Source: Candidatus Bathyarchaeota archaeon | GTDB taxonomy: Archaea; Thermoproteota; Bathyarchaeia; Bathyarchaeales; Bathycorpusculaceae | Assembly: GCA_963832745.1 (NCBI GenBank) | Contig: CAWHVC010000003.1 | Coordinates: 64,001 to 128,000, forward strand | Reading direction: 5' to 3' | DNA length: 64,000 nt | Shown: one piece after another, positions 1 to 64,000 of the stretch | How positions within the stretch are numbered: position 1 is the stretch's first letter | How the letters are laid out: every line of letters starts with the position of its first letter | Made by a program: the position numbers and the translations under genes | Notes under the pieces: model-generated | What the model was told of the DNA's origin: nothing | Database searches by the model: none | The model's input: the letters and a program-made list of their open reading frames with translations, nothing else

Positions 1-902
1 GAAGGCTTTCCTCTACGAGACACTAGTAAAGCGGCAACTACCGCTATGATAACGCCTGTAATAATAAGTATGTAAAGTATGTTCTGGTTTGAAGACTGGT
101 CAGAGGTATCGTTTGGTTGCGATGTAGTTGAAGAGGCTCCGGTTGCTTGAGAAGTTGCAACTGGCGCGTTTCCCTCAATTAACGGTGATGCTGCTTGGAC
201 AAACAGTGCGTAACTGGTGATTTTTCTGTTTCCCGATTCACCGGTTTGATTGGTATCATATGCGCCGACTTTAAATGAGGCAGTGCCAGAGGGACTCACG
301 CTCTGGGGAGTTAAATAATCAGTGTGTCCAACTGCCACTACATCACCTGATGAATTGTAAAAAGTAGCGGCAACAGCAAGCTTGGAAGCTGTTTGGGACC
401 CAGTGTTTTTAACAGAACCGCTAATCCAGTAGGTACCTTTGTCATCCCCGCTTGTGCTGGCACCTGCAGAACTAACTGATATTGCAAAGTCAGAGTATAA
501 ATGGCTGGTATCATCGTTGGCTATGCTTACTGAAACATCAATTTTTGATACTCCAGCAGTGTACCAGTCAGAATAGTCAGTTGGAGTCATCAGGTCGTCG
601 ATTAGGAAGGGCGCTTTCTGTTGCGGAGCCATATAAGAAACCCATGCTCGTTTAGTGCTGTTTACTTGACTGTTTCCATCTGAAGTGTGAACAGTTACGG
701 AAAGAACAACTTCGCTTATGGTGCTTGTTCCAGTGTTTTGAATTTCGCCAACAACATCCAAAATTCCAAGGTTGTCAATGTAGTAACTATAACTTAAGAC
801 TTTGATGTCTTGTGTTTTGCTTGACACGTTTTGTGGGATTAAAGTTAAACATAAAGTGGAAAGTAGCAATATAATGGCTATACCGGTTAGTACTTTTTTC
901 AA
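1..902 (-). CDS. Secreted, membrane-anchored protein with two FxLYD-like domains (3' end runs off the window)
   Basis: Not in ORF track. Manual translation from TTG at 902 gives MKKVLTGIAIILLLSTLCL (signal peptide), ...DVVGEIQNTG..., ...WISGSVKNTG...ATFYNSSGDVV, then a Ser/Thr linker and a hydrophobic segment near the edge. Confidence 0.75.
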   Translation of the reverse strand, partial: MKKVLTGIAIILLLSTLCLTLIPQNVSSKTQDIKVLSYSYYIDNLGILDVVGEIQNTGTSTISEVVLSVTVHTSDGNSQVNSTKRAWVSYMAPQQKAPFLIDDLMTPTDYSDWYTAGVSKIDVSVSIANDDTSHLYSDFAISVSSAGASTSGDDKGTYWISGSVKNTGSQTASKLAVAATFYNSSGDVVAVGHTDYLTPQSVSPSGTASFKVGAYDTNQTGESGNRKITSYALFVQAASPLIEGNAPVATSQATGASSTTSQPNDTSDQSSNQNILYILIITGVIIAVVAALLVSRRGKP

Positions 903-1077
903 TTACAGTTCCTCTTAGCCCTAAACGTTTCAGGCAAGGTACTATAAAATACTTTTTCAAAATTACCACCAATTGTTTGACACTATAATTAGGGCTGAAT
1001 TAATGTGAGTAAAAAATTCTATGTACAACCACTTTTGAAGCATAAAAACGTTTAACACCAAGTTGTGACGGGAAAAA

Positions 1078-2418
1078 ATGCGGCTAAACAGATTACAACT
1101 CCCAAACTCATCAAAGGAACAGGAGGATGCTTACCGCAAGTTTTACCTAAAAGCAAACATAAACCAGACAAAATGGGGCATACTGCTTTTTATCATACCA
1201 ATATTTAGCTTCATCATCAACGATTACACCTTTTTTGGGTTATCCTTCGAGTTGGCTGGTCTTGCAGCGATAAGAATCTTCTTGGTGTTAGCTTCACTTT
1301 TAGAATACATCCAAATAAGAAAAACAACAAGCCCCCGTTCATATGACCGTACAGTCTTCATTGTTTCTGCAGTATGGCTAATCGGTGGAGGAGCCATCAA
1401 CTTTTTCAGGCCAGAAAACTTTGTGGCGCAAGCAATCCTCACAAGCATATCCATTTTCGTTATTTACTTAGTAATTCCGTTTCGTTTTGAGTATCAACAC
1501 CTAATAGGAACTGCAGCAACAATCGGTGAAGCTGCAATTATTCTGCTAATCGCGAGTCCCACAAACCCTGCTACTTTTACAATAATTTTCAGTCTAATCT
1601 TCTCAAACGTGATTGCCGCTTTTAGTTCATGGAAACTTCAATCGTATCAGCGAAAAGCATTTAGTGAGTACCAGCAAAGAATGAAAATTCAAGAAGATTT
1701 AGAAAAAAATAATTTACATTTAGAAGAGTTAGTGGCTGAAAAAACTTCAGAACTTAAAAAGACCGAGCGATTTGCAGCTATTGGTTCAACAGCCAGCATG
1801 GTTGGGCATGATTTAAGAAACCCCTTAACGGCAATTTCAAGCGCCACTTATTATCTAAATAAGAATTATGGTGAGCAGCTTGATTCTAAAGGCAGGGATA
1901 TGCTGGAGTTAATCCAAAACAATGTACAGTTTTCTGACAAGATAATCAATGACTTGCTTGACTACTCACGAGAAATCAATTTAGAGGCAACAAAGACAGA
2001 CCCGCAAAGTATAGTAGAAGAAGCATTAGCACTTCTCAACGTCCCGTCCAACATACAGATTGTTTATAATACAGCAGAAAATCAAGAAGTACCCTTAGAT
2101 TTCGATAAAATGAAACGGGTCTTTGTTAACTTAATCAAAAACGCAGTTGACGCAATGCCCAACGGTGGCAAACTAACAATTAACACTGAACTCTTCATGG
2201 GTGGGACCAGAATCATTTTTTCGGATAACGGGGCAGGCATTTCAGAAGAGAACCAGAAGAACCTTTTCCAACCACTTTTCACCACCAAAGCCAAAGGCAT
2301 GGGTTTTGGCTTAGCCATATGCCAAAGAATCGTTGAAGCACATAACGGCAAAATCGCTATACAAAGTACACTTAACAAGGGAACCACCATAACCGTTGAG
2401 TTACCAACTAAGCAATAG
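1078..2418 (+). CDS. Membrane-bound sensor histidine kinase (HisKA + HATPase_c)
   Basis: N-terminal TM helices; H-box GHDLRNPL; N-box NLIKNAVDAM; G-boxes DNGAGI and GMGFGLAIC. Confidence 0.93.
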   Translation: MRLNRLQLPNSSKEQEDAYRKFYLKANINQTKWGILLFIIPIFSFIINDYTFFGLSFELAGLAAIRIFLVLASLLEYIQIRKTTSPRSYDRTVFIVSAVWLIGGGAINFFRPENFVAQAILTSISIFVIYLVIPFRFEYQHLIGTAATIGEAAIILLIASPTNPATFTIIFSLIFSNVIAAFSSWKLQSYQRKAFSEYQQRMKIQEDLEKNNLHLEELVAEKTSELKKTERFAAIGSTASMVGHDLRNPLTAISSATYYLNKNYGEQLDSKGRDMLELIQNNVQFSDKIINDLLDYSREINLEATKTDPQSIVEEALALLNVPSNIQIVYNTAENQEVPLDFDKMKRVFVNLIKNAVDAMPNGGKLTINTELFMGGTRIIFSDNGAGISEENQKNLFQPLFTTKAKGMGFGLAICQRIVEAHNGKIAIQSTLNKGTTITVELPTKQ

Positions 2419-2483
2419 CGCGTAGGTTAAGGATACATCTGCAGTTTTATAGGCTAAACTGGCTGTTTCTTGTTTAAGGTGAA

Positions 2484-2825
2484 ATGTTTGGAATCACTAA
2501 TTATGGCTTGCCTATTTTGTCTGGAAAAACAGAGGCAGTACGAATGATGTTTAGAATAATTAAGGAACAATAATGGGCAGATTATGAGCGTGTTCATAAT
2601 AAACAGGGCATTGAGAAGGAACGCGATTTCGTTCAAGCGACACCTACTGGCGACTTGTTACTTATTTAAATAGAATCTAAAGATGCCCAAAAAACCTTTG
2701 ACACATTCACTGTTTCAAAAGACCCTTTTGACCTATGGTATATTGAAGAGATGAAAAAGAATACAGGCTTGGACTTTAGCCAACCCGGTGGACCACTGCC
2801 ATAAATGCTGATTTCATACAAATAA
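2484..2825 (+). pseudogene. Pseudogene of a small ~113-codon protein with three in-frame TAA stops
   Basis: RBS-like AAGGTGA before ATG 2484; one continuous frame MFGITNYGLPILSGKTE...KEQ*WADYE...GDLLLI*IESKD...DPFDLWY...GGPLP*MLISYK*; stops at 2571, 2667, 2802. Confidence 0.6.
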
Positions 2826-2852
2826 TAAAATCTTTTTTTGAATAATTGGTTC

Positions 2853-3092
2853 TTAGGGGATTATTTTGCCGACTGCTGCGTTCTCATCAAGCTGTGTTAT
2901 CTTGATTTTCACGCAGTCTCTGGGTTTAGCTTTAGGCACGATTATCGTGTAACCTCGTATACTTAATCTTCCATCCCCACTTGGAGCTAAATCAATTATG
3001 GTTACATCTAATTCTTGCCCTAACTCTACTGGACAAGGCTTTTCCTCAAACTTGATTTTAAATTTTCCACCGCGGACTCTTCTGTGAACCAT
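2853..3092 (-). CDS. Single TRAM-domain RNA-binding protein
   Basis: PVELGQELDVTIIDLAPSGDGRLSIRGYTIIVPKAKPRDCVKIKI matches the archaeal TRAM pattern; start placed at MVHRR. Confidence 0.8.
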   Translation of the reverse strand: MVHRRVRGGKFKIKFEEKPCPVELGQELDVTIIDLAPSGDGRLSIRGYTIIVPKAKPRDCVKIKITQLDENAAVGKIIP

Positions 3093-3093
3093 A

Positions 3094-3567
3094 CTATGGT
3101 CTTGCCTCATTTTGTGTTATATCTACTTTGAACTCTAATTTGCCACATTTAGGGCACACATAAACGGTTACAGGCAACGTTTTTTGGTCAACCAAAGAAA
3201 GTTTTGGTCCACATAAACCGTCTACGTTTAACTTGGTTTTTGCCCAAGCCATCTCCATGTTGCAAGAAAAACAAAAAGGCACAAGAACGTTTTCAGCCTG
3301 TGGCGCCTCAACTTCTTGGCTCACGTAATTGGTTGTGCTTTCTGTTTCAGACTTTGGCTCCATATACGTCCCGTTTTGCCCCAAAAACTTGCAGCTTATG
3401 GAACATTGTGACCTGAAAGTGCAAAGGTAACAGCACAGGTTTTTTTCATCGTTTTGACATTTGAGTTGTCTATTAGACTGTGCTTTCTGGTTGTCGACAA
3501 ACGCCATGCATGTTTTGTCAACGTTTATGTACTCACAACTGTTAGCCAAATCCGACAAGATACACAC
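3094..3567 (-). CDS. Cys-rich hypothetical protein with C-terminal zinc ribbon
   Basis: CCYLC..C...C cluster and CFSC...CPKCGK. Confidence 0.65.
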   Translation of the reverse strand: MCILSDLANSCEYINVDKTCMAFVDNQKAQSNRQLKCQNDEKNLCCYLCTFRSQCSISCKFLGQNGTYMEPKSETESTTNYVSQEVEAPQAENVLVPFCFSCNMEMAWAKTKLNVDGLCGPKLSLVDQKTLPVTVYVCPKCGKLEFKVDITQNEARP

Positions 3568-3777
3568 TTCCTGATGTTCTGAGTCAATTGGGGTTTTTGC
3601 CTAAGTGTGTTTTGGTTAACAACAAGTAAACTGTGCATTCTTTAAGTAGTGCCACGGGGAGAAGTCGGGAATCCTCCATCAAGAAGGATGTCTCCTGTTG
3701 CTTTTTTGCGGTTTAGACAGCAAGCAGTTAACAAATTTCTTAAGTTAGAATTCGCTCCTTTCATCTGAGGCATAATT

Positions 3778-4206
3778 ATGCGACAAAAACTGACTTTAAT
3801 TACGTTAGGCGCAGCAGATCTATAGAGATCACTTGACTTCTATGAAAAAGGGCTTGGCTGGAAAAAATCTTCAGGAAGCACCGATAATTTGGCCTTGTTT
3901 GATTTATGCGGTGTCGGGTTAGCGCTGTATTCACGTAAACTACTTGCTGAAGACGCTACTGTGCCTGAGGCTGGCACCGGCTTTTCAGGAATAACCCTTG
4001 CATACAATGCAAAAAGCGAGGCTGAAGTCGACCAAGTGCTATCTGAAGTTAGCAAATTGGGCGCAACAATTGTTAAGCAAGCGCAGAAGGTTTTTTGGGG
4101 CGGATACAGCGGCTACTTCAAAGACCCTGATGGGCACCTGATTGAGGTAGCGTTCAATCCATTCTGGGAACTGGATGAAAAAGGAAACATCAAAATCCCG
4201 CCCTAA
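3778..4206 (+). pseudogene. VOC/glyoxalase family protein interrupted by an in-frame TAG at codon 16
   Basis: MRQKLTLITLGAADL*RSLDFYEKGLGW continues in frame into the tracked ORF ending FWGGYSGYFKDPDGHLIEVAFNPFW; TAG at 3823-3825. Confidence 0.8.
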
Positions 4207-4301
4207 AGCGGTTACACTGCAGAAAGAAAATACTTGGCCAAAGTCACAAGTTAACAACAAATAGCAGAATAAAACATTTTATAAACAAAAAAGTTGAAAG
4301 C

Positions 4302-4667
4302 TTAGAGCAGTTCAAAGACTTTCTCGGGAATAGCGTATCTTTTGTTGCAGTATGTGCAGATGGCTTCATTTTTCTTTGATGTTACGGGTTGAACTTTTTT
4401 GCAGTGAGGGCATTCCATGTTGATGGAGCTAATCTTGCCCACTGGTGATTTGGGTGTGACATAGTTTGGGTTGGCTTTCTTTCTGCATTCCTCAGCTTTA
4501 TCTAACATTTCAAGTTCTTCATACAATAAAGCTGCATCTTCAAAACGTTCAGACTTCAAATATATCTCAATTAATTGTTCTTCAGTAACTATTTCTTTAC
4601 CGCCGCAGCTAGGGCACATTTCAGGATTCCGTTGAATGAAGTCATAACCACACTTGGCACATTTCAT
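4302..4667 (-). CDS. Double zinc-ribbon hypothetical protein
   Basis: CAKC..CPSC at N-terminus and CPHC..CTYC at C-terminus, with a helical middle. Confidence 0.7.
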   Translation of the reverse strand: MKCAKCGYDFIQRNPEMCPSCGGKEIVTEEQLIEIYLKSERFEDAALLYEELEMLDKAEECRKKANPNYVTPKSPVGKISSINMECPHCKKVQPVTSKKNEAICTYCNKRYAIPEKVFELL

Positions 4668-4796
4668 GATTATTTCTTAAAAATTAAACGATTTATAGTT
4701 TATGAAGCCTATTTCCCGTTTCTATCTTTCAAAATTGTTTTTGCCTAAACCAGTTTGCGCGATTATTTTTATTCAACAACCCGCATTAGAGCATGT

Positions 4797-4877
4797 TGCC
4801 TGTGAAGAAAACACACGTCAGTCGGAGAAAGGATTTGGTAATCCCAACAATGATGTCAGTTAACGAATTCTGAGGCA
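4797..4877 (+). ncRNA. Candidate box C/D guide sRNA
   Basis: Terminal stem TGCC/GGCA; box C-like GTGAAGA (4802), D'-like CGGA (4823), internal hairpin GGATT-TGGT-AATCC, C'-like ATGATGT (4850), box D CTGA (4870). Confidence 0.5.
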
Positions 4878-5095
4878 CACAAAACAATAAACAAACCGTA
4901 TGTTTACAGGGTTGACGAGCGGAAGAAATTTGAACATACGTGCGAGCATAGATGTCACCGCATATTCTCTTACTTTAATTAGGCAACTGCATTTTACCTG
5001 ATATTAAACTCACTCGTTTAAAAAAATGTGTTTCTAAAAAAATTGAAAATTTCAAGTCCCAAAAAAGGATGAAATAATCAGAACTTAATGGTTAT

Positions 5096-5359
5096 CTATA
5101 TTCCCAGAAGCTTCTTTTTTGAATCAGCGAATTCTTGATCTGTAAGTACACCTGAATTGTGCAGTTCAGCTAGTTTTTTTAACTCCACAGAAACATCTTT
5201 AGCTGGCGCTGTTGCCGCTGTTGGAGCAGCCTGCTGTTGAGCTTGTTGCGCTTGCGCTGCCTGCTGTTGTTGTGCTTGTTGTTGCTTTTGTTTCTCCTCT
5301 TGTTTCTTTTGCCCCATTTTTGCTCCTGCTGCTAATGCTACAATTCTTCCTCTTGGCGT
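5096..5359 (-). CDS. SHOCT-domain protein with Gln/Ala-rich linker
   Basis: C-terminal ELKKLAELHNSGVLTDQEFADSKKKLL is SHOCT-like; the frame extends upstream of the tracked ATG (5317) to an ACG at 5359 behind GGAGG. Confidence 0.75.
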   Translation of the reverse strand, partial: TPRGRIVALAAGAKMGQKKQEEKQKQQQAQQQQAAQAQQAQQQAAPTAATAPAKDVSVELKKLAELHNSGVLTDQEFADSKKKLLGI

Positions 5360-5672
5360 TCAGAATCCCTCCTTTGCATTTGATAGTGATCGTTTCCAGA
5401 ACCCTCGCGGAAATAAATCGCTTTAAGGATTCTAAATATTGTCATGATTCAAATTGGCGCTATCGAAAAAATCACTACAACGAGATAAAACCAACACCAG
5501 TTTATACCACTATGTGGATACCCCGTTACACCTGCAAAGAGTTACAAATGACCTATATTTTCAGAAGTATAATTTGATTAGTAATTCTTGAGTTCTTCTT
5601 AAGCTATCTTCACGTTCAAAAAAAGTAAAAGATAATAAACGACTTGGGTTCTCTTGTTAGAAGATGATTTGA

Positions 5673-5882
5673 ATGCAATTAAAGAATAAATCTATACTAG
5701 CAAGCGGATTGATTTTGCTCTCTGCAGGTCTTCTAATCGGCAGATTCACCAGATTTGTGTTCGCTGGTGTTCAAATTTCTGAATTCTTAGAAGGCTTCTT
5801 TGTGGGAATATCAATCGTAGTGAACCTTGCGTATATGATTAGATTTAGAACAGCCAAAATCGGCACTTCTGCAAAAATCTAA
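5673..5882 (+). CDS. Small two-TM membrane protein
   Basis: Two hydrophobic helices in 69 aa. Confidence 0.6.
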   Translation: MQLKNKSILASGLILLSAGLLIGRFTRFVFAGVQISEFLEGFFVGISIVVNLAYMIRFRTAKIGTSAKI

Positions 5883-6053
5883 AGGTGTATGACGATAGGC
5901 GGAATTTAAACATTCAACCTCCCACCGCACAGTCAGGTTTTAGCATAATTGTAAAGTCCATAAACTGATTTCTTTGGTCTTTTCTTTCGCTCCTTGCACC
6001 ATGGGTTGGCACTTTCATGCAAAACCTTCCAAACTATTGAGGCTTTAAAAGAG

Positions 6054-6099
6054 GTGGCGGGTGGGGAGGGATTTGAACCCTCGACCCCCAACTTAGGAG
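6054..6099 (+). repeat. att site (left copy), displaced 3' half of tRNA-Arg
   Basis: GTGGCGGGTGGGGAGGGATTTGAACCCTCGACCCCCAACTTAGGAG, identical to 14184-14229. Confidence 0.97.
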
Positions 6100-6998
6100 T
6101 CCGTACCTTTGGGAATAAATATTCAAGATTCAGAAGTCCTTTAGGAGTCTTACAATCACCAATAGTCATGGAATTAAACTTTGAAGAGTACAAAGTTTTC
6201 TTAGCTAACAAATACACAAACAAACAGTATGCAAAAGCACAATTCAGCAATGCATCAAAATACTCAGAATGTTTAGAAAACCCCGCAAAGATGTTGTCTT
6301 TTCCAGAGTCAAAAAGAAAGAACATCCTCAAAGCTATGGTCTGTTTATCCAAGTATTTGGGTGTCTATGAAGAGTACAAAGCTAAACTGAAAAGCTACGA
6401 TATTAAATGGGGCAATGAAGACACAGCCTTTAACGGATTCTTAGCAATATTCAACCATAAGCACGACACATTACCGGATTATTATAAAGAAATACAGCCA
6501 ATACTCCACGAGAACGAGAGGTTATTTCTAAGATTCCTTGCCGTGACCGGATTAAGGAAGAATGAAGCAATAACCGCATTCAACATGATAATAGAATTGA
6601 ACAGTAAGGGAGAGCTTAGCGAGTATTACAATTCAGAGCTTCAAGTTTTAGAACATTTCAAGTATGGTAAATTATTTTTGAGAGGCACTAAGAACGCTTA
6701 CATCAGCTTTGTTTCAAAAGAACTAATCAATCAAATATGCGATTCTGAGCCAGTTACCTATAATGCTATACACTGTAGGTTTATGAGAAAAAAGCTTAAG
6801 CTGAGACTCAAGGAACTAAGAAGTTACAATAACACTTACTTAAGGAAAAATGGCGTTATCTCTGAACTTGTAGATGTGTTAGCGGGCAGAGTTCCTAAAA
6901 CTGTATTCTGTAGACACTACTTAGGGGAATCAATGAAACCGTTTAGTGCTCAAGTTTTAGGTATAGAAGCTAACTTGGAGAACTCTTTGATTCAATAA
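6054..6998 (+). CDS. int: Tyrosine integrase, C-terminal catalytic fragment int(C)
   Basis: FLAVTGLRKNEA (catalytic R), LKELR (K-x-x-R), LAGR, RHY (catalytic Y); begins inside the att repeat (VAGGEGFEPSTPNLG). Confidence 0.9.
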   Translation: MAGGEGFEPSTPNLGVRTFGNKYSRFRSPLGVLQSPIVMELNFEEYKVFLANKYTNKQYAKAQFSNASKYSECLENPAKMLSFPESKRKNILKAMVCLSKYLGVYEEYKAKLKSYDIKWGNEDTAFNGFLAIFNHKHDTLPDYYKEIQPILHENERLFLRFLAVTGLRKNEAITAFNMIIELNSKGELSEYYNSELQVLEHFKYGKLFLRGTKNAYISFVSKELINQICDSEPVTYNAIHCRFMRKKLKLRLKELRSYNNTYLRKNGVISELVDVLAGRVPKTVFCRHYLGESMKPFSAQVLGIEANLENSLIQ

Positions 6999-7851
6999 GG
7001 AGTTAAAAAAGGGTGAGGCATGGAAATATCGCTACTGCTATTAGATGATGCTATTAAGACAGCTTAGAGAAAAAGAGAAAACTCAATGCTCTAAAAGCTG
7101 ATGGGAAACAGAAAGCAGTATGGGACTTACTTACTATAGAACATAAAACTACAGCCCTCCAACTCTTCTGTTTTCTCAAAATACACCCACAAAAAAAAAT
7201 AAGTTGAGTATTCGTAGCGAAATTCGTATTTTAAACACTTATTTTAACAAAAGAAGCCAGATTTAATCCCTGTTTCAGAGGTTTTATTTCAACATCAAAA
7301 GACCATGTACTTGCCCTACCATTCTGCTTTTTCCACAGATACACCAACAAAAAAATCTGCTGAGCAGATATTGATTTTAAATTCCCCATTTTAAATTTAA
7401 GTCACAGAATAACCCCTATTTAGAACAAAAAGTGCAGGTCTTATCATTTACACAAGCGGTCATAAACAGTGGCGTTACGACCCTAAAGCGGAATGGGACC
7501 TATTTTAGGGTTGAAATATAATCCAGTCACTGGATATCCCATAAAAATGAAGTAATTGTTAAAAGAAGGTCAAAACAAGTAGCATTTAGAAATTATTTTT
7601 CGAGTAGTGAACTGTTTAGGGTAGAGATATAATTGCCTAAAGCAATACCCCTAAAAAATAAAGCAATTTAAGAAATAAGGGCAAAACAAAGCGATTTATG
7701 AGCAGTTTATTTCATGTTTTTATTTGAACCATAATCCTTTAAATTTAGTTTTCTCAAAAGGTATATTGTGCATCCATTAGCTTGATTTTTATGAGGTAAG
7801 AAGCTTACCCTTCTAACCCTCTTTCAAGCTACATTCGGTAAGGAATGAAAA

Positions 7852-8418
7852 ATGAAGAAATTTACTCCAAGATATGAAAGCGGTATTCCATTAGAGAAAG
7901 CGGTAGTCAACTTCTTGGGTAAAATGGGCATATCCAATTCTCATAACGACTTTTCACCTTCAAGATATGTGAATGATAACCACAATGTTGTCGATGTAGT
8001 TCTCAAAGAAAGGGGAGAAGACAAAGCACTTATCGAGTGTACTAATCCAAAAGAAACCACTTTTATGAATAACAGGATAATGAAGTCCAAGATTGAATAT
8101 TTTCACCGAGCAGACCCTGAGCATAAGAATCTCTGGGTTTTGCTTATTAGCTTCTTAACTTTCAGCAAAGAAATAATGGAGTTAATAATCAAAGAAGGAA
8201 TCCAGTTAGTAGTTCTTAACAAGAGAGTTACAAGCGAGAATATTCACAAAGTTATCAGGGGATTATTCACCAGCCCACTATTCACTCTGTTACGACCCTT
8301 TAGTAGAAAGTACCGAGAGAACCCAAGAAAGGCAGAACCAACCAAAACCAGAAAGACAACTTTAACCGATAAGGTTCCAGCTAAGAACAAATCATCTAAA
8401 CGTGTAAGAGAAGAGTAA
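7852..8418 (+). CDS. PD-(D/E)xK-like nuclease (element-encoded)
   Basis: LEKAVVNFL...VDVVL...LIECTN pattern resembles restriction/resolvase-type nucleases; basic C-terminal tail. Confidence 0.5.
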   Translation: MKKFTPRYESGIPLEKAVVNFLGKMGISNSHNDFSPSRYVNDNHNVVDVVLKERGEDKALIECTNPKETTFMNNRIMKSKIEYFHRADPEHKNLWVLLISFLTFSKEIMELIIKEGIQLVVLNKRVTSENIHKVIRGLFTSPLFTLLRPFSRKYRENPRKAEPTKTRKTTLTDKVPAKNKSSKRVREE

Positions 8419-8557
8419 GAGTATAGACAGCTATTACTACTTATATCAACATCAAGGGCTAAGAAAAAATCTGCAAATACTCAGAGTTATTGAGTTTTTG
8501 ACTGGTTATAATAGGAAAGTAAAACCCGAAAAATAGCAAATTTAGGATGAAAAATTT

Positions 8558-8917
8558 ATGCCAACAACAAGAAGCATAGGAAACGGATTATTGACTACAG
8601 GTAGGCGAGTTTACAGAGGTAAGGATATGCAATTAGTCTCTTGGACTCAAAACCAATGTAAAGTATGTGGAAGATTTCTAAGCAAAAGACAAATGCTCTA
8701 TTGTGAAAAGCATGGACAGGGAAGTAAAGAATATTTTATTTTAAACAAAGTGAATTATCATAGGTACAATAAAGACTATCGAAGAACACACCATAAGCAA
8801 GAACTGGAAAGACAAAGCAGGTACAATAAACAGCATCCATACATCAAAAAGGTTAGATGGTTCATTCAGAATAAACCTCAAAGTCCGAAAGTAAGACCAC
8901 ATTCTCAACTCAGTTAA
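8558..8917 (+). CDS. Basic zinc-finger protein, paralog of 11627-11983
   Basis: GNGL..TG.R...LV.WT...CKVCGRFLSKRQMLYCEKH. Confidence 0.65.
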   Translation: MPTTRSIGNGLLTTGRRVYRGKDMQLVSWTQNQCKVCGRFLSKRQMLYCEKHGQGSKEYFILNKVNYHRYNKDYRRTHHKQELERQSRYNKQHPYIKKVRWFIQNKPQSPKVRPHSQLS

Positions 8918-9181
8918 TTCCCTTCTATTGAGGGTAAAATTGCACTATGCAATACCTTCAAGGATTAATTCTTTCAGTGAATTAGGTAACTTAGAGCCTG
9001 TTTATTGAGTGTAAAAATTTACTCAGTAAATACCCCTAAAAAATGGTTATTTCACTAAAATAAAGCGTTTTGTAACCTTATATGGAGTCAAGTTGTTCGA
9101 ACCATATCACTTAAATGCTTTAGCCATCAATCATGAGATATGAGTAATAATTACAATCAATTTAGGTGTTGACTGTAATAA

Positions 9182-9394
9182 ATGCAGTCAAATAACTCAA
9201 AAAAAGAAAATACACAAGTATGCCCCTTCTGTGGTTCACGAATAAGACAAAGATGTTCATGTGGAAGCAACCATACTGTCAAAGTAGGCTTCAATGTTAA
9301 CAGGCAAGGCAAGAGACAAAGACACCTTTGCCGAGATTGCGGAAGAGTAACAATTGAAGATAAAATAATTCCTTTCAAGAAGGCAGTTACCTAA
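9182..9394 (+). CDS. Small zinc-ribbon protein (IS1 InsA-like finger)
   Basis: CPFC plus CSCGSNHTVKVG...GKRQRHLCRDCGR. Confidence 0.6.
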   Translation: MQSNNSKKENTQVCPFCGSRIRQRCSCGSNHTVKVGFNVNRQGKRQRHLCRDCGRVTIEDKIIPFKKAVT

Positions 9395-9648
9395 TGGGTA
9401 GAAAGAAAGTTTACCCAGATAACGCTTCTCGACAGCGAGCATGGCAAAAGAAACAGAAAGAGAAAGAATTACAGCAACAGATTGAGACAGCACAGAAAAC
9501 AAACAGCGACCAAGCTAATCAAAAGAAAAAGAGCTTTGAACAATTAGTAGCAAAGTGGTTTAACGGTAAGACTGTCCAGCAAGCTAAGGAAGCATTTCAG
9601 CTTTACAAAAGAACCTATCAGAGTATAGGACAGGACATGATTTTGTAG
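9394..9648 (+). CDS. Hypothetical basic/coiled-coil element protein
   Basis: TAATG coupling to previous ORF; MGRKKVYPDNASRQRAW. Confidence 0.6.
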   Translation: MGRKKVYPDNASRQRAWQKKQKEKELQQQIETAQKTNSDQANQKKKSFEQLVAKWFNGKTVQQAKEAFQLYKRTYQSIGQDMIL

Positions 9649-9662
9649 GCATCACTAAGAAT

Positions 9663-9878
9663 TTGGATGAAAGAACGTCACTCAAGAACGGTATTACAAT
9701 AGGGAATATGGAGCAGTTTCTTGAAAGCTTTGATGAGCCTATTTGCTGTCCTATATGTGGCTATTACAGAAGCGGTTTAGCAGATGAGTGCCCCGAGTGT
9801 ACATTGAAGGTAACTAACCCGAAAGCTTGGAAAGAATACCGTAGGGATTATCAACCAGCAATAGCGGTAGAGGAATAA
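9663..9878 (+). CDS. Small zinc-finger protein
   Basis: CPIC...CPEC. Confidence 0.55.
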   Translation: MDERTSLKNGITIGNMEQFLESFDEPICCPICGYYRSGLADECPECTLKVTNPKAWKEYRRDYQPAIAVEE

Positions 9879-9880
9879 GC

Positions 9881-10135
9881 ATGAAGTTTGCACACGCCAT
9901 CAGAAAGATTTTTTTCAAGTCTATTGACGCAGAGTTGGCATACCTCTACATGAATCAAGCATATCAAGAGAAGTGTATTGAGCTATTCATGAAGAATTTT
10001 AAGCTCACCGAGCGAGAATTGGAGTTACAGTCTAAGATTCTTCTGAACTATACCGAGACATTTCAGGAGTTAAAGAATGAACAAGGGCTTACAATCCCCT
10101 TCCCAGAAAAAACGGTTGTAAAATATAATGTCTAA
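9881..10135 (+). CDS. Hypothetical element protein
   Basis: ORF in a tightly packed same-strand run, preceded by GAGGA. Confidence 0.5.
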   Translation: MKFAHAIRKIFFKSIDAELAYLYMNQAYQEKCIELFMKNFKLTERELELQSKILLNYTETFQELKNEQGLTIPFPEKTVVKYNV

Positions 10136-10272
10136 AAAAGGTAAAATTATGAATCATGAAAAATGTGGATGTAATAGAAATGGGCGAGTAGTTTACTCAG
10201 ACCCAGAGCAAAATAATAATCAAGTGTCGAGGTTCAGCCTCGACTTAAGGAAACAGAGGGAAGTGAACCCGA

Positions 10273-10806
10273 GTGAGTGACCAATTAGCTAACGACCAAA
10301 TAAAAGAGCGTAAACTGATTCTTAGAAACGAAATTGAGCAGCTTACGTCTAAGTTAGGCAATCCAGACGCTTACACAACTAAAGAAGGTCAGCCTTTCCG
10401 TATCAGTAAAGAGTATGTTATCGCTAAAGAGGAACTAAACAAGAAAGTAGAAGAATACAATAGCTTGATAGAAAGCTTTGTCGTTGCGAACATAAAACTT
10501 AACAAGGTAATAACTTTCACAGATGGAAACTATACCATCAAATATATCCCAGAGAAAAACAGGTATGACTTTTACATTGGTAACGAATACCGAAAAGGAA
10601 CAGTAGCGTTCAATGAAGAGCTAACCGAGGCTACAGTGACATGCCCCACTATTAACTCAGACACTAAAGGGGAACTTGTGAATCACATCTACAAAGTAAA
10701 GATACTTGAGCCGAAAGACATCGTTGTAAAGAAAATAAAACCAAAGCCATGCTCTAAGATAGAAGAGGGTTTAGCCATGGTTAACCAAGATGTGCTATTG
10801 GGCTAA
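10273..10806 (+). CDS. Hypothetical element protein
   Basis: 177-aa ORF with coiled N-terminus and beta-rich C-terminus. Confidence 0.55.
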   Translation: MSDQLANDQIKERKLILRNEIEQLTSKLGNPDAYTTKEGQPFRISKEYVIAKEELNKKVEEYNSLIESFVVANIKLNKVITFTDGNYTIKYIPEKNRYDFYIGNEYRKGTVAFNEELTEATVTCPTINSDTKGELVNHIYKVKILEPKDIVVKKIKPKPCSKIEEGLAMVNQDVLLG

Positions 10807-10937
10807 AATGGGTTACGTTGTTAAGGATAAAGTTACAGGGCAATTTAGAAGACAAACTCCCGAAGAAATGGAAGCAAAAACAAGACCTGCTAAACCCGAA
10901 GGAAAGAGAGGAATAGCTCTTTTTAGAGGGGCAAGAA

Positions 10938-11213
10938 ATGAGCCTACAGGATAAGCAACGACAAATCAAACAACGGGACCAGAGAATACGAGAGCTTGAA
11001 ACAGCAAAGAATAGACTGATAAACAATAAGATTAGAAACGATAGAGCATTAGACCAAGCAGTAAGGAAAGCTAAAGACGATGGCAGAAAGTTCGTTATCG
11101 AAAAGCTCAAGACAGCGATACCAACTACAGCCCCAAGTTATTTTAAACCAGCAGCAAAGGCGTTACTCTCAGACCTTCAACGAATAATTAAAGATGAAGA
11201 GAAAAGAGCGTGA
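10938..11213 (+). CDS. Coiled-coil hypothetical element protein
   Basis: QRQIKQRDQRIRELETAKNRL heptad pattern. Confidence 0.55.
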   Translation: MSLQDKQRQIKQRDQRIRELETAKNRLINNKIRNDRALDQAVRKAKDDGRKFVIEKLKTAIPTTAPSYFKPAAKALLSDLQRIIKDEEKRA

Positions 11214-11626
11214 AGTTGGACATGGTTTCTAAGCTGGAAAGCTTAGAGCTTAAGCTTATCGTGATGTTAAGCCTTGAAGAACCAAACAGAGCAGGATGCC
11301 AAGGCTCTTAGGCAAATCACGAACAGGGGTCTTTATCGGCTGGTCTAAGGAACGCTATGATAAGTACATCGAGACTCATGTTTTTTATAAGGACTACGAC
11401 CTCTCACCGAGCTTAGGGAACAGCACGAAAGAGAACTTAGCGATTGGAGAAAAGAGAGGGACCACACACTTAGGGTAAGCCTACACATTACTCTTAATCC
11501 TAACTTGACTGATTACGAGAAATGGAAGGAAATAGAAGAATCATATCCTTTGGAACCTGAAAGGGTAAGAGGCTGGATTCTATCGCGGTAAAAGCATCTT
11601 AAAATTTGGAGAAAGATTAAAGAACG

Positions 11627-11983
11627 ATGAATAAAAAAAGTAGAAACTTTGGAAATGGCTTATCCTCTACAGGGTATAGAACATTTAAGAAAATCTGGAA
11701 TCCTTCTACAAAAGAAGAGATTAACGTACTTGTGGCATGGACAGATAGGCATTGTATTAAATGCAAAAGATTCCTCTCTTTGAGACAGCATAAGTATTGT
11801 TCTAAATGTAAACCAATAGAAGACGCTAAAATAGCAATTAAATCAACTACATCATGGCAAAAGAGAACAGGTAAAACATTTCAGTATTATCTTCTCATCA
11901 ACTCAGAATTTAAAGCAACAACGAAACTTAGAGGGTTTGTGAGTAGACATGCAGACGAGCTTGAAGTAGGGCAAATAGTCTAA
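11627..11983 (+). CDS. Basic zinc-finger protein, paralog of 8558-8917
   Basis: GNGLSSTGYR...LVAWTDRHCIKCKRFLSLRQHKYCSKC. Confidence 0.65.
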   Translation: MNKKSRNFGNGLSSTGYRTFKKIWNPSTKEEINVLVAWTDRHCIKCKRFLSLRQHKYCSKCKPIEDAKIAIKSTTSWQKRTGKTFQYYLLINSEFKATTKLRGFVSRHADELEVGQIV

Positions 11984-12035
11984 AGTTTCCTTATTCAACT
12001 TTACCGAATATTTTTGTTCTCGGTAATCCTTTATT

Positions 12036-12632
12036 CTATGTTAAGATTGCTCCACAATGAAGACATTTAGATTCGTCTGATTTGTTCTTAGTTCCGCAGA
12101 ATTTACAGTATATCATTTCTGGAACTTTTCCTTTAGAAATAAGCATGTTAATAGCTGTTGCCCATTGTTGACTGGTAGCTTTTATTTGGTTCTTTATTGC
12201 CATGTTTCCAGCTATCATACTTCCAACCCCACCGAATAAAATTAGTCCAGTTGCAGACAAAGCAGTACCCGTACTGAGACTCAATTTAAAGTCTCTTTTC
12301 GTTCCATCTTTGAATATTATCCCTAAAGAACCATTATCTTCTACTATAGCCATTGTCATATCTGAAATGTGCCAGCATGTATTTTCAAATTTATCCCAAA
12401 AAGTGGGAAGTTTTACTCGGCAACGAAATTCTTTGTTTGTTAATGATGCGTTTTTGCATTTAAGCAAGACAGCATCTTCTTTGTTATAGGCTTCCTTTTT
12501 TGTTTCTAAATTGTTAATTGTTGTTTGTGGAGTTGTTGTGTTTATTACTGTGGTTTTATCTTCCCATCCTAAAGCTTCTTTCATTTTACATGCCAATTCT
12601 TTTTCTTCTTGACTCTCTTCTCTTTTTGACAA
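12036..12632 (-). CDS. Cargo protein: possible PH-like domain, Gly-rich hydrophobic segment and C-terminal zinc ribbon
   Basis: GLILFGGVGSMIAG; QQWATAINML helix; CKFC...CLHC. Confidence 0.55.
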   Translation of the reverse strand: MSKREESQEEKELACKMKEALGWEDKTTVINTTTPQTTINNLETKKEAYNKEDAVLLKCKNASLTNKEFRCRVKLPTFWDKFENTCWHISDMTMAIVEDNGSLGIIFKDGTKRDFKLSLSTGTALSATGLILFGGVGSMIAGNMAIKNQIKATSQQWATAINMLISKGKVPEMIYCKFCGTKNKSDESKCLHCGAILT

Positions 12633-12764
12633 TTTAACACGAGCCCAATAATAACACTCAATTCCTACTTTTTTGTCATGAATATATTTAGGATTTATGA
12701 ATTTCTGCTAAGTTATCTTATGATAAGTCTTAAATCTGCATAGCGTAGAAATAACCATAAATTG

Positions 12765-13145
12765 CTAAGAAGGTGAGTATTGAACATAAATGTTTTCGCT
12801 TGTAGTAGGATTATACGTAAGAAGATAGAATGTGTTATCTACTCTCAAGATATTAGCACCTCGACGAATATCATTAAGAAAAGTTGTTTTAGAAACTTTA
12901 GTGAAATCATCGAAACTGATTTGTTTCTCTATTTCTGCTTGCTGTGTACTGCTAATAAGGTTCCAGTTGATAATGGTGACTCCACCATTAGTGCCAATAT
13001 CCTCTTTTAATTGCTTCTCAAAAGAGTCTGCTTTTGAAATTGCATTTGCAGAGTTATTTACAATAAATAATTGAAACGACAACGTGACTACGATTATGCT
13101 TAAAGCGATAATCACGCCAATTAGGGCTAAATATTTTCTTTTCAT
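12765..13145 (-). CDS. N-terminally membrane-anchored or secreted cargo protein
   Basis: MKRKYLALIGVIIALSIIVVTLSF signal/TM segment. Confidence 0.6.
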   Translation of the reverse strand: MKRKYLALIGVIIALSIIVVTLSFQLFIVNNSANAISKADSFEKQLKEDIGTNGGVTIINWNLISSTQQAEIEKQISFDDFTKVSKTTFLNDIRRGANILRVDNTFYLLTYNPTTSENIYVQYSPS

Positions 13146-13264
13146 TACCTTTTCTTATTTCTTTATTTTTTGGAACGCTTATACGATTTATGAATCTGGA
13201 ATAAAAATGAGAAGACTATAACTTTTAAATCTGTATAGCGTAGAAAAAGAATTGAGATGGAAGC

Positions 13265-13501
13265 ATGGATGAGAGACAAATAGTCAAAGATGCTCTAAAA
13301 AGAGAATACCAGAAAAAGATAGCTTCTCAATTAGTTAAAGAATTTAGCCTTAGTAGTGATGCAATTAGCTCAACGGAAAAGGGCGAGATACTATTCGCTT
13401 ATTCATTAGGGGCTAACCCCAACACGGCACTCGGTTTAGTTAGGTCTTTAATGGTTGAATTAGCAAACACAAAAGCAGAATTATGGCTTCAATCACAATA
13501 A
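13265..13501 (+). CDS. Hypothetical element protein
   Basis: 78-aa ORF downstream of a TTTTAAAT TATA-like box. Confidence 0.5.
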   Translation: MDERQIVKDALKREYQKKIASQLVKEFSLSSDAISSTEKGEILFAYSLGANPNTALGLVRSLMVELANTKAELWLQSQ

Positions 13502-13861
13502 ACTAATGATAAGAATTAACAGAGTATTTCAGAAAATAGAGCAAGACCAAAGTAAAAAGTTCCCTATTAAGAGGGTTAACAGTCAGTAGTAATCCAAAAG
13601 TATCATTTAGAACATTTCGTAAGTAAATTGAGACAATTACATATCGCTTCCGCTTTCGTGCGTGTCTGCACTAACGCTTTCGCTGATGGTTAAAAGAAAA
13701 GAGGTTTTCTTTTGAATTTTTCAATAATAAAAAGACAACTAAGTTTTCTTTGGAGCTTTCGCCTTTCAAGCAAGAAGTAAAGTAGTGTAGCAATAATTCT
13801 ATGTAAGCTTTTATACCACCTTAACATACTTGTCAATACTAAGAAGTAAGGTGTTTGAGGG

Positions 13862-13984
13862 ATGAGAAAGAAAATCAACATATCCATTGATGAGCAGTTG
13901 GTAGCTTCACTTCAAGCAGAGGCAGTTAAGAAGAATATCAGTTTATCAAGGCTGATAGAAAATAAACTGAAAGGAATATCTTGA
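13862..13984 (+). CDS. Ribbon-helix-helix (CopG-like) regulator, 40 aa
   Basis: Not in ORF track; MRKKINISIDEQLVASLQAEAVKKNISLSRLIENKLKGIS, directly upstream of int(N). Confidence 0.75.
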   Translation: MRKKINISIDEQLVASLQAEAVKKNISLSRLIENKLKGIS

Positions 13985-13994
13985 GGGACCAGTA

Positions 13995-14229
13995 ATGAAA
14001 GTAACCTGTCCAATCTGTAACATGGAAGGAATCTTAGAGCAAAGAGGTAACAGTCAAAGAGTATTGCATTACAAGGGCTTCATTAACGGTAAAAGAACTT
14101 ATGAAAAGCACACCATTCAGGGAGTAAATGGGAATAACTCTCTGGGAATAAAAAGTCTCGTTTTAGGCTCTAATAGTAGAAGAGTGGCGGGTGGGGAGGG
14201 ATTTGAACCCTCGACCCCCAACTTAGGAG
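13995..14229 (+). CDS. int: Tyrosine integrase, N-terminal fragment int(N)
   Basis: MKVTCPIC...H...H then reads through the att repeat in the same frame as int(C) (VAGGEGFEPSTPNLG); in the integrated state the ORF runs on to a stop at 14288. Confidence 0.85.
14184..14229 (+). repeat. att site (right copy), forms the 3' half of the intact tRNA
   Basis: Identical to 6054-6099. Confidence 0.97.
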
Positions 14230-14326
14230 GCTGGTGCTCTATCCGTGAAGAATCCGTTAGACTCGGTACCAGCCCTTTTAGCCGATAGCCAAGCGAAATC
14301 TCCAATCCGTGCTGAGCTACTCACCC
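14185..14326 (-). tRNA. tRNA-Arg(CCU) with a ~64-nt D-loop intron and encoded CCA
   Basis: GGGTGAG-TA-GCTC-AGCACGGAT[insert]A-GAGC-A-CCAGC-CTCCTAA-GTTGG-GGGTC-GAGGG-TTCAAAT-CCCTC-CCCACCC-G-CCA; removing about 14241-14304 gives a 78-nt cloverleaf. Confidence 0.9.
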
Positions 14327-14397
14327 AATAGCACCAACAAACAAGAAACCTACCTATAGAAACTTTACTGAAAACCCAAAAGATTGCTGTTGTTAGT

Positions 14398-14553
14398 CTA
14401 CTTCTTTTTTTCGAAATAAACGTGGTTTTCGTCTGCCCAGAATTGTACTGTGTCGCCTTTTTTTAGGTTTAGATGTGTGGCTACTTCTTTGGGGATTGTT
14501 ATTCTGAGGGAGTTTCCGACTTGCATGACGCTTACTTCTATCTTGAGGGGCAT
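14398..14553 (-). CDS. AbrB/MazE/SpoVT DNA-binding protein, 51 aa
   Basis: Not in ORF track; MPLKIEVSVMQVGNSLRITIPKEVATHLNLKKGDTVQF. Confidence 0.85.
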   Translation of the reverse strand: MPLKIEVSVMQVGNSLRITIPKEVATHLNLKKGDTVQFWADENHVYFEKKK

Positions 14554-14642
14554 TGCTGTAACCTGTTTTATCAGAGTATTCCAAAGATACTTTTATAAGC
14601 ATTGCATTCTTTAAGAATACTATAAGAGTACTTCAAAAGTAA

Positions 14643-14975
14643 ATGGTGAACACGCGAACGAAAATATGCACAACCGATTCCGAGGTTCTTCTTAATCATT
14701 GTGAGCTTGAGCGTATGTTGCAGAAGGCTCGCTTAGAGGGTGCTATTGGTTACATTAATTATCCTTGTGAAGCGCTGGATGAAAAGAAAATCTGCACCTT
14801 AGCTGAGTTAAACGGGGCAGTCAGGGGCGACTGGGACAGTGCATGCGGCGCCGTTGGGCAGTTAATGATGGAAAACCTGCTGCTTGACGGGTACGCAAAC
14901 GGTTTAATGGCAAACATCAAACCAGAAAAGGCACAGGAGCAAGAAAAGCAACTCAACAAGCAACACCCAACATGA
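14643..14975 (+). CDS. Hypothetical protein divergent from the AbrB gene
   Basis: 110-aa ORF behind a TTTTATAA box. Confidence 0.5.
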   Translation: MVNTRTKICTTDSEVLLNHCELERMLQKARLEGAIGYINYPCEALDEKKICTLAELNGAVRGDWDSACGAVGQLMMENLLLDGYANGLMANIKPEKAQEQEKQLNKQHPT

Positions 14976-15214
14976 TGAACTGCCAGGTTTGTAAAGCTGC
15001 TACTGCTTGCAGCTTAACCCACAACCAGCCTGCAACGCAACACAAACGCAGACACCAAAAAGCAACCATCCACCAAACCCCCAGATTGTTGTTGTGCATA
15101 GACGTTTTTTGGCAACAACTACTACAATAAAACAAGTTAACAATTTCAGCATCTTAAGAGGGCATGCTTGATTAAGCCCAAAGCGCATTTAGGCTGAAAA
15201 GCTGGCAAAAATGG

Positions 15215-15955
15215 ATGATTGAAATACGGCAAACACCTGAAGGCAACGCTTTGATTCTGACTTCTGTCTCCGAATTCTGTGGCGCCATGGGATACTGCGA
15301 AGTACGCGTCCAACATTTCCTAAAAGGCATAAAGGCGCCCCAAACTAAAATCACATTGGATGGTATAGAGTCACATGAAAAAGAAGAAGCCTACGAACGT
15401 GAACACTTCAAGTTTGAACCAGTCACCAAAGAAGCACTATCTGATTTTACTAAAGACATAGAGTTTGCCCGCGAAGGTCTCTATACAAGGTTTCAGCGGA
15501 CACTTGTTTTCGGCGAAGAAACCCTATCGATACTGGTTTATGGTCGCGCTGATAAAGTGATGCGGAGCCAAGGAACCCTGATTGTGGAAGATTCCAAGTA
15601 CCCAACAAGCCGTGACAAGTACCAAGACAAGTTTGAACCGTTTGATGACCAAAAACTTCAGACGCTACTGTATTTGAACTCAAGTTTTAGCGAGAAAGGC
15701 TTAAGCTCGCAAGGGGACTGCTTTGAAATTAAATGCGAAAAACGTGCCTGGATAATCAACATTAAAGATAAGGCGACTCTTGAAAGCGTTAAAGTATTTC
15801 AGGGCTATCAAACAAAGCAAGCAGAAGATTTTCTTAACAAGAATCTAAGTAAGTTTGCGTTGTTGGTTTTAGGTAAAATGGAGCCTAAGCATCACGGGAA
15901 CCCCCGCAAGTGCCGTAGCTGTCGTTTTGATAACTGCCAATTTAGAACTATTTGA
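15215..15955 (+). CDS. Solo Cas4-like PD-(D/E)xK exonuclease with predicted 4Fe-4S staple
   Basis: N-terminal Cys (YCE), GRAD...VEDSK, QTLLY, C-terminal CRSCRFDNC. Confidence 0.75.
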   Translation: MIEIRQTPEGNALILTSVSEFCGAMGYCEVRVQHFLKGIKAPQTKITLDGIESHEKEEAYEREHFKFEPVTKEALSDFTKDIEFAREGLYTRFQRTLVFGEETLSILVYGRADKVMRSQGTLIVEDSKYPTSRDKYQDKFEPFDDQKLQTLLYLNSSFSEKGLSSQGDCFEIKCEKRAWIINIKDKATLESVKVFQGYQTKQAEDFLNKNLSKFALLVLGKMEPKHHGNPRKCRSCRFDNCQFRTI

Positions 15956-16102
15956 CGTGTAACTCTTTAGTTGTCGGTTTAGGAAGCGGTCTTTGCTTGT
16001 TTTGCAACGGCTACTTTGCAAGTCCTGCGAGCTCCAGTAAACAATTCAGCAAGTTAGGCTTCTTAACTAAGCATTTAAGACTAAAATTCTACAGGTAGAA
16101 GT

Positions 16103-16306
16103 ATGAAAAGCAATAAAGCGCTTAAGCAAATAACCGCTATGTTTGAGGCATACACTGAATTGTCACTTGTATTGTTTGGTGTTCTCTCGATTTTGGTGGT
16201 GTTTGTTTTTCCGCTACGCATGGATATCAGATTGCTTGTGGGCGGTTTCGGTTTTTACTTGGTGGCTACTGGCGTAGTGGCTAAACTGATTTCCCGCAAA
16301 AACTAA
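16103..16306 (+). CDS. Small two-TM membrane protein
   Basis: Two hydrophobic segments. Confidence 0.55.
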   Translation: MKSNKALKQITAMFEAYTELSLVLFGVLSILVVFVFPLRMDIRLLVGGFGFYLVATGVVAKLISRKN

Positions 16307-16824
16307 ACAAGAAAAACCTAAATTGACGTGTATTTGCTTTTTTATAGGTGTCTTTTTGTTACAACATAATATTATATTTGAGGTAGAGAAAGTTGTATTT
16401 GTGCCAAGTTGAGGAACACGCTCTACGGTGGCAAAAGTGACTGGTTTCAAGAAATGCTAAATGACAAATTTGGCGATAGTCTCAAAGAAAGAGTCAATAG
16501 CAAAGTAATGAAGCAAAGTCTTGCTTGCTGTGGGGTTTAGACTTAACTTGGCATTTTTATTTTTGGACAAAATTTAGTTTAGTTGGAAGGGAGAATAAGC
16601 GCCTTCTCCTTCGCTTACCCTTCCCTTTTTTGTTAGGAAACTTCCCCTTTCTCCTTGAAACACAATAAAGTAGTTTTTATTTAAAAGGGATATTTCCCAA
16701 CCAGTAATATTCCCCAAAACTCGATATTACATGCAAAAAGAAGGATAGCAGATAAACTAGCAACTGCGAACTTGATAGAAGTGGCATAAAGAATATGCCC
16801 GATGAATGCTCAAGGAAGAAACTG

Positions 16825-17211
16825 TTAGGCAGGCGTTTTTGTGCAATGCTCAAATCCAATTCTTTGGGCATCTCTGAGTAACCTTGCAACCTCAGACTTA
16901 TCTTTTTCAAAACTATGTACTTCAATGTGCCGGACAGACTTGTTTTTCTCTTTTGTTCCATGACTCTTCAAAAGCATGGATGCAAGCGAGGTACCCATAG
17001 CGAATTCGACGTCTACGTGACCACTTGCTTGGGTCAACCAAACAAAGTCTTTGCCGTCAAGAACGTAAGTAATGCTGCCGTGTCGAATAATTTCTGTTGA
17101 TTCTGGAACAATGCTTTTGATTAGGTTTTGAAGGCTCTGGGTTGTTTGCCGCTGTTTTTCGTCAAGACTGCTTAAAAGTTCTTCAAGAGCTATTTTTTCG
17201 TGATACTCCAT
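16825..17211 (-). CDS. DUF1801 (YdhG-like) domain protein
   Basis: LQNLIKSIVPESTEIIRHGSITY...HVDVEFAMG...VRHIEV. Confidence 0.7.
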   Translation of the reverse strand: MEYHEKIALEELLSSLDEKQRQTTQSLQNLIKSIVPESTEIIRHGSITYVLDGKDFVWLTQASGHVDVEFAMGTSLASMLLKSHGTKEKNKSVRHIEVHSFEKDKSEVARLLRDAQRIGFEHCTKTPA

Positions 17212-17352
17212 AACATAAGGTTAAAGGTGCAGGTTCATAATAGTTGCGGAGAGAAAGTTTCATCATGTTTTAGATGTTTTTCTGCATCATTTCGGAATTA
17301 CTCCATAGTATTTTGCAGTTTTAGCTTAGAGCCTACTATTCTGGAAAAGGTA

Positions 17353-17397
17353 GACCCCCTATGGTTCCTGCATATAATTTCTAATAGGATCCAAATA
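17353..17397 (+). repeat. Dispersed intergenic repeat, copy 1
   Basis: TTTCTAATAGGATCCAAATA (17378) matches 38388 at 19/20; upstream CCCCTATGGTTCCTGCA also aligns. Confidence 0.65.
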
Positions 17398-17435
17398 ATC
17401 CAATAAATTGGTTGCTGAAAGTCTCAGGCGACTTT

Positions 17436-17621
17436 TTAGGCTTTAATTGTCTCTAAAACAAGCCTTGTTGTAGTAACGTCTATCTCTGAGATTTTGACGT
17501 TATTGTACTCTTTTCCTTCACCTATAATGTTTTTAACAATAACTTTTTTACCTTCTACTTTAGCATAAATGACGTCATTGAAAACTTTGTTTCCGTCTAA
17601 AATAACATTAAATTCGCACAT
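17436..17621 (-). CDS. CooT-family nickel-binding / predicted RNA-binding small protein
   Basis: MCE start; DV...KNIIGEGKE...ISEID...L pattern. Confidence 0.7.
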   Translation of the reverse strand: MCEFNVILDGNKVFNDVIYAKVEGKKVIVKNIIGEGKEYNNVKISEIDVTTTRLVLETIKA

Positions 17622-17803
17622 GACTATTTCACAAATTTAAAGAATATTTTTCCCTTGTAATAAGCACTTTTATTCTAATGTGATTTTTCACAGGTAAAAC
17701 ATTAGGCGCGTTTTGTTGTTGTGTTGTGGTTACTGCAAAAGTTTTTAGAATCAAAATTGTTTTTGTAAAATGGTTAGAGCTTGAAACTTGACCTGAAGTT
17801 TCT

Positions 17804-18187
17804 TTGCTAAGTAAACCCTGCTATGGTGCTCATGTTATGGTTTTAGTTGAAGGATTAAACCTTAAAGCAAAACGCATACCAAAAAAACAACTTGAACCTG
17901 TTTGGAAGTCCCTGACGGATAAACCGTACCCCAAAATTAAAGCGTTAATCCTAAATGACAGCGACTTTAATCACATTATTGAGCTTCGTCAATGTCCTGA
18001 AGATATGATGCGGGAAATTGAAGAGTGGGGGCGTGTATTGACAACCAAAGGCACAGATGCCTGCATTTTTAATGGAGACTACAAAGAAAAAAATGAATAC
18101 ACTATTTTAATCAGGGAAAAACCATATCATAAAATTGAAGAAATAATCCCGCACGAGTTATCACACATTATACGTGGCGACCTGTAA
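17804..18187 (+). CDS. Small putative zinc metallopeptidase
   Basis: C-terminal HExxH (PHELSHI). Confidence 0.5.
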   Translation: MLSKPCYGAHVMVLVEGLNLKAKRIPKKQLEPVWKSLTDKPYPKIKALILNDSDFNHIIELRQCPEDMMREIEEWGRVLTTKGTDACIFNGDYKEKNEYTILIREKPYHKIEEIIPHELSHIIRGDL

Positions 18188-18213
18188 AAAGAAAAAACCA
18201 CTGTGTTGCAGGT

Positions 18214-20232
18214 TTATAGGGCGTGAGATAGCCAAACTAGGTAAAGTGATAGACTTACGATGAACAGGCTTGCCCAGACTTTTTTGTTGTATTGGAAGAC
18301 GTCTGCTCCAAACATGGGTTTGATGGGGATTGTGTCAATGAATGCCGCTACCAAACACATTGCCAAGCCGGCTCCGCCAATTAAGGTGTAACCTGCCAGT
18401 ACAAGTGCAAAGAAAATGCCTGCAAAAACCAAATTGAGCAATATACTTATACTCATTACTATGCCAATGAAGTTATCGGGCCTGTTTGATGTGCTTACTC
18501 TTCTTGTCGGCGAAGAGAATGGCGCTCGGAAAGCAACAGTTGAAATTAGAAACAAAGCGATACCCAGGTACCATATCTTATATTCAGTCCAAACACCTTG
18601 CCACCTTGCGTAGACCGTGAGCATATAAGTTCTGACTAAGCCAACAACAAGGCTAGTAGCAATAAACGTTGGTAAAATTAATAAAAACTCGGGCAATGAA
18701 TTCACCTGAACGTAAGCAAAAGAAAACGTGAGAACAAGAATAGACGCTACATAAACTAAAAGTTCGCCTTTTGTAGGCTGATATACTGAACCATGCTTTT
18801 CATTAACATCCATCTTGTGTTTAGTCAAAACTATGCTTTCAAACCAATCTTTAACTGTGACAGGTAAAATGTTTCGAAGCTTGCCCGCAAGGCTTTCAGC
18901 AATTTTGCCTAAAAACGAGGACACAGTTGTCGCGGCAGGAACATTTGAAAATGCGGCAGCAAGGATTGAAGTTACTGACATAACGCTGACAGTGACGATG
19001 CTTGCGGCTACCCCGTTTGCTGGAGTAGGTGCCCAAATATTTCCATTAGTGTCACTGGTTGAGTTTTGGTTGGATGTGCTTCCAGGGGTGAATTCGGTGC
19101 CATAAGCGTAAACATGGCTGTCATAGGAACCAACAAACATTACTCCACCACCAACTGTTGGAGCTGAAAATACTCCGCTGCCAGTCTGGTAACTCCATAG
19201 CAGATTACCAGATGAAGCATCAAAGGCATAAACTGAATTATCAGGAGCATATGAACCAACAAAAACAGCGCCATCGGCAATTGCAGGCGAAGAATAGATT
19301 GGGCCATCCGTTGAGTAAGTCCATGCTTGTTTTCCTGATGCAGCATTAATTGCGTAGAAATCACCTGATTCAGATCCAACATAGACTAGCCCATTGTAAA
19401 CGGCTGGTGAAGAAGAAACCTTATCGGGGGTTGGAAAAGTCCAAAGTGTTGACCCGTCCGAAGCACGAAATGCATACAAGTCATGGTTAGTTGAACCAAT
19501 GTAAACAACTCCATCAACTACAGCGGGGGAAGAGTTAGTGTACGTGTCTCCGTCGTTTGTTTGTGAACTCCAAATTTTAGTGCCTGTTGAAGCATCTAAA
19601 GCGTAGAAGTTTCCGTCTTGTGAACCAAAATAGACCACTCCATTAACTACAGCTGCAGAGCTTCGAATATCGCCCCCCGTCGGATACTTCCAAATTTGAG
19701 TGCCAAAATTAGCGTCTAAAGCGTACATGTTATCATCTGTTGAACCAACGTAAACTATTCCGTTAACAACTACTGGAGAAGCCCAAACAGCGCCACCTGT
19801 TAGGAAGTTCCATTTCAAGTTGCCCCCTTCAACGTACAGGGCGTAGACGTTAAAATCGTTTGAACCCACATATACGACACCATTTGCAACGGTAGGCGTA
19901 GACCATACGTCGTCGCCTGTTTTGTAAGTCCAAACTTGGTTGCCAGTGTTTGCATCTAAAGCGTATATGTTTCCACCGAAGCACCCAGTGTAGGCTGTGC
20001 TGCCTGAAATGGTGACTGCTGAACGGACTGCGCCGTCGAGGCTGGCTTGCCAGAGTATTTGACTTGTTTTGGGTGCTGTGGATGTTGAGTATCTTGAGCC
20101 TGAGAGGTCATGCCCAAAAGTTGACCATTCACTGCTGGTTTGTCCTTTGACGATTGGCGTTAAAGCTGTGACTATCAACAGGACTATTAATGCACAAAGC
20201 AAGGCGGTTACTATTTTTTGTGAATTTTGCAA
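18214..20232 (-). CDS. PQQ-type beta-propeller protein fused to a multi-TM M50-like domain
   Basis: Signal peptide; repeated ~40-aa units SSPAVxxGxVYxGSxDxxxYAxDAxTGxxxW; C-terminal TM bundle. Confidence 0.85.
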   Translation of the reverse strand: MQNSQKIVTALLCALIVLLIVTALTPIVKGQTSSEWSTFGHDLSGSRYSTSTAPKTSQILWQASLDGAVRSAVTISGSTAYTGCFGGNIYALDANTGNQVWTYKTGDDVWSTPTVANGVVYVGSNDFNVYALYVEGGNLKWNFLTGGAVWASPVVVNGIVYVGSTDDNMYALDANFGTQIWKYPTGGDIRSSAAVVNGVVYFGSQDGNFYALDASTGTKIWSSQTNDGDTYTNSSPAVVDGVVYIGSTNHDLYAFRASDGSTLWTFPTPDKVSSSPAVYNGLVYVGSESGDFYAINAASGKQAWTYSTDGPIYSSPAIADGAVFVGSYAPDNSVYAFDASSGNLLWSYQTGSGVFSAPTVGGGVMFVGSYDSHVYAYGTEFTPGSTSNQNSTSDTNGNIWAPTPANGVAASIVTVSVMSVTSILAAAFSNVPAATTVSSFLGKIAESLAGKLRNILPVTVKDWFESIVLTKHKMDVNEKHGSVYQPTKGELLVYVASILVLTFSFAYVQVNSLPEFLLILPTFIATSLVVGLVRTYMLTVYARWQGVWTEYKIWYLGIALFLISTVAFRAPFSSPTRRVSTSNRPDNFIGIVMSISILLNLVFAGIFFALVLAGYTLIGGAGLAMCLVAAFIDTIPIKPMFGADVFQYNKKVWASLFIVSLSLYLVWLSHAL

Positions 20233-20326
20233 CCTTTTCCCTGAAGAATGCTGTATGCAACGGTTTGTTTTTAAGACTTTTCAACCAAAACTAAAATCAA
20301 ACATACAAACGCTGTCTTGTCTGTGC

Positions 20327-20584
20327 TTATTTTGTCTGCTTTATAGTTTGCAAGGTTTTTTCTGCCGTTGAAACACTAAAAAGTAGATCATCAATGGTTG
20401 CCGTGAAAGTAGCTAATTTGCCTTCACACATAATCTCTGTTACAACCGTTCGTTTTTCCCTAACCGTGTTAACACTCAAACCGACGGGCGTTTTGAAGTT
20501 GTCTGGCGAAACCGCTTTGGCAACCGCATCAGCCGTTTTTGCGTCAATATACTCAAGCGTTATTGTTGCCTGCAAGCTTTTCAC
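20327..20584 (-). CDS. pcc1: KEOPS complex subunit Pcc1
   Basis: AVSPDN...TFTATIDDLL motif; conserved position after rps15 and the RecJ-like gene. Confidence 0.8.
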   Translation of the reverse strand: MKSLQATITLEYIDAKTADAVAKAVSPDNFKTPVGLSVNTVREKRTVVTEIMCEGKLATFTATIDDLLFSVSTAEKTLQTIKQTK

Positions 20585-22016
20585 CCTTCAACTGTCGCCC
20601 AATCAACTCATCGGCTGTCTTCACGAAAGCTTCAATTTGCTCCATGGAAACTTGAGCGCCAGCCGCAATATTGTGACCTCCACCTTTCCCGCCGTGCTTC
20701 TCAGAAGCTAAGCGCATGACATCGCCGAGGTTTACGCCTTTCTGCAGAGCGGCTTCGGTTGTGCGTGAAGAAATTTTGACAGAGTCTTCGCCGTCTACTT
20801 TGGCGTAGGAGATGAGGGGTTTTTGGTTGTTAGCTAAACCTGCAACCATAATGGAGGATACTGTGCCAATGATTTTTTCGTTGATGAAGTCTTCGCCGTT
20901 GACCACGTAAATATTGGTTAATTCTCGGAGGCGTTCAGGTTTTTCCATAACCCAGCCGAGGTACTTGTTGATGTTTTTACGGTAATCTTCAAGGATAGAA
21001 TTTGATTCTTCGAGGGCTGCTCCACGGTCACCCATGCAGATGGCGATGCCTAAACTTGGGCGGTCCATGCGTCCAGTCGAGTTAAGTAGGACTGAATATT
21101 CTCGCGCGTCACGCAGAGCAGTGTTTGGTTCCTCATTTACCAAGACATAGTTGTTGCCGATTAAGTTGGAAACTTCTACGTGTAACCCTTTTGAAAGCAT
21201 ATAATCCGCAAGGGCTGAGCATAGGCGTTTCTTTTCCTCCTCGTTAAGATCGCTAAGGGAACGTAGTCGTTCTCCCTGCTTAAGATTAATGTTCAATGTT
21301 GCCAGAAACGCTAAGGCTTTGTCTTCTTCGCCGCTTATGCCTGGAATGAACGGGTTAGTGGTGGTTGCCAGGGTACGGTGGATTGGACGGGTTTCTCTGC
21401 CAAAGAATGTCAGGTCTTTTTCTACTTTCATTAAGCCTGCTTGAACAGCGTCTTTGAGAATTAACTCGTTTAAGCCGCCGAAGCTGCGTTGGTCATACTT
21501 ATCTTGCATGTCACCCAAAGCGCCCACCAACGCTACTGGGGCTAAATCAACATTTTTTGGGTTCATTGCTTTAGCTACAAAATAGGTTACGCCTGAACCG
21601 CTAACTTCAGTTGCCCCGTCAACTCCGTATTCGTGTGGGTTTACTTGGGCAATGTTGGGGTTGTCTACTTTAGAGGTGATTTGGTGATGGTCCATAATTG
21701 CAACTTTGACGCCGGGCACTTTTTCGTTTAACAGTTGCAGGTACCCGCTTCCGAAATCGGTTAATATAACAAGTTGAGGTTTGTCAGCAATAATGTCGTT
21801 TATTATTTTGTCATCTACCCACTGCATTACACGTACGCGATAGCGGGCGTCTAGCCTGTAGAGTGCTTTAGAAATGACACCGGCTGCTGCAACCCCGTCT
21901 GCGTCAAGATGTGAGAAACAATCAATAAAGCCGTCCTGCTCAACGGTTTCTAGTATCACTTTTGCAGCCTTATCAGCTGCTGATAAGAAGTTGGCTATTT
22001 GGGTTTGGTTTACCAT
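20553..22016 (-). CDS. RecJ/Cdc45-like DHH phosphoesterase
   Basis: HLDADG, TDFG, DHH, GDMQD, GGGHNIAAG. Confidence 0.92.
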   Translation of the reverse strand: MVNQTQIANFLSAADKAAKVILETVEQDGFIDCFSHLDADGVAAAGVISKALYRLDARYRVRVMQWVDDKIINDIIADKPQLVILTDFGSGYLQLLNEKVPGVKVAIMDHHQITSKVDNPNIAQVNPHEYGVDGATEVSGSGVTYFVAKAMNPKNVDLAPVALVGALGDMQDKYDQRSFGGLNELILKDAVQAGLMKVEKDLTFFGRETRPIHRTLATTTNPFIPGISGEEDKALAFLATLNINLKQGERLRSLSDLNEEEKKRLCSALADYMLSKGLHVEVSNLIGNNYVLVNEEPNTALRDAREYSVLLNSTGRMDRPSLGIAICMGDRGAALEESNSILEDYRKNINKYLGWVMEKPERLRELTNIYVVNGEDFINEKIIGTVSSIMVAGLANNQKPLISYAKVDGEDSVKISSRTTEAALQKGVNLGDVMRLASEKHGGKGGGHNIAAGAQVSMEQIEAFVKTADELIGRQLKGEKLAGNNNA

Positions 22017-22121
22017 GCGGGGTTGCCTCTAATGGCAGTAAAAGGCGAGTAATTGGATTTAAAGCTGGCGCACCAAAAAAGCTGCAAAAAAATTTAAAAA
22101 ATAAAATGAAAAGAAATTGGT

Positions 22122-22562
22122 TTAGAAGATTGAAGCGATTTTTGCTACGTATTTGAAGTTCTTAGCAACTTTGCCTTCACGCTTATAGTAACGTGAGAGC
22201 TTGTGGATTCGTGCCTCAATAACCTGCATGTTACGTTTGTTGTGCAGGTCTTTCTTGTTTTTCTCCATGTGAACTGCAAGAGCCTGTGCCTTCTTCATTA
22301 AGTTGGCAAGGTCTTCTGGCATTGATGGATTTAAGTTGGCACTTTTGAGTATGTCGCTTACGCTTTTACCGGTGATTGGTTTTACCAGTGGAATTGCGTA
22401 TTGATCTCTAAGAATTGTGCCTATGCCGCTTAGTGAGTGGCCTTCTTTTGCGAGTTTAATAACGAAGGCTTCTACTTCTTCAGGCTGATATTTGCACCAG
22501 CTTGGAGGTCTTCGACTTACAGGCCGTATTGAATGTGACTTTCCTTTTTCTTGCTTTGGCAA
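22122..22562 (-). CDS. rps15: 30S ribosomal protein S15 (uS15)
   Basis: IGTILRDQYAIP, MPEDL, KDLHNKR, RIHKLSRYYK. Confidence 0.97.
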   Translation of the reverse strand: MPKQEKGKSHSIRPVSRRPPSWCKYQPEEVEAFVIKLAKEGHSLSGIGTILRDQYAIPLVKPITGKSVSDILKSANLNPSMPEDLANLMKKAQALAVHMEKNKKDLHNKRNMQVIEARIHKLSRYYKREGKVAKNFKYVAKIASIF

Positions 22563-22680
22563 TCGTTACACCTTAATTCTGCACCTTACATCCACAGTAC
22601 GGAGATATTTAAAAATAACTGTTTAAAAAAGCGGTAAACTTACACTTTGTATGTACCTAAATAGCTTTAAACCAACGTTT

Positions 22681-24189
22681 TTACTTTTTGCTTTTTCTAC
22701 TTAGAGAAACGAAGGTAACAATTGCTACAATAGCCAAAATTATGCCCAGCACAATTAAGAGGGCAATCTCCACTAAACCAAATGTTGGCAGTTGGGAAGA
22801 TTCGGCAGGCGCATTTGAGGAGGAAAAGGTGATTTTTACTGAGTGACTGCTGTGGTGGTAAGTGAAGTAGAGCAGCCAACCGTCCCCTTGAGGTTGCGCG
22901 GTATAGGTTATTGGGTTGTTGTCTAAGTACACTTTGAGTCCAGAAACGTCGTTCATTAAAGATTTTGGAATATAGACGTTAACGTAACCAGCGGTTCCGT
23001 TGTTTCCGATAACTCCAAAACTCAACTCTTTGCTGGTTGAATCAAAGGAGAATGCTGAGAGGCTAGAATTGGAAGTCACAGAGAAAACACTCTGTTCAGT
23101 GCAAGGGACAATAGAAAAATTCATAACTTTAGTGACGCCCAAATAGTCCTCGTCACCCTGATAGACCACTTTTAGCATGTAATCGCCTGTTGCGGCTGGA
23201 AACCATAACGCCGAATAAGTCCCATCAGAACACGTGTGAACTGTGGTTAGGTCCTGCCAAGATGCACCGTTTGTTACGCTATAAGACAGCAGAATTTGCA
23301 CGTTTGGAATGCCTGCACCGTTAAAGGTTAAGTCACCGTTGACTTTCACTTTTAGGCTGGATTCTGATAGGGCGCTCTCGCATGTAGTGGTCAGGGTTGG
23401 TATATGTAAGTCTTTGGCTGCTATCGAAAAGTCATCGATAATGTGGGTGCTACATGCGACCATTCCGTTTGATCCGCTAAAGCCAAACACGTCATAGGTT
23501 CTGTCTATTGTTCCCTTCCATTGTAGAACCAGTTTCTGGTCAACATAAACGTCTACTGAGGCGCCTTGAACCTGAACTGAAACGTCATGCCAAACATTTG
23601 GCGCTATGTTGGTGCTGTCTGCCCAAATCAAGTGGTCACCAGTAAAATCCTTTATCAAAGCAATATGATGATCTGAGGGGTCTGCATCTGGATTGGGCTT
23701 GCCTCCATTTATTTCAGCAAATTCATAAGGAATGTTCTGCCAGCCGTCAAATTCGATTCCGTAACCGGGAATAATTGATCCAGTGTTGAAACCAGTGCGA
23801 CCACCAGCAATTCCGTTGGCTCCATAGCTACCTGAGAAATCAAGGTTTGAAGGGTACTGCTGCTTGTAAAAGAACATTACCAGCCCATCGTCGTAATTGT
23901 ATCCTGTACATAGGAAACGGAAGTTTGCTGTAAAGGAGCCTTTAATTGGCGTTTTGAAAAAAGCGATGCCTGTTTGGTCACTTGACTGGTTCGTTAAGAC
24001 CATGTACTGGTTTGTGGCGTCTCTTTGTGCGCTTCCCAAGTATTCCCATGCGCCTGAATTCGTGCTGAAGTCGTCAGAAAAAGAAGTGCTCGATTGTTGA
24101 GCATTTACGGGTTGAAGGATAAACACTAAAACCGAAGTTAACAGGAACAAAAGAGATAGGGATATAGCGATACTGTGGTTTTTTCGCAT
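22681..24189 (-). CDS. Secreted, membrane-anchored L-type lectin/ConA-like plus Ig-like protein
   Basis: Signal peptide; DGLVMFF...GIEFD...WHDVSV...FGFSGS; C-terminal TM and basic tail. Confidence 0.75.
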   Translation of the reverse strand: MRKNHSIAISLSLLFLLTSVLVFILQPVNAQQSSTSFSDDFSTNSGAWEYLGSAQRDATNQYMVLTNQSSDQTGIAFFKTPIKGSFTANFRFLCTGYNYDDGLVMFFYKQQYPSNLDFSGSYGANGIAGGRTGFNTGSIIPGYGIEFDGWQNIPYEFAEINGGKPNPDADPSDHHIALIKDFTGDHLIWADSTNIAPNVWHDVSVQVQGASVDVYVDQKLVLQWKGTIDRTYDVFGFSGSNGMVACSTHIIDDFSIAAKDLHIPTLTTTCESALSESSLKVKVNGDLTFNGAGIPNVQILLSYSVTNGASWQDLTTVHTCSDGTYSALWFPAATGDYMLKVVYQGDEDYLGVTKVMNFSIVPCTEQSVFSVTSNSSLSAFSFDSTSKELSFGVIGNNGTAGYVNVYIPKSLMNDVSGLKVYLDNNPITYTAQPQGDGWLLYFTYHHSSHSVKITFSSSNAPAESSQLPTFGLVEIALLIVLGIILAIVAIVTFVSLSRKSKK

Positions 24190-24325
24190 ATTAACACAGC
24201 CTCTTCTGTTCTAACCCTTAGAAGTGCTCTAAATAAAAGACTACTCGTAAAGATTCCTTTACTAACCTTAGTCAAACATTTTCAACTAAAATTTTTGGCT
24301 GATAGCCCCCACGTTTCTGCGTATG

Positions 24326-25063
24326 CTATTTCCATTTTGTCAGGATTTCTTCTCGGCGAAAAGTTGCAGTGGCTACTCTGAACAAGGCTAAATCTACCAG
24401 CAAGAGTGCGCCACTGATTATCAGAATATGGGTTATGTCCAAATATAGTAAGCCTATTTCGCCTGCCAAGTAAATAAGCATAAACGGAACAAACATTAAG
24501 CCTGCGATTTGGTTAGCAGCCCGCACATCGCTCACTTTCGATGATGCAACCACGCTCAGTTGGATACTCATGATTTCTGCAAGCGGAATAACAACAAAAA
24601 GCAATATGATGATATCCCAGTTGGGGTAATAAAGACCGCCCAGTTTGGAGTACGTAAGGTAATCAATGAGCCCCATGTAAAGTGCAACGCAAGAATAGAT
24701 CGCTATTGTAGGCGGTAAAAAAGCGGCTATACTTTTTCCTAAGAGCAACTCGCTGTCAGTTGTAGGTGTTGCCAGAAGGGGTTCAAGACTCTTCTCTAAT
24801 TTTTCGCCCACTATACTGTAAGATGAAATTGCGCTGGGAAGAATCGCCGATGCTATAACAAAGAAAAAGGCAAAAGAGTTCAACAAACCTGGAAGAGCCA
24901 TAGCAGGAATACCGCCACTATCTTTCCCAGCAAACTCGACAACCAACGGAAAAAGAAACGACAATAGCAACGGGAAAAATATTAGACCGTAAAGGATACT
25001 TTTCTTTCGCCTAACGGACTTTAGTTCCTTTGAAGCTACAACCCAAGCAATGCATAGATTCAT
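24326..25063 (-). CDS. ABC-2 type transporter permease
   Basis: SIVGEKLEKSLEPLLATP motif; multiple TM helices. Confidence 0.9.
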   Translation of the reverse strand: MNLCIAWVVASKELKSVRRKKSILYGLIFFPLLLSFLFPLVVEFAGKDSGGIPAMALPGLLNSFAFFFVIASAILPSAISSYSIVGEKLEKSLEPLLATPTTDSELLLGKSIAAFLPPTIAIYSCVALYMGLIDYLTYSKLGGLYYPNWDIIILLFVVIPLAEIMSIQLSVVASSKVSDVRAANQIAGLMFVPFMLIYLAGEIGLLYLDITHILIISGALLLVDLALFRVATATFRREEILTKWK

Positions 25064-25980
25064 TCGTTCTCCCTCACAAGTTTTAAATAGACTTCTTCAA
25101 GGCTCGAACTAGATACAGAAACCGTTTGGATTTCGCCGCCTGCGTTAACTATTGCTTGGACAATAGACGGGTTTTTCTCATAGGGGTCAGCAAGTTCAAC
25201 TGTTAACTTGTTGCCGTCTTGGACAGTTTTTCCAAGTGACAACTGCTCCACCGCATTAATGATTGCAGTGCTCACTTTTTTAAGCTGAATTATTGTTTTT
25301 CGGGGTCCAATTGAATGCTCTAACTCTTCAGGTTTGCCAACTGTCACAAGTCTATTATTTAGTATTGCTATTCGAGTGCAGACTCTTTGAGCTTCATCAA
25401 GATTGTGTGTGTTTAAGAAAATGGTTTTCTTCTGAGCCTTTAATTCAAGAATAAAGTCTCGCACTGTTTTCGCTGATTCAGGGTCCAAATTAGCTGTGGG
25501 TTCATCCATGAAGAGAATTTCTGGGTCATGAATAAGTGCTCTTGCAAGCGCCAACTTCTGCTTCATACCTTTAGAAAAAGTTCCAGCATAGACGTCGCGT
25601 TTTTCCCAAAGCCCAAGCATCTTCAAGAAACGTTCAATATTCTGTTTTCTTTGTGCTTCAGGAACATAATATAGTTTACCGTAATAGTTCAGGTTCTCGT
25701 AAGCCGTCAAATCCTCATAAAGCCCGACATTATCTGGAACTAACCCAACAAGTTTTCTTATTTTCAAACAATCCTTTTCATCGCCAATATCCAGATTGGC
25801 AACTCGAGCGGTTCCGCTTGTTTTAGCTATAAGGCAACAAAGCATGCGAACCGTCGTAGTTTTTCCAGCGCCGTTAGGACCAAGAAAACCGAAAACTTCA
25901 CCTTCATCAACATGTAACGTGAGGTTATCTACAGCTGTTAATGAACCAAATTTTCTTGTCAGGTTTTCTGTATCAATCAA
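25060..25980 (-). CDS. ABC transporter ATP-binding protein
   Basis: GPNGAGKTT, FSKGMKQ, MDEPT. Confidence 0.95.
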   Translation of the reverse strand: MIDTENLTRKFGSLTAVDNLTLHVDEGEVFGFLGPNGAGKTTTVRMLCCLIAKTSGTARVANLDIGDEKDCLKIRKLVGLVPDNVGLYEDLTAYENLNYYGKLYYVPEAQRKQNIERFLKMLGLWEKRDVYAGTFSKGMKQKLALARALIHDPEILFMDEPTANLDPESAKTVRDFILELKAQKKTIFLNTHNLDEAQRVCTRIAILNNRLVTVGKPEELEHSIGPRKTIIQLKKVSTAIINAVEQLSLGKTVQDGNKLTVELADPYEKNPSIVQAIVNAGGEIQTVSVSSSSLEEVYLKLVRENE

Positions 25981-26081
25981 AAAAATGTCACAGCCAAAAA
26001 CTACAGTTACCTAATTAAGCTGAAAAGTTGCCGTTTGTATATTAGACTTATGCTTTTCAAAAAATCAAAAAAAATAAAAAT

Positions 26082-27014
26082 TTATTTTTTGTAGTATGGT
26101 CTGCGTATATAACCGTACGCTTCAAGCGCCGCAGTTATTCCCTGCCCAACCGCCGTGCCAACCTGCTTTATCGGGTGATTTGTTACGTCGCCCGCTGCGA
26201 AAACGCCTGCAATGTTAGTTTCCTGCCGCATATTGACTTTGATGTAGCCTGCATCGTCAGTCTCCACGCCAGAAGCTTTAGCAACGGTGCTGTTAGGTGC
26301 TTCGCCAACTTGCACGAAAACGGCGTCAACGGTGAGTTCAGTATTTTCGCCTGTCACGTTATTTTTTAGGGCTACTGTTCTTACTTGGCGGTCGCCTTTG
26401 ATTTCTTCAACTTCCGTGTTCCAAAGCACCTTAACGTTGGTTTTCGAGGTAACGTCTGAAACAACTTGTTGTTCTGCCCTAAAAGCATCTCGCCTATGAA
26501 CCACTGTGACCTGCGCAGCTAAACCTGAAAGGTAAAGTGATGTTATGCAGGCTGAGTTGCCGCCGCCGACTACAACAACTTTTTTGCCTTTAAAGAATGG
26601 CCCGTCACAGACGCCGCAGTAGCTTACTCCTCTGCCGCGGAACTCTTTTTCACCTTTAACGTTTACTTCCTTATAATGTGAACCCGTTGCGAAGATTACT
26701 GCTTTTGCTTGATAGGTGGCGTTTTGGGTAGTTACAGTTTTTGATTCACCGTCAAGTTTGATTTCACTTACCGGTTCAAGGTCCCTTACTACTGCGCCGA
26801 GTTTTCTGCATTGAGTAGTCATTCGTTCGGAAAGTTCGCGTCCGCTGATTTCAGTAAAACCGGGGTAATTTTCTACTTTTGGTGAATCAGCAATGTTTCC
26901 GCCGGCTAGTTTTTCGTCAAGAACAAGAGTTTTAAGTCCGCTTCTTACTGCGTAAATTCCAGCAGATAAACCTGCGGAACCAGCGCCAATGATAATTACA
27001 TCCCAGTTTTCCAT
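26082..27014 (-). CDS. trxB: Thioredoxin-disulfide reductase
   Basis: GAGSAG, GRGVSYCGVCDG, GGGNSA, FAAGD. Confidence 0.93.
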   Translation of the reverse strand: MENWDVIIIGAGSAGLSAGIYAVRSGLKTLVLDEKLAGGNIADSPKVENYPGFTEISGRELSERMTTQCRKLGAVVRDLEPVSEIKLDGESKTVTTQNATYQAKAVIFATGSHYKEVNVKGEKEFRGRGVSYCGVCDGPFFKGKKVVVVGGGNSACITSLYLSGLAAQVTVVHRRDAFRAEQQVVSDVTSKTNVKVLWNTEVEEIKGDRQVRTVALKNNVTGENTELTVDAVFVQVGEAPNSTVAKASGVETDDAGYIKVNMRQETNIAGVFAAGDVTNHPIKQVGTAVGQGITAALEAYGYIRRPYYKK

Positions 27015-27064
27015 AAATAACAACCTGCAAAATATTTCTCAAAGAAGTTAAATAATAATTCGAT

Positions 27065-27658
27065 TTAAGCGCCGTTTTTCAGTATTGATTGTGCTACTGA
27101 GAGTCGCCAAGTTGTTAGGTCGGAAAGTCCCGCCAAGTCTTCGACGTTAAGGTAACTACCTACAGATTCGTCAAAGAGTACGTTTGCTGTAGGCGGTAAT
27201 TCTTCATCAGTCCATAAAACAATCGTTTCGGGGATTTCTGGGAACATTTCAATTTCAACCGAGCAGTCTCCGTGGCTTAATGGTTTCCCACCTAGCAGTT
27301 CGGCGGCTTTGATTAGTTCTTGGGGGTTTCTGCCAAAAAACTTCACGATTGGCTCGACGGCTCTTCTTTGGAAAGCGTTTTCGTAAGCGTAACCTCCGGG
27401 AAAATCTTTGAACTTAACCAGTTTGCCGGTTCTTTTGTGTTTGCAGGCTAAAGCATATTTTGTTAGTAGTTCAGCGATTTGTTGGTGCATTGCTGGGTCT
27501 TTAAGTTTGGGCTCTACAGTTTTTTGTTGTAGATTGTCTTGGAGGTCACCTGTTTGCAGGTCTAAACTAAAACCCAAGAAGCGGAAGCAGTTGTTTTTTG
27601 CATTCGTTTCCGATTTTAGTTTGATGAGTATTTCTGGGTCAAGAATTGGGTTTGTCAT
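27065..27658 (-). CDS. DUF3786 domain protein
   Basis: FKDFPGG..Y...F...FPEIP...LW.DEELPP.ANVLFD. Confidence 0.75.
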   Translation of the reverse strand: MTNPILDPEILIKLKSETNAKNNCFRFLGFSLDLQTGDLQDNLQQKTVEPKLKDPAMHQQIAELLTKYALACKHKRTGKLVKFKDFPGGYAYENAFQRRAVEPIVKFFGRNPQELIKAAELLGGKPLSHGDCSVEIEMFPEIPETIVLWTDEELPPTANVLFDESVGSYLNVEDLAGLSDLTTWRLSVAQSILKNGA

Positions 27659-28541
27659 CGGTTTGATATTCGTTTGATTGCTTTTTTCTTTTTCTGGTTA
27701 AAACTAAAGCAGCAAACAGTAAGCAGACAGCCATTGTTGAAGCGGCAACAGTTACTGTTAGCGTAGAAATATCTGACGCTGGTGAGGGTTCTGTCACATT
27801 GAAGTGAACAAGTTGGGTGCCACGGTTTCCCGCAACATCCCAAACGTAGAGCAGCAAAGTGTAATGCCCAAGCTGCAAACCCTCAAGGGTAGTGTTGCCT
27901 TGTATATTAAATTCGCCTGTCCCGTTTAGGTTGTAGGTGGCGTGACTGATGGGTTCATTAACTATGAATTCAAGGGGAACATTGCTCGTTTGAAAGGTTT
28001 TGTTTTCGGTTGTCACCATAGTTATTGCAGGAGCGGTTAAGTCTGGCGTTGGTGCGTGGGTGTCTACGGTGAAGATTATTGTGTCTTGCCAGTTTGCTTG
28101 ATAGTGTGGTCCGCCAGGAGTGGTTGGTTTAAATGGTGGACCTGGAGGGTTTGGGCTGTTTGTGGTGACTGAAGCGGTGACTTTTATGGTTAAATAATGT
28201 GTGCCTTCATGCAGTTCGGACAGTGGCATGTATCCCGTTGCGGGGTTAACTACGTGTATCTCGCCGGGTTTAAGAGCGGTTAAAGGCACCTCGCCAATGT
28301 AAGTGCCATCTAAACTGTATGTCAAGGAGCACTTGATGCCTAAGCCGTATCCGAAAGTCAAATTCAAAGCCAAATTGCCAGTGTTGTAGGTCACGTTGAC
28401 TGGCGAATAAACCCTTGCGCCCGAAGAGAGGACAATACAGTTGGTTGATTCAGCAAAAGCAGAACCCATCTGAACAGTTACCGTTGCCAAAAACAACATC
28501 GCCAAAACAACCACGGCAGCCCATTTTATCCATTTAATCAT
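27639..28541 (-). CDS. Secreted, membrane-anchored Ig-like domain protein
   Basis: Signal peptide, YSLDG, DVAGN, C-terminal TM followed by RKRKK. Confidence 0.7.
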   Translation of the reverse strand: MIKWIKWAAVVVLAMLFLATVTVQMGSAFAESTNCIVLSSGARVYSPVNVTYNTGNLALNLTFGYGLGIKCSLTYSLDGTYIGEVPLTALKPGEIHVVNPATGYMPLSELHEGTHYLTIKVTASVTTNSPNPPGPPFKPTTPGGPHYQANWQDTIIFTVDTHAPTPDLTAPAITMVTTENKTFQTSNVPLEFIVNEPISHATYNLNGTGEFNIQGNTTLEGLQLGHYTLLLYVWDVAGNRGTQLVHFNVTEPSPASDISTLTVTVAASTMAVCLLFAALVLTRKRKKQSNEYQTDDKPNS

Positions 28542-28683
28542 CCTTATTCGCCCATTAAGCTAATTTGAAACACGCTTTTAGCTCTCCTTCGAGAACATAG
28601 TGTTCTTCAAAAAGAACAGCACAGGCGGCTTTAACGCAAATCATAAAAGCCCCCACATTAAAGGTTGTCAGCGGTAATAGTCA

Positions 28684-29208
28684 TTGATTGATCGCGGTCT
28701 TTACGTTGGTAGATTTCAGCCGTTCCATCTTGGACACCTTGATGCCATAAAAGAAGTCCTAAACAAAGTTGACGAACTTGTAATCGTTATCGGCAGCGCC
28801 CAGTACAGTCATAACCTAAAAAATCCCTTCACAGCCGGCGAACGTTTAGTAATGATTCGTCACTCCTTACAAGAAGCAAACGTGGATTTATCAAAGGTTT
28901 GGATTGTTCCTGTTCCCGACGTTCACTTGCACATGCTCTGGGTTCCAGCAGTAGAAGGCTATACACCAAAATTTAACGCACTGTACTCAAATGAACCATT
29001 GACACGCCGATTGTTTATGGAGTCAGGCTACAGGGTTGAAAGCATCAGCCTTTTCGAAAGACAAACCTATTCATCCACGATAATACGTGAAAGAATGCTT
29101 AAAGACGAAAAGTGGACTTCTCTTGTTCCTCGAAGCGTCACTGACTTCATAAACAAGATTGATGGCGTGAACCGTCTAAGGGACCTTGCAAGAACCGACA
29201 AAATCTAA
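28684..29208 (+). CDS. nadM: Nicotinamide-nucleotide adenylyltransferase
   Basis: GRFQPFHLGH, GSAQYSH, NPFTAGER, SSTIIRERM. Confidence 0.95.
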   Translation: MIDRGLYVGRFQPFHLGHLDAIKEVLNKVDELVIVIGSAQYSHNLKNPFTAGERLVMIRHSLQEANVDLSKVWIVPVPDVHLHMLWVPAVEGYTPKFNALYSNEPLTRRLFMESGYRVESISLFERQTYSSTIIRERMLKDEKWTSLVPRSVTDFINKIDGVNRLRDLARTDKI

Positions 29209-29771
29209 ACTACCATTTTAGTTTTTGACGCTTTATGGTAAAATGTCCAAGCCAAATAGTAGACCACAAGTAACACTATTATCTGAACTGCAACTGCGAA
29301 AAATGCGTCACCAAATTCTATTGCAACAAAGTTGTTTATGCTGTGTAATGCTACTGCGATTAGGTAATACGGCAGGGGATTCTTTTTAGCTATGCCATAG
29401 GCGGTTACGGCGGCACTTGAAGCATGAAAAACTATTCCAGGTATCCTGACAAACGGCGATACACCTAACACAGTTACGTAAAGAAAGAATTCTGTTATGC
29501 CAAAACCTAGCCCAATTAGAATGCCCAGCAGGACAATGGAGCGTTCTGTTTCGCCGTGACGATAAAACAGCGGAAAAACTTTAGCAAGTTCTTCAATAAA
29601 TGGCGCCAACACTGCGGAGGTTATCAGCAGAGGCAAAAAATTATAAAATTGCCCCCAAAATACGGCGAATGGGACACTGACAAGTAAGCCTGAAAGGAAA
29701 AAGAAAAATTTCTCCCTAACACTTGGGTTATGAATTGGAATGACACATTCAGGTTTAGGGTTGTCGCTCAA
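29205..29771 (-). CDS. PrsW-family intramembrane protease
   Basis: APFIEELAK, GLGFGITE, FH, HSINN. Confidence 0.85.
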   Translation of the reverse strand: MSDNPKPECVIPIHNPSVREKFFFFLSGLLVSVPFAVFWGQFYNFLPLLITSAVLAPFIEELAKVFPLFYRHGETERSIVLLGILIGLGFGITEFFLYVTVLGVSPFVRIPGIVFHASSAAVTAYGIAKKNPLPYYLIAVALHSINNFVAIEFGDAFFAVAVQIIVLLVVYYLAWTFYHKASKTKMVV

Positions 29772-29830
29772 AAAATTTGCCTCTACACAAAAATAGGATG
29801 GGTTCTGCCTTATCAGCCTTTTCCAAGGGG

Positions 29831-31201
29831 TTAGAAGCCTGCAGTGATAAGGTTTTGGGGTTTCATGATTTCCCGTAGCAGAACCGTCGCGTAGCAGCCT
29901 CTAAGTAGCCTAAAAGCTAAAGAAACCGTCAATCCATCAGCACAGTTCGAGATGTCGAGCAGCTTGAAGTCTTTAACAGGAGTTAAAGCGGTTCGTAAGC
30001 TTCCTCTGCCGCCCAACCGTGAGTTAACCGTGACACGGAACCCATCCAAGTTCACGTTTTCCTCAGACAGAACACGCTTTTCCAGCTCACCCATGACACC
30101 GCCTGAAAGCTTCTGCTTAAACCCAACAATCGGTAAAGCAAGCCTCATTTTACCTGCCACGATTGCTTCGTTTGCTTTAGCTTGAGTTTGGACGGTTACG
30201 GTTTGAGCCATATTCACCATCGGCAACCCCGTGCGTTCTACGCCAATCACGAAATCGCCAACTTCAGCCCTGTTTAAGGGTAAGCCAGTTTTGATTCGTT
30301 CGCTTAAACAACGGTTAAACAGGTACGATTGGTATGCTTGAACAAACAGGCCTTGAAGCTTTAGAGGCAAAACTTGGAAAGCACCTGTAAAGTCATTGGA
30401 GTTGTTGTTTAGGTAGTTTAACATTGAGCGTTCGTAACGTAATTGTTTTGGGTAACGTTCTAATGCCGTTTTGAAGTCGCGTGACTCTTGGAGTTCTGTG
30501 CGGGCTTGTCTTGAGTCTGGATGCTCGTCTGGGCTGGGTTTAGCCAGAAAAAGCATGGCTGCCATTTCAAAATCGCCTTTAAGAATTGCTTTGCCCACAA
30601 GATGCGTTATTGGGCGTGTTGTGCCAAAACGTTGGTGCCCATAAAAGTTTGGTATGCCGCCGAGTTGATTGATTTCCTTAATTGTTTGATTTATTTGCTC
30701 ATTGACTATGGTTTGGTCTTGAGTGATGCCGCTGATTCTAATTGTAAAACTGTTTCCCAAAAGGTAAAACACTGACAGAGGATTTCGCAGGTAACCTATT
30801 GGACGAAATTCTACGCCTTTAACAGCTACTTTGGCAGCGTCCTCCATTGTCAAGTTTTCAACAGTAACAAACTGTGCGGTAACCGCTTTGGCATCCTTAA
30901 TACCTGCAATTTGAATACTATTTTGTCCCAATCCAAGCTGGTAAGCCACGTTTTTGGATGCAAGAAAAGTGTCCCAGTTCCGTTTAACCAAAACACAAAG
31001 AAGATGCCGTTGCCGCTCCAACGACGCACCCAACGCCCTCTTCTCTTCAGATGGGCACACTTGAGCTTTGGAGCCGTCAACTAGGACTTCTTCAACTTGA
31101 AAATCTTCAACTGCACCACGGATTCTTCCACCGACACCGCTGGTTTTTGTTGCGTAAACCTCGATGCCGAGCAAACGATCAATTTCAGGTGCAGACTGCA
31201 A
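29831..31201 (-). CDS. truD: tRNA pseudouridine(13) synthase TruD
   Basis: EDFQVEE, AGIKDAKAVTAQ, PNFYGHQRFG, GCYATVLLREIMK. Confidence 0.95.
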   Translation of the reverse strand: MQSAPEIDRLLGIEVYATKTSGVGGRIRGAVEDFQVEEVLVDGSKAQVCPSEEKRALGASLERQRHLLCVLVKRNWDTFLASKNVAYQLGLGQNSIQIAGIKDAKAVTAQFVTVENLTMEDAAKVAVKGVEFRPIGYLRNPLSVFYLLGNSFTIRISGITQDQTIVNEQINQTIKEINQLGGIPNFYGHQRFGTTRPITHLVGKAILKGDFEMAAMLFLAKPSPDEHPDSRQARTELQESRDFKTALERYPKQLRYERSMLNYLNNNSNDFTGAFQVLPLKLQGLFVQAYQSYLFNRCLSERIKTGLPLNRAEVGDFVIGVERTGLPMVNMAQTVTVQTQAKANEAIVAGKMRLALPIVGFKQKLSGGVMGELEKRVLSEENVNLDGFRVTVNSRLGGRGSLRTALTPVKDFKLLDISNCADGLTVSLAFRLLRGCYATVLLREIMKPQNLITAGF

Positions 31202-31212
31202 AATAGTTCGCC

Positions 31213-31575
31213 TTATAAGAGTTTGAGTTTGCCTGTTAAACGGTCAATCATGGATGCGGGTGCAGGTCCAATGCCAAGGCAAGTGACTGAGCCTTCAGGA
31301 ATTTCTGTCAGGCCGCGGTCAATAATCAAAGCGTGGGGTAATCCAAGGTCGTCTGCTGCTTCTTCGAGTTCGCTGAGTTCTTTTTCACTTGGAACTTTAA
31401 GGGCAACCTTCTTTTGTCCTTCAAAAAGCCAAGATTCCCACCATTTCTTATGATGCACATAAGCATCTTGTGCCGCTGAAACCGCTGCGTGCCCTGCCTG
31501 CGCCGCAATTTTGCCTTTACTCATCTGCAAATCCATACGGAAAACTATGACCTGCTTGTACTCAAATTCAACCAT
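31213..31575 (-). CDS. pth2: Peptidyl-tRNA hydrolase Pth2
   Basis: KQVIVFRMDLQMSKGKIAAQAGHA, DRGLTEI, GIGP. Confidence 0.95.
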   Translation of the reverse strand: MVEFEYKQVIVFRMDLQMSKGKIAAQAGHAAVSAAQDAYVHHKKWWESWLFEGQKKVALKVPSEKELSELEEAADDLGLPHALIIDRGLTEIPEGSVTCLGIGPAPASMIDRLTGKLKLL

Positions 31576-31612
31576 GATGTTCGCCTTTTGGCTAAAATGT
31601 GCTTCCACTGTT

Positions 31613-32839
31613 TTAAGGGTTTGCAAACAAATAAAGCAACCCAAAATAGCCCAACGCCGCCAACATGGCAGGTTTAGTGGCGACCTGCATCATCATCCTG
31701 CCTTGATAATCGATTTCTTCCACGCCGCTAAATGCTTTGCCAACGCCGACGCGGTTGCAGAACCGCAAAACTGAATCCCAGCGGTCATCTGAAAGCGAGT
31801 TTAGGAATCGCCTGAGCCTAAGCATGAAAGCAACATCGAAGTTTAGGGCATTATTACAGCGTTTCTGGTAAACAGAAAGCGTCTTAGCTGAAACATCCTC
31901 AAACTCAATGGCGGATTTGGCTGTTTCTGCCGCAAATTCGCCGCAGGTTAACCCAAAAATCACTCCACCGCCAGTCGTAGGCTTAACCTGAGATGCTACG
32001 TCGCCGACAGCCAAAAAACCGTTACTGTAAGCCCTGCTGATTGGACCCGCTAAAGAGATGGCGTGGTAAGAGGTTTTGACTATTTTTGCTCCTTTAACTT
32101 GCCTTTTAGCAACGGGATGTTTGGTCATTAGACGTTGCAGGTAACCTTGGGGGTTTCCGTGGTTTGTTGCTAAACCAAGTTTTGCTGACCCGTCTGGTCG
32201 GGGAATAAGCCAGCCGTAAAATCCGGGGGCGCTGCTCCCCATATAAACCTCAACCGCGTGAGGTTCCACGTCGTGGACTTGGTCGAGTTCAGTTTCAACG
32301 GCGTAAACCAGTCCTGACCCATTAAGCCCCCTCAAGCCTGCTTGGCGAAGAAGTCGTGAACTGATGCCTTCAGTATCAACGGTAATTTTTGAGGGAACTG
32401 CTGTGCCGTCTTTGAGGTTCACGCCCTTGACCCAGCCGTTTTCAACTTGAAGCGACTGGACTGGTCGACCTAAATGAAAAGTTGCTCCAGCCTGTTCAGC
32501 TTGACCAGCGATGTACTGATCAAATTTTGCCCTATCCAACACGCAGGTTACAGGAGTTTTAAGTCGGATTGAGAATTTTGTGCCTGATGGCGAATAAAAG
32601 TTGGCGCCGTCAAAAACGTTTTCAACAATGCCTTTGGGCAAGGGGTAGTAGCCGAGGGATTTTAAGCTGCGTATGCTGATGTGACCTGCACAGTGAGACG
32701 GCAAACCGACCTCTGAATGCTCTTCGTAAATATCCGTTTTAACGCCAAGCTTAGCTAAACAAAGCGCCGTGTAGGAACCCACTGGTCCCGCGCCGACAAC
32801 CACTGCATTTGCCTGCTGACTCTTCTTTGCCATCATCAC
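31613..32839 (-). CDS. Geranylgeranyl reductase family flavoprotein
   Basis: GAGPVG, YGWLIP, GDVASQVKPTTGGG. Confidence 0.88.
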   Translation of the reverse strand: MMMAKKSQQANAVVVGAGPVGSYTALCLAKLGVKTDIYEEHSEVGLPSHCAGHISIRSLKSLGYYPLPKGIVENVFDGANFYSPSGTKFSIRLKTPVTCVLDRAKFDQYIAGQAEQAGATFHLGRPVQSLQVENGWVKGVNLKDGTAVPSKITVDTEGISSRLLRQAGLRGLNGSGLVYAVETELDQVHDVEPHAVEVYMGSSAPGFYGWLIPRPDGSAKLGLATNHGNPQGYLQRLMTKHPVAKRQVKGAKIVKTSYHAISLAGPISRAYSNGFLAVGDVASQVKPTTGGGVIFGLTCGEFAAETAKSAIEFEDVSAKTLSVYQKRCNNALNFDVAFMLRLRRFLNSLSDDRWDSVLRFCNRVGVGKAFSGVEEIDYQGRMMMQVATKPAMLAALGYFGLLYLFANP

Positions 32840-32885
32840 TATTGCTACTGCAGGTGTCCTAAAAAAAGAATCGAAAAAAATAGTT

Positions 32886-33140
32886 TTAATTCTGGTTGGT
32901 TACCAACAGTTTTGAGGCTGCCTCGATCGTTTCGGTTTCATTATTTGCGGCGGCTTGTCTAATGTTTTCAACCACTGGCTGAAACAGTTGCCCTACAAGT
33001 TTGCTGGTTAAATCGCTTACAACCTTTTTTTGGCGTTCATCGATTTTGCCTATTCGTCTTAATGCTTCAGCGAGTTCTTTTTGGCGGCTTCTCTCAACTC
33101 GATCAAGCAAATCAAAAACAAGTTCGTTAATGTCTTCCAC
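32886..33140 (-). CDS. Stand-alone glutamyl-tRNA reductase (HemA) dimerisation-domain protein
   Basis: ERSRQKELAEALRRIG...KKVVSDLTSKLVGQLFQPVVENIRQAA resembles the HemA C-terminus; no catalytic or NADPH domain. Confidence 0.65.
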   Translation of the reverse strand: MEDINELVFDLLDRVERSRQKELAEALRRIGKIDERQKKVVSDLTSKLVGQLFQPVVENIRQAAANNETETIEAASKLLVTNQN

Positions 33141-33161
33141 CTGATTTTTCGCCTTTCAATT

Positions 33162-34145
33162 TTAGGAAAGAAAAGGGTTGGTTGCGCATACTCTTTGTGA
33201 GGGTTGCGAAACGTATTCGGTGAATCCCCATGTTTCTTCCACTTTCAAAGACAGATTCTGCAAGGCAGAAGCTAATTTTTGTCCGTCACTGGTCAAATTG
33301 TACGTTAAAGGTATTTTTCTTACGAACACGAGTTTCTTGCCTTTGAGATGTCTTATGTGCTTGTAAGTTCTTCTTTGAGATAGACCAACAGTTTTGGCAA
33401 GTTTGTCCGCTGCGATTCCTTCATCTGGGATTGCCTGGTAAACTTTCAATGCGGAAACTGTCAACTCTTCCAGCGATGGGTCTCTTTTTGACTTATGGAA
33501 AAAGATATAATTTCGTTCGGTTGGAACATTTACTAAACCTGCTGTGGCTAAACGTTTAAGGATTCGTGAAGTGATTGTTGGTGAAATGATTTGTTTGATT
33601 TCTTCGCAAGTTTTTGGTCCTGAAAGCAAGATTTGCAGAAGCGTTTCTTCATGGCACTCGGATTGAGGGGGTAGTTTTTCAGCGAATTCTTCAAAACCAT
33701 TCAGCAATTCACTTATGCGAACACCAAACGTGGTGACGTTGTACTTGCTCAGGGATTCAGTGACAAGCCCGATTGTTATGAGCGGTTGAATATATTCTTC
33801 ATTTATGGTGTATTGGCTTTGATGGCTGCCTGTTTTTTTGAGCTCTTGCTGAATTTTGGCAAGAGTACATCTGCCATTAACGATGGCCCCAAAAACGTGC
33901 AGTCTTGTCTGATTCTTTAGGACGTTGAAAAAATCTGTTGTGTAGTTTGGGTTGCTCATGGTGTTGCGGAGGTTTCTTAACTCATTTTTCAGTTTATAGA
34001 AACGACATAAACTAATGCATTGGATTGGCGTGATTGGTGTGCAGTGTTTGCACATGTCCTCAAGCGATTTCAGGTTTTCAAATGAACCTTGGTTGCTTTG
34101 GGTCTTTGGTGGTAATAAGACAGCAACCATGTTTATGCCTCCCAA
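33162..34145 (-). CDS. Multi-winged-helix regulator with N-terminal Cys cluster
   Basis: CKHC-x7-C-x3-C followed by three HTH-like segments (PLITIGLV, RLATAGLV, HLKGKKLV). Confidence 0.65.
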   Translation of the reverse strand: MGGINMVAVLLPPKTQSNQGSFENLKSLEDMCKHCTPITPIQCISLCRFYKLKNELRNLRNTMSNPNYTTDFFNVLKNQTRLHVFGAIVNGRCTLAKIQQELKKTGSHQSQYTINEEYIQPLITIGLVTESLSKYNVTTFGVRISELLNGFEEFAEKLPPQSECHEETLLQILLSGPKTCEEIKQIISPTITSRILKRLATAGLVNVPTERNYIFFHKSKRDPSLEELTVSALKVYQAIPDEGIAADKLAKTVGLSQRRTYKHIRHLKGKKLVFVRKIPLTYNLTSDGQKLASALQNLSLKVEETWGFTEYVSQPSQRVCATNPFLS

Positions 34146-34302
34146 TTGGCTATCAAACGTTTAGCAGCCCCAACACCGTTTTTTGATAGGCTAAAACATG
34201 CCGAGAGAGAAACTAAGACTGAACCCAAGACATACATTTTTCTCATCAAACATTCCCAAAAGCACCTTCCTTTAGCTTATGTAAAAAGGGTTTTCGTAAA
34301 GA

Positions 34303-34461
34303 AATGTTGACGAAGCCTTAGTCAAGGTTTCTTTACTAACTTTTTACTTCAAAAATTAAGCTGACCTCTATAAACTGCATCTAAAAACTTTAAACCAGAT
34401 TAATTAGTTATCCACTTTTAGTCAAGAAATCTTGACCGATGTTTAGTATAGAATTGTTGAC
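34303..34461. promoter_or_regulatory. TTGAC/GTCAA operator-like array
   Basis: TTGAC-N9-GTCAA (34307-34325), GTCAAGA-AA-TCTTGAC (34421-34436), TTGAC (34457). Confidence 0.55.
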
Positions 34462-34509
34462 AAAAACTTCTTTAAGGAATCGGTTACCGCTACAGGTAAT
34501 TGATAAAGA

Positions 34510-35157
34510 ATGAAAAGAGTAGTTACATTGATGGTTGCATTATCGCTACTGCTTTTTCCATTGCTTGCAGAAGCGCAACCACAACCACCCGACGTTCCCA
34601 CTTTAGGACCAGCACTAATTATGTCTGCAGGAGATGGTTTTACAAACGTTACAGTTTATTCTCCTCAAAACCAATCTTACCAAGAAAAACCAATAGAGTT
34701 AACTTTTTCAGTAGATGCTGTTGGAATGTTTGGACAGTTTGGAAACGTCGGTTACCAAATAGACCAAGGAACAATACGTAGCGTAACCAGTTTCGTCAAC
34801 AAAACAATAGGTAATGAAAGCATGCCTAACTGGTACTATAGTCGTACAACTATTTTTGCAACAATAGAATTAACTGACCTTTCGTTGGGACCGCATAACG
34901 TTACGGTTTATTATGGCTGGCAATATTTGGGAATCCCTGAGAATCCAAGCTTAGAAAGGTTTGAAGTCTACGCGTATGATTCTGTAGAGTTTACAATTGC
35001 TGATTCCAACCTTTCGGTAACTGATTATAACACGCCATCTTCAACAGTTACCCCTATGCCGACGCCTACCGTTGCAGAGCATTCAATAGCAACCATCACA
35101 TTACTGGCAGCATTAACAGTTCCAGCTATTTTAATTCTAAAAAGAAAAAGAAACTAG
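34510..35157 (+). CDS. Secreted, membrane-anchored hypothetical protein
   Basis: Signal peptide, Pro/Thr linker, PEF-like sorting tail TVAEHS-TM-KRKRN. Confidence 0.7.
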   Translation: MKRVVTLMVALSLLLFPLLAEAQPQPPDVPTLGPALIMSAGDGFTNVTVYSPQNQSYQEKPIELTFSVDAVGMFGQFGNVGYQIDQGTIRSVTSFVNKTIGNESMPNWYYSRTTIFATIELTDLSLGPHNVTVYYGWQYLGIPENPSLERFEVYAYDSVEFTIADSNLSVTDYNTPSSTVTPMPTPTVAEHSIATITLLAALTVPAILILKRKRN

Positions 35158-35160
35158 CAA

Positions 35161-35355
35161 TTACCCTATTACTTGTACTCTGCCAACTTTGCCGTCTGTT
35201 AATCTGACTTTAATTCCATGTGGGTGCGTTGGGCTACTAGTGAGGATTTCTTTGACAATGCCCTCGGTTAAGGTGCCAGTTCGTTGGTGCTGTTTTAAAA
35301 CGATTTTCACGTGGCCGCCTAGCTTAATTTGTTGTCTTTGCTGGTTAGGTTGCAT
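35161..35355 (-). CDS. YwbE (DUF2196) family protein
   Basis: IVLKQHQRTGTLTEGIVKEILTSSPTHPHGIKVRLTDGKVGRV. Confidence 0.9.
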   Translation of the reverse strand: MQPNQQRQQIKLGGHVKIVLKQHQRTGTLTEGIVKEILTSSPTHPHGIKVRLTDGKVGRVQVIG

Positions 35356-35428
35356 TTTTAGGTATAGGAACTACGCGGCTTATAGCACATTCGCACTATC
35401 ATTCAAAATCCGGGAGCTGGTTCACACC

Positions 35429-35480
35429 AACCTATTTGCCTAATAGAGGTTCTATGCAAAAACCTAAGAGGGGTAGGATC
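35429..35480 (-). repeat. Dispersed intergenic repeat, copy 2 (inverted)
   Basis: Reverse complement GATCCTACCCCTCTTAGGTTTTTGCATAGAACCTCTATTAGGCAAATAGGTT aligns with 38359-38411. Confidence 0.7.
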
Positions 35481-35587
35481 ATAATGATGCTTTTTGAAAA
35501 TTTTTGTTCCCCAACCAAACGTACCGTAAATATTTCGGTCAAAATAGAAATAAAACCTTACAAAAAGGGTTAAAGAAAGAACGGAAA

Positions 35588-35818
35588 TTATTGAACTAGT
35601 TCAATGCGCCGTTTTCCGCGTGACATGCCGGAGGTGCGGATTTTACCGCTGACTTCCAAGCCAAGCAGAATTTCGTTGAAGTCTTTGAATCCTAAATCTT
35701 CGAATTCGCTACGCATTTGACTGAACAGTTCGTCATCGGTCAGGTCGCCTTTTTTGCCCAAAATCTCCAAGAGGACATAATGGACAGGGCGGGTTTTCCA
35801 AATTTTAATTTGTGGCAT
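35588..35818 (-). CDS. Small winged-helix protein downstream of cdc48
   Basis: LTDDELF...FNEILLGLEVSGKIR wHTH pattern; 15 bp from the cdc48 stop. Confidence 0.7.
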   Translation of the reverse strand: MPQIKIWKTRPVHYVLLEILGKKGDLTDDELFSQMRSEFEDLGFKDFNEILLGLEVSGKIRTSGMSRGKRRIELVQ

Positions 35819-35833
35819 AGGTATCAGCTTCTC

Positions 35834-38020
35834 TTATGTTACTGGTGTTGCTGGCTTTTGTACTTGACGGATTGCCTGCATGAAGCTCTTGTACCATTTC
35901 TCCATGTCAGGTGTAATTGATGGACCCATTTCTTTCATTGCGTCTTGGAAGTCTTTCATTGTGACTTTTTGAGCGTTAACGTCCCGACGAAGGGCATGCA
36001 TTGCTGCTTCACGGCATAAAGATTCGATATCGGCACCACTGTAATATTTTGTGACTGCTGCAAGCGGGGTAACATCAACGTCTTGGTCAAGAGGCATATT
36101 CTTAGTGTAAATCTTAAAGATTTGAATTCTGCTCTTCTCATCTGGTTCTGGAACGTATATTAAGCGGTCAAATCTGCCTGGACGTATTACTGCTGAATCA
36201 ACCATGTCGGGTCTGTTGGTGGCTGCTATGACTACGATGTCTTGAAGCGTGTTTATGCCGTCCATTTCAGTGAGCAGTTGACTGATTACGCGTTCGGAAA
36301 CGCCGCTGTCTGACATGCCCATTCCACGTCTAGGTGTTAATGAGTCGATTTCGTCAAGGAACACGACTGCGGGTGCTGCCATGCGGGCTTTGCGGAAGAC
36401 TTCACGGATGGCTTTTTCTGATTCGCCAACCCATTTGCTGAAGACTTCGGGGCCTTTGATTGAGATGAAGTTGGCTTCGCTTTCGGTTGCAACGGCTCTG
36501 GCGAGCAGCGTTTTGCCGCAGCCAGGAGGACCGTACATGAGTATACCTTTTGGTGCACGTATGCCTAAACGTGTGAACATTTCTGGGTTTTTGATTGGCC
36601 ACTCAACAGCTTCTATTAGGTGCTGTTTAACATCATCTAAGCCGCCGGCATCGTCCCAGTGAACGGTTGAGACTTCAATGTATACTTCACGCATAGCTGT
36701 TGGTGTGACTTCTTTGTACGCGCCGAGGAAATCGTCCATTTTGACTTCCATCTTTTCCAGCACTGAGGGGGGTATGCGTTCTTCTTCAAGGTTAATCTGA
36801 GGCAAGTATCTACGGAGTGCTTTCATGGCGGTTTCTCTGCCAAGTGATGAGAGGTCAGCACCTGTGTAACCGTGAGTCATAGCTGAGAGCTTGTTTAAGT
36901 CAACATCTTCAGCAAGAGGCATACCACGTGTGTGGATTTGGAGGACTTCATGTCTTCCTGCTTTGTCAGGGACGCTGATTTCGATTTCTCTATCAAACCG
37001 GCCAGGTCTGCGTAGGGCTGGGTCAAGTGCGCCGGGACGGTTGGTTGCACCGATTACGATTACGTTACCTCTGCCGCCAAGACCATCCATGAGGGCAAGC
37101 AGTTGTGCGACGACGCGACGTTCGACTTCACCGGTTACTTCTTCACGTTTGGGCGCAAGACTGTCTAGTTCATCAATAAATATGATGCTTGGAGCGTTCT
37201 GTTGTGCTTGCTGGAATATTTCGCGTAAGCGTGCTTCTGATTCGCCGTAGAATTTGCTCATGATTTCTGGGCCGTTGATGCTGTAGAAGTTGGCTTCTGA
37301 CTCGTTTGCGACGGCTCGTGCAAGCAGGGTTTTACCGCAGCCAGGAGGACCGTGTAGCAGAACGCCTTTTGGTGGTTCAATTCCGAGGCGTTGGAAAAGT
37401 TCTGGGTGACGAAGTGGTAACTCTACCATTTCGCGGACACGTTGAATTTCTTCGTGTAAACCGCCTATGTCTTCGTAAGTGGTACGTGGTAAACCTTTGC
37501 CTTCGGGGGCTGGTTCGTTAAGAATTGTAAGGCGGGTTTCCGCTGTAACTTTGATGATCCCGTGTGGACGAGTTTTGGAAACAGTGAATGGGATAGCGTG
37601 ACCCAGCATCATGACAAGGGTTGTGTCGCCTTCAACTAGGGTACGTTCCATTAAACGGTTTTTAACAAAATTGGTAAAATCTTCGTCCACGTTGAGACGC
37701 ATGTCAACTGGCGCCAATGTTAAGCTTAACGCGGTTTTTACTTTGGCGGGTTTTACAACTACGTACTCGTTTATGGCTACGCCACTGTTTTTGCGTGTGA
37801 ACCCGTCGATTCTGATGATGTCGCGGTTTTGGTCTTCGCTGTATGCGGGCCAAGCAATCGCGCTTGTTGTCCTTTTGTTAACAATTTCGATAACGTCTCC
37901 AGCGCTTATGCCAAGTTTCTGCATTGTCCGCTGGTCAATACGGGCGATACCTCTGCCCACGTCTCTTTGTCTTGCATCTCCAACACGTAATTGAACTTCG
38001 CTCACGTTAGAACTCTCCAT
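35834..38020 (-). CDS. cdc48: CDC48/VCP family AAA+ ATPase
   Basis: Two GPPGCGKT Walker A motifs, two DE Walker B motifs, RPGRFDR, N-terminal [10 protein letters not shown]. Confidence 0.97.
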
Positions 38021-38297
38021 AATTAACAAGTCGTATAAGCTTGTTGAAAAGAACATTTCGTCCCTATATAAACTTTAAAGCGTAACAGTTCAGACTCTCA
38101 GGCGATAAAAAACGACAAAACAGCGTGTATCTGTTTTGGTTTTTTGATGGCAAGCGGCAGTTTCTTTTGGGCTGCTGAGTGGCTACTCCAGATTTAAGCA
38201 AGATTTTTACCTGTTTTTCAGTTGAAAAGGGATAGTCTCTGCCTGCCGGTGCAAAATACTGATTAATATTCAATATCATGTTTTGAGCCAATAGGAA

Positions 38298-38411
38298 CTA
38301 CCCCTCTTAGGGATTTTTGTTGTCGTCCCAGCAGGAATCTAACAGGATGTTTTAACCTGACCTACCTCTATAGGTTTCTGCAATGAGTTTCTATTAGGAT
38401 CCAAATAGGTT
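38298..38411 (+). repeat. Dispersed intergenic repeat: partial copy (38298-38311) plus full copy 3 (38359-38411)
   Basis: CTACCCCTCTTAGG is the exact reverse complement of 35463-35476; the full copy aligns with copies 1 and 2. Confidence 0.7.
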
Positions 38412-38413
38412 TG

Positions 38414-38965
38414 TTAAGAAGTTGAAGGTTTAGTTATCCAATCCGCAAGAGTAACCTTATTCGTGTTATCCTGCTTCTCCACCTGCACTATACCCCTCTC
38501 CGAAAGTCTTGCAACAACACGGTGAACCTTGACTCTTGAAAGGTTTGTTTTCCAACGAATTTCTTTCTGCAACATGCTGCCCTCTTTGGTTGAAGAAAGC
38601 GTTTCAACCACTTTACGTTCGTCCATATTTAACACTTTAAGAACTGCATCTAAAGTTTGCTTGTTTTGAGGCGGCGGCATAGGGACTTTTTGGGAGGCTT
38701 CAATTGGAGCTTTGGCTTGCTTGATTGGTGGAAACGCTATCATGTAAACAAATACTGCCAACGCAGCAATGAGGGGCACCACAAAAACGAGCAGCCACAC
38801 AACACTTGTGCTTGTCAGTGCCATGTTGGATGTTTGTCCCATGTGACCTCTACTGCTTGTGTCATCAAAAAGTGTTGTAGAAAAAAGCACCAAACCAATA
38901 ATGCTTACAGACAACAAGGCGACTGCAAGAGCGAATAGGGGTTTCTGCATCAAGTTTACCTGCAA
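38414..38965 (-). CDS. Membrane-anchored winged-helix transcriptional regulator
   Basis: Two TM helices then MLQKEIRWKTNLSRVKVHRVVARLSERGIV. Confidence 0.85.
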   Translation of the reverse strand: MQVNLMQKPLFALAVALLSVSIIGLVLFSTTLFDDTSSRGHMGQTSNMALTSTSVVWLLVFVVPLIAALAVFVYMIAFPPIKQAKAPIEASQKVPMPPPQNKQTLDAVLKVLNMDERKVVETLSSTKEGSMLQKEIRWKTNLSRVKVHRVVARLSERGIVQVEKQDNTNKVTLADWITKPSTS

Positions 38966-38988
38966 ATATACGGTTCAGATGTCTATTA

Positions 38989-39030
38989 AGATGTTTCACT
39001 TTTTGAAACGTTTCGTTTCAGCCAACATCT
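38989..39030. promoter_or_regulatory. Palindromic operator-like site between divergent genes
   Basis: GTTTCA-N5-TGAAAC-N5-GTTTCA (38993-39020) inside an AGATGTT/AACATCT inverted pair. Confidence 0.55.
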
Positions 39031-39085
39031 AAACCGATTGGTCAACATAGAGTTTTTCAGCGGAAAAAATTGGAGGTGAAAAAGA

Positions 39086-39484
39086 TTGAACAAGAAAGCA
39101 ATCCTCGTTGTTAGCATGATACTGGGGATAGCTGTGTTTATCCCATTAGTTGCTGCTTCACCTTTAATCCAGAACGGCGACACTCTGCAAACACAGGACC
39201 AAACTCAACTGCAAATAAGAGATTGTGACGGCTCATGCATACAGGACGGCACTCAGGCAGATTGCCAGCAAAATCAAACCTGCACCCAAGACAGACAACG
39301 CCTACAATCATGTGACGGCAACAATACCTGCATTGGCGCAGGAACCTGCGACGGAACACAAACCCAAACACGCCAACGCTTAGGTCAACAAGAAGAGTGC
39401 AGACAAGCAGGCGTATCGGACGGTCAACAATACTGCTACAGCAACCAACAACAATATCAGCACAAAAACTGCCAAACACCATAA
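39086..39484 (+). CDS. Secreted Gln/Cys-rich low-complexity protein
   Basis: Signal peptide; three CDG motifs; repeated QTQ/RQRL. Confidence 0.7.
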   Translation: MNKKAILVVSMILGIAVFIPLVAASPLIQNGDTLQTQDQTQLQIRDCDGSCIQDGTQADCQQNQTCTQDRQRLQSCDGNNTCIGAGTCDGTQTQTRQRLGQQEECRQAGVSDGQQYCYSNQQQYQHKNCQTP

Positions 39485-39595
39485 ACTCGGCAGTTAACAA
39501 TTATAGTCTCCTTTTCCCTTTTTGAAATAAAAATTAGCAGTTAATGGCTCGTTTTGGGTTTATTCAAAGATAAAGATGTAAATTAAGGAAAACAA

Positions 39596-42037
39596 ATGTT
39601 TTCATTGATTAGCTTGGCAGAAAAAAGTGAGGAGTCTCAAGGTTCAACGCAGGAAGCATTTGACCCTAAAATTTTAGACACTGGACTCAACCAAGCAGAA
39701 GTCGAACAGAAAAGAAAACAGTTTGGCTACAACGAGGTTCCAGAAGAAAAGTCGAACCCTTGGCTTCAGTTTGCCAAAAAGTTTTGGGGACTCACAGCTT
39801 GGCTGCTGGAAATAATTATTATTCTTTCACTTTTTCTACAGCGTTATACTGACGTTTACATTATTTTGGGCTTGCTAATTTTGAACGCTATCTTGGGTTT
39901 TGAAGAAGAACTTCGAGCCTCAAAAGCCGTTGATACTTTGAAAGAGAAACTCCGCGTTAACGCCCGCGTCTTACGAGAAGGCATATGGAAAGTTTTGGCT
40001 GCCAGAGAAATTGTTCCAGGGGACGTGGTGAGGATTAGACCAGGAGATTTTGTTCCTGCCGACTTGAAAACGGTAACAGGCCATCTTGAAGTTGACCAGT
40101 CGGCTTTAACGGGTGAATCGTTTGCTGTTGAAAAGAATCCAGGGGACATTTTGTATTCTGGTTCGGTTGTGAAACATGGGGAATCAAACGGCATTGTTGT
40201 TTCGACAGGAACCAAGACATATTTTGGTCGTACAGCGCAGCTTGTTCAGTTGGCTAAGCCTAAACTGCACATTGAAGAAGTCGTAGCAAGCGTGGTTCGT
40301 TGGCTGCTAGTAATTGTTTCTGTTTTAGCTATTGTAGCGCTTGTTTTCTCCGTGATTAGAGGATTTGACATAATTGACACGTTGCCGATTCTTCTAGTTA
40401 TTTTGTTGTCTGCAATTCCAGTGGCATTGCCTGCCATGTTCACTGTTAGCATGGCGCTTGGAGCAATGGAATTATCCAGAAAAGGCGTGCTAATAACCCG
40501 TTTAAGCGCTGCTGAAGACGCCGCAACCATGAATGTGCTCTGCGTTGACAAAACTGGAACAATAACAATGAACAAACTCTCAATCATCAAAACCTTGCCG
40601 CACAACGGATTCAGCGAACAGGACGTGGCGTTTTATGGAGCGTTGGCGTCTCAGGAAGCAAACCAAGACCCTATTGACATAGCCTTTATTGAGATGGCTA
40701 AACGTGAAGCGTTGCCGATTGAAGCATTTAGGCAGACAAGTTTTGTTCCGTTTGACCCCAAGACCCGACGAACAGAAGCTACGGTTCAGAAAAATGGTGA
40801 AACATTCAGGGTTATGAAGGGTGCAGTTAGGGTTATCGCTGAAGCCTGCGGATTGGGTGAGGATGAAGAGAGGCAGCTTGAAGAGCAAACGCAAGAGTAT
40901 GCTTTGAAGGGTTACAGAACCTTAGCAGTAGCAAGAACCAACGGCGATGGGCAACCGAAGCTTGTTGGGTTAGCAATGCTTTACGACATGCCACGTCTAG
41001 ACTCAAAACAATTAATACAGGAATTAAACCAACTGGGAATTTCAGTTAAAATGCTTACTGGCGATGCTCTGCCAATCGCGAAAGAAACTGCGAAAAACGT
41101 TGGGTTAGGCGAACGAATCACTTTGGTTTCCAGTTTGAAGGCAGACATCAAAAAGGATGCCTTGTTGGCTGAAGAGGAAGCAGAACAAAGTGATGGTTTC
41201 GCGGAAGTGTATCCTGAAGACAAGTACACTATCGTTAAAAGCTTGCAGGTTAGCAAGCACATTGTTGGGATGACGGGTGATGGCGTGAATGATGCGCCAG
41301 CATTAAGGCAATCTGAAGTCGGCATTGCAGTAAGCAACGCTACTGATGTGGCGAAAGGCGCGGCAAGCGTAGTGTTGGTTAACGAGGGCTTAACCAGCAT
41401 TGTGGACTTGGTTAAGAATGGCAGGGTTATTTACGAACGGATAGTAGCGTGGATTTTAAGCAAAATCATCAGAACACTTCAGGTTTCCGTTTTTACAGTG
41501 CTAACCTTCCTGTTAACTGGAAGCTATGTGATTTCAGCCTTTGAGGTTATTTTGTACTTTTTCTTAACTGACTTTGTAAAAATTGCCTTGTCTACTGATA
41601 AGCTTCAAGGCTCCGACAAACCAGACACATGGAAGTTACTGGGGGCAATCAAAGCGTCAGCGATTCTGGGTACACTTATAATTGCTGAATCAGTTGCACT
41701 GTTATATGTGACACTTAACATTTTCAATGTATCAATCAGTGACCCAGCGCTTTACACTTACACTTTTGAGATACTTTTCTATTCAGCATCGTTCCTAAAC
41801 TTTAACGTTCGTGAAAGAAGACTCTTTTACAAATCCAGACCCAGCACAATCCTTTTGCTTTCAAACATCGTAAGCTTAATCGTTGGTACAATACTGGTTA
41901 CCGTTGGAATCCCCGGCCTTTCAGCTGTACCCTTCACTGGAACATTAGTGATGCTTGGACTTTCAGCTCTATTCGCGTTTGTAGTTAACGATTTAGTAAA
42001 AGTCTTCATAGTACAGAAAATCGGAATCAAATGGTAA
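39596..42037 (+). CDS. P-type ATPase, subtype IIIA (plasma-membrane proton efflux)
   Basis: DQSALTGES, IPVALP, DKTGT, DPID, PFDP, KGA, TGDGVNDAPAL. Confidence 0.93.
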   Translation: MFSLISLAEKSEESQGSTQEAFDPKILDTGLNQAEVEQKRKQFGYNEVPEEKSNPWLQFAKKFWGLTAWLLEIIIILSLFLQRYTDVYIILGLLILNAILGFEEELRASKAVDTLKEKLRVNARVLREGIWKVLAAREIVPGDVVRIRPGDFVPADLKTVTGHLEVDQSALTGESFAVEKNPGDILYSGSVVKHGESNGIVVSTGTKTYFGRTAQLVQLAKPKLHIEEVVASVVRWLLVIVSVLAIVALVFSVIRGFDIIDTLPILLVILLSAIPVALPAMFTVSMALGAMELSRKGVLITRLSAAEDAATMNVLCVDKTGTITMNKLSIIKTLPHNGFSEQDVAFYGALASQEANQDPIDIAFIEMAKREALPIEAFRQTSFVPFDPKTRRTEATVQKNGETFRVMKGAVRVIAEACGLGEDEERQLEEQTQEYALKGYRTLAVARTNGDGQPKLVGLAMLYDMPRLDSKQLIQELNQLGISVKMLTGDALPIAKETAKNVGLGERITLVSSLKADIKKDALLAEEEAEQSDGFAEVYPEDKYTIVKSLQVSKHIVGMTGDGVNDAPALRQSEVGIAVSNATDVAKGAASVVLVNEGLTSIVDLVKNGRVIYERIVAWILSKIIRTLQVSVFTVLTFLLTGSYVISAFEVILYFFLTDFVKIALSTDKLQGSDKPDTWKLLGAIKASAILGTLIIAESVALLYVTLNIFNVSISDPALYTYTFEILFYSASFLNFNVRERRLFYKSRPSTILLLSNIVSLIVGTILVTVGIPGLSAVPFTGTLVMLGLSALFAFVVNDLVKVFIVQKIGIKW

Positions 42038-42107
42038 AACCATTGTCCACATTTTTTGGGGATAACAGTTAAAGCCACAATCACGCCTATACCCACGGGG
42101 GCAAAAA

Positions 42108-42395
42108 GTGCAGGTTTCAATCCGCTACTTCACATCACTACGAGAATTAACAGGCAAAAAAGAAGAAAAACTATCCTTTCCAGAAGACCAAATAACTGTC
42201 GATTTAGCATTGAAAACTTTATCTAAGAAATATGGCAAAAATTTTGACGATTACATTTACAACAAAAATGGCCAGACGAAGAGTTTTTTGCAGTTTCTCA
42301 TTAACGGAAACAACGTGTCCACACTTGAGAGACTTGAGTCGACTCTTCGAGACGGGGATGTTTTGGCGATTTTGCCTCCGATCGGCGGCGGCTAA
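42108..42395 (+). CDS. MoaD/ThiS/SAMP ubiquitin-like protein
   Basis: Beta-grasp pattern ending LPPIGGG. Confidence 0.9.
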   Translation: MQVSIRYFTSLRELTGKKEEKLSFPEDQITVDLALKTLSKKYGKNFDDYIYNKNGQTKSFLQFLINGNNVSTLERLESTLRDGDVLAILPPIGGG

Positions 42396-43159
42396 GCCAA
42401 CAGTTTGTCAAAGAGTAGCTTGGTTTGGGCAATCTCCTCTTTGGTTGTGGTGTGGTGCAGTTCTAAGGTTACGGGTCCAGCGTACTTGTACTCTTTGAGT
42501 TTGGTTATTAGCCATTTTAGTTCAGGTGTTTCTTCAAGAAATGGCCTATGGGACTTGTTTGCCATATGAATGTTACAGAGGTAGAGGTGGTACTTTTCGA
42601 TTAGGTTGGCGGCTTCTTTGGTTTCGAGCGCATGGCAGAAGTCAAGGGTAAAACCCATTGTCCGTTTGGGGTCAATAACATCTAAGACTTCTTCAAGTTG
42701 CTCCACGTTTTTGCCAAACCCAGTGGATGTATAAGAAAGATTCTCCAGCGCCAGCTTGATACCAAACTTTTTTGCAAACGGTACAATTTCCCCAAAAACC
42801 GCCTCCAAACACTCCTTCCTAACGGATTTGGAAAGACTTTTGGAAATATCAGAATGAACTACCATCAAAGGCGCCTTTAGCGCTCGGGCGCATTCAAGCG
42901 AGATTTTCCCATAATAAACAGCTTGGTGAACTTCGATGGGGTCTTTAACATGCATGATTGCTGAGTGCAGAGTTAGGCAGTTTAAGCCTGAAGCTTCAAA
43001 CGCTTTTTGTTCACGGTAAACGTCAGTGTCATGTTCTTTTTTGACAGATTTCATGTTAAACTCGATGTTCTGAAACCCAAGTTCTTTGACTGCACCAAAA
43101 TTTTCTTTTATCCCCAACTTGCTAAAAATTCCATTTGACAAACTTAACTTCATATTCAC
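42392..43159 (-). CDS. Sugar-phosphate isomerase/epimerase (xylose isomerase-like TIM barrel)
   Basis: LALEN, TLDFCH, NIH, TLE motifs. Confidence 0.85.
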   Translation of the reverse strand: MNMKLSLSNGIFSKLGIKENFGAVKELGFQNIEFNMKSVKKEHDTDVYREQKAFEASGLNCLTLHSAIMHVKDPIEVHQAVYYGKISLECARALKAPLMVVHSDISKSLSKSVRKECLEAVFGEIVPFAKKFGIKLALENLSYTSTGFGKNVEQLEEVLDVIDPKRTMGFTLDFCHALETKEAANLIEKYHLYLCNIHMANKSHRPFLEETPELKWLITKLKEYKYAGPVTLELHHTTTKEEIAQTKLLFDKLLA

Positions 43160-43195
43160 TCTTACCTGCCAAAATGTTTAGTGATAAAGTCGGTT

Positions 43196-43648
43196 TTACC
43201 TTAGCTTCTCAAGATAAATAAGCGTTATACCGTCCTTGTCTTTCCCAGTTTTAAACTCCGTGTAACCCAGTTTTGTGTAAAGGTGAAGACTTTTTTCGCT
43301 TTTATATCCAGTGAAAAGTTCAAACCGTTTAACCCTTGGGCTCTGGCATTCTACCTGCCGCAATAGTTCAGCACCGACACCTTGATTCTGAAACACTGGA
43401 TCAACCAGCAACCTGCCCACAAAACAAGTGTCACCTTCCTCCAAAAACCGCACTGACCCAATAATTTTACCATCTTGAGTTGCCTTTAGTATTGTATGGG
43501 TTTTGAAAGCGGCTTTTACTTCGTCAAGGGTTTCAAGAAGCGGAGGCAAAGTGCAAACATTGTAAATTTTAGCTTGAGACTGAAACGCCAGCTTTTGCAC
43601 TGTCAATATTTCTTGTGCATCGCTGGGTTTTGCTGTTTCTATTTTCAT
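43196..43648 (-). CDS. GNAT acetyltransferase
   Basis: LLVDPVFQNQGVG, LYTKLGY. Confidence 0.92.
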   Translation of the reverse strand: MKIETAKPSDAQEILTVQKLAFQSQAKIYNVCTLPPLLETLDEVKAAFKTHTILKATQDGKIIGSVRFLEEGDTCFVGRLLVDPVFQNQGVGAELLRQVECQSPRVKRFELFTGYKSEKSLHLYTKLGYTEFKTGKDKDGITLIYLEKLR

Positions 43649-43779
43649 CTTGATAAGGACAAGTAATAGAGGGGTTTATGCTTTTCTTGAACGATAACGC
43701 AAAAAAGACAATAAATTATAGACAGTAAGAATAAAAGCAGAAAACACTCAGTTATCTCTTTACTTGAGGAGCATGCGTT

Positions 43780-44364
43780 ATGCCGCCAGCAGTTGTGAAG
43801 AACATCCAGGACCTGATTTATTGGCAATACGCAAAAATCATAGCCCAATCAGCAGGTTTTAGCAAAAAAGATTACGGTTTTGTAACAAGCAAATTCAAGC
43901 AACTCAACCAAGGCGTCATCACATGGAACGAACTGCGGGAGTACATTAAAGAGAGGGAACAGCAGGAATGCGGTTACTGCGGTGCCACTGCCGATTTGAC
44001 TTTGGAGCACTTGTTGCCGCGGAAGTTTAAGGGACCCGATAATGAGCGTAATGTGGTTTGGGTTTGTAAAAGTTGCAACTCCAAAAAAGGCGCAAAACGA
44101 CTCTACGAATACCACGTGCACAAAGGCGGTTTAAACGAGGCAAAGTATAAAGTGCCAAGAATCGCTGAAGGCAAATACCTAAAATTCGCCTATGAGACAC
44201 TTCAAGCCAACAACATGCTGCAGCTAAAAATTTCAGAGTTAACGGTACAGGTTTGTCCTGAATGTGACCTTAAACCGCTCTGCATAAAAGAAGACACAGA
44301 AGGCAAACTATCAACACTATGCATTGACGGCTTACTGACATTATGCTTCAAAAAAGATGCCTAA
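43780..44364 (+). CDS. HNH endonuclease with extra C-terminal Cys cluster
   Basis: CGYCG...EHLLP...N....CKSCNSKK; CPEC...C. Confidence 0.85.
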   Translation: MPPAVVKNIQDLIYWQYAKIIAQSAGFSKKDYGFVTSKFKQLNQGVITWNELREYIKEREQQECGYCGATADLTLEHLLPRKFKGPDNERNVVWVCKSCNSKKGAKRLYEYHVHKGGLNEAKYKVPRIAEGKYLKFAYETLQANNMLQLKISELTVQVCPECDLKPLCIKEDTEGKLSTLCIDGLLTLCFKKDA

Positions 44365-46154
44365 AGAGGCAATACTCCGCCCCAGAACATTACTTTTTTC
44401 CGCATCATTTTAACGTACTCTTTAAGCACATCCACTTCAACCTCAGTTAAATCATCTAAATGGTCAGCAAACAACTTCTTTACGTCATCCTCAGGCACCT
44501 TAACATAAAGCACATCACGTTCAAAGATGTGTCTACCAGCGATAGGTTTATCCATTGAAATAGCTACTTCCGAGCCAGCTTTGGCTTCGCCGATTGCTTT
44601 GCCTTGCTCTTGAATTTGCTGTATTTCGCCAAGGTCTGAACCGTCTTCTTTGCGGATAAGCGAAACTTTAGGTTTTAATCGTCCACCCTGGATTTCTACA
44701 CCTACAACTAAGGGTTTAGCTCGCCGGAAAATACAGTTGGGCAACACCATTATTTTGCCAGGTTTAACAAGAGCATTAAATTCTTCTTCACTCTTGCGTT
44801 CACGTTTCTCTTTTACCCATTTCAGGTAATTATCAATAAGATTGTAAATGATTGGGTCTTTGAAGATTTTTACACCATTAGCTTCTGCTTCAACTTCGGC
44901 ATCAGGCAAAATTTTCACGCCAAACGCCAACACTGCCCCCACGAGAGGTTGACGTTGTTTAACAACAGAGGCTTCGATTATGTCACGTTTGCTTATGTCA
45001 CCGACATCGGCGATTCGGACCTGTACATTATTGGCTTTAAGTATTTCTGCCATGGCTTCAAGCGAGCCCAAGGTGTCTGCTTTGGCGATGACACCGTCAA
45101 TTTCTTTGGTGATTCGGATTCGGCCAATCTCTTCAGTGATAAGTTTACAGTATTTCGCGACATCTTCCCCTGCTGGCACCGCAAGTAAAGGTGCACCTGC
45201 CAACGCATCTTCAAGACCGGGCGCAACAATCTTTACTCCTGCACTGGCATACACGCAATCAACACCTGTAAATTTGTCTCGGGGGTCACGCATTTCATCC
45301 AGCGGTTTAGGCACAAGAATAGTGCGGACGTGAGCGGAAATTGGACCCTGTTTGCCGCCAATAACAACTAAATCATCCCTATGCAGGGTGCCATCATAAA
45401 CAATAGCGTTCAATGTCATGCCCAAACCTGGTTCTTCTTTTACTTCCAAAATTGAGCCTTTTGCGGGACCATCGGTGGTTTGGAGACGTTTTTTGAGGAA
45501 CTGCTGGGTTAAGCCAACAAGCACCATGACAAGTTCAGATAATCCTTCCCCTGTTTTAGCGCTCGTGGGCACCAAAGCCACGTTTTGGGCGAAGTCGCGG
45601 ATGTGGTCGAAACGGTCGGTTTTGAAGCTTAACCGGCTGAAGTCGCCCATTACTTGGTAGAGACGGTTGTCAACTTCTTGCTGGACAAAGCTTGACTGTT
45701 TAGCGTATGACTGCAAAAACGGTGCGCCATTTGTTGGTTTCCAGCCGGGAACACGGTCAATCTGGTTAACTGCCACGATAAATGGAGTTTTGCGTGCCTT
45801 CAAAATTTCAATACATTCAAAAGTTTGAGCTTCAAACCCGCGTAAAGAGTTAACGACCAAAATGGCGATGTCTGCAACGCTGCCGCCTCTTCGCCTAAGA
45901 TTAGTGAATGCTTCATGACCTGGCGTGTCTACGATAAGCAACCCAGGAATCTCTATACCTGTTTTGAAGGTGCCCATGTAGGGACCGATAAGCTGTTTTA
46001 GTGTTTCAACTGGAAAAAAGCTGGCGCCGATGTGCTGCGTCATACCTCCTGCTTCCCGAACTTGTACATTGGTTTTACGTAGTTCATCAAGCAGTGAAGT
46101 TTTGCCTGAATCGACATGTCCTAGAACACAAACGATTGGTTGACGAATTGGCAC
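44361..46154 (-). CDS. infB: Translation initiation factor aIF5B (IF-2)
   Basis: GHVDSGKT, TQHIGAS, DTPGHEAF, KADTLGSLEA. Confidence 0.97.
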   Translation of the reverse strand: MPIRQPIVCVLGHVDSGKTSLLDELRKTNVQVREAGGMTQHIGASFFPVETLKQLIGPYMGTFKTGIEIPGLLIVDTPGHEAFTNLRRRGGSVADIAILVVNSLRGFEAQTFECIEILKARKTPFIVAVNQIDRVPGWKPTNGAPFLQSYAKQSSFVQQEVDNRLYQVMGDFSRLSFKTDRFDHIRDFAQNVALVPTSAKTGEGLSELVMVLVGLTQQFLKKRLQTTDGPAKGSILEVKEEPGLGMTLNAIVYDGTLHRDDLVVIGGKQGPISAHVRTILVPKPLDEMRDPRDKFTGVDCVYASAGVKIVAPGLEDALAGAPLLAVPAGEDVAKYCKLITEEIGRIRITKEIDGVIAKADTLGSLEAMAEILKANNVQVRIADVGDISKRDIIEASVVKQRQPLVGAVLAFGVKILPDAEVEAEANGVKIFKDPIIYNLIDNYLKWVKEKRERKSEEEFNALVKPGKIMVLPNCIFRRAKPLVVGVEIQGGRLKPKVSLIRKEDGSDLGEIQQIQEQGKAIGEAKAGSEVAISMDKPIAGRHIFERDVLYVKVPEDDVKKLFADHLDDLTEVEVDVLKEYVKMMRKKVMFWGGVLPL

Positions 46155-46320
46155 TGTACTTTTTCCTCCCTAAATAAATTATCAGGCTTGAAGATAATGC
46201 ATGTTTGACTAATAAGAATACTTCATTATTCAATGAAGACTATTCATACTTGAATACTTTACCGTCAATTGAAACAAGGCTTTTAAGAGAAAAAAACTTA
46301 TTGAAAAAAGGTGAAAAAAA

Positions 46321-46638
46321 TTGACTTACTGCACTAAATGCGGCAGCGCGCTTAAAGCAGACGACAAATATTGCCCCGTCTGTGGAGCACCAGTCGCCAA
46401 ATACACAAGCGAAGAATACACTGTTTCAGGCAGCAACCTGGTTGATAAAATAAAAGAGCTGCTGCATGAAGGAAACGTTACCCGACTAATAGTTAAGGAT
46501 GAGGCAGGAAAAACGCTTCTGGAAATCCCTGTAACCGTCGGCGTAGTCGGTATAGTAATTGCACCATGGCTTGCAGCTTTGGGAGTTATAGCAGCTTTAG
46601 TTGCAAACTGCAGAATCGTCGTCGAAAGAAGAGAATAA
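46321..46638 (+). CDS. Zinc-ribbon plus DUF4342 protein
   Basis: CTKCG..CPVCG; KIKELLHEGNVTRLIVK...LEIPVTVG. Confidence 0.85.
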   Translation: MTYCTKCGSALKADDKYCPVCGAPVAKYTSEEYTVSGSNLVDKIKELLHEGNVTRLIVKDEAGKTLLEIPVTVGVVGIVIAPWLAALGVIAALVANCRIVVERRE

Positions 46639-46643
46639 AAAAG

Positions 46644-47759
46644 TTACTTTTTCTCTTTATTCGCTTCCACATCTGCGCCAGCTTCGAGCTTTGCAGGCAA
46701 GTACTCGTCAACAATGTATGTTAAACCGTAGCGGCTGAAAGCTTCAAGTTCCGTTTTGCGCCGGATTTTTAGGAAAGTTTTGATTTCGCGTTGCCAGATG
46801 GGGTCATTTTGGTATCTTGGGTCTTTTTGCAGTTCATATAGACGTTTAATGTCTACTTCATCAAGGGGGTCAGTTGGCAGCTTATATTCGATGATGTCGC
46901 TTGCCCAAACACCACTCCAAACCGCATCTGGCGTGTTTAAATCTCGCAAGTGAGCAGCGTTAGCTGAACCGGAAATAATGACTTGGGCAATGTGCATTCC
47001 CCAAGGGTCACCATCAGTTAAGATGAAAACGGGCAAATTAAGTTCATCATGCAACCGCCGTATGAAGCTGCGGGTTTGTCTTGGTGCTTGTCCACCACAT
47101 GAAATTAGAAGCGCTTTGTGTTTGCTATGGACGCTTTCTTCGATAAACCTTGTGAAAAGAGCGCCTTTCTCTATGGCTATGACTTTGTCAGCAGTTGTTT
47201 TTAGGAATTCAGAAGACGTTACTGCAGGTCCGATAAGGACGCCGTCTGGGTGACTGGTTAAATTAACAGATTTTCCTTCATAACCTGGAACAGTATAGGC
47301 GATGTCTAAGTCGCCAAAGATGGCGCTGCGTTCTTCGGGAAAAATGTTAAAATCTTCACGAGCAAAACCTGTGAGAGTTTCAAGATCTGTGATGATGTTG
47401 TTTGACTCCTGCTGGTCAGCAAAAGTCATTTCGTAAGCTTGCGCTGAGTAGTAAACATCTCTTAACGTGGAGGTTTTACGCTGACTGGTAAGTTCATTGC
47501 TGAACAATGCAACCCAAGCGAGTTGCGTGAAGGGTTTAATATGACGGATGTTTCGAGTGCTTCTTCCAACACTTTTCTCGCCTAAAACGTACTGACGCAG
47601 GGCTGAGTCGTAAGTGATGTTTTCGGTTGAACGGCTGGGCATGTTAACTGTTGGAAAGACCCCTTGGTCTAGTTGATTGTATACTGAAGCGCCAAAGTCC
47701 TTAAGACCTTTAAGGACCGCTTGTTTTCTTTCGCTGATTTTAGCTTTCTTCTGTGCCAT
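46644..47759 (-). CDS. top6A: DNA topoisomerase VI subunit A
   Basis: TLRDVYY, AIEK, TDGDPWG, ELEAF. Confidence 0.96.
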   Translation of the reverse strand: MAQKKAKISERKQAVLKGLKDFGASVYNQLDQGVFPTVNMPSRSTENITYDSALRQYVLGEKSVGRSTRNIRHIKPFTQLAWVALFSNELTSQRKTSTLRDVYYSAQAYEMTFADQQESNNIITDLETLTGFAREDFNIFPEERSAIFGDLDIAYTVPGYEGKSVNLTSHPDGVLIGPAVTSSEFLKTTADKVIAIEKGALFTRFIEESVHSKHKALLISCGGQAPRQTRSFIRRLHDELNLPVFILTDGDPWGMHIAQVIISGSANAAHLRDLNTPDAVWSGVWASDIIEYKLPTDPLDEVDIKRLYELQKDPRYQNDPIWQREIKTFLKIRRKTELEAFSRYGLTYIVDEYLPAKLEAGADVEANKEKK

Positions 47760-49281
47760 ACTTTTGCACACTCTTTAATAATTTTTCAATGTCAGGCCGT
47801 TTAGTTTGCCCTGCCAATGTTGTTGAGAATTCTGCGATTCTAGGCAGATATTTGCTGAAGATGCCGAGACGTTTCTTTTCCATGTGTACGTGTTCTTGCC
47901 GGGTTAAAAAGTGCGAAAGCTGCCTTGAAACTTCACGGAGTGCGTTTGCTTCTTCTTTACGGACTTCAATTCGGTCGGAAATAAATTCTTTACCAACCGT
48001 TTTGTAAGGCACTTTTGTGCTGCAAACATGAATCACGATGGCAATCGGCATGTCTGGGGAGACTTTGTAGCGTCGCCAGTTCATAGCTGAAATAACCTTG
48101 TAGGCTACGTCGCTTGCTTCATCATAAAGCAGTGGAATCTTGTTGGCAAAACGGTAAATCACAAAGCCGCCTGTTTTTGGAACGCCTCCACCGTACGCGA
48201 CGGCCATTTCCACGATGAAGGGGTGGCCAGCATACGTGGATGGTTTACGTTGATGAACCACCAGGTACTCAGGGTTTAACTCTTTCACGACACCTGCTTT
48301 AAGCAGTTCTTCACCTAAAGGTGAAAGGCAGCTTGCGTCAGGAGGCAAGAAATCCTTGTACTTCTTAAGGTTCTGCATTAACTTTACAATTTCTTCATGT
48401 GTAAGCTTCTTAGGGCTCTTGTTTACAGGGATTCCTGCAAATTCAAGGAATTTTTGAGCAGTGATTTCACCGACCCTATGGAAATGTTGCCTAAGGAAAG
48501 TGGACATATTAGTGCAGGTGGTTAATTGGATAAGACGCTGGAGTAACTCGACATCCACGCCGTAAGGATGCGGAAGAGTTTCCGTTGGAGGATCAGGCAT
48601 GTTTGTTGTGGCACGGGTAAACTTGTAAAGCCTGCCTTTTGGGTCAACAAAGGTAATGTTCGCGTACGGATTAACCATAGCTGTCTGCTTGAAGTACTCA
48701 ATAATTTTAGGCATAGCCCTCAGGTAGTCGCCTTCAAGAGAGAATTCAATGATTGTTCCACGCCAACCGTCCTTGTTAATGAGGACTTTACGGTCTAAAA
48801 TTATAGGTTTGTTACGTTGGATATCAATCATTAATTTGAAACTGTAAATTTTTTCTTGACCAGTACTTGAAGTAATCATGACAGGTTGGTGTGTCGTGAT
48901 TTGTCCATATAGGACAGCCATTTTCCCGCCTAAACCGAAGGTGCCTCTGGCCTGTTTAAGCTTGTATTTTGAACCATAAAGGACTTGACCAAAAGCGGAG
49001 GGAATGAATCTTGGTTGAATGCCGCTGCCGTTGTCTTGAACGCGGAGCTTGTAGATTTGGGTGTCCTTGGTGGCTTCTCCTTCAAATGATAAACGCACGT
49101 AAACGTCTGGAGGGATTTTTTGGCTTTCTGCGGCGTCAAGCGAGTTTTCTACTACTTCACGGATTGCCACGAATATGCTTCTTGACGGATTGGTTAAGCC
49201 TGCGATGTCTCGGTTTCGGTAGAAAAAGTCCGATACACTCATTTCTTCAAAGGTTGCTTGAGACACTTGTCGCTTACCCAC
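47740..49281 (-). CDS. top6B: DNA topoisomerase VI subunit B
   Basis: EVVENSLDA, DNGSGI, RGTFGLG, RFANKIPLLYD. Confidence 0.96.
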   Translation of the reverse strand: MGKRQVSQATFEEMSVSDFFYRNRDIAGLTNPSRSIFVAIREVVENSLDAAESQKIPPDVYVRLSFEGEATKDTQIYKLRVQDNGSGIQPRFIPSAFGQVLYGSKYKLKQARGTFGLGGKMAVLYGQITTHQPVMITSSTGQEKIYSFKLMIDIQRNKPIILDRKVLINKDGWRGTIIEFSLEGDYLRAMPKIIEYFKQTAMVNPYANITFVDPKGRLYKFTRATTNMPDPPTETLPHPYGVDVELLQRLIQLTTCTNMSTFLRQHFHRVGEITAQKFLEFAGIPVNKSPKKLTHEEIVKLMQNLKKYKDFLPPDASCLSPLGEELLKAGVVKELNPEYLVVHQRKPSTYAGHPFIVEMAVAYGGGVPKTGGFVIYRFANKIPLLYDEASDVAYKVISAMNWRRYKVSPDMPIAIVIHVCSTKVPYKTVGKEFISDRIEVRKEEANALREVSRQLSHFLTRQEHVHMEKKRLGIFSKYLPRIAEFSTTLAGQTKRPDIEKLLKSVQKYGTEES

Positions 49282-49688
49282 TTTCCCAGTTTAAAGTTGT
49301 CTAATTTCCGTTAGTATATTTGTTGCTTGTTCTTTAAGTTAACTGCACTTAAAGATTAAACTTTTCATTTCTAAAAAGAGCAGAAAATATGGGTATGGAC
49401 TTTTTTGCCTTAAATGAGTATAAAAAACTGGTTATAGACAACCGTAAAAGATGATAAGTGCCTGTGGATGGATGAAGAACCAGTTTTTTGGTTTAGAAGG
49501 TACGCTTCATTAATTATATCTTTAGCTGGAATCTTGTTTCTTTTGACAGCAAACTGCTTAAAGAAACACTAAAAAATCTTGAAAAACCAAAATTTAGCGT
49601 TTAATTTGGGGGTAAGACAAATAATTTAAAATAACCCCTTTATGTTTAATGTAGCAATTAACTTCAATACACAGGTTGGAACTGTAAC

Positions 49689-49883
49689 ATGAGTGAAGGC
49701 GACACTTACTGGGTAACTTTAGCTGAAAAAATAGTTGGAATAACCTTAATCATCATCAGCGGATTAATGCTTTACTGGACTTTAACAACAGACTTAGGAA
49801 TGGTCACTTGGTTGTTTGCACTCTTAGGAGCAGTAGTTTTAATCATCGGCATCTTCCTACTGCTTGTTAGAGCACCAGAATAA
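49689..49883 (+). CDS. Small two-TM membrane protein
   Basis: Two hydrophobic helices. Confidence 0.65.
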   Translation: MSEGDTYWVTLAEKIVGITLIIISGLMLYWTLTTDLGMVTWLFALLGAVVLIIGIFLLLVRAPE

Positions 49884-49930
49884 ACCACATTCTAACCTTT
49901 ACAATTTTCAACTTTAACCCAAACTTTTGG

Positions 49931-50374
49931 TTACATTGCTGGCGCTGATACTTCCTGCTTCATCGCAAGATAAATTTTCATTTCAATCTCTTTGCTTTTC
50001 TGGTCAACCTTGCCGTCAATATCAAGTTTTAAATTGTTAATCCAGCTAAGTCTCGCAGAATTTGTCATGCAAACTACTTGACCTTTAATGGTGCCTTTCA
50101 TGTCGGGTTCTTGCATTCCAGTACCGCTTCCGGTAAGCATCACATTATCGCCTTCTTTTGTTGTTTCTGCCGCTTTGATTTGCCAATCCATTGTTCCGTC
50201 CGGTTTAATGTTAGCATCAACTGTTTCTGCATGTATGGCGTGGTAGCGGCCTTTTACTTCACCTGAAGAATTGTACTGCATCGATGCACCGTTTTGATTG
50301 AAGTCTTTAATGATTATTGCATCTATCTTTTCTTTGATTTCAACTATTGGTTCTCTTTTTTCCATAAAATTCAC
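49931..50374 (-). CDS. Hypothetical beta-rich protein
   Basis: 147-aa ORF with alternating beta-strand pattern and TNSARLSWIN motif. Confidence 0.6.
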   Translation of the reverse strand: MNFMEKREPIVEIKEKIDAIIIKDFNQNGASMQYNSSGEVKGRYHAIHAETVDANIKPDGTMDWQIKAAETTKEGDNVMLTGSGTGMQEPDMKGTIKGQVVCMTNSARLSWINNLKLDIDGKVDQKSKEIEMKIYLAMKQEVSAPAM

Positions 50375-50534
50375 CCTAAAAAGAGGACTATGGAAGCTTT
50401 TTATTACTATGTGACTGTGTCAAAACACTAACAATTTTAAAACGCAAAGCCATCAGAGCAATGTTAAGGGCGCAATTTTAGAACAGAAGACTTTATGAGC
50501 TAACTTGACAGTAAAGCTGGGAGCCGGTTAATCG

Positions 50535-52043
50535 ATGTCAAAGCCTGATAAGTCGCGTAACCAAAACTGCACTGAATCAAACCCTGAAGGCTATCTTCCA
50601 CGTTCGCTTTATGTACTTGAAAATGACCCGCGTGCAAACATCAGAGAAATAGTAAACACCATCTTTCCAGACAAACTAATGATGGTTTTATCGCTTATCC
50701 TAATCCCAATAATCCTTTTACCATTCATAATACAACTGGACACGGTTGTTTTAGAATTTTTTGACATTTGCGACGGCATAATTTTAACACTTTTCATCGC
50801 AGAATACACAACGAAACTTTACTGTGCAGAAAACCGCTGGAAACACTTCAAATCACCATGGCACATTGTCGACTTAATCATTATTGCATTACCCTTCAGC
50901 AGGTACTTATCATTCGTAGAACTCGGCATCACAGGTTCACCATCACTCCTGTTACGGCTTCTAAGGTTGCCTAGAGCTTTGGCAGTCGGCAGCAGAGCAG
51001 TAGCCAGCAGAAGAACCAACAATAACTTCACAACCGACAAACTTGATACTGACCCTGAAATTGTGATTCGCCAAGTTGACTCTGACCTTAAAACTGTTCA
51101 TAACAATCTAACTTGGGAAGAACTTGAAGCACATGTTTCTGATAGAAACAGGCAAGAATGGATTGATTTGCATAACGTTTCTGGAGAGGGCTTCAAACGT
51201 TTAAGCGGTATACTGCAGATTTCGGAGCCTCATTTCAAAAGCGGCTTGATGGATGAGATTTATCCTCATATTGATTATTTGCAGAAGGCTTCGTTTATTT
51301 TCTTGCAGGCAGGCAAAATAAAGTATCCTGAACATGCAGATGCTTACTTGACCATTTCAAGGTCAGGAATCATTGTTATCTGCAATGGAACAAAAATCTT
51401 CACGGTTTCACGCCACAGCATAGACTTGCCCACCAGTATTCTGAGCCGAGTAAACCAAACAAGACATAACCAAACGTTCATGGTTCCAGTGTTGTACGGA
51501 ATTTTTGAGCACATGCTTGAAGATTACAAACAGATTCTAAGCGAAATAGAAATTGAAATAATAAAAATCGGTAGCACTCCACGGTCAAATTTGCCTAAAG
51601 ATTTTCTTGAAAGAATATACATGCTTGACAAGGAAGTTTCAAGGCTTGTTTCAAACCTTGTGCACTTCAAAGACTTGCTTGGGATAATCATTGCCAGAAA
51701 AGTGCCGCTTGAAGGCTTTGACAAAAACGCAGAAGAAGCATTTCAAGTTTTACAAGACAGCGCCATTTACCTTAATGAAATCGCCCATGACTCAATAGAT
51801 AACCTGCGTTCAACCATTGACTTGTACATTAACCAAACTTCATTTGAAACCAACCGAATACTGAAAATTTTAGCGGTTATAACCAGCATCGCCGTTATTC
51901 CCTCAGCTATCGGAGGAATAATGGGCATGAACCTGCTTGATGTACCCTTTGGGGTTTACCTGTGGCAGTTATGCTTCGTAATTGGGGTAGCTATGACGTT
52001 TGCAGTGTACATGTTTTACAAGCTTGGATGGCTAAAAACATAA
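50535..52043 (+). CDS. Voltage-sensor domain (S1-S4) fused to a CorA-family divalent cation transporter
   Basis: S2 F..EY..K, S3 W..VD, S4 LRLLRLPR; CorA WIDL, stalk helix, GMN signature and two C-terminal TM helices. Confidence 0.85.
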   Translation: MSKPDKSRNQNCTESNPEGYLPRSLYVLENDPRANIREIVNTIFPDKLMMVLSLILIPIILLPFIIQLDTVVLEFFDICDGIILTLFIAEYTTKLYCAENRWKHFKSPWHIVDLIIIALPFSRYLSFVELGITGSPSLLLRLLRLPRALAVGSRAVASRRTNNNFTTDKLDTDPEIVIRQVDSDLKTVHNNLTWEELEAHVSDRNRQEWIDLHNVSGEGFKRLSGILQISEPHFKSGLMDEIYPHIDYLQKASFIFLQAGKIKYPEHADAYLTISRSGIIVICNGTKIFTVSRHSIDLPTSILSRVNQTRHNQTFMVPVLYGIFEHMLEDYKQILSEIEIEIIKIGSTPRSNLPKDFLERIYMLDKEVSRLVSNLVHFKDLLGIIIARKVPLEGFDKNAEEAFQVLQDSAIYLNEIAHDSIDNLRSTIDLYINQTSFETNRILKILAVITSIAVIPSAIGGIMGMNLLDVPFGVYLWQLCFVIGVAMTFAVYMFYKLGWLKT

Positions 52044-52049
52044 GGCAGT

Positions 52050-53153
52050 TTACTTGTAAGTGAGTGTGGAGCATAACTCTTCTACGGTACGGTTAAGGGT
52101 TAATTCCGCCATGTTTCTGCCGTAATCCAGAATGCGCCGTGTGCTATCAAAAATCAGCCGCAAAACAGAGGTTACGCTTGGGTCAAGCTTCTTGCTGGAA
52201 AGCAGCATAACCAACTCGTTCTCTAAAGGCAACAGGGATTCACGTTTTGAAATCAGTTTTTCTGCATCTTTGTAGTCACGTTTGAAGACTGCTTTTATTG
52301 CATCCTCGTAAAGTTGCTGAGCTTGACCTGAAAAACTGACAATCTGAGAATAAATCTCCTCATCCAAGGGGTCCTTAACAAAGAGGGTTTCGTCATCAAG
52401 GAGTTTTTGAAAAGCGGAAAGATGGTTAATGATATTTACCGCGTTTTCACTTATGTTTTCGATATCGTTTACGGCTATGCGGTAAAGCAGGAACTCTTTT
52501 GGAGTGCGGAAACCTAATTCACGGTACAGGTTGCGTTCTATTCCATATTTTAGTTGGCGAACAATGTAAAGACCAAGACGGTTAACATCATTATGCGCGT
52601 TAATTACGCTTTCAAAGAGGACACTGTTTCGGTCTTGCAGTGCAGCTACGGCGTCACGGTTTGCAGCTAAGGCAACAATTGCCATTCGTCTGATGGCTTT
52701 TTCAATTGAGAACTCCGAATGCCTGATTAGGATTTGTAATGTGATTTCGTCTGGTGTTTCATCAATTATTTCGGAGCCCAGAAAGGTGTCACGGGCAAAA
52801 TTTTTCATTTCGATTTTGACTTTTGCAGCGTCTTTTACGTTTTTGAAGTGTATTCGTATTATGTCGGCGCCGATTGCGTAAAGTGCACGTATCATGCGTA
52901 AAGCTGATTCGGGTGACTCTTTGGGGTCCACGTTTATAACGTACTCTTTGGGTTTGGCAGAGTCTCCTGCGCCTTCTTTTTCGTTGATTTTTCTAGGAAC
53001 CAAATTTAGGGTGGAGTCTGGTTGAATGTTAAAGGCGATTTCGCTTCCCCGTTTTAGGCCAAGGTCTTGTATCCATTCTTTGGGTAGCGAGATGATGTAT
53101 GAGCCTCTGCCAGTGCTTTGGACTCGTCGGTAGCCTAGGTCTTTTTCTGCCAT
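52050..53153 (-). CDS. AbrB-PhoU family regulator
   Basis: RRVQSTGRGSYIISLPKEW (AbrB) followed by two PhoU helical repeats. Confidence 0.88.
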   Translation of the reverse strand: MAEKDLGYRRVQSTGRGSYIISLPKEWIQDLGLKRGSEIAFNIQPDSTLNLVPRKINEKEGAGDSAKPKEYVINVDPKESPESALRMIRALYAIGADIIRIHFKNVKDAAKVKIEMKNFARDTFLGSEIIDETPDEITLQILIRHSEFSIEKAIRRMAIVALAANRDAVAALQDRNSVLFESVINAHNDVNRLGLYIVRQLKYGIERNLYRELGFRTPKEFLLYRIAVNDIENISENAVNIINHLSAFQKLLDDETLFVKDPLDEEIYSQIVSFSGQAQQLYEDAIKAVFKRDYKDAEKLISKRESLLPLENELVMLLSSKKLDPSVTSVLRLIFDSTRRILDYGRNMAELTLNRTVEELCSTLTYK

Positions 53154-53439
53154 GAAAACGCACGTTTATACATATATTTCATTTAGATAACATGTATCAT
53201 TAACTGGCATATAAATGATTTTCAACAAAGTTATATAGAATACATGCATTTAAGTGGCAACACTACTAGTGAGAAGGGCCCATATGCCAATAAACAGTTG
53301 TAGAATAGTCCTGAAAGATTCAGAGCAAAAAAGCACAACCAACGGTGTCGTATGCACAAAAGACACCGACTTGTACATTTCGTTGCTCATTTGCCCACGC
53401 TAAAACACTAAAAATCGTTTAAATGAGGTAAATTAAAAA

Positions 53440-53880
53440 TTGAAAAGAATAATCGCTAAACAAGAGAACTGTATAGGCTGCGGATTATGCGAAGTAGCCT
53501 GCACCGTACAGCACTCAAAATCAAAAGACACAATCAAAGCTTACAACAGCGAACGCCCTAAACCAATAAGCAGAGTACGCTTAGAAATGAACAAACCAGT
53601 CTCCTTTGCAATCCAATGCCGCCACTGCGAAGATGCACCATGCGTAACCGCCTGTCTAGCCGGCGCAATGCAAAAAGACCCAGAAACAAACCTAATCACT
53701 CACAACAAAGACAAATGCATAGGCTGCTGGACATGCATAATGGTTTGCCCATATGGAGCCATCAAAATGGACAAGCAAGGCAAAGTAGTTGCTAAATGCG
53801 ACTTCTGTGTAGAACTTAAAGAGCCAGCATGTGTAGCCAACTGCCCCAACCAAGCATTAGTACTAAAAGAGGTACCGTAA
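53440..53880 (+). CDS. 4Fe-4S dicluster ferredoxin subunit of glutamate synthase cluster
   Basis: CIGCGLCEVAC, CRHCEDAPC, CIGCWTCIMVCP, CDFC. Confidence 0.92.
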   Translation: MKRIIAKQENCIGCGLCEVACTVQHSKSKDTIKAYNSERPKPISRVRLEMNKPVSFAIQCRHCEDAPCVTACLAGAMQKDPETNLITHNKDKCIGCWTCIMVCPYGAIKMDKQGKVVAKCDFCVELKEPACVANCPNQALVLKEVP

Positions 53881-53881
53881 A

Positions 53882-55162
53882 ATGGCAAAGTACGTTATTG
53901 TTGGTGCTTCAGCGGCAGGCATAGGCGCAGTTGAAGCTATCCGCGAAGAAGACCCACAGGGTTCAATCACTGTCATCTCTGAAGAGCAATGCACATACTA
54001 TAGTAGACCAATGATTAGCGAGTTCGTAAGCGGTAAAGCAGATGCCCAAAAAATGAAGTGCCGAAACGATGATTTCTGGAAAGAAAATAATGTAGATGCA
54101 AAAACCTGCCAAAAAGCAGTCTCATTAGACCTTACCGCTAAAATTGTCAGCCTTGAAAACGGCGAAAAAGTCGCCTACGAAAAACTCCTAATTGCAACAG
54201 GCGGCAAACCGTTTGTTCCAAAAATGGAGGGTCAAGACAAAGATGGCGTATTCACATTCACAACCCTATCCGACGCGCAACAACTTGCAGCAAAGATTGA
54301 TCAAATACAAGCAAAAAGCGCAGTTGTTATCGGAGCAGGCTTAATAGGCATAAGCGTAACCGACGCCCTTGTCAAACGAGGCTTAAAAGTTACCGTAGTC
54401 GAGTTGCAAGAAAAGATTCTAAGTTTACTTCTTGACGTCAAAGCATCAGACATAGTTGAAAGCACCATCAAAAGTGCAGGCGTAAACTTTGCAACTGGCC
54501 AGTCAGTCCAAAAAATCATTGGACGCCCAGACAACGGCAATGCAGTTGGCGGAGTAATCTTAACCAAAGGCGACACAGTGCCATGTGATATCGTGATTGT
54601 AGCCATCGGTGTTATTCCACGCACTGAACTGGTTGCAGGAACAGCAGTTAAAATCAACAGGGGCATCGTCGTGGACAATTACATGCAAACAAGTGTTCCA
54701 GACGTTTACGCCAGCGGCGACGTAGCCGAAGCTTACGATTACATCCTAAATCAGAACCGCCTGTTACCTCTTTGGCCACTTGCAATTTTGGAGGGTAGAA
54801 CCGCAGGTTACAACATGACAGGCAAAAAAGCCGCTTACGAAGGCGGAACAAACATGAGCAGCCTCAAATATTTCGGCGTACCAATTGTTTCCATCGGTTT
54901 ATCTAACCCCAAGGATGACCCAACCCTTGAAGTTCTTGTTAAACAAGACACTGACAAGGGCACCTACAAAAAGTTGGTGCTAAAAGACAACGTTATCGTT
55001 GGCATGACAATGGTTAACGCCATTGAACGTTCCGGAATCATCTTCAACCTATTAAAGAAACATATTGACGTTAAAGACTTCAAACAAGACCTGCTAAGGG
55101 ACGATTTTAGCTTAGCGTTCCTGCCAGTTAGTCTTCAAAAACAAATGAGTGTGGTGCAATAA
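53882..55162 (+). CDS. NAD(P)H/FAD-dependent oxidoreductase (NirB/Nox-like)
   Basis: GASAAG, IATGG, GAGLIG, YASGD. Confidence 0.9.
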   Translation: MAKYVIVGASAAGIGAVEAIREEDPQGSITVISEEQCTYYSRPMISEFVSGKADAQKMKCRNDDFWKENNVDAKTCQKAVSLDLTAKIVSLENGEKVAYEKLLIATGGKPFVPKMEGQDKDGVFTFTTLSDAQQLAAKIDQIQAKSAVVIGAGLIGISVTDALVKRGLKVTVVELQEKILSLLLDVKASDIVESTIKSAGVNFATGQSVQKIIGRPDNGNAVGGVILTKGDTVPCDIVIVAIGVIPRTELVAGTAVKINRGIVVDNYMQTSVPDVYASGDVAEAYDYILNQNRLLPLWPLAILEGRTAGYNMTGKKAAYEGGTNMSSLKYFGVPIVSIGLSNPKDDPTLEVLVKQDTDKGTYKKLVLKDNVIVGMTMVNAIERSGIIFNLLKKHIDVKDFKQDLLRDDFSLAFLPVSLQKQMSVVQ

Positions 55163-55163
55163 A

Positions 55164-56288
55164 ATGGACAAGCACGATAGAAAAATAATCAACCCATACG
55201 GCGACGACAAAGACTTTTCAGCCTGCGGCATCTTCGCCATGATGAACACAGAAGGCAACCGCTTCGGCTCAAAAGATCCAGTACGTGCAATGGCAAACAT
55301 GCATGACAGAGGCAACGGACTTGGCGGCGGCTTTGCAGTTTACGGCATATACCCACAATTCAAAGACTACTATGCACTCCACATAATGTACCTGCAAAAA
55401 GATGCAAAGGAGAAAACAGACCGAATCCTCGCATCCAAATTTGACATTATCTATGAGGAAGAAATGCAAAACAAACCAGCCAACGTACGTGACCCACCAA
55501 TCGTTTGGCGGTACTTTGTCCAACCTCAAAAACACAGACCGGAAGGACAATCTGAAGAAGACTATGTCTTAGACGCGGTAATGCGCATAAACACTGAAAC
55601 AGGCAAAGCATTTGTATTTTCAAGCGGCAAAAACATGGGAGTCTTCAAAGGTGTAGGTTTTCCAGAAGACGTTGCAGACTTCTTCTGCTTAGAAGATTAC
55701 CAAGGATACCTTTGGACGTGCCACAGTCGTTTCCCAACCAACACTCCAGGCTGGTGGGGCGGAGCACACCCATTCAACATTTTAGACTGGACGGTAATTC
55801 ATAACGGTGAATTATCATCTTACGGCATCAACCGCCGCTACCTAGAAATGTACGGTTACAAATGCACCATGCAAACAGACACTGAAGTTCTAGCCTACGC
55901 AGTAGACTTACTTATGCGTAGAGAGCACTTGCCAGTTGAACTTGCAGCTAAAGTTTTGGCAGCACCACTCTGGGAAGAAATTGATCACATGCCAGCCAAA
56001 GAAGCAAACTTACTAACAGCATTACGCCAAACCTACGGCAGCCTACTCATGAACGGTCCATTCAGCATTGTAATTGCCAACCAAGATGAAATGATAGGTT
56101 TAACCGACAGAATCAAACTAAGACCACTCGTAGCTGGAATCAACGGTGACTTCACATACCTGTCATCTGAGGAAGCAGCCATTCGTCTTGTATCACCAAA
56201 CCTTGACAATTTCTGGACCCCAAGAGGCGGAGAACCAGTAATTTGCAGATTAAAAAACAGCCGGAAACCCGTTGAGGTTAAGGCATAA
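55164..56288 (+). CDS. Glutamate synthase, glutamine amidotransferase subunit (GltB domain 1)
   Basis: ACGIF (Ntn Cys), DRGNGLGGGF, HSRFPTNT, HNGE, TDTE. Confidence 0.9.
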   Translation: MDKHDRKIINPYGDDKDFSACGIFAMMNTEGNRFGSKDPVRAMANMHDRGNGLGGGFAVYGIYPQFKDYYALHIMYLQKDAKEKTDRILASKFDIIYEEEMQNKPANVRDPPIVWRYFVQPQKHRPEGQSEEDYVLDAVMRINTETGKAFVFSSGKNMGVFKGVGFPEDVADFFCLEDYQGYLWTCHSRFPTNTPGWWGGAHPFNILDWTVIHNGELSSYGINRRYLEMYGYKCTMQTDTEVLAYAVDLLMRREHLPVELAAKVLAAPLWEEIDHMPAKEANLLTALRQTYGSLLMNGPFSIVIANQDEMIGLTDRIKLRPLVAGINGDFTYLSSEEAAIRLVSPNLDNFWTPRGGEPVICRLKNSRKPVEVKA

Positions 56289-56304
56289 CTGGAGAGGAAA
56301 AGAA

Positions 56305-57816
56305 ATGAAGACATACATTATCCCTGAATACCTCGTAGAAAGAGACCCACGACGGTGCATACGTTGCAAAGTATGCGTAAACCAATGCACCTATGACACT
56401 CACTGCTATGATGAAGAAACAGACACCATAGCCAGCAAAGAAGCAAACTGCGTTAACTGCCAAAGATGCGTCACATTCTGCCCAACAAACGCAATCACCA
56501 TACGCAAAAACCCTAACGCCAGTCGAGACAACGCCAACTGGAGCATGGACGCCATCCGCGACGTCAAGAAGCATGCTGAAAACGGTGGAGTAATCATCAC
56601 AGGCATGGGCAACGACAAACCAAACTTCACTTACTGGGACAGACTGCTGCTTAACGCAAGCCAAGTAACCAACCCATCAATAGACCCACTTCGGGAACCA
56701 ATGGAAATCAGAACGTATCTTGGCACAAAACCTGACAAACTAGACATACAAATAGAAAACGGCGAAACAGTCCTCAAAACCAAACTCACACCACAATTAC
56801 GCCTTGATGTTCCAGTCATGTTCTCAGCCATGTCTTACGGCGCCATCAGCCTAAACGTGCATGAATCCCTCGCACGTGCAGCAACAGAATGCGGCACATA
56901 CTTTAACACTGGTGAAGGCGGCTTAGACCAAGGACTCTACAAATACGCAGAGCACACAATCGTCCAAGTTGCTTCAGGCAGATTTGGTGTACACTCGCAA
57001 TACCTTAATGCTGGTGCGGCTGTAGAAATCAAAATTGGTCAAGGCGCAAAACCAGGCATGGGTGGACACTTGCCAGGCGAAAAAGTAACGCCCCCAGTAG
57101 CCAAAACCCGCATGATTCCAACCGGTTCCGATGCGCTTTCACCCTACCCACAACACGACATTTACTCAATCGAAGACCTACGCCAACTAATCTATGCCTT
57201 AAAAGAAGCTACCAACTACGAAAAACCAGTCTCCGTTAAAGTTGCGGCTGTGCACAACATCGCGGCAATAGCAAGCGGCATGGTACGTGCAGGAGCAGAC
57301 ATGATCGCTATCGACGGTGTCAGGGGCGCAACAGGCGCAGCACCTAAAGCCATCCGAGACAACGTAGGCATACCCATTGAACTTGCCCTTTCACAAGTAG
57401 ACCAACGCTTACGTGACGAAGGCATACGCAACCAAGCCTCAGTCGTAATTGCAGGCGGCATACGCAGTAGTTCCGACGTGTTCAAAGCAATCGCATTGGG
57501 TGCAGACGCTGTGTACATTGGCACTGCCGCTTTGATCGCAATGGGCTGCACTGTTTGTCAACGTTGCTACACTGGCAAGTGCCCGTGGGGTATAGCGACA
57601 AGTGACCCATGGATCGGTAAACGAATCAACCCAGACATTGCGTCAAAACGCCTTGTGAACTTGCTGCACAGTTGGACTCACGAAATTAGAGACATGATGG
57701 GTCTAATGGGCATTAACGCTATTGAAAGCTTACGCGGCAACCGCTTAGCATTGCGTGGCGTTGGAATGACCGATAAGGAACTCCAAATTTTGGGAGTAAA
57801 AATGGCTGGAGAGTAA
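56305..57816 (+). CDS. Glutamate synthase, FMN-binding subunit (GltB domain 2) with N-terminal ferredoxin
   Basis: AMSYGA, NTGEGG, QVASGRFGV, EIKIGQGAKPGMGGHLPG, C-x5-C-x4-CP. Confidence 0.95.
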   Translation: MKTYIIPEYLVERDPRRCIRCKVCVNQCTYDTHCYDEETDTIASKEANCVNCQRCVTFCPTNAITIRKNPNASRDNANWSMDAIRDVKKHAENGGVIITGMGNDKPNFTYWDRLLLNASQVTNPSIDPLREPMEIRTYLGTKPDKLDIQIENGETVLKTKLTPQLRLDVPVMFSAMSYGAISLNVHESLARAATECGTYFNTGEGGLDQGLYKYAEHTIVQVASGRFGVHSQYLNAGAAVEIKIGQGAKPGMGGHLPGEKVTPPVAKTRMIPTGSDALSPYPQHDIYSIEDLRQLIYALKEATNYEKPVSVKVAAVHNIAAIASGMVRAGADMIAIDGVRGATGAAPKAIRDNVGIPIELALSQVDQRLRDEGIRNQASVVIAGGIRSSSDVFKAIALGADAVYIGTAALIAMGCTVCQRCYTGKCPWGIATSDPWIGKRINPDIASKRLVNLLHSWTHEIRDMMGLMGINAIESLRGNRLALRGVGMTDKELQILGVKMAGE

Positions 57817-57821
57817 AAAGT

Positions 57822-58617
57822 ATGACAGAACAAAACGTTATGGATCCAAAACTGCAATCAAGAATAAAACGTGAAGGCAATACAGTCACAGTTAACGCTG
57901 ACTGTCTCTATTACAGAGACCTAAACTGCATACTACGTGAAGTCATAAAAGATAAAACCGTAGAAAAATTGGTAAGTCATTAACGTGTGTGGACAACGCT
58001 ACATCGGAACAGACCTTGACACAACCATCCCAATCGAAATCAAAGGCATCACCGGAAACGACCTTGGCGCGTTCATGAATGGACCACAAATCACTGTTTA
58101 CGGTCACGCACAAGACGCAAGCGGCAACACAATGAACGAAGGCCAAATAGTAATCCACGGCCACGCAGGCGACTTAACAGGGCACTCAATGAGAGGCGGA
58201 AGAATCTTTGTCCGCGACAACGTCGGTTACCGCGTCGGCATCCACATGAAAGAGTACGAAAACAAAATTCCAACTATCGTCATCGGTGAAACAGCAGGCG
58301 ACTTCCTAGCAGAATACATGGCAGGCGGCATAATCCTAATTTTAGGATTAAACCTTAAAGGCTGCGAAAAATGCATCGCAAGATTTGTCGGCACAGGCAT
58401 GCACGGCGGAGTGATTTATGAGCGCGGAGAAATTCTTGAACCGGAAGAAGGCACAAAAACTGAGGATGCTGACGAGAAGGACATGCAGGTGATTGAAGGC
58501 TTAGTTAAAGAGTACGCAGACTTTTTTGGTGCCGATGCAAAGAAAATTTTGGATGGCAAATTCAAGAAGATTAAGCCGTTGTCCAGCAGGCCATATGCGA
58601 AGCTTTATTCGCATTAA
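57822..58617 (+). pseudogene. Glutamate synthase GXGXG subunit (GltB domain 3) with a 1-nt frameshift near 57973-57975
   Basis: Upstream frame MTEQNV...YYRDLN...VEKL joins VINVCGQRYIG if one base is removed from TTGGTAAGTC; downstream GDFLAEYMAGG, GTGMHGG. Confidence 0.8.
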
Positions 58618-58694
58618 AATTTCTTTTTTTAAAATTTTATATTTTTTTGTTTTGAAAAGTTAAAGTTTTTAAAAAAAGAAAAAAGAAAGTTGTT

Positions 58695-61388
58695 TTAGTG
58701 TTTTCTTAATATAAGCAAAGTTGCTACTGCTAAAGCAATAATTATAGCTAATACGCCAGCAATTACTGTGGTTGTAGTCGTGTTATTTATTGAGTCAATG
58801 TTTGCAACAGAGGATGTCGTTTATGTTGCTTGTGGTGCTTCTGCTACTGTGGCAAAGGTTTCTGCCCAACTGCTGCCGTATGAGTCGTCACCTGCAAATG
58901 TCGCGGTAACCTTGTAGTCACCTGCCATTGTTGGTGTCCAAGTGAATGAGTAGCCGCCTGTAGCATCGCTTGTGGTGTCACCGATGTGTACTCCGTTTCC
59001 ATTGGGGTCAATTGCGTCGATTGAGACTGGAACACCAGTAACTGTTATGTTGTGGTATATGCCGTCAATCGGTTCTTGACCGAATAGGTACTCCATGTAT
59101 GTGCTCATTGAATCTTTGGAGACACATGCAACCTCGTCTAATCCTCGGAGGTTCTTCATTGGTGCTAATGCGCCGCTTTGAGCTGTTGTTGCTGCCACGA
59201 TTCCTGGAGAGTTATCTAATACTTTGCCGGATATGATAACGCTTGTTCCACTAGTCATTTGTGTCTGCGGGGCTGAAACTGTAGTTGTGCTTGTGCCTTT
59301 TCCGAACACGTACATGTAACCGTCATATCTGTCATCGAAAGTTAAGTAACCGTCAGCGACTGCGCCTGCTACACCGCCATCAAGTTTGCTCCAGATAACT
59401 TCGCCTGATGTTGCGTTAATGCACCAGAATCTCCAGCCTCTTGCTAAGGGTTGTGTTGGTGAGTGTTCACCGTTGGCATAGTATAGTTTGCCGTCTGCAA
59501 TTTGAGGTGCGTTGCTAAAGAGTGCAGTGTTTGGATATTGTGGACTTTCGAATGGTACTGCAGGTGTTACTAGGTTCCATGCGATTTTGCCTGTGTCCCA
59601 GTCAAGAGCGTAGAAGCCTGCATATGAGAAATCAAAGAGTAAGCCGCCGTAGGATGCTGTTGTGTAAGCGCCGAAGTCACCCCAAGGATAGGTCATGCCT
59701 TCAGATGTTCCTAATGCGGGGCTTTGCCATGCTAGTTTGCCGTCGGTTAGTGAGAAGCAATCCCAGAATCCGCCTAGACAACGAACTGCGTATTTGCCGT
59801 GGTCTGCGCAGCCGGTGCTTGTGCTATAGAAGATGTCGTTAACTGTTGTGTTCCAGAGTAGCTGACCTGTGGTTAGGCTTGCACCCATGACAAATTGTCC
59901 TTGAGCTGTGCCTGCGCCTGCGGGTATGATTGAGCCAACGCTAATTGCCACCATTGATTCGTAGTCTGCTGTGCCTAAACTGCTGAACGGATAGGATACG
60001 TTACTAAGAATTCTTGTGGCGAAATCAGTGCTTGTTCCAGTGGTTGTCCAGTTTATCAAGCGATAGTTTGGATTGGCTGATGTTCCAGCATTATAGACGC
60101 TTAGAACGAATGGTTCATTGTAGAATGTTCCTGAAGCTACAGGAGCAGTTGAAACATTTAATGTTACTGCGCCGCTCCATGGATCATATTTAATCATTCT
60201 GCTTGAACCAATGTACAGCAGAGAGTAAGTGCCTGCACCTTGTCCTGTTTGGCCTGCGCCAGGTTCAGAACTATATGCAGTGTTGTATGTTACGTATGTC
60301 GGTATTTGAGTTATGCCTGATTGTTCCCAAAGTATTTGGCCGGTTCGTATATCATAGCATTGCCAAACAGCTGTTGTTTGTGTAACAGTTGCTTCGTTGA
60401 CTGTTCTCGTTGCCGGCTTATTTACTGACTGGTAGGCTCTGCCTTGGAAAATAATGTTGGGTGTTCCAGCGTAGTTTCCTTCGCCTGGACCTGCTGAATT
60501 GTAGCCGTATTGACCACCAACGATTCCGCCTAAAGCGCCTTGTCTTGCCCACGCTATGTGTGCAGTGTTAGGTGCTTGGACGTATGGAGTGTACTTGTAG
60601 TTGCTTGCATAAGTGTTTGTGTCTGCAGGCCAGTTAGATCCACCGCCTTGTCCAGCGAATGGGTATTGTCCACCGATAACCCACCATTCTCTATCGCCGT
60701 TAGGTATTGGTCTTGTCCAGTAGTCAGTTGGTAGAGGTTGTCCTTGCCAGCTATTAACCATGTCTTCTTGAACAGTTAAGGATAATTCTTCGCTTGTGGA
60801 GGGTTTATAGTATGCAGATTCAAGGTATGATGGACCTGAAAAAGCTATAAAGGCTGGATTGATTTTTGCGAGTTCTGCCGGAGGTATTTCTGCTCTGCTA
60901 TTATATACTACGCCTTGGAAGTATGTTCCATTGGGGAAATAGTTGCCAGGGAAGTTAAAAACGAATGTCCATGTGCCCACTTGATCTGCTTTATAAGTGA
61001 AATAATTGGTTGCGTCGCCTTGATATGAATTCAATGGTCCAACAGTTTCAGTTGTACCATCAGGTTTTGTTATTTCAACTGTAAATCCTGAAAAGTACCG
61101 GTTTGTTTGTGTTGGCGGTTCCATCCATAAGTTGACAAGGATTTCTTGGTCTTTACCAATTGGGTTAGGGCTGACACTCATGAAAGCTTCTGTAGGGATG
61201 GTTATGCTTGGAGTTACTCCAGTGGGGATACTAGTTTGCCAAGAGGGGTAAGTTGGGGCGCCGGTTTGCTGTAACTGAGCGTTAACTGACGAAGTCGGTA
61301 GGGTTATTGCCAGAATTGTTGACATCAGAAGAACGAGAATAGTTGCGGTTGTATTCATTTTTGCAATATTTCCTATAATTTTTTTCAT
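58695..61388 (-). CDS. Large secreted PQQ-type beta-propeller surface protein; in-frame TAA at 58821-58823 precedes the membrane anchor
   Basis: Signal peptide, LPTDYWTRPI, EHSPTQP, GVPVSIDAIDPNG; 41 in-frame codons after the stop encode a TM helix and RKH. Confidence 0.85.
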
Positions 61389-61829
61389 TTAGTTCTCCTT
61401 TTTTAATTTGTAAAAAACTGGTTTGCATGTTTCACATATTTAAGCTTTGGCAAATTCAATTCCAATCATTTAATTTTTTTAACTTTAAATATTAATTTCA
61501 TAGTTTTTTTCATAAACAAAATCAAAAAAATTAAAAAAGGAGACAACATCATACGAGCCAAAAATTCAGTAACACTATTCAGGCACTATATTTCACTAAT
61601 TTACCTAATGTTACTGGCCTAAAGCCACATGTTTCGTTGATTACTTGGGGGATAACTTGTCAAATGAGAACTATTTTTGACACTATTTTTCAGCCTTAAT
61701 ACGACCGACAGAAAAAATAAAAATTATGTAAAAACTGTTTAAAAATTAAAAATTTTAAGGAAAAACATTGAAAAAGCATTCTACACATTTATTTACAAGC
61801 ATTCAAAAAAATACAGGTGAGGGAATAAG

Positions 61830-62309
61830 ATGAGCAACATTACTAAAATCGACGAAACGGACGTTAAAATATTAACCATGCTAATCAACGATGCAAGGAC
61901 TCGCCTAAAAGACATCGCCGAAGAATGCAAAACCTCATCAGTATCAGTCCTTAACAGAATAAAACGGCTAAGAAACCTTAAGGTCATTACCGGTTCAACA
62001 ATTTTCCCAGACGTAGCCGCCATTGGAATGCCGATTGTCGCCACAATAGGAATAAACATTGACGGAAATAAAGACCAAGAAATAATTAAGGCAATGGAAC
62101 AACAAATCCACATTGTAGAACCTTCATCAAGCGTTGGCGAATACGACATTTGTGGGTTAGTGTTTGCGAAAAACATTAATGAACTTGACAAAATAGCTTA
62201 CTCTATAAAGGAACGATTCGCCGCAAGAAAAATCACTATTAACGTTTGGTCAGGCACTCCAAAAATGGTTTATCAGAACATTGATTTACAGCCGTTAGGA
62301 AGCAGGTAA
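61830..62309 (+). CDS. Lrp/AsnC family regulator
   Basis: IDETDVKILTMLINDARTRLKDIA...RIKRL; GEYDI. Confidence 0.9.
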   Translation: MSNITKIDETDVKILTMLINDARTRLKDIAEECKTSSVSVLNRIKRLRNLKVITGSTIFPDVAAIGMPIVATIGINIDGNKDQEIIKAMEQQIHIVEPSSSVGEYDICGLVFAKNINELDKIAYSIKERFAARKITINVWSGTPKMVYQNIDLQPLGSR

Positions 62310-62311
62310 AG

Positions 62312-62830
62312 ATGGATGAAATTGATTATTTGATTCTTGGCGAATTATTACTTGATGCCCAAATGTCGTTTTTGCAGATCGCTAAAAAATTAAAAATTTC
62401 ATCCTTTACAGTAAAAAGCAGATTCGACAAGATGGTTAAAGAAGGAATAATCCGCAAGGCAATCATCAACATTGACTTGTCTAAACTGGGGTATCAAGGC
62501 AAAGCTTTTCTTTTAATAACTAATGAACCAAACCAGTCTAAAGAAACCACAATAAGTGCCCTTAAAAAAATGGGAAACATCTTAGTTGTAAGCGAAATAC
62601 TGGGACCTTTTGATCTCATAGCTATTGCACCAATTATTGATTTTGACAGCATCAAAGATTTGGTTAATATGGTTAAGAAGATACCAAGCGTGCAGAGAGT
62701 TAATGTGACACTTGTTAATGAAACGATGTTTCCTCTTAGCGACACTTTTGGAAAAATGATAAGCCAAGCAAGTCATGAATCTGCAGAGGCAATAAAGGGA
62801 TTAAAAAAAGGAAGAAAAATTCCTTTTTAG
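62312..62830 (+). CDS. Lrp/AsnC family regulator
   Basis: MDEIDYLILGELLLDAQMSFLQIAKKL; KLGY; GPFDL. Confidence 0.9.
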   Translation: MDEIDYLILGELLLDAQMSFLQIAKKLKISSFTVKSRFDKMVKEGIIRKAIINIDLSKLGYQGKAFLLITNEPNQSKETTISALKKMGNILVVSEILGPFDLIAIAPIIDFDSIKDLVNMVKKIPSVQRVNVTLVNETMFPLSDTFGKMISQASHESAEAIKGLKKGRKIPF

Positions 62831-64000
62831 GGTCGTTTTCTGAGTACTAATATTGTAGCAATTGCAACAGCGATTATTACTGCTACAGCTGAACCGATAG
62901 TGTAGAGTTCTATTGGCGGCATTACAATACTGCTTGTTGTTGCGGGGGGTGTTGTTTCTGCTGCTGCGCCTACTACGATGCCTGTTGAAGCTCCTGAGCT
63001 ACCGTAGGATTTGTCGCCTGCAAATGAAGCAATAATTTCGTATGCACCTTCATTTGGCGGTGTCCATTCGCAACTGAAAGTGCCATAGTATCCGTTGGTT
63101 GTCACTGTGCCGATTGGAACAGAGTTGCCGTTTGAATCCATCGCTATCAAAGTAACAGGGACACCTGTTATGGTTTCGTTGCCCCAAAGTCCACCGATCG
63201 GCATTTGCTTGTGCAGGTACTCCATTTGTATGGTCATTGACTCTTGGCTTACACATGGTGTTCCTAACTGTGCGGGGGATAGGTCGAGAACTGTTCCTTT
63301 GATTACTACGCCTGTGCCTTGTGGTATTACAACGTCTGGAGCGGTTACGGTGGTTTCGCTTTTACCTTTGCCTAAGACGTATAATGTACCAGTGTAGGAT
63401 TCAGATAAGCTCATGTATCCATCAACGGTTGCACCTATCGTTCCGGTGAGCATCATGTCAAATATTTTTTCTCCATTTGTTATGTTAATGCAGTTTAGTT
63501 TCCAGCCTCTTGTAATTGGTTGTGTTGGTGAGTGTTCAGTGTTAACAGTGTAAAGTTTACCGTCGATAGCATATGAGTAACCGTTGAATGACATTACTGT
63601 GGTGCCGTTCTTGTTAATGTATGGCGTTTCGAATGGACTTACTGCGGGGGCTTCGTATTTCCAAACGATTTTTCCTGTGTCCCAGTCAAACGCGTAAACT
63701 CCAGTATAACCGTCTCGGAAGAACATGCCATAGGCTGACGTTGTATCGTATGCGCCGAAGCTGTTTGCGTCCCATTGGGCATCCATTTTTTCGCTTGTCC
63801 ACTTTAGTTCGCCTGTTCTTATGTCAAGCCCTTTGAATTCACCCCAAGCATTAAGGAAAGCGTATGTTCCTTTATCACAAAGGTCACTTGCACTGCTATA
63901 ACCCATGAATTCTTGTGCACCTGCTGGAGCAATCGTCTTGTTTACTAGCACTTGACCTGTTTTCATGTCGACAGTTATGAGTCTCATTTCAGGTGTTGTT
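62827..64000 (-). CDS. PQQ-type beta-propeller surface protein, paralog of 58695-61388 (5' part outside window)
   Basis: EHSPTQPITRGW, GTVLDLSPAQ, GVPVTL, intact C-terminal TM and RKRP. Confidence 0.85.
   Translation of the reverse strand, partial: TTPEMRLITVDMKTGQVLVNKTIAPAGAQEFMGYSSASDLCDKGTYAFLNAWGEFKGLDIRTGELKWTSEKMDAQWDANSFGAYDTTSAYGMFFRDGYTGVYAFDWDTGKIVWKYEAPAVSPFETPYINKNGTTVMSFNGYSYAIDGKLYTVNTEHSPTQPITRGWKLNCINITNGEKIFDMMLTGTIGATVDGYMSLSESYTGTLYVLGKGKSETTVTAPDVVIPQGTGVVIKGTVLDLSPAQLGTPCVSQESMTIQMEYLHKQMPIGGLWGNETITGVPVTLIAMDSNGNSVPIGTVTTNGYYGTFSCEWTPPNEGAYEIIASFAGDKSYGSSGASTGIVVGAAAETTPPATTSSIVMPPIELYTIGSAVAVIIAVAIATILVLRKRP

Follow-up and report, generated by a model that had tools for sequence, protein, structure and literature searches.

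A segment at 6054-14229 of the window (the whole 64-kb stretch of DNA that was analysed) is an 8,130-bp insertion in a tRNA-Arg(CCT) gene of a soil archaeon belonging to Bathyarchaeia. Its ends are perfect 46-nt direct repeats with a spacing of 8130: attL (6054-6099), a copy of the 3' part of the tRNA gene, and attR (14184-14229), within the 3' exon of the tRNA. In the congeneric genome G448 the orthologous tRNA gene is intron-less and unoccupied, no genes of the element are present there, and synteny extends over both flanks at 76-81% nucleotide identity. The target gene lies on the minus strand at 14185-14326, and the att repeat is its 3' part. ARAGORN in default mode reported 0 tRNAs within the 64-kb window, and Rfam at the gathering threshold gave no match. 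When introns were allowed, ARAGORN called 14185-14326 an intron-containing tRNA-Pro(TGG), which was set aside for tRNA-Arg(CCT). We read the gene as a tRNA-Arg(CCT) with an intron of ~64 nt in the D-loop (about 14241-14304), because its anticodon loop reads CU-CCU-AA, it folds at minimum free energy into a cloverleaf whose D-loop contains an additional hairpin, the intron-less tRNA-Arg(CCT) of G448 is 98% identical across the 3' exon, and the element's own genome (G000) has no other Arg(CCT) gene, yet another Pro(TGG) gene.

The integrase gene is divided between the two ends of the element. Int(C), the catalytic part of a split SSV-type "suicidal" tyrosine integrase, occupies 6054-6998 on the plus strand (ORF listed at 5994-6998). 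This ORF matches PF16795 at 1.9e-10 and phrog_5127 at 3e-14, and its alignment is unbroken against homologues that are up to 85% identical. Int(N), the N-terminal zinc-finger part, runs into attR on the same strand (13995-14229; ORF listed at 13995-14288), and both halves translate the att repeat in one common frame, as AGGEGFEPSTPNLG. Of 28 homologues in the alignment, 6 have the catalytic part and the N-terminal Cys motif together in a single ORF. Directly upstream of Int(N), a plus-strand CDS at 13862-13984 codes for a ribbon-helix-helix (RHH) protein (DUF6364 at 3e-07, weak CopG/RHH_1 matches). This protein is 74-83% identical to those beside Int(N) in three other loci (L023, L024, and L117), indicating that it travels with the integrase module. 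In metagenome contigs, 408 integrase relatives were found, and 16 of 41 related genomes have an integrase match. Among 20 other att-bounded elements compared (3.3-9.6 kb), the integrase is the only gene common to all, and the profile of o177, a gene described below, matches just 1 of the loci L001-L101. By these comparisons, the RHH-integrase module is promiscuous and common to hundreds of otherwise unrelated small elements. A tblastn search with Int(C) gave no match in phage or plasmid collections, so this clade lies far from characterised integrases.

The other plus-strand genes form a core module of about nine genes, which is syntenic in the congeneric genomes G375 (L104) and G471 (L113). 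The ~850 bp before it (6999-7851) contain no ORF >52 aa and include a 111-nt tandem duplication (copies at 7504-7578 and 7615-7689, with a partial third copy at 9003-9044); this stretch is possibly a promoter, operator or origin region. The gene o188 (7852-8418) is truncated here, its homologues being 207-251 aa long, and a frame-shifted remnant of its conserved C-terminal part lies at 8429-8537, where the translation matches the homologue C-termini in a different frame from 7852-8418 (tblastn). Its AF2 model (pLDDT 79.8) had its best PDB matches in Foldseek to the PD-(D/E)xK nucleases EcoT38I, MspJI, AF1548, NucS, and Hjc (E ~1e-4, TM ~0.4), and the conserved residues are E15, D48, and E62-x-T-N-P-K67. 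The protein is thus predicted to have a PD-(D/E)xK nuclease fold and to be nuclease-like.

Several genes of the core module code for small zinc-binding proteins. The zinc-finger protein o119 (8558-8917) is 58% identical to a 147-aa protein of G375 and is a paralogue of the zinc-finger protein o118 (11627-11983; 41% identity over 56 aa), whose N-terminal part is like o119 and whose C-terminal part is like an 84-aa protein of G375 and G471. The stand-alone zinc-ribbon protein o70 (9182-9394) has an IS1/IS1595-type N-terminal zinc-binding domain (NCBIfam NF050000; 7.6e-07, 29.6 bits against a cut-off of 28), with homologues in 5 of the 9 loci compared. The ORFs o84a (9394-9648) and o71 (9663-9878) are one frameshifted gene (9394-9878) with a Cys4 motif in its C-terminal half; tblastn passes from frame 1 to frame 3 at 9639, and the counterpart in G375 and G471 is a single ORF of 154/155 aa. 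By eye, zinc motifs are visible in o119, o70, o71, o118, IntN, and the minus-strand o198. Two further core proteins are small and helical, namely o84b (9881-10135), 36% identical over its full length to an 85-aa protein of G375, and o91 (10938-11213), 30-31% identical to 96-aa and 109-aa proteins of G375 and G471, respectively. A pseudogene of a 130-145-aa core gene, delimited by tblastn with the G375 and G471 proteins and by translations, spans 11283-11632 with three frame changes, and o60 (11296-11478) is one fragment of it. Relatives were found neither for o50 (10128-10280; Pfam, PHROGs, and relative comparison) nor for o78 (13265-13501; Pfam and PHROGs), both on the plus strand.

The hallmark gene of the module is o177, the sole gene that all eight related elements have in common. 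In the present copy, a +1 frameshift near 10795 divides it into o177 (10273-10806) and o54 (10790-10954), together 10273-10954, while its homologues are single ORFs of 190-245 aa. The AF2 model of o177 (pLDDT 76.7) suggests a helical hairpin at the N-terminus, a beta domain of eight strands (beta-sandwich), and a basic C-terminal tail. The o177 gene is rare, occurring in 7 of 332 family genomes and in 19 of 1.84 billion cluster representatives.

Two genes lie on the minus strand. The first, o198 (12036-12632), codes for a protein with a C-terminal zinc ribbon (Zn_Ribbon_1 at 2e-4) and one hydrophobic segment. It is 65% identical over 145 aa to a gene of a 4.5-kb element in G020 (L015) and also clusters with a 79-aa ORF of L117, so this gene is present in other small elements too. 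The second, o126 (12765-13145), has an N-terminal hydrophobic segment and no relatives in Pfam, PHROGs, or the relative comparison. Both are absent from the G375 and G471 elements.

The elements of G375 and G471 are mostly unbroken, and their tyrosine integrases are unsplit and unrelated to that of the window. In the present copy, about six frameshifts or stops interrupt no fewer than four core genes, each of which is a single ORF in the two relatives. However, the relatives are not intact in an absolute sense, since the o188 orthologue of G471 is apparently split too (207 + 59 aa). The disruptions fall in four genes within roughly 2.3 kb, three of them inside 350 nt, and ORFs of at least 100 aa cover 49.5% of the element versus 83% of the remaining window. 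The att repeats are still perfect, and no damage is apparent in either integrase half, the RHH gene, or o198, so the insertion is not old, and excision in trans might still occur.

These results bear out most of what a sequence-only reading of this DNA had described. The repeats and the empty site in G448 establish the proposed 8.1-kb tRNA-Arg integrative element with perfect 46-bp att repeats, and the unoccupied tRNA-Arg(CCT) gene with both flanks syntenic is the empty attB that the reading had suggested looking for. The split integrase, the RHH regulator, the nuclease-like ORF, the two opposite-strand genes, and at least five ORFs with Cys-based zinc motifs were all recovered, and syntenic elements, for which the reading had proposed a search, occur in G375 and G471. 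The many ORFs under 200 aa exist as small ORFs, but several of them are fragments of broken genes. The decay of this copy had been overlooked.

Scans of all ORFs against four HMM libraries (Pfam, PHROGs, NCBIfam, and PADLOC) detected no replicase, helicase, capsid, packaging ATPase, or relaxase, and no transfer family among the element ORFs. This agrees with the earlier statement that primase, helicase, Rep, packaging ATPase, capsid, and relaxase motifs are lacking. A capsid or Rep fold, which would have spoken against that reading, was found neither in these scans nor in the predicted folds of two proteins, o188 and o177. Together with the insertion and the empty site in the congener, this agrees with the proposed "cryptic integrative element". 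We consider it probable (about 0.7) that 6054-14229 is a captured, decaying cryptic integrated element (CIE) of a Bathyarchaeia archaeon, although in principle the frameshifts might reflect faults in the assembly or variation within the population.

CIE were described in Thaumarchaeota by Krupovic et al. in 2019 (for example, NitEve-E3 and NitUzo-E2); they are small, carry an integrase, and lack viral or conjugative hallmark genes; the smallest have no recognisable replication protein, and one has an SSV1-like integrase that is split on integration (PMC6563490). Similarly, the element of the window is small, integrase-defined, and without hallmarks, and the CIE hosts belong to a sister class of mesophilic archaea. 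It differs from the CIE described there in its Bathyarchaeia host and in its core of the o177 family, the o188 nuclease, and zinc-ribbon proteins, which is unmatched in the libraries. NitEve-E3 encodes an MCM helicase, whereas this element has none (PMC6563490). Another CIE of that report, NitKor-E1, has nothing but TerS-TerL, a tyrosine integrase, and a PD-(D/E)XK nuclease (PMC6563490). Like NitKor-E1 as described, the elements of G483 and G482 (L114 and L115; ~10 kb, near-identical) have TerL and a tyrosine integrase without capsid genes, and G000 contains solitary HTH-TerL pairs. Unlike it, the element of the window has no terminase, and in G483/G482 the gene upstream of TerL is an o177 homologue and not a recognisable TerS.

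In the review PMC8371274, "suicidal" PF16795 integrases are assigned to SSV fuselloviruses and to the pTN3 and pT26-2 plasmid families, a split integrase allows no excision without an intact copy, and pSSVi is mentioned. The element shares with SSV, pTN3, and pT26-2 the PF16795 integrase, the att site inside int, the tRNA target, the flanking Int(N) and Int(C), and the trapped copy (PMC8371274). However, SSV carries capsid genes, pTN3 and pT26-2 have large replication and ATPase genes, and the hosts are thermophiles. The element is also like pSSVi and pSSVx, satellite plasmids of Sulfolobus fuselloviruses, in being small, with an SSV-type integrase, tRNA-gene integration, a CopG/RHH regulator, and no capsid genes of its own. 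pSSVi and pSSVx are 5-6 kb in size and encode a pRN-type RepA primase-helicase and PlrA, and pSSVi integrates in tRNA-Arg. In contrast to them, no RepA or PlrA counterpart was found in the element of the window, and no helper virus is known. Bacterial phage satellites of the SaPI/PICI type are integrase-bearing islands of about 8-15 kb with an incomplete virion gene set. An analogy with them is possible if o177 redirects packaging, but a primase-replicase, a TerS family, and capsid-remodelling genes were undetected, no helper is known, and the host domain differs.

The strongest rival, though an unlikely one, is that the segment is a defective provirus of an undescribed, very small archaeal virus family, in which o177 would be a capsid or nucleocapsid protein, while o198 and o126, both membrane-associated, would serve in the envelope or in entry. 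The universal retention of o177, its eight-strand beta domain and basic tail, and a dense operon of small zinc-finger ORFs like those of archaeal viruses are compatible with this, as is a feature search in which the 154-aa G375 core protein weakly matched (0.86) clusters of hypothetical viral proteins. However, no PHROG or Pfam structural match and no packaging ATPase were found, and neither o198 nor o126 occurs in the G375 or G471 element. A Foldseek search with the whole o177 model against PDB and BFVD returned nothing at E <= 0.001, and the best rows were Ig- or cadherin-like, with no capsid folds. Relatives of o177, o188, and the integrase are absent from IMG/VR and from GenBank phage records, and the o177 family has no match in phage or plasmid collections either.

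It is less probable still that the element is a satellite hijacking a head-tailed helper virus, with o177 as a small-terminase-like adaptor directing the helper TerL to element DNA. The G483/G482 elements have added terminase, topoisomerase-like, and GHKL ATPase genes, and their o177 homologue lies ~150 nt upstream of the large terminase gene (phrog_2 at 3e-25, PF03237 at 1.5e-06) on the same strand, the usual small-terminase position. The oligomerisation cores of small terminases contain a long helical hairpin, as does the predicted o177 fold, and G000 has four large terminase genes. However, G482 and G483 are near-identical and count as one observation, each G000 TerL gene is already paired with its own HTH partner with no capsid genes found nearby, and no helper provirus was identified. 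Moreover, neither sequence nor fold searches matched o177 to a small terminase, and a full beta-sandwich per monomer is not known from small-terminase architecture. The satellite idea of the sequence-only reading is therefore unsupported overall, with the gene order in G483/G482 as its single weak lead.

An equally improbable alternative is that the element is intact and active, with apparent frameshifts that stem from faults in the assembly or consensus, or with gene splits that are tolerated because translation re-initiates at overlapping starts. The perfect att repeats, the intact integrase halves, and the ATG of o54, which overlaps the end of o177, agree with it, and the assembly of the genome in 5 contigs suggests long reads. 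About six disruptions in roughly 2.3 kb next to normal coding density in the rest of the window argue against it, as do inspected breaks located away from long homopolymer runs and an o60 gene interrupted by stops whichever frame is read. A deletion remnant of a larger, known virus or plasmid type is hardly credible, and the suggested reduced provirus is not supported, because G375, the closest syntenic relative with estimated ends, is comparable in size (roughly 8.9 kb) and likewise devoid of known hallmark genes, and there is no similarity to any record in phage or plasmid collections, even though the G483/G482 relatives are larger and have extra genes.

The preferred reading of a captured, decaying CIE runs as follows. 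An SSV-type PF16795 integrase recombined the element site-specifically into the tRNA-Arg(CCT) gene, within its 3' part, and 46 nt of the tRNA were duplicated. Since the attachment site lies within the integrase gene, integration split this gene, so that Int(C) stands at the left end of the element and Int(N) at its right end, and exit requires a related intact integrase supplied in trans. Decay has begun since the capture, with frameshifts or a premature stop in at least four core genes, and the copy most likely no longer moves and is carried along as the chromosome replicates. On this reading, the element is a mosaic of the RHH-integrase module, the plus-strand core module, which is paired with other integrases in congeneric genomes and whose zinc-ribbon proteins are probably DNA-binding, and the two minus-strand genes. 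The suggestion of a possibly undescribed family holds for the rare core module and o177, but the kind of element had already been described; in this narrow sense, the element is a copy of a small, previously undescribed family within a known kind. We infer that the intact family would consist of small plasmid-like episomes that encode no polymerase, helicase, or virion of their own and whose DNA-binding proteins may recruit host replication proteins, with o177 as the essential factor.

The element at 6054-14229 is a real insertion. It is bounded by a perfect 46-nt direct repeat (6054-6099, attL, and 14184-14229, attR; spacing 8130 bp), which corresponds to the 3' portion of the tRNA gene on the minus strand at 14185-14326; with the attR copy, that gene is again a complete tRNA-Arg(CCT) with a cloverleaf fold. 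In the congener G448 the orthologous site is empty: synteny extends from the left-flank genes (76-81% nucleotide identity) over the tRNA to the right-flank genes (78-80%), the stretch from the left flank to the tRNA measures ~2.75 kb and lacks the element genes, and the G448 'integrase' matches are translated tRNA sequence only. Such use of a tRNA gene's 3' part, with the gene kept complete, is an SSV-type trait. Just outside attR, an ORF at 14398-14553 (minus strand) resembles a MazE/AbrB-type antitoxin (PF04014, 4.5e-10), and the gene at 15215-15955 (plus strand) codes for a PD-(D/E)XK nuclease (PF12705, 8e-06) that has a cluster of Cys residues at its C-terminus and looks Cas4-like by eye; the nuclease region has 80% nucleotide identity in G448 and thus belongs to the host backbone.

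The target tRNA is itself unusual. No tRNA was found in the window by ARAGORN in default mode or by Rfam at the gathering threshold, and ARAGORN with introns allowed (-i) labels the gene tRNA-Pro(TGG). In our reading the gene is tRNA-Arg(CCT), and an intron of ~64 nt interrupts its D-loop, a non-canonical intron position. This reading follows from the anticodon loop (CU-CCU-AA), from the minimum-free-energy fold, a cloverleaf whose D-loop holds an inserted hairpin, from the intron-less G448 orthologue, which is 98% identical over the 3' exon, and from the tRNA genes of the host genome (3.02 Mb, 5 contigs), where there is no second Arg(CCT) gene and Pro(TGG) is present elsewhere. In a genus-wide DNA search with this tRNA, some genomes matched across the intron region and many only over the ~63-nt 3' exon. 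Standard tools thus miss or mis-call this intron-bearing tRNA-Arg(CCT).

The integrase is split by the insertion. The Int(C) ORF (5994-6998) matched PF16795 (Phage_integr_3; 1.9e-10; 41.3 bits, cut-off 27) and phrog_5127 'integrase' (3e-14), and an N-terminal Cys motif is present in the Int(N) ORF (13995-14288). The two ORFs translate the att repeat in one common frame, and the att site lies inside an int gene whose two parts flank the element, as in SSV-type integration. Among 28 aligned homologues, 6 are unsplit ORFs of 366-419 aa with both parts, and many of the split ones begin with translated tRNA sequence. R168, K213, R256, R279, and R287 are invariant and H288 and Y289 nearly so in this alignment, which makes them candidates for the conserved tyrosine-recombinase catalytic residues (R, K, R/H, R, Y). 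An RHH gene (13862-13984; DUF6364, 3e-07) precedes Int(N); a close homologue adjoins Int(N) in three compared loci (L023, L024, and L117), and by eye an RHH-like ORF of different size precedes it in L015. The perfect att repeats at tRNA-Arg, the split integrase and the RHH regulator, all noted in the sequence-only reading, are confirmed by these results. Self-splitting ('suicidal') integrases have been characterized mainly in thermophiles. In these type I systems, integration destroys the int gene, and excision needs an intact integrase from elsewhere (PMC8371274); the element shows the same Int(N)/Int(C) arrangement as described in that source.

Integrases of this type are widespread among the relatives of the host. 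Int(C) matches occur in 16 of 41 related genomes (host counted), and 136 of 1078 candidate proteins are relatives at E <= 0.001, with homologues bearing the names Candidatus Bathycorpusculum and Bathyarchaeota, in line with a host in Bathyarchaeia. A metagenome scan gave 408 relatives, from which 79 loci (L023-L101) were kept; none of these, many of which are contig parts, has identical contig ends of 15-200 nt. Int(C) relatives were absent from IMG/VR, GenBank phages and PLSDB plasmids. A search of the loci for att-type repeats returned 23 rows, which comprise the window, one place recorded twice (L006/L013), and in all 21 places other than the window. L006/L013 was left out of the gene-content comparison because its 1,672-bp spacing probably marks a remnant, and 20 att-bounded elements were compared with that of the window (3.3-9.6 kb). 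No gene but the integrase occurs in all 21. Beyond it, a cut-off of E <= 1e-4 left the window element only two genes with a counterpart among the other 20: o198, on the minus strand (counterpart in L015), and the RHH gene (counterpart in L023). Judged by gene content, the integrase module is promiscuous across small Bathyarchaeia elements.

Several of these loci deserve separate mention. L015 (G020:C126, 2018-6583) is a 4.5-kb element bounded by 53-nt repeats with 96% identity. Its genes comprise a split SSV-type integrase, an RHH gene and an o198 homologue (65% identity), together with three more on the minus strand, two of which look by eye like genes for membrane proteins. Of the complete elements seen, only L025, L012, L019, and L069 (3.3-4.3 kb) are smaller. 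L043, L055, L083, and L091 form a separate family of att-bounded elements of 6.1-6.4 kb with SSV-type integrases, to which L042 (9.5 kb) partly belongs; its six or seven further common genes (~85, 100, 110, 125, 245, and 310-350 aa) are unrelated to the window element. The host genome also holds a second SSV-type integrase C-terminal part (G000:C2:118011-118810, minus strand; 37-42% identical to Int(C)), apparently frameshifted into two adjoining tblastn pieces, with no other gene of the window element nearby.

Syntenic relatives of the core module, the plus-strand genes from o188 to o118, were found in G375 (L104) and G471 (L113). Both have homologues of o188, o84a+o71, o84b, o177+o54, o118, o91, and o60 with 30-58% identity, and G375 has in addition a homologue of the zinc protein o119. 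Their integrases are unsplit and unrelated to that of the window (a 415-aa PF00589-like recombinase in G375, 371 aa in G471). The ~8.9-kb G375 element sits within the 3' end of the gene for a THUMP methyltransferase and has a diverged duplicate of the C-terminal coding end, the last ~19 codons (G375:C14, 5721-6794 and 15456-15698); no exact DNA repeat of at least 12 nt is left. For o188 (7852-8418), 20 of 68 candidates are homologues at E <= 0.01, with E15, D48, and E62-x-T-N-P-K67 conserved. Its AF2 model (pLDDT 79.8) best matches PD-(D/E)xK nucleases (E ~1e-4, TM ~0.4), bearing out the nuclease-like character first read from the sequence. Upstream of o188, an 850-bp stretch free of ORFs holds a 111-nt tandem duplication (7504-7689), and a third partial copy is at 9003-9044 upstream of o70; the copies share ATA(T/C)CCC..AAAAAT and may be repeated promoter, operator or origin units. 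A promoter/terminator scan gave 23 promoter-like sites against 22.3 expected, with bacterial models that are uninformative for an archaeon.

The gene that unites these elements is o177 (10273-10806). Nine loci were compared, and the o177 family is the sole gene found in all eight related elements (window, L023, L104, L113, L114, L115, L116, and L117), which use three integrase types; five of the eight carry zinc ribbons like o70, a protein that reaches the IS1/IS1595-type zinc-binding domain (NCBIfam). Among loci L001-L101, only L023 matched the o177 profile. This metagenome contig, with an integrase 85% identical, bears a 9.6-kb element at the same tRNA-Arg site (10001-19611). Genes like o177 and o70 are retained there, along with one for a 167-aa protein in which a D...E-C-K motif is visible by eye. 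The cargo consists of a repeat-rich secreted protein of 1051 aa plus, judged by eye alone, ORFs resembling Nudix proteins and 2'-5' RNA ligases. The o177 sequence had 19 matches at E <= 0.001 among 1.84 billion cluster representatives. Its AF2 model (pLDDT 76.7) shows two long helices and an eight-strand beta domain and had no significant structural match, and its profile gave one chance-level row against PDB sequences. When 16 members were compared at E <= 5, no PHROG was matched by more than one, and in Pfam only ABC_tran_CTD was matched by two, with weak E-values. A search for fused forms of greater length came up empty, and the ESM Atlas gave no usable match for o177 and, for the 154-aa core protein, leads at 0.86 only. 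Relatives of o177 were absent from GenBank phages, PLSDB plasmids and IMG/VR, and those of o188 from IMG/VR. At the extreme C-terminus of the homologues a basic stretch precedes h-x-x-F-[LF], a tail that is possibly PIP-box-like and might bind PCNA; a complex prediction of the G375 o177 tail with G375 PCNA returned 'no answer' (score 0.00), which counts neither for nor against.

Compared with G375 and G471, where each gene is one ORF except the o188 orthologue of G471, the window copy has several defects. The o188 gene stops at a TAA (8416-8418), and its conserved C-terminal coding part persists in another frame at ~8429-8537. A 154/155-aa gene of the relatives is divided into o84a and o71 by a frame change at ~9639, a 190-245-aa gene into o177 and o54 by a +1 shift at ~10795, and a 130-145-aa gene at 11283-11632 has three frame changes with intervening stops. 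The breaks inspected are not at long homopolymers, and ORFs of at least 100 aa cover 49.5% of the element against 83% of the rest of the window; for these reasons we think that the breaks are probably real mutations. Int(N), Int(C), the RHH gene and o198 look intact. The copy, as judged from its reading frames, appears partly degraded and decaying. The many ORFs under 200 aa noted earlier do exist, but about half are fragments or ORFans of a mobile element, and in annotation they should be regarded as such and not as host genes.

The sequence-only reading had seen no primase, helicase, Rep, packaging ATPase, capsid or relaxase motif, and the database scans agree with it: no replicase, helicase, capsid, packaging ATPase, relaxase or defense gene was matched in Pfam, PHROGs, NCBIfam or PADLOC. 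By these scans and the folds of two proteins, a nuclease (o188) and an unassigned beta-sandwich (o177), the element has an integrase and no viral, conjugative or transposon hallmark gene, as in cryptic integrated elements. This class was defined for Thaumarchaeota, with sizes of 2.6 to 98 kb, one member with an SSV1-like split integrase, and small ones without a replication protein (PMC6563490). Among Bathyarchaeia viruses, tailed, filamentous and spindle-shaped ones have been described, and the part of that account available to us holds nothing like the window element (PMC10541130). A literature search on Bathyarchaeia mobile elements, limited in coverage, found no title or abstract on small elements of this class. 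The element represents a new family within an already known kind: of the earlier proposal of a possibly undescribed family of cryptic elements, the new family stands (o177 in 7 of 332 genomes of the taxonomic family, o188 in 2 of the 401 genomes sampled from the class, host counted in both), but the kind was known (PMC6563490).

The lifestyle is most likely that of a plasmid-like element depending on host replication, with virus and satellite readings as rivals. Integrative satellite plasmids of the pRN type (pSSVi/pSSVx), which are packaged into particles of a helper fusellovirus, have a RepA primase-polymerase/helicase and PlrA; these two were not seen here, since no primase, helicase or P-loop family matched in the element, and the largest listed ORF besides Int(C) has 198 aa. 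A satellite of tailed viruses has one lead, the o177 homologue lying ~150 nt upstream of a large terminase gene in G483 and G482 (L114, L115), a weak hint of a packaging role. PICI/SaPI-like satellites have their own small terminase or capsid-redirecting genes and a replication module; no TerS, TerL or capsid family was matched in the element. For the Fuselloviridae and other spindle-shaped viruses, the PHROG and Pfam scans matched neither the small two-hydrophobic-helix capsid protein nor a DnaA-like AAA+ ATPase, no ORF is of ATPase size, and by eye only o126 and o198 have a hydrophobic segment, one each.

The L114 (G483:C5, ~7.1-16.9 kb) and L115 (G482:C5) loci are integrated elements of roughly 10 kb with the o177 homologue, the large terminase, a topoisomerase-like gene (phrog_6247, 3e-44), a GHKL ATPase, two o70-like zinc ribbons and a tyrosine integrase of 366-382 aa; capsid genes are absent. 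The host genome contains four pairs of HTH and large terminase genes (C3:49347-51204, C3:444909-446751, C3:179086-181021, and C4:about 142540-143602). The HTH proteins (~145-165 aa, Myb/SANT-like by eye) are directly upstream of TerL (PF03237, phrog_2), among ordinary-looking host genes with no capsid or portal seen. We considered o177 as the TerS of these terminases and rejected it, since each TerL has its own HTH partner, which is not o177-like. The solitary pairs resemble NitKor-E1 of Thaumarchaeota, whose gene content is limited to TerS-TerL, a PD-(D/E)XK nuclease and an integrase, and whose terminase function is called enigmatic (PMC6563490). A simple, crude k-mer script found no CRISPR array with at least 4 repeats in the host genome.

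A bolder proposal, to which we give roughly one chance in eight, is that the o177 elements are a new minimal-replicon lineage without polymerase, helicase or capsid that swaps integrases freely, in which o177 would be either an initiator recruiting the host replisome or a packaging adaptor in the TerS position, the window copy having been recently trapped and now decaying. If the packaging-adaptor case is true, o177 elements would ride in head-tailed virus capsids and would thus be the first satellites of tailed archaeal viruses. Our results define one family of small elements by the hallmark gene o177, and its window member illustrates 'gene capture' clearly, as an element held in the chromosome by its own integration mechanism and in early decay. 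'Suicidal' integrases are common in Bathyarchaeia, where many small elements of 3-10 kb that are unrelated to one another use them as an interchangeable module.

Follow-up and report, generated by a model that had tools for sequence, protein, structure and literature searches.

An S1-S4 sensor and a CorA subunit share one reading frame

The gene at 50535..52043 (plus strand) of the window, by which we mean the whole 64-kb stretch of DNA that was analyzed, joins the S1-S4 half of a voltage-sensor domain to a complete CorA in one ORF. As judged from its sequence and predicted structure, the product is a single polypeptide with six transmembrane (TM) helices, composed of an S1-S4 sensor, a tether of ~15 residues and a CorA/2-TM-GxN subunit. 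With moderate confidence, we interpret the protein as a putative channel for divalent cations of the CorA type, in which membrane potential would modulate gating.

The ORF has an ATG start and encodes 502 aa followed by a stop, confirming in the sequence both the position and the length first assigned to it. Pfam CorA (PF01544) matched aa 209-496 over profile positions 6-292 of 292 (E 2.3e-31; 109.7 bits vs a cut-off of 27), and Pfam Ion_trans (PF00520) matched aa 49-154 (E 4.8e-7; 29.7 bits vs a cut-off of 25). The Ion_trans match covers positions 6-111 of 241, the S1-S4 half only, and an S5-P-S6 pore module was not found after S4. The preliminary description, made from the sequence alone, had reported a pore-less sensor followed by a full CorA; the presence of both domains, the limits of the Ion_trans match and a GMN motif at residues 464-466 support this architecture. 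Its argument that the two halves are topologically compatible also holds, since hydropathy and charge distribution are consistent with an N-in, six-TM topology, with no lysine or arginine in any of the three outside loops and three, four and two in the inside segments. The full-length predicted model has a pLDDT of 74.2. Within the genome, this gene is the sole Ion_trans match, and of the three CorA-family genes only its product carries GMN.

The fusion is old and spread across several archaeal lineages

A concern raised at the outset, that the fusion might be unique to this assembly, was dispelled by its distribution. Both domains are present in 119 of the 120 best homologues and in 118 of 120 in a second clade. 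Full-length matches (37-87% identity) occur in 33 species genomes, whose titles name Bathyarchaeia, Nitrososphaerales, Thermoplasmata, Methanomethylicia and, in one case, a Methanocella MAG. Among 59 proteins of 400-700 aa, drawn from 150 listed representatives of 50%-identity clusters with P0001 added, 53 carry both domains, and metagenomic data from five sources contain hundreds of proteins with the fusion. The fusion is old and spread across several archaeal lineages.

A chimera or misassembly of two neighboring genes was rejected, since the same frame is found in 30 of 33 species genomes and in the metagenomic proteins. More generally, an artefact in which assembly or gene calling wrongly joined two adjacent genes is extremely improbable: the frame is uninterrupted in 30 of 33 independent species genomes, the metagenomic proteins from five sources carry the fusion, the contig is long and the source genome is 99% complete. 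The only support found for such an artefact was that the frame is broken at the homologous loci L030, L032 and L035, indicating that some assemblies are error-prone. A search for shorter proteins returned just eight sensor-only matches, and all 10 short sequences inspected either run into the start of CorA or go out of frame, so they were treated as fragments. Short matches are often cut at contig ends, however, and split genes may have escaped this search.

This is an accessory gene with a patchy distribution: out of 301 genomes sampled from the class, two, including G000, have it (E ≤ 1e-40). The ESM Atlas lists four clusters with both domains, one of which has 222 members and is labeled 'Bacteria 80%' (45 members of known phylum), which we take as no more than a hint that bacteria too may have the fusion. 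The family, with its hundreds of sequences in 53 or more 50%-identity clusters, is large enough for well-behaved members to be selected for structural and electrophysiological work. It also provides natural variants with differing GxN motifs and with His or Arg in S3.

The S1-S4 half carries the residues of a voltage sensor

S1 (aa 46-66; 50670..50732, plus strand, as are all features of the gene given below) has a hydropathy maximum of 2.98 and corresponds to model helix 46-65. S2 (aa 70-97; 50742..50825) contains the outer acidic D80, the hydrophobic plug F87, the inner E90 and K94. S3 (aa 108-128; 50856..50918) contains W109, H110 and D113, each found in 40 of 40 close homologues, and S4 with its cytoplasmic extension (aa 136-160; 50940..51014) contains R141, R144, P146 and R147, then R154 and R159. 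All of the motifs originally read from the translation were recovered: F87..E90...K94 in S2, W109-H110..D113 in S3 and R141-x-x-R144-x-x-R147 in S4, where R154 is present in addition.

As in the sensors of tetrameric channels (NavAb/NavMs, Kv and the CaV/NaV repeats), an outer acidic residue (D80) accompanies an F87/E90/D113 charge-transfer center, K94 lies four residues past E90 and S4 arginines recur at every third position; both sequence and predicted fold match. A sensor profile built from 19 family members and compared with solved structures matched the sensors of CaV3.2 (E 5.1e-20) and NavMs (1.3e-7), a resemblance that, at the level of sequence profiles, exceeds chance. In these comparisons, the S2 region aligns with the S2 motif of CaV/NaV sensors, the S3 W and D line up with the W-N-x-x-D of solved channels, and R141/R144/R147 are in register with R2-R4 of CaV3.2. 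Unlike those sensors, this one has a Leu at R1 (the invariant L138) and His in place of the S3 Asn. With positions 150 and 153 uncharged as well, only three arginines are in register, and the gating charge may therefore be small. When the sensor-only predicted model (pLDDT 70.4; four helices) was searched with Foldseek, all 50 listed top matches were Kv/Nav sensors (TMq 0.45-0.66), with weak E-values of 0.03-0.3. S4 is the helix of lowest confidence in both the full-length and the sensor-only models (pLDDT about 50-65).

Upstream of S1 lies a conserved cytoplasmic segment (aa 18-45; 50586..50669) with an LPRSLYVP..DPR...RE motif and a short helix (34-43) in the model. Its mean pairwise identity is 0.57, and L21, S24, D31 and R37 are invariant in alignment A1, which comprises 40 close homologues. 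We regard this segment as a candidate docking or coupling element.

Conservation and selection argue against a mere membrane anchor

In alignment A1, F87, E90, K94, D113, R141 and R147 are found in 40 of 40 sequences and D80, R144 and R154 in 39, and none of these residues varies among 20 sequences whose identity falls as low as 37%. Conservation of the S4 arginines had been set beforehand as a test of the voltage-sensor assignment, and it extends to the 53 distant representatives, in which R141 is kept in 52, R144 in 51 and R147 in 46; F87 is kept in all 53, E90 in 50 and D113 in 52. No segments are better conserved than S4 and TM1, the pore helix of CorA (pairwise identity 0.76 each). In comparisons with three orthologues, dN/dS was 0.05-0.06 in the sensor and 0.06-0.07 in CorA, which are rough values since dS is near saturation; the two halves are under equally strong purifying selection. 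In 48 of the 59 sequences, the divergence of the sensor also tracks that of CorA (r 0.72, a value that none of 2000 permutations reached).

These data bear on the alternative that the S1-S4 domain has lost voltage sensing and serves instead to anchor the protein further in the membrane, to assist its assembly or stability or to provide a scaffold for contact with lipids, with CorA still gated only by cytoplasmic divalent cations, a situation for which a likeness may be drawn with TRP channels, whose S1-S4 domains are weakly voltage-sensitive. The small number of in-register arginines, the Leu at R1, the flexible and unconserved linker, the low confidence with which S4 is modeled and the patchy, accessory distribution of the gene are all in keeping with such a role. 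Nevertheless, we consider it unlikely: an anchor would not be expected to keep the buried charges that are retained here at 50%-identity distance, S4 is conserved to the same degree as the pore helix, and the dN/dS of the sensor is low.

Proton conduction or a non-voltage signal as possible alternative functions of the sensor

Voltage sensors are known on tetrameric pores, in one phosphatase family and in one Na+/H+ exchanger, and Hv1 conducts alone. The domain described here, like Hv1, is an S1-S4 unit without a pore domain. One alternative is that it conducts by itself, passing protons as Hv1 does or leaking cations, and so gives H+ coupling or counter-flux. CorA would then be either the metal pathway or a metal-sensing, oligomerizing regulator, and H+ and metal would be coupled in one system, as in ZntB. 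The sensor profile does match Hv1, if weakly (3wkv, E 2.1e-5; 5oqk, 7e-5), the three S4 arginines equal the number in Hv1, His110 is invariant in close homologues and the GxN motif is variable. However, Hv1 is marked by an S1 Asp, the acidic selectivity residue, and by RxWRxxR in S4, and neither is conserved among close homologues: D or E occurs in S1 in three of the 40 close homologues, the S1 columns of the other 37 having no acidic residue, and between R141 and R144 there is no Trp, position 143 being Leu in 39 of 40. In addition, F87, the hydrophobic plug, does not vary, and CaV/NaV sensors, not Hv1, give the best sequence matches. A conducting sensor is thus distinctly improbable, although ZntB, a member of the same superfamily, is proton-driven (excerpt of PMC6972854). 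The domain also differs from Hv1 in being fused to CorA. Hv channels have been described as absent from bacteria and archaea (excerpt of PMC13095418).

Another alternative is that voltage is not the main signal to which the S1-S4 module responds. The module would instead sense external or internal pH by way of His110, or else a metal ion or the composition of the lipids, and relay this signal to CorA. His110 is present in 40 of 40 members of the near clade and is replaced by Arg in 19 of the 53 distant members, the equivalent residue of canonical channels being Asn, and modulation by pH had also been suggested in the preliminary description. For pH, the one pointer is this invariant His in S3. 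Alternation of His and Arg at a single site is thin evidence, no ligand site was identified and the voltage-sensing residues are conserved as a full set, all of which makes a primary response to something other than voltage a rather poor prospect.

The C-terminal half is a CorA family member

The C-terminal 326 residues match Pfam CorA over its full length and M. jannaschii CorA (MjCorA; phmmer E 2.2e-13, alignment 205-500), and the full-length model matches the fold of T. maritima CorA (TmCorA; Foldseek E 4.7e-15, TMt 0.65-0.75). The cytoplasmic part (aa 177-440; 51063..51854) comprises an alpha/beta domain followed by long helices, among them the stalk, which continues into TM1. As in CorA, the pore-lining TM1 (aa 441-463; 51855..51923), placed by the MjCorA alignment, the model and hydropathy, ends at its outer side in the GMN signature (G464-M465-N466; 51924..51932), and a second TM helix (aa 476-496; 51960..52022), placed by the model and hydropathy, is followed by a basic C-terminus (KLGWLKT). 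What sets the protein apart from CorA is ~175 extra N-terminal residues that form four more TM helices with the voltage-sensor signature.

The protein scored 86.4 bits against the NCBIfam CorA equivalog TIGR00383, below the cut-off of 200.75, and on this sequence comparison it is a member of the CorA family and not an equivalog. Furthermore, the position of D253, the Mg2+-sensing residue of TmCorA, falls on V405 in the phmmer alignment, so that no Asp is aligned there. Unlike in classical CorA, the Met of GMN is variable across the fusion family. In alignment A1, position 465 is M in 18 sequences, T in 16, A in five and E in one, with G and N kept in 40 of 40. Among the 53 representatives, GMN occurs in 28, another GxN in 21 and none in four, and MN is missing altogether in four of 20 members, all four from Thermoplasmata. 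With the Met replaced in 22 of 40 close homologues and GxN absent in some relatives, the Mg2+ channel function initially proposed is not secure for the family. In this protein, which has GMN, the ion is probably Mg2+/Co2+/Ni2+-like, whereas relatives in which the GxN is a different one may have another selectivity.

A variable tether of near-constant length and a proposed gating mechanism

The S4-to-CorA linker (aa 161-176; 51015..51062) is variable in sequence, near-constant in length and predicted to be disordered. Its pairwise identity is 0.21 with a gap fraction of 0.02, its dN/dS of 0.36-0.80 indicates fast evolution, and residues 158-172 have a pLDDT below 50 in the full-length model. 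Nothing in this linker resembles the rigid coupling element of VSP or SLC9C1.

By homology with CorA, the protein is inferred to assemble as a pentamer, and a CorA-like pentamer would place five sensors around one central divalent-cation pore. In the mechanism that we favor, S4 would move within the membrane field and shift the closed/open equilibrium of CorA, which might open either on depolarization or on hyperpolarization. CorA-family flux is itself driven by membrane potential (excerpt of PMC6972854), and CorA transport is stimulated by it (excerpts of PMC6972854 and PMC9276622), so that gating shifted by S4 would make divalent-cation flux potential-gated as well. Coupling could follow either of two routes. 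Tension could be exerted through the fixed-length tether, which ends where the cytoplasmic domain of CorA has its first beta strand, and the conserved pre-S1 segment might assist; alternatively, the sensor could contact the outer helix TM2 within the membrane. Prediction of a complex from alignment A1, with one sensor (aa 25-168) and two CorA chains (aa 176-502), gave no answer (score 0.00) and so speaks neither for nor against such coupling.

A more far-reaching version of this proposal, which we put forward tentatively as a serious but somewhat doubtful possibility, is that the family would be the first example of a voltage-gated channel whose pore is not tetrameric. In archaea, and perhaps in bacteria as well, a pentameric CorA pore would be surrounded by five S1-S4 sensors and membrane potential would gate the flux of Mg2+ or other divalent cations. 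The sensors would be coupled to the regulatory domain of CorA by the cytoplasmic tether of fixed length and not by an S4-S5 linker. If true, coupling of sensor to pore would have arisen independently of the Kv/Nav lineage, and some prokaryotes would control metal uptake directly by their energization state.

Relation to known sensor-coupled effectors

The protein differs from tetrameric channels in having no S4-S5 linker, S5-P-S6 pore or selectivity filter, its partner pore being CorA and presumably pentameric. In SLC9C1, too, a pore-less S1-S4 domain and a different effector occupy one chain and S4 leads into a cytoplasmic part. SLC9C1 has been called the only known transporter under the regulation of voltage-sensing domains (excerpt of PMC10620092), and its sensor is peripheral, apart from the transport domain (excerpt of the review PMC13095418). 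Unlike in SLC9C1-type sensor-effectors, the sensor here lies N-terminal to its effector, which is an ion channel and belongs to another superfamily. The connection is an unconserved tether of ~15 residues instead of a long S4 helix or a linker that is short and conserved, and the fusion is prokaryotic (archaeal).

In agreement with the preliminary description, which knew of no characterized example, no paper on a sensor-CorA fusion was found in the open literature, part of which was judged by title and the start of the abstract. A term search of the voltage-sensor reviews PMC13661669 and PMC13095418 returned no mention of CorA; in PMC7997004, CorA is named only within a transporter inventory; and in the main text of PMC11237513, on archaeal fusions, the terms CorA, voltage and magnesium do not appear. 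A sensor wired to a pentameric CorA would test the generality of electromechanical coupling, would offer a compact prokaryotic model of sensor-to-effector coupling without an S4-S5 linker, and would show a direct link from membrane energization to divalent-cation homeostasis.

Genomic context

The gene looks monocistronic, since its upstream neighbor (49931..50374) is on the minus strand and its downstream neighbor (52050..53153) is convergent with it. When seven window neighbors were compared by tblastn with the 33 loci, no conserved operon partners were found: topoisomerase VI (Topo VI) genes were near in seven to nine loci and a PhoU-like gene in four, and synteny was seen among close Bathyarchaeia only. 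With synteny restricted to close relatives, the neighborhood gives no hint of function. Rfam and tRNA scans of the 64-kb window returned no matches. Direct repeats at 6-12.5 kb of the window look like chance pairs.

Domain architecture of the fusion protein

The gene at 50535..52043 (+) begins with ATG and encodes a 502-aa protein in which Pfam identifies an Ion_trans domain (PF00520) at aa 49-154 (E 4.8e-7, 29.7 bits, cut-off 25) and a CorA domain (PF01544) at aa 209-496 (E 2.3e-31, above the curated cut-off). The former match spans only profile positions 6-111 of 241, representing the S1-S4 half, and the latter spans positions 6-292 of 292. In a search of solved structures, aa 205-500 aligned to Methanocaldococcus jannaschii CorA (E 2.2e-13) and aa 50-151 aligned weakly to bacterial sodium-channel sensors (E about 0.01). 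Each motif named in the preliminary description was found: F87..E90...K94 in S2, W109-H110..D113 in S3, R141/R144/R147 in S4, and GMN at 464-466 followed by the second TM helix. S1, S2, S3, TM1 and TM2 were detected by hydropathy, with S4 falling under the threshold, as expected because this helix is charged. Lys and Arg number zero in each of the three predicted outside loops and 3, 4 and 2 in the inside segments, a pattern that fits a six-TM, N-in topology in which S4 would end in the cytoplasm at the start of the CorA domain. Hydropathy and Lys/Arg distribution therefore agree with the earlier proposal that a cytoplasmic S4 exit is compatible with a cytosolic CorA N-domain.

The fusion is real and conserved

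Both Pfam domains were present in 119 of the 120 best matches (query included, 53-100% identity) of a word-indexed search, with sources named mostly as Bathyarchaeia. When one genome was scanned per species, 33 loci were found to encode full-length relatives (37-87% identity); by record title they belong to Bathyarchaeia, Nitrososphaerales/Nitrososphaerota, Thermoplasmata, Methanomethylicia and one Methanocella MAG, in which the match sits at the end of a contig. Searching 1.84 billion cluster representatives with a profile built from the sensor segment only (19 sequences) gave 1911 matches at E <= 1e-3, of which 269 reached <= 1e-10 and 24 reached <= 1e-30. The 58 proteins of 400-700 aa among 150 listed matches, together with protein P0001, contained Ion_trans in 59/59, CorA as well in 53/59, and Ion_trans_2, which marks true channels, in 5/59; for listed proteins of 200-400 aa the counts were 36/37 for Ion_trans and 5/37 for CorA, with about 15 four-repeat proteins of 1600-4150 aa and proteins of < 200 aa left out of these domain counts. 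Short sensor-only matches were rare (8 in all), and 10 of 10 short sequences read ran on into the CorA start or out of frame. A second, distant clade (17 sequences) recruited 164 matches, with both domains in 118 of the best 120. The ESM Atlas holds four clusters with both families, one of which (222 members) is labelled mostly bacterial on few records, labels that provide only a lead to occurrence of the fusion in bacteria. Distribution is patchy, matches at E <= 1e-40 being found in 2 of 301 sampled genomes of the class, the host genome included.

A chimera unique to this assembly, the first doubt raised about the gene, was rejected, since two-domain proteins recur in a large family (33 loci and 53 cluster representatives) and the frame is unbroken at 30 of the 33 relatives' loci; the probability that the fusion is an artefact is accordingly negligible. 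Frame breaks or out-of-frame sequence after S4 were observed at the remaining loci (L030, L032 and L035) and in one further homologue, P0122, on a 2.68-Mb contig. These interruptions reflect either indels introduced in assembly or genuine pseudogenes, and they agree with an easily lost gene.

Conservation and identity of the sensor

Among 40 close homologues (53-86% identity), F87, E90, Y91, K94, R101, W109, H110 and D113 are conserved in 40/40 and D80 in 39/40, as are R141, P146 and R147 of S4 in 40 and R144 and R154 in 39; the same sensor residues are all invariant in 20 sequences extending down to 37% identity. Across 53 fusion representatives (50% clustering), F87 is retained in 53, E90 in 50, D113 in 52, R141 in 52, R144 in 51, R147 in 46 and R/K154 in 52. 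Thus, the S4 arginines, whose absence from relatives had been named as a ground for abandoning the idea, are conserved. S4 and TM1 are the two best conserved segments, with mean pairwise identities of 0.76 each in the closer alignment and 0.68 and 0.71, respectively, in the wider one. It is unlikely that S1-S4 is a non-sensing anchor.

The S2 spacing D80-(7)-F87-(3)-E90-(4)-K94 matches the outer acidic, hydrophobic plug, inner acidic and basic residues of channels, in a register given by HMMER alignment to CaV3 and NaV repeats. In the HMMER alignment, R141, R144 and R147 also align with R2-R4 of channel S4, with invariant Leu138 at the R1 position and uncharged residues at 150 and 153. The sensor profile matched CaV3.2 (E 5.1e-20 across its four repeats and 1.2e-5 for the best of them alone), NavMs (1.3e-7), Kv4 (about 3e-6) and Hv1 (2.1e-5). 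A sensor-only AlphaFold model has four helices (pLDDT 70.4), and all 50 listed Foldseek matches to it are Kv/Nav sensors, with weak E values (0.03-0.3; TMq 0.45-0.66). Unlike Hv1, the fusion lacks both an S1 acid and an S4 Trp, and we regard a sensor that itself conducts, or H+ coupling, as improbable. There is a similarly small chance that the module answers another stimulus, e.g., pH.

At position 110 (window 50862-50864), where canonical channels have Asn (W-N-x-x-D), 32/53 fusion representatives carry His and 19/53 Arg. This S3 difference splits the family sequences into two clades and may be relevant to pH or to the charge balance of the sensor.

The CorA half and its pore motif

Foldseek aligns the model of the whole protein (pLDDT 74.2, pTM 0.55) with chains of T. 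maritima CorA (E 4.7e-15, TMt 0.65-0.75). By phmmer, V405 is paired with chain index 232 of the T. maritima structure 4eeb, a residue we take to be the Mg2+-sensing D253, so the cytoplasmic Mg2+ sensor is not confirmed in the fusion. In the 40 close homologues G464 and N466 are invariant, and position 465 is M in 18, T in 16, A in 5 and E in 1; the 53 representatives comprise 28 with GMN, 21 with other GxN and 4 with none. The sensor signature thus varies less than that of the pore, and the sequence variation suggests that ion selectivity may vary within the family. PMC6972854 regards GxN as the selectivity filter of the 2-TM-GxN superfamily. A three-residue deletion (columns ~464-468) removes MN of GMN in 4 of the 20 wider-alignment members, all Thermoplasmata MAGs (L031, L033, L034 and L036); these fusions keep every sensor charge, and a CorA-type pore without its signature Asn is unexpected.

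Both halves appear to be under similar constraint, with dN/dS against three orthologues of 0.05-0.06 in the sensor and 0.06-0.07 in CorA, rough ratios because dS (about 0.9-1.5) is near saturation. Identity between sequence pairs in one half tracks that in the other (r 0.72; a value reached by 0 of 2000 permutations), as computed for 48 of the 59 proteins, 11 having been dropped because their CorA match was absent or odd; given shared history among related sequences, this correlation says only that the halves diverged together.

Proposed coupling of sensor and channel

The linker that joins S4 to the first CorA strand (aa 161-176) is the least conserved stretch (identity 0.21 and 0.15 in the closer and wider alignments) and evolves fast (dN/dS 0.36-0.80), with a nearly constant length (gap fraction 0.02 and 0.01) and model-predicted disorder (pLDDT < 50 at aa 158-172). 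These features suggest that the junction may act as a fixed-reach tether, not a rigid lever. Before S1 lies a conserved cytoplasmic segment, LPRSLYVP..DPR...RE, in which L21, S24, D31 and R37 are invariant among the close homologues.

CorA is established as a pentameric channel: membrane potential stimulates the flux through it (PMC6972854, PMC9276622), and cytoplasmic Mg2+ is reported to close it. In the fusion, five peripheral sensors would ring a single CorA pore, and movement of S4 would shift the balance between closed and open states of the CorA cytoplasmic domains; coupling could run by way of the tether and pre-S1 segment or by contact of the sensor with TM2. Mg2+-free CorA structures display large asymmetric cytoplasmic-domain movements, and a pull on the first CorA strand could favor such movements. 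Voltage-modulated divalent-cation gating is, on balance, the function toward which we lean.

Comparison with known systems

The fusion is a CorA/2-TM-GxN member with an added canonical sensor domain; it differs from classical equivalogs, scoring 86.4 bits against the NCBIfam CorA equivalog cut-off of 200.75. Voltage-gated cation channels have a pore module that the fusion lacks. By analogy, its working mode would be closest to that of VSP and SLC9C1, effectors coupled to a sensor; PMC10620092 describes SLC9C1 as the sole transporter known to be under the control of voltage-sensing domains. As anticipated, no characterised example emerged: full-text literature searches found no description of a sensor-CorA fusion, and term searches of recent voltage-sensor reviews found no mention of CorA. 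Databases already hold the two-domain architecture, named 'CorA family divalent cation transporter' or 'ion transporter'; thus, the sequences are known and the idea is new to the literature searched.

Genomic context

The host genome (3.02 Mb, 5 contigs, 99% complete) contains three CorA-family genes, the fusion included. The other two, at 1423..2385 of locus L002 (on G000:C5, 320 aa) and 1303..2484 of locus L003 (on G000:C2, 393 aa), score above the cut-off of Pfam CorA and lack GMN at the TM1 end, making the fusion the only GMN-bearing CorA in the genome. It is also the only Ion_trans match, and two MgtE-domain matches lie elsewhere (G000:C3:510344-511337).

Upstream of the fusion are topoisomerase VI A (375 aa) and B (513 aa), which overlap by 32 bases (46644..49281, -); their linkage to the fusion gene is kept in 7-9 of 33 related loci. 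Along with the names of the homologues, these subunits identify the organism as archaeal. Closer to the fusion lie a hydrophobic 64-aa ORF (49689..49883, +) and a divergent 147-aa ORF (49931..50374, -); Pfam matches neither, and their conservation does not extend beyond the closest 4-5 relatives. The convergent neighbor (52050..53153, -) is an archaeal PhoU-type regulator with an AbrB/MazE-like N-terminal domain and a PhoU domain; its position next to the fusion is shared by the 4 closest relatives alone. Synteny of the fusion locus is limited to close relatives. No tRNAs or Rfam families were found across the whole window and no convincing repeats at ~6000-12000, a region that has low GC (0.33-0.39), a strong + strand A-over-T skew of up to 0.28 and short ORFs only.
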